From: Candidatus Odinarchaeota archaeon
GTDB taxonomy: Archaea; Asgardarchaeota; Odinarchaeia; Odinarchaeales; Odinarchaeaceae
Length of the DNA: 9,519 bases
Direction of reading: 5' to 3'
Assembly (NCBI GenBank): GCA_038826135.1
Contig: JAWBON010000046.1
Span: 1 to 9,519 of the forward strand
A program made the position numbers and the translations under genes. The notes beneath the pieces were generated by a model. The model saw nothing but the letters and a program-made list of their open reading frames with translations, did not search any database and was not told the origin of the DNA. This document shows, piece by piece, positions 1 through 9,519 of this stretch. Within the stretch, counting starts at the first letter, position 1. Each line of letters starts with the position of its first letter.

Positions 1-2
1 TT

Positions 3-320
3 AAAATAGACCATTACTGCCCTTTCAAAAGTATTTGTACAAAATGGACTTTTGCAATAATAGAGTTGTTAGCAAATTATGGTAAACTTAACTTTAACTC
101 AATCCAGAAACTCCTTAGAAAAACCGATAACATAACTTCAAGAGCTCTATCAGAGACTTTAAAAAAACTTTTAATAACCGGGTTAATAGATAGAAAAATA
201 ATGGGTGATAAACCACCCTTAGCCGTTTACGGTTTAACATTATTCGGGCAACAGTTTAGAAATAGACTGTATCCGGTTATACAATGGTTTGATTATTCTA
301 AAACATATAAAAGCCAGTAA
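3..320 (+). CDS. HxlR-family winged-helix transcriptional regulator, 5'-truncated by the window edge
   Basis: The frame of track ORF 66..320 is open back to position 3 (KIDHYCPFKSICTKWTFAIIELLANYG...). This adds the HxlR N-terminal CP...KW motif to the LNF, ITSRALSETLKKL, GLIDR, PP and YGLT..G motifs. Confidence 0.85.
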   Translation, partial: KIDHYCPFKSICTKWTFAIIELLANYGKLNFNSIQKLLRKTDNITSRALSETLKKLLITGLIDRKIMGDKPPLAVYGLTLFGQQFRNRLYPVIQWFDYSKTYKSQ

Positions 321-443
321 ACCCGTATTTTTAAGAATAAATTTAATATTTATGAACGATACCCTTATTATTGTGCATTTAATTCTTCAACTGTGAGTTT
401 ACATATTATTGTTTTTAAAAATATGAACGGTTAGATTGCTTTG

Positions 444-2495
444 ATGAAAGCTGTTGACGTTAACATCTCCGACGTGAATAGAGTTGTAATAGGTATTGAT
501 ATTCTTCCCGGCTCATCAGTTCACAGTATCAGCCGCCCTAAATATGCGATGGCGGTCCTATGCAACGGTGATTTTAAAGAGTTAAAAGATAAGGTCACTC
601 TTACAGATATCATATATCACGCTGTCAAATATAATGCGAGTATTTTAGCTGTTGATAACATTTTCGAGGTTGTCGCAAGCGGTAAGGAGGTTTACAGGCT
701 TCTTTTAAAACTTCCAGAAAACGTTAAACTAGTACAGGTTACCGGCGCACCGGGTTATTTAATGAAACCAGTTCACATTATAGCCAGCGAGCAGGGGTTA
801 GATGTTAAAGGCCATTTAAGCCCGTTAGAAAACGCTAAGATACTTGCAGTTTTAGCCTCGCGAAAAATCGGGTTTGAAATTAAAGCTTTTGAAAATGAAA
901 CAGTAGTGACTGTTTCAAGGAGCCGGAATCTTGGTCCAGGCGGCTCCAGCCAAACTAGGTTAAGACGGAGGCTTCACAGCTTTATTCTCAACGCCACCAG
1001 GGATATCGAATGTAAACTTAAGGAAGCGGGGGTTGAATATGAACTTATTACTAAAGAGTCTGATTTCGGCCTAGACAGCAGCAAATTTATCGTCAACGCT
1101 AATAAAAGCGATTTGAAAAAGATTATACGACAGGTGAAAGGACCTGATATAAAGGTGAGTATAAAACCTGTTAGAAGCAAGAGTATTTCATATCTTCCCC
1201 TATCCGGTGAGATGAGGACTTTCAACGCTGAGAGACGGCTTATTATAGGCGTTGACCCGGGTATCACTACAGGTTTAGCTATCATCGACTTGGATGGTAA
1301 TATTCTCGACTTGAAAAGTTCTAAGATGTTTTCTAAAGGAGAGGTTCTTAACTATATTAGAGAATACGGCTTACCGCTTATCTACGCCTGTGACACTATG
1401 CAGGTTCCCGAGTTGATAGTTAAATTAGCTAACGCAACCCGCTCGAAGATATTTTCACCTAGAAGAATAATGAGCATAGCCGAGAAGCAGGAGCTCGTGT
1501 ATAATTTCACCAGAGGGTGCATGGTTAAAATAACGAATTCGCATAAACGTGATGCACTAGCAGCGGCTGTTAAAGCATATCATTATTATAAACCGATTTT
1601 CGACAAGATTGATCTAAAACTCTCTAAGACACCTTATTTTATACCAGCGAATAAGGTTAAAGCGGAAGTTATAATGTGTGAAAAATCTATTTCCAAGGCT
1701 ATCACTGATCTTTCACCTAAAGATAAAACTGTTGAACAGGTAAGTGTAGATAAAACTGAAACCAAGCCAATATTATCCGAGGAAAACATTATAGTTAAAG
1801 AACTTAAAAAACAGGTGGCGAATCTCACAGCCTTCAACCAACAGCTTAAAAATGAGAATGAAATGCTCAGAGCTAAAATAAAGGAGCTTGAAGAACGGTC
1901 CAGCGCGTTATTAAACGAGGAAATGTTAAAGCAGAGACGTGAACGCGCTTTCCAGCTAAAAGAGCAGGAGATAATTAAACTAAGAGAACAGTTAAATGAG
2001 CTTAGAAATACGATAGGTTATCTGCAAAGCGAGATACATAAGCTGAAAAGTATAAAAACACTTGAAGCGCAGGGGAAAATCCAACCTGTGAAGATAGCCC
2101 GCGCATTCTCGAAAGAAGCTTTAGCTGAACTAGATGAAGTTTACGGGATACTTAAAAACGATATCATATTCTTAGAGGATGCTGCCGGAGGCGGTTCGGG
2201 AACAGCTGAAATGCTTATTGAGAGAGGTGTTAAAGCGATAATAGCGAGAAACGATATGTCTCATCTGGCTTTAGAGAAACTGATAACCGCAGAGATACCT
2301 GTAATACCCGTAGAAGCAGTGGATATGTCGAAATACAGTGAATTCTACGCTGTAGATAAGGATAAATTCGATAAAATCTATACCAGATTTCTAGACGATA
2401 TTCGTAGAAGAAAGACGGCTCTAACTGTTGAAAAACTTATTGAAATAATCAACGAGTATAGACAGAATAGGGTAACTGATACGGTAAACCCTTAG
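444..2495 (+). CDS. DUF460 (COG2433) archaeal protein with predicted RNase H-fold (RuvC/YqgF-like) nuclease domain and coiled coil
   Basis: Motifs GIDI, AVDNIFE, LVQVTG, VSRSRNLGPGGSSQ, IIGVDPGITTGLAIIDLDG and HKRDALAAA. A long heptad-rich segment runs from VKELKKQV to EIHKLK. ATG at 444, with TTG 441 as alternative. Confidence 0.85.
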   Translation: MKAVDVNISDVNRVVIGIDILPGSSVHSISRPKYAMAVLCNGDFKELKDKVTLTDIIYHAVKYNASILAVDNIFEVVASGKEVYRLLLKLPENVKLVQVTGAPGYLMKPVHIIASEQGLDVKGHLSPLENAKILAVLASRKIGFEIKAFENETVVTVSRSRNLGPGGSSQTRLRRRLHSFILNATRDIECKLKEAGVEYELITKESDFGLDSSKFIVNANKSDLKKIIRQVKGPDIKVSIKPVRSKSISYLPLSGEMRTFNAERRLIIGVDPGITTGLAIIDLDGNILDLKSSKMFSKGEVLNYIREYGLPLIYACDTMQVPELIVKLANATRSKIFSPRRIMSIAEKQELVYNFTRGCMVKITNSHKRDALAAAVKAYHYYKPIFDKIDLKLSKTPYFIPANKVKAEVIMCEKSISKAITDLSPKDKTVEQVSVDKTETKPILSEENIIVKELKKQVANLTAFNQQLKNENEMLRAKIKELEERSSALLNEEMLKQRRERAFQLKEQEIIKLREQLNELRNTIGYLQSEIHKLKSIKTLEAQGKIQPVKIARAFSKEALAELDEVYGILKNDIIFLEDAAGGGSGTAEMLIERGVKAIIARNDMSHLALEKLITAEIPVIPVEAVDMSKYSEFYAVDKDKFDKIYTRFLDDIRRRKTALTVEKLIEIINEYRQNRVTDTVNP

Positions 2496-2514
2496 GTTGG
2501 TGTTACTCTATTCT
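2464..2514. repeat. 13-bp inverted repeat (one G-T pair) enclosing the shared stop codons of DUF460 and Sm
   Basis: AGAATAGGGTAAC (2464-2476) pairs with GTTACTCTATTCT (2502-2514). The 25-nt loop contains AACC-CTTA-GGTT (2487-2498). Confidence 0.7.
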
Positions 2515-2752
2515 TCAACCAGTCGAGCGTCACATCAGGCTTAATATATAATATATTATTACCGCGAATGAATATTTCCCCGTATCTTGCAATAGGCTTA
2601 TCATCCTCTATCTCTTCAGCCTCTGCTAGAACAATATTCATGTAAACATCCATTTCTGTAAGTCGACCGACATACTCTTTTTTATTCTTTAACTTGACTA
2701 GAACAAGGTTGTTAAGTGCTTTTGAAAGAAGTTTGAGCGGTTGTCTCTCCAA
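2492..2752 (-). CDS. Sm/Lsm-family RNA-binding protein (SmAP2-like)
   Basis: Sm1 motif VLVKLK..EYVGRL..MDVYMNIVL and Sm2 motif YGEIFIRGNNILYI. TTG start preceded by GGAGG at 2765-2761. Confidence 0.93.
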   Translation of the reverse strand: MERQPLKLLSKALNNLVLVKLKNKKEYVGRLTEMDVYMNIVLAEAEEIEDDKPIARYGEIFIRGNNILYIKPDVTLDWLKNRVTPT

Positions 2753-2800
2753 AATATAATCCTCCCGGAATTTAGACAGTATAAACGTTTTACACGGCTT

Positions 2801-2817
2801 ATTTAATAAACTTTTGG
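2801..2817 (-). promoter_or_regulatory. Putative BRE/TATA promoter of the Sm gene
   Basis: Minus strand reads CCAAAAG-TTTATTAAAT. The spacing would place the GGAGG Shine-Dalgarno inside the leader. Confidence 0.4.
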
Positions 2818-2975
2818 ATTATTTAAGAGCGTGTTCAATTTAATAAATAATATTGAAGCATAAATTACGGGGGTATAAATTGGAGAATCGCGCTTCAAAA
2901 ACGCACTTAAATAATATAAAAAATAGTGGAGTTGAATATCCAGAGCGGATTAACCAAGTGGCAGCGGATAAGGAG

Positions 2976-3824
2976 ATGGGAAACCATCTTATAGGGTTCC
3001 ATGTGTCAATTCAGGGTTCAATAGACTTAGCTGTTGAAAGAGCTTCACGATTAGGTTGCACAACATTTCAGCTTTTTACTACAAACCCGCGCGGGTGGAA
3101 GCCTAGAATTTTAAGCGAGACCGAGGTTGAAAAATTCACCATTAAAAAAAGTACGGCTGGTTTTAAAACCGTATTTTCACATATGCCTTATCTTCCAAAT
3201 CTAGCATCCCCTAAATTCGACGTTTACAATAAGTCTGTTGCAGCCCTCTTAGGAGAGGTGAACAGGTGTATACTGCTTGGGATACCTTTCATTGTAACCC
3301 ATTTAGGCTCACACCTCGGAGACGGTTACAAGAAGGGTTTAATAAGAGTTGCAGATGCGCTTAACAAGGCTGTTAGCTTATCTAAAGGTAGAGTGAAAAT
3401 TCTTTTAGAGAACACTGCAGGGTCTGGTAATAGTATGGGTTCAAGATTTGAGCAGATTAATCAGATATTAGATGAAGTGCATGATGAAAACATCGGAGTG
3501 TGTTTCGACACATGCCACGGTTGGGCTGCAGGCTACGATATTAAAACTGTTAAAGGGGTTAGTGAAACTGTTGAAAGCTTAGATCAGACTATAGGTCTTG
3601 AAAAAGTCTATTTAATACACTTAAATGATTCGATTGGAGAATTAGGCTCCCATATAGATAGACATGAGCATATAGGTTTAGGCAGAATAGGGGTTGAGGG
3701 TTTTAAAAACTTTCTTAAAAGTGCTTTAGGTAAACTGCCTTTAATCTTGGAGACCCCTATTGACCAGAGACGGAGTGATCTAGAGAATTTGATGACGGTT
3801 AGAAAAATCATATCTGAATTATAA
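2976..3824 (+). CDS. nfo: Endonuclease IV (AP endonuclease family 2)
   Basis: Motifs GFHVS, HMPY..NLAS, HLG, LLENTAG, CFDTCH, HLND, DRHEHIG and ILETP carry the trinuclear Zn ligands. Homology begins at ATG 2976 (GTG 2958 possible), not at the track start 2853. Confidence 0.95.
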   Translation: MGNHLIGFHVSIQGSIDLAVERASRLGCTTFQLFTTNPRGWKPRILSETEVEKFTIKKSTAGFKTVFSHMPYLPNLASPKFDVYNKSVAALLGEVNRCILLGIPFIVTHLGSHLGDGYKKGLIRVADALNKAVSLSKGRVKILLENTAGSGNSMGSRFEQINQILDEVHDENIGVCFDTCHGWAAGYDIKTVKGVSETVESLDQTIGLEKVYLIHLNDSIGELGSHIDRHEHIGLGRIGVEGFKNFLKSALGKLPLILETPIDQRRSDLENLMTVRKIISEL

Positions 3825-4460
3825 CTCTACAATATGCTCGGATATTCTACCGGCCTCGGATATTATGATCACACGGTAACCTATACTGGTCTGAGTTATT
3901 TTAACCCAATCTAAGCCGGCTTTTGCACTTATAGTTTTAAACTGTTCGAGATAGTCTTTAAAAGAATCTAGAAAACGTCTAAGCGTGTAATTTGAGGTAT
4001 CATCCGGGTTGAAGTTTAAAGGCAGTTCTGCTCTATAAATGGCTTTAATTTTTGGAAGCGTGAAATTAAGATAAAAGAATATTTTATGATTAGCTTGCTC
4101 TCCAACGCCAAGTATCCAATCAGATTTGATATTTTTTAAATCTTCTAAAATTCTTCTACGCGCATAACTTTCCAAAGGGCTGGGGAAGCATAATGACCCT
4201 ACCAGTCTCCTGAGAGTTAAAGTCTGATCTACACACTCAGCGGGAGTGTATCCTAGGCTTAAATTAGTAGATATATGCTTTTTGAAATCCTCTTTCACAC
4301 TTGACCGGCGGGAAAACGCGTTTACAGCCGGCTCAGCTAGTAAACCACCGTGATATATAATAGTGGACTTCTTTACAGAGTTATTAGGTGGAATTATAAA
4401 CTCTAATAATTCACGTTTTAAATTGCTCTCTAACATTTTCAAAAGTTTTTCGATAAACAT
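3819..4460 (-). CDS. Hypothetical protein (213 aa), no family recognised
   Basis: Long ATG-started ORF filling the space between nfo and the acr3 promoter. Its stop interlocks with the nfo stop, and a TATA-like TTTAAGTA lies about 31-38 nt upstream. Confidence 0.7.
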   Translation of the reverse strand: MFIEKLLKMLESNLKRELLEFIIPPNNSVKKSTIIYHGGLLAEPAVNAFSRRSSVKEDFKKHISTNLSLGYTPAECVDQTLTLRRLVGSLCFPSPLESYARRRILEDLKNIKSDWILGVGEQANHKIFFYLNFTLPKIKAIYRAELPLNFNPDDTSNYTLRRFLDSFKDYLEQFKTISAKAGLDWVKITQTSIGYRVIIISEAGRISEHIVEL

Positions 4461-4489
4461 TTTTAATCAAACAGTTAAAAACTCGGGGT

Positions 4490-4544
4490 ATACTTAAATC
4501 TAACGGATAGCAAAAATTTGCAGAATTATATAAATTTTAAGTAT
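4490..4544. promoter_or_regulatory. Back-to-back divergent archaeal promoters (orphan gene / acr3)
   Basis: ATACTTAAA (4490-4498) and TTTAAGTAT (4536-4544) are perfect inverted copies. The plus-strand box is preceded by ATAAAT (4530-4535), matching the BRE consensus RNWAAW. Confidence 0.5.
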
Positions 4545-4546
4545 TT

Positions 4547-4570
4547 TCATATAGAAAATTTTAAATATGA
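4547..4570. promoter_or_regulatory. 24-bp imperfect palindrome, putative ArsR operator
   Basis: TCATAT-ag-AAAATTTT-aa-ATATGA, with 10 of 12 symmetric pairs. It lies between the TATA box and the acr3 start. Confidence 0.5.
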
Positions 4571-4599
4571 TATTATATTATTTTAAACGGCGCATTAAT

Positions 4600-5670
4600 A
4601 TGAGTTCTTGCAAAGTCGGAGGGCTCAGCATTATTGATAGATTATTGAGCTTGTGGATAGCTGTAGGAATTATTATAGGCTTAGCACTCGGTAAACTAGC
4701 TCCCTGGCTTAATATCTATCTACAGTATGGTATACCAGTAGGATTATTCTTCATGATCTACCCTGCCATGGTTAAAATTGATTTAACCGATTTAAAAAAA
4801 GCGTTAAAAAGTAAAAGAGAGGTAGGGTTAGTTGCATTATTAAATTATGCCATTAACCCTTTTCTAGTTTATTTTATTGGTTTTATATTCTTCAGTCTAA
4901 TTTTCCCATCTTTAGGTTTATTAAATGCAGGAACAGCGAGCGCTTTATGGACTGGTCTTATACTTTTAGGAGTTGCTCCCTGTATAGCCATGGTGTTGGT
5001 GTGGACTGATTTAGCTCAGGGTAATGGCCCGCTAGGAATAGTTTTAATGGCTTGGAATTCAATAATTCAAATTATAACAACACCCTTATACATAGCATTA
5101 TTAGTAGGAACCTATGTTCCCATTAATGTTTTATCAATAGGGGAAAGCGTGTTACTATACCTTGGACTACCGCTTATAGCGGGGGCTATAACACGCAGAT
5201 TTGTTTTAAAAAGAAAAGGCGCATTATGGTTCGCTGAAAAATTGAATCCGCCTCTTGGAAGTTTACAGCTTCTTTCCCTATTATTCACCATGGTAGTCAT
5301 GTTCTCGCTTCAAGGTTACGTTATATTAGATAACCCGCAGCTTATATTATTCATGGTTCCGCCGCTAGTTATCTTCATATTCTTATTATATAATTCAGCG
5401 TATTTCCTATCTAGAAAAACAGGGTACAATTACTGTGACTCAACAACTATAGGATTCCACGCTACAGGAAGAAATTTTGAGTTGGCGATAGCGATAGCAA
5501 TCACAGCTTTCGCTTCAACCCCGTTAGTTGCAGTTTCAACTGTAATAGGCCCGCTAATAGAGATACCTGTAATGCTAACTTTAGTTAAAATCAGTCTTAG
5601 AAGAAGAAAAAGAGAGGAGCAAACACAAGTTTCAGAAAAAACATCTATAATAATTAAAACTAGTAATTAA
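4600..5670 (+). CDS. acr3: Acr3-family arsenite/antimonite efflux transporter
   Basis: Motifs LSIIDRLLSLW, MIYPAMVKID, GVAPCIAMVLVWT (essential Cys), RNFELAIA and GPLIEIPVML, with about 10 hydrophobic segments. ATG 4600 fits homologue length; ATG 4567 is an alternative. Confidence 0.95.
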   Translation: MSSCKVGGLSIIDRLLSLWIAVGIIIGLALGKLAPWLNIYLQYGIPVGLFFMIYPAMVKIDLTDLKKALKSKREVGLVALLNYAINPFLVYFIGFIFFSLIFPSLGLLNAGTASALWTGLILLGVAPCIAMVLVWTDLAQGNGPLGIVLMAWNSIIQIITTPLYIALLVGTYVPINVLSIGESVLLYLGLPLIAGAITRRFVLKRKGALWFAEKLNPPLGSLQLLSLLFTMVVMFSLQGYVILDNPQLILFMVPPLVIFIFLLYNSAYFLSRKTGYNYCDSTTIGFHATGRNFELAIAIAITAFASTPLVAVSTVIGPLIEIPVMLTLVKISLRRRKREEQTQVSEKTSIIIKTSN

Positions 5671-6038
5671 TGAATATCTAATAAAAATTTCAAAAATTTT
5701 CTACCATTATTTGAAAGCGCATAGTGTTTCCACCTCCACGCTACTCTAGAAGAGATCAGACCTGCTTCCTCTAACATTTGCAGGTGATGGGAAGTAGTGG
5801 GCTGAGATAAGCCCAGTAGCACATTAATTTCACACCCGCACAAATCTCTTTCAAACAGTAATAAAATTATTTTTAACCGGTTAATATTACTTACAGCTTT
5901 CAAAACGCTACTAATTTTTTTAACTCGCTCACTACTCAACTTGTTTCGGATATTCTTGAGTAAGAGCATATATGAAGATAAATCCATGTTCACACATTTT
6001 TCCCGAATTAAACGACTTAGCCTTTCCTGCTGCTCCAA
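5667..6038 (-). CDS. arsR: ArsR/SmtB-family metalloregulator with alpha-3 CxC site
   Basis: LKAVSNINRLKIILLL, DLCGCEI, LSQPTTSHHLQMLEEAGLI and WKHYAL. It is adjacent to acr3. TTG start at 6038; a downstream ATG start is possible. Confidence 0.9.
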   Translation of the reverse strand: MEQQERLSRLIREKCVNMDLSSYMLLLKNIRNKLSSERVKKISSVLKAVSNINRLKIILLLFERDLCGCEINVLLGLSQPTTSHHLQMLEEAGLISSRVAWRWKHYALSNNGRKFLKFLLDIH

Positions 6039-6236
6039 AGTTAATTCTATTTGATTATTCAGCCGAAACCACCTGCTAAAAATATTTTATCAATAATACG
6101 ACAGACTAGAATATTAAAACTATTTTAAAATTAAATTTAGCTAGATTTAGCTTTCTGCAAACTACACTTTAATTTATAAATAGATTCACAGGCGGGAGGG
6201 TAACTGTTAAACATTTTAGGATAAGCGTTAACTCTT

Positions 6237-6501
6237 TTATAGTTTATTTACTAACAGAGCTCTAACCTTATCTTTAAATTCTTCTATTTTTTTCAAATCT
6301 TTTTGCAATACGTTATAAACTTCTTTTAAATTAACTTTCAAATATGTGTGAACTATAATATTTCGGAATCCAGCTAAATCAGACATTTCTTTTCCTAAAG
6401 ATTCTTCAATTATGCCTTCGTCTACTAGAATTTGAAAAACCTCTCTATACGATTTCTAGTTCTCTTAAATGAGCTAAGATTCGTTTATTTTTAAAAGACA
6501 T
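6237..6501 (-). pseudogene. hepT: HEPN (DUF86/HepT-like) toxin pseudogene with internal deletion and frameshift
   Basis: ATG 6501 gives MSFKNKRILAHLRELEIV* (stop 6445-6447). A second frame, 6455..6237, gives KSYREVFQILVDEGII...LAGFRNIIVHTY...VNKL* with the Rx4HxY active site. The middle of the domain is absent. Confidence 0.88.
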
Positions 6502-6522
6502 TTCCTACACCATGTTCAATAA

Positions 6523-6951
6523 CTAGTGGATAGCTCGTTTTAATAATGCTTGATCAAACATTTTATACATTTCACTGTACTCTAAGTACTCTGATAAAAT
6601 ATTAAATTCATATTCTTGTCTCAAATCATCGCTTTCAGCGTAAATTAGTTTTCCATTCTTTATAACTTCATACTGAAATTCTATGGAACTATTATTTAAG
6701 GGTCTTACATCAAACTCAAACTTATAATTGAATTTCTTCTCTAACAGTCGACCCAGCTCCATAGCTTTTTTATAAAAGAGGTCTTCACCCATAACATTAC
6801 TGTTGAATAAAACAGCTACATCAATATCGTGAAAATCATTTCTTAAAATAAACGAGCCGTAAACATACACTAATCGAATACTCTTTATTAGAGACAGTTC
6901 GTTAGAAATAATTTCTAAAACATTATTTTTATCCAGAGATATTTGAACCAA
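6523..6951 (-). CDS. mntA: Minimal nucleotidyltransferase (MNT, MntA-like antitoxin)
   Basis: YVYGS-x8-DIDVAV, a third Asp in FDVRPLN, and GKLIY. It sits directly upstream of the HEPN remnant. TTG start. Confidence 0.9.
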   Translation of the reverse strand: MVQISLDKNNVLEIISNELSLIKSIRLVYVYGSFILRNDFHDIDVAVLFNSNVMGEDLFYKKAMELGRLLEKKFNYKFEFDVRPLNNSSIEFQYEVIKNGKLIYAESDDLRQEYEFNILSEYLEYSEMYKMFDQALLKRAIH

Positions 6952-7115
6952 CCTCCAATAATATTTGAATCATGTTTCAATAAAACTTAGATATTGATAA
7001 TATATAGAACAGCGGTTAATATAAAATATTTCAAATTAAAGAAAACTGGCTAATATAATGTAAACCGTATTTAACGTTATAAACACGTTTATGTAAGGGA
7101 TTTACAATAAAAGCT

Positions 7116-7220
7116 TGGAGCCTCGGGTGGGGTTTGAACCCACGATTTGTCTTAAAAGCGCAGGGCTTTTAATCCAACAGCTTACGAGGCTGCCGCTCCA
7201 CCGGGCTGAGCTACCGAGGC
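7116..7220 (-). tRNA. tRNA-Thr (anticodon CGU) with 28-nt intron and encoded CCA
   Basis: GCCTCGG/CCGAGGC acceptor stem, GCTC/GAGC D-stem, GCAGC-CT-CGT-AA-GCTGT anticodon arm, GTGGG-TTCAAAC-CCCAC T-arm, discriminator T, then CCA. The mature tRNA is 77 nt after removing 7146-7173. Confidence 0.96.
7146..7173 (-). other. Non-canonical tRNA intron at position 46/47 (variable loop), relaxed BHB (HBh') motif
   Basis: Central helix TGTT/GACA, 5' bulge GG^A, 3' bulge AA^T and inner helix TTAAAAGC/GCTTTTAA. Excision restores a normal 5-nt variable region UGGUC. Confidence 0.85.
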
Positions 7221-7303
7221 TTCTGTTAAAATTATGATTTTAAATATTCGAAGTTGATTCTACGATAAATATTTTATTATCTGTGAGTATAGGTATTTTG
7301 CTA

Positions 7304-7311
7304 TTATATTA
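7304..7311 (+). promoter_or_regulatory. Putative TATA box of thiL (leaderless transcript)
   Basis: TTATATTA ends about 25 nt before ATG 7336. Confidence 0.4.
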
Positions 7312-7335
7312 AGTTGAAAGGTGTTTTTCTTGGAT

Positions 7336-8337
7336 ATGGATAGGGATATACTTGTTAGCGGTGTCGGTGAGCGGAGATTAGTGGACTTGTTTATGGAATT
7401 ACTGGGAGATAGTGGCGGTAATATTTTACCTCATCCTGATGATGCTGTAGCGGTTAGGTTCGATGGGAGTATTCTAGTTTTTAAAACTGATATGTTTGTA
7501 GCTTCAACGGATATGCCGCCTAAGATGAAGTTTTATGATGTAGGGTGGAAGACTGTTATCATGAATGTTAGCGACTTAGCGTGTAAGGGTGCTATTCCAT
7601 TATATTTCTTATCCTCTATTGGCATGCCTAAAGAGTTTAAGTTAAAAGATTCCCTCGATATCATGAGAGGTATTCGGGACGCTGCCTCCGAGTACGAGGT
7701 TAAGGTTTTAGGCGGTGATGTTGGAGAGTGTGATGACCTTGTGGTTTCAGGGTTTCTCATCGGTTCCTGTCCGAGCGGGCAGCTTATGTCACGTAGAGGG
7801 GCTAAGCCAGGGGATTTAGTGGCGGTGACAGGCTGCTTCGGTTTAACATCAGCTGCGCTGAAAACTTTTATGCAAGATCTTAAGGTTGACTCTAATTTAC
7901 TCCGAGCATTCAAGGATGCTATGTTTAAACCTAAGGCAAGGGTGAAAGAGGGGGTTGCTTTAGCAAGATGCGGGGCTGTTACCGCTTCTATAGATTCATC
8001 TGATGGGCTTTTAGAATCTTTACAGGAGCTTGCGAAAGTTAATAATATAGGGTTTATAATTGAAGAGTTGCCGGTTTGTGGTGATGTAAAACGCTTTGCT
8101 GAAATGTTTGGTTACGATCTTTTAGACTTGGTTTTCAGAGGCGGAGAGGAGTATGAGCTAGTTTTGACTTTAAGACCCGGATATTTAGACGAGGCTTTAA
8201 AGGCTATGAGAAGTGTAGGTGGAGATCTTAAGATTATCGGCCGTGTTGTTGAGAAGCAGGGTGTTTTTTTCAATGAAGAGAATGGTAGAGTTGAGTTGAA
8301 AGGAGACGGTTATGAACATTTTAAAAAACGGTCTTAA
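7336..8337 (+). CDS. thiL: Thiamine-monophosphate kinase
   Basis: GERRLV, DDAVAV, KTDMFV, NVSDLACKGAIP, GGDV, RRGAKPGDLVAVTG, DSSDGL, GGEEYELVLT and GYEHF. Alternative starts are GTG 7321 and TTG 7330. Confidence 0.93.
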   Translation: MDRDILVSGVGERRLVDLFMELLGDSGGNILPHPDDAVAVRFDGSILVFKTDMFVASTDMPPKMKFYDVGWKTVIMNVSDLACKGAIPLYFLSSIGMPKEFKLKDSLDIMRGIRDAASEYEVKVLGGDVGECDDLVVSGFLIGSCPSGQLMSRRGAKPGDLVAVTGCFGLTSAALKTFMQDLKVDSNLLRAFKDAMFKPKARVKEGVALARCGAVTASIDSSDGLLESLQELAKVNNIGFIIEELPVCGDVKRFAEMFGYDLLDLVFRGGEEYELVLTLRPGYLDEALKAMRSVGGDLKIIGRVVEKQGVFFNEENGRVELKGDGYEHFKKRS

Positions 8338-8353
8338 AAATTAAAAAAAGAAA
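8336..8353 (-). terminator. Oligo(T) archaeal terminator for the minus-strand surface-protein gene
   Basis: Minus strand reads TTTCTTTTTTTAATTTTT immediately after the TAA at 8357-8355. Confidence 0.55.
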
Positions 8354-8354
8354 T

Positions 8355-9518
8355 TTAGATAATTTTCCGGTTTCTGCGTATTAAGAAGAGGGCGATGGAT
8401 AGAACCGCTATTACAATAACTGAAGCTATTATTAACACAGTCATCTCAGAGCCGAGTAAATCTCCCTGCCCACCTTCCTCCAGCACGGGGAATATTGAGA
8501 ATTGAGGATCGTTGTAAATGCTGTAACCGTCCCAGTTTTTGAAGCCTGTTGTTAAGAAGAACATTGAGGACTGTATTTCAAAGGAGGTTAATGAATCCCC
8601 TGTCGGAGTTGTGTACATGGATTCAAATGTGTATAGTGGTGTCGTTGAAGCGGGTGCACTATAACTTATATTATTCTTACCCCATGTGTAATTTAATCCG
8701 CCCATTCTTATCTCAGCTAGTTTAGCCTGCTGAGTCGTGAATGAGAATTCATCGCTTGCAGTTGAATTAGTATTTGAATCATCTAATGGGGTTTCCCCAG
8801 CGTTAAACTTGGTTTGAGCGGTTGTTGTTGTTAAATAAGTGTTATAGGATATTGCTAGCGAGCGGTTTAATAAGACTGAATTGTTAAAGTGTTTAAGGCT
8901 CCAATCTCCTATATACTGGTCTACTTTAAGTGAGGCTGATGTTGAGTTGTCTTCACTGGTTGTTACCTGGAAGTGCCCTGCGAATTTTATTTGAGTGATT
9001 GTAGACGACTCGACGGATTTTTCAAAATCCATTGTATCCAAAGTTAAGTTTGGATTATGATAGAATGTGTAAGGGCTGTAGAGAACATCACTTGCTAATT
9101 TAACAGGGTATAGGGAACCTGTTACATTATTTAGAAATACTTCAAAATCTACCGGTGTATCTAATGTAATATTCTGTGAACCTGCTTGTTGAGTTGAATT
9201 GAAGGGTCTTTGAAACACTATTTCTTCAACGCTATCTATTAGGAAGTAATGGGTTACCTCACCTGAATCAAGCGTATTGGACTGGTAGCCTACACGCGGG
9301 ACACCGTCACCGTCAGTATCGTTGAATAATAGTAGAGCAGAGTAATCAGCTTTAAACTGTACGGTGTCTGTTATTGAAGAAGTCTGATAGAGATAGTTCT
9401 CGTCAACTGTAAAGTAGAACCATGAATACTCCCATTTATTATCGTCTAGCCACCACCAGCTGCCGATGAAATCTGCTAGTGTAACATTGCTGGTTGCGAA
9501 CTTTAATAGTTCATAACC
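8355..9518 (-). CDS. C-terminal 387 aa of a membrane-anchored cell-surface glycoprotein (N-terminus beyond the window)
   Basis: The frame of track ORF 8355..9218 stays open to the window edge. It has 12 N-x-S/T sequons, a DTDGDG motif, S/T-rich segments, and a C-terminal hydrophobic helix followed by RRNRKII. Confidence 0.85.
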   Translation of the reverse strand, partial: GYELLKFATSNVTLADFIGSWWWLDDNKWEYSWFYFTVDENYLYQTSSITDTVQFKADYSALLLFNDTDGDGVPRVGYQSNTLDSGEVTHYFLIDSVEEIVFQRPFNSTQQAGSQNITLDTPVDFEVFLNNVTGSLYPVKLASDVLYSPYTFYHNPNLTLDTMDFEKSVESSTITQIKFAGHFQVTTSEDNSTSASLKVDQYIGDWSLKHFNNSVLLNRSLAISYNTYLTTTTAQTKFNAGETPLDDSNTNSTASDEFSFTTQQAKLAEIRMGGLNYTWGKNNISYSAPASTTPLYTFESMYTTPTGDSLTSFEIQSSMFFLTTGFKNWDGYSIYNDPQFSIFPVLEEGGQGDLLGSEMTVLIIASVIVIAVLSIALFLIRRNRKII

Positions 9519-9519
9519 C

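Follow-up and report, generated by a model that had tools for sequence, protein, structure and literature searches.

A predicted 28-nt relaxed-motif intron at position 46/47 of tRNA-Thr(CGU) in an Odinarchaeota archaeon

The tRNA-Thr(CGU) gene and its surroundings

The window, that is the whole stretch of DNA analysed, comprises 9,519 nt from a genome of Candidatus Odinarchaeota archaeon and carries a gene for tRNA-Thr(CGU) on its minus strand together with several protein-coding genes. An SBF-family transporter gene (4567-5670, plus strand) ends against a convergent gene for an ArsR-type regulator (5667-6038, minus strand), and the pair resembles the arrangement of arsenite efflux with its regulator. 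Some 165 nt downstream of the tRNA, and likewise on the minus strand, is a small gene for a Pol-beta-type nucleotidyltransferase (6523-6951), whose product may be the MNT member of a HEPN/MNT pair. A protein of 684 aa encoded at 441-2495 (plus strand) contains the archaeal DUF460 domain, and its weak coiled-coil-like match to DivIC stayed below the cut-off. The tRNA gene and the signals on either side of it are the following.

7116..7220, minus strand: tRNA-Thr(CGU) gene, 105 nt, Rfam family RF00005, with CCA at 7118..7116 and the discriminator U at 7119
7237..7247, minus strand: putative promoter, an A/T-rich TATA-like box (AUAUUUAAAAU) lying roughly 17-27 nt upstream of the mature tRNA's 5' end
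7106..7112, minus strand: oligo-T run UUUUAUU, 4 nt past the CCA, putative terminator

The Rfam model RF00005 matched 7220..7119 on the minus strand with 54.7 bits, above its cut-off of 29, and the anticodon loop reads CUCGUAA, with the Thr anticodon CGU at 7186..7184. A first-pass annotation, made from the letters alone, had placed a tRNA-Thr(CGU) at 7116-7220; the same coordinates and anticodon were found here, the sequence words of that annotation referring to the minus strand. CCA is encoded directly 3' of the discriminator U, and the extent of the gene was therefore taken as 7220..7116. The stems of the cloverleaf are all intact, as are U73 and CCA. The anticodon stem is GCAGC/GCUGU and the T stem is GUGGG/CCCAC, and 33 nt separate the two. 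ARAGORN reported no tRNA in the window and, after deletion of 28 of these nucleotides, returned tRNA-Thr(cgt) with a product of 1-77. The intron mode of the same program proposed a 22-nt intron in the anticodon loop, which was rejected as wrongly placed.

Rfam found 29 tRNA genes in the 1.26-Mb genome, 22 of which span 89-144 nt, and among them the gene at 7220..7116 (minus strand) is the sole Thr gene with a CGU anticodon. It is 96-99% identical across three to four genomes of the same genus, with the stems and the splicing motif intact, and a DNA pattern scan located the gene with its insert also in 'Candidatus Odinarchaeia archaeon RPA3' and 'Candidatus Odinarchaeota archaeon J65_bin.29'. 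DNA of the locus is present in hot-spring metagenome runs. No RNA run containing the locus was listed. Contigs from four runs, among them a run that is labelled metatranscriptomic although it is probably DNA, were DNA contigs only and contained no joints, a result that is neutral as to expression and splicing; the match of non-Odin contigs in those four runs was limited to the conserved 5' half of the tRNA. The genome also encodes a eukaryote-like actin (354 bits against Pfam Actin). The first-pass annotation had left open whether the host was an Asgard archaeon; the assignment to Odinarchaeia, the actin and the occurrence of the same gene in Odinarchaeia and Odinarchaeota records identify it as one.

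Boundaries and splicing motif of the insert

The boundaries of the insert were fixed by homology. In the Asgard genomes G024 and G034 the Thr(CGU) gene is uninterrupted and reads GCAGCCUCGUAAGCUGUUGGUCGUGGG, and the sequence GCAGCCUCGUAAGCUGUUGGUCGUGGGUUCAA is likewise uninterrupted in the Thr(CGU) genes of these two genomes and of six metagenome contigs. The contigs came from a scan with a pattern tolerating 0-30 nt at the junction, which returned six, all from other organisms and all with zero nt at that point; they serve as compact relatives and are no evidence on the splicing of the target gene. Contig L121 carries a fully compact Thr(CGU) gene whose acceptor stem is identical to that of the target, and the variable loop is also UGGUC in the relatives G016 and G009. 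The gene is divided as follows.

7174..7220, minus strand: 5' exon (tRNA positions 1-46), ending in ...GCUGUUGG, where compact relatives read GCUGUUGGUCGUGGG uninterrupted
7146..7173, minus strand: predicted intron of 28 nt at 46/47, AUUAAAAGC-CCUGC-GCUUUUAAGACAAA, also carried by same-genus genomes, and lacking in compact Thr(CGU) genes
7116..7145, minus strand: 3' exon, comprising U47, C48, the T arm, the 3' strand of the acceptor, U73 and CCA

Deletion of 7173..7146 leaves a tRNA of 77 nt with the variable loop UGGUC, and this product is an exact match to the compact Thr(CGU) genes from the anticodon arm through the variable loop into the first part of the T arm. Since the product equals uninterrupted Thr(CGU) genes, the junction is 46/47 (G46|U47) without recourse to the splicing motif, and other 28-nt excisions cannot yield the same product because the bases at the boundaries differ. 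Removal of the insert restores a standard tRNA equal to that of uninterrupted relatives. The first-pass annotation had proposed both that these 28 nt are an insert and that a junction at 46/47 would give UGGUC, and the compact Asgard and metagenome genes confirm the two proposals. The motif around the junction is made up of these elements.

7176..7179, minus strand: exon strand UGUU of the central helix H, tRNA positions 41-44, three nt of which are shared with the anticodon stem; pairs 4/4 with GACA
7148..7151, minus strand: intron strand GACA of the central helix H, nt 3-6 of the intron counted from its 3' end
7173..7175, minus strand: bulge GG^A of the 5' splice site, cut predicted after the second nt
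7145..7147, minus strand: bulge AA^U of the 3' splice site, followed by one nt (C48) and then the T stem
7152..7172, minus strand: inner helix h', UUAAAAGC / GCUUUUAA, 8 bp and perfect, with the loop CCUGC at 7164..7160

According to the standard rule for a bulge-helix-bulge (BHB) structure, the cut follows the second nucleotide of a 3-nt bulge, and the 5' cut position predicted in this way agrees with the junction defined by homology. The exon-side (outer) helix amounts to 0 bp, and h' begins directly after the 5' bulge. With 8 bp in h' and none in h, the motif is classed as HBh' and not as full hBHBh'; it has a 4-bp central helix with two 3-nt bulges and at least one flanking helix. At the sequence level the insert has the features of an archaeal protein-spliced (BHB-type) intron of the relaxed HBh' form, and its excision is predicted. 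An HBh' motif with UGUU/GACA, the bulges GGA and AAU and an 8-bp inner helix had been recognized before in this very register, and the accompanying statement that the exon-side helix is missing and three anticodon-stem pairs must be displaced holds as well, the outer helix being 0 bp and H overlapping the anticodon stem by 3 nt.

When the 28 nt were shuffled with the boundaries kept as fixed by homology, a 4/4 central helix together with an inner helix of at least 4 bp arose in 0.09% of 200,000 sequences. The minimum free energy (MFE) fold of the gene is a full cloverleaf with the 8-bp hairpin in the insert (-41.3 kcal/mol, z -2.85). The splicing-competent fold was calculated with ViennaRNA at -34.4 versus -41.3 kcal/mol for the MFE fold at 37 C, and at -5.2 versus -6.7 kcal/mol at 80 C. 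Since the splicing fold is disfavoured in this model, the enzyme would have to capture a minority conformer. Among four genomes of the same genus, variation in the intron is confined to the hairpin loop and the pair that closes it.

Recurrence of the motif, predicted processing and other readings

The layout of GG^N ... AA^U, C and T stem was found in Thr-CGU, Thr-GGU, Thr-UGU, Lys-UUU and Lys-CUU of the genome, in the orthologs from a closed genome of the same genus (G002), and in three sister-family genes, Lys-CUU, Arg-CCU and Trp-CCA; the Thr and Lys genes of the genome repeat the order AA^U, C, T stem. The inserts of Ala-GGC and Val-UAC lie one nucleotide earlier, at 45/46, and those of Thr(CGU) and Thr(UGU) of the sister family are also best read as 45/46, while the sister-family Thr(GGU) is without a variable-loop insert. 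A loose BHB scan, which asked for a flanking helix of at least 3 bp, gave many chance hits per tRNA and was replaced by stricter, position-anchored scans. It was a scan demanding a 4/4 helix that first brought up the Lys, Arg and Trp examples, and independent boundaries are at hand for the Thr rows only. The genome's own tRNA-Trp (G000:C7:10150-10389, minus strand) has a long intron in the anticodon loop and an insert of about 30 nt in the variable region, for which no standard BHB boundaries leaving a 5-nt loop were found. In the tRNA-Lys(UUU) of the sister family (L091, G005:C21:9048-9188), the variable region appears to contain two hairpin inserts side by side, which may be nested or abutting introns.

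The central helix covaries with the anticodon stem of each tRNA. Ten distinct combinations were tabulated, all of them pairing 4/4, and the two-sided changes include U-A to C-G and G-C to A-U; over these comparisons, slid registers reached only 1.1-1.9 of 4. A register test blind to the helix was also carried out, in which distance to the T stem defined the 3' site and the inner helix defined the 5' site, the central helix being left unused. In 17 genes this test gave a mean of 3.8 of 4 pairs, against 1.3-1.9 of 4 when the register was slid by 1-3 nt, and 15 of the 17 related genes paired 4/4 in the 46/47 register. Such covariation counts overstate the support because the compared sequences are related and not independent; despite this kinship the direction of the result is clear.

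The genome encodes two EndA paralogs. The catalytic one matches its counterpart in the EndA of Aeropyrum pernix (3P1Z_B, E 2.7e-29) in an alignment that runs gap-free through the crenarchaea-specific loop; it has Lys at the Lys44 position and retains the Tyr and His motifs. Its gene is split over two contig ends (G000:C48:1-420, minus strand, and G000:C72:2-274, plus strand) whose translations overlap by 42 residues, and on that overlap contigs C48 and C72 probably join here. The second paralog, of 185 aa, is probably a structural subunit, because the catalytic His is replaced in it by Ala. By these sequence features the EndA is assigned to the alpha-beta type, its catalytic subunit having a specificity loop of the crenarchaeal kind. 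Typing of the EndA subunits had been suggested along with the intron, and it thus gave an alpha-beta enzyme with the loop linked to broad specificity and with Lys at the Lys44 position. RtcB was matched with 494.6 bits; it lies in a single ORF of 995 aa (G000:C16:2586-5357, plus strand), where the Pfam match is split into 1-50 and 49-426 by an insert of about 470 aa, which from the sequence is probably an intein. A predicted relaxed-motif endonuclease and an RNA ligase are accordingly both found among the encoded proteins.

In our reading, the 28 nt are very probably a protein-spliced HBh' intron at 46/47 of tRNA-Thr(CGU), cut by the alpha-beta EndA and joined by RtcB. A precursor of about 105 nt would be transcribed with the 28-nt intron in place. 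The cloverleaf would then open locally, so that positions 41-44 (UGUU) quit three pairs of the anticodon stem and pair with GACA. This would place GG^A in a 3-nt bulge between the central helix and the 8-bp intron hairpin, and AA^U in a short single-stranded link between the central helix and the T stem. The alpha-beta EndA would cut both sites, and RtcB would ligate G46 to U47, giving a tRNA of 77 nt with the ordinary loop UGGUC. We suggest that the adjacent T stem may replace the missing outer helix.

The folding calculation would by itself suit a different explanation, that of a genuine long variable arm of 33 nt retained in a mature, class-II-like tRNA-Thr. The MFE fold keeps the cloverleaf and sets the 8-bp hairpin (plus two weak pairs) at the site of a class II arm, and at 37 C it outscores the splicing fold by about 7 kcal/mol. 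However, the loop is the 5-nt UGGUC in uninterrupted Thr(CGU) genes whose flanks are identical, the hairpin sequence varies among the three Thr isoacceptors, and the conserved part is the 3' end of the insert, which is complementary to positions 41-44, a property that a variable arm does not need. Inserts of the same kind also occur in genes for tRNA-Lys, tRNA-Arg and tRNA-Trp. In archaea, a long arm serves as an identity element of the tRNAs for Leu and Ser; the present gene is of the Thr isotype, and the loop has 5 nt in its orthologs from other Asgard genomes and from metagenome contigs. A retained arm is very improbable in the light of these comparisons. An intron could also be cut at another place, for example by a 26-nt excision in a neighbouring register or at 45/46 as in the sister family, whose Thr(CGU) insert is best read in that position. 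The neighbouring register, GUUG [GA^U] ... AGAC [AA^A], offers 3 of 4 central pairs and an inner helix of 7 bp, but the 26-nt excision would leave the 7-nt loop UGGAAUC, a loop that none of the relatives has. The compact genes are recovered exactly by the 28-nt excision and by no other, sliding of the boundaries changes the product, and the 4/4 pairing at 46/47 in nearly all of the related genes likewise stands against other cuts, which we regard as highly unlikely.

Could the gene instead be a decaying or non-functional copy, with the insert as unprocessed debris? ARAGORN misses the gene, and wobble might allow ACG codons to be served by a UGU tRNA, both of which would be compatible with decay. 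Against it stand the position of the gene as the sole one with this anticodon among the Thr genes found, the high identity in same-genus genomes with stems and motif kept, the intact cloverleaf with U73 and CCA, and the TATA-like and oligo-T signals on either side; we consider the chance of decay to be minimal.

A similar intron was found in the tRNA-Trp(CCA) of the sister family (L069, about 105-150, G004:C80; also L070 and L071), where 30 nt interrupt the gene at 46/47; two further introns interrupt this Trp gene, a large one in the anticodon loop and one in the T loop. The Thr(CGU) intron and the sister Trp intron share the start AUUAA and the end UUAAGAC-AA, with an alignment z of 6.3 against shuffles, and a BLAST match of 80% between the two extends from the loop over the intron to the beginning of the T arm. 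At the level of sequence, this resemblance gives a hint of copying from one tRNA gene to another, and it is the only lead here that reaches past the known kind of intron. A wider version, in which the 46/47 introns would be one mobile class in Odinarchaeia copied between unrelated tRNA genes, is doubtful. The 46/47 introns share the bulges GG^A/AA^U and the single nucleotide before the T stem, and they extend over Thr, Lys, Arg and Trp genes in two families; copying would perhaps proceed by recombination across the conserved flank of loop and T arm. In this version the T stem would act as a stand-in outer helix. If the idea of a mobile class were true, it would add a route of intron arrival that is absent from the findings of the 2026 Asgard census.

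Relation to known introns

For annotation, the case matters in that ARAGORN misses the only Thr gene with a CGU anticodon found in the genome, and a reading by Rfam only could mistake the insert for an odd long arm. A clean, homology-bounded variable-loop HBh' intron is added for the Asgard class Odinarchaeia, in which the 46/47 site recurs over several tRNA identities. The first-pass annotation also expected that the locus would inform the ancestry of the eukaryotic endonuclease TSEN; by itself the finding changes nothing that is known there. Natural relaxed substrates with known junctions are useful for specificity tests in vitro, because the Asgard EndA is the nearest prokaryotic relative of TSEN.

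The arms of class II tRNAs (tRNA-Leu and tRNA-Ser; also the nematode nev-tRNAs, PMC4033280) differ from the Odinarchaeal insert in that they stay in the mature tRNA. They do not pair with the anticodon stem. For the Odinarchaeal insert, the compact relatives and the covariation point to a sequence that is removed.

Intron-rich tRNA genes are known from Asgard archaea. A tRNA survey of 2018 included Odinarchaeota LCB_4 and reported non-canonical Asgard introns, and the same study assigned to Asgard archaea an (alpha-beta)2 EndA with the L1 loop, a loop linked to the cleavage of relaxed motifs (Kaneta 2018, PMC5829648). Asgard tRNA genes with many non-canonical introns were described later (Valentin-Alvarado 2024, PMC11291895), the tRNA tables in the supplement of that paper covering only Atabeyarchaeia and Freyarchaeia. 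A census preprint of 2026 counts insertions in the variable region (10.64898/2026.10.13.758758), and Odinarchaeia are not mentioned in its main text. The present gene is like these published ones in phylum, splicing machinery, non-canonical intron position and partial blindness of tRNA finders to it; it is unlike them in that the counts and tables of the published papers concern Atabeyarchaeia, Freyarchaeia and Jordiarchaeia. No description of a 46/47 class common to Thr, Lys, Arg and Trp was found in the literature, where the phrase '46 and 47' was unproductive and the string '46/47' could not be searched. The novelty implied by the first-pass annotation is therefore to be divided: a variable-loop case from an Asgard archaeon is indeed added, but 45/46 introns, HBh' substrates and intron-rich Asgard tRNA genes had all been published.

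The closest biochemical counterpart is the pre-tRNA-Thr(UGU) of A. pernix, whose non-standard intron in the D-loop is cleaved by the (alpha-beta)2 EndA by means of the crenarchaea-specific loop; the role of this loop and of Lys44 was demonstrated for the A. pernix enzyme (Hirata 2011, PMC3241643). The two cases are alike in the tRNA identity, in the non-standard site of the intron and in a catalytic subunit that aligns without gaps, including the Lys44 position. They differ in that the intron lies here in the variable loop and there in the D-loop, and in that the A. pernix case has been proven biochemically while the Odinarchaeal one is read from sequence.

Non-canonical relaxed HBh' introns are known from Crenarchaeota and Thermoproteales (Marck and Grosjean 2003; Sugahara 2008; reviewed in PMC4090602). 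Non-canonical sites including 45/46 are listed in that review, and the 'variable region' is named in PMC3241643. Like those introns, the Odinarchaeal one is short, lies outside 37/38, and has a 4-bp central helix, 3-nt bulges and an intron-side helix only. As in the crenarchaeal variable-loop introns, part of the anticodon stem is needed for the central helix, and the EndA of the host is of the alpha-beta type with the specificity loop. In contrast to the crenarchaeal 45/46 introns, the Odinarchaeal junction lies one nucleotide further 3', at 46/47, and the host is an Asgard archaeon. The intron is thus an ordinary example of a known archaeal kind in a slightly shifted position.
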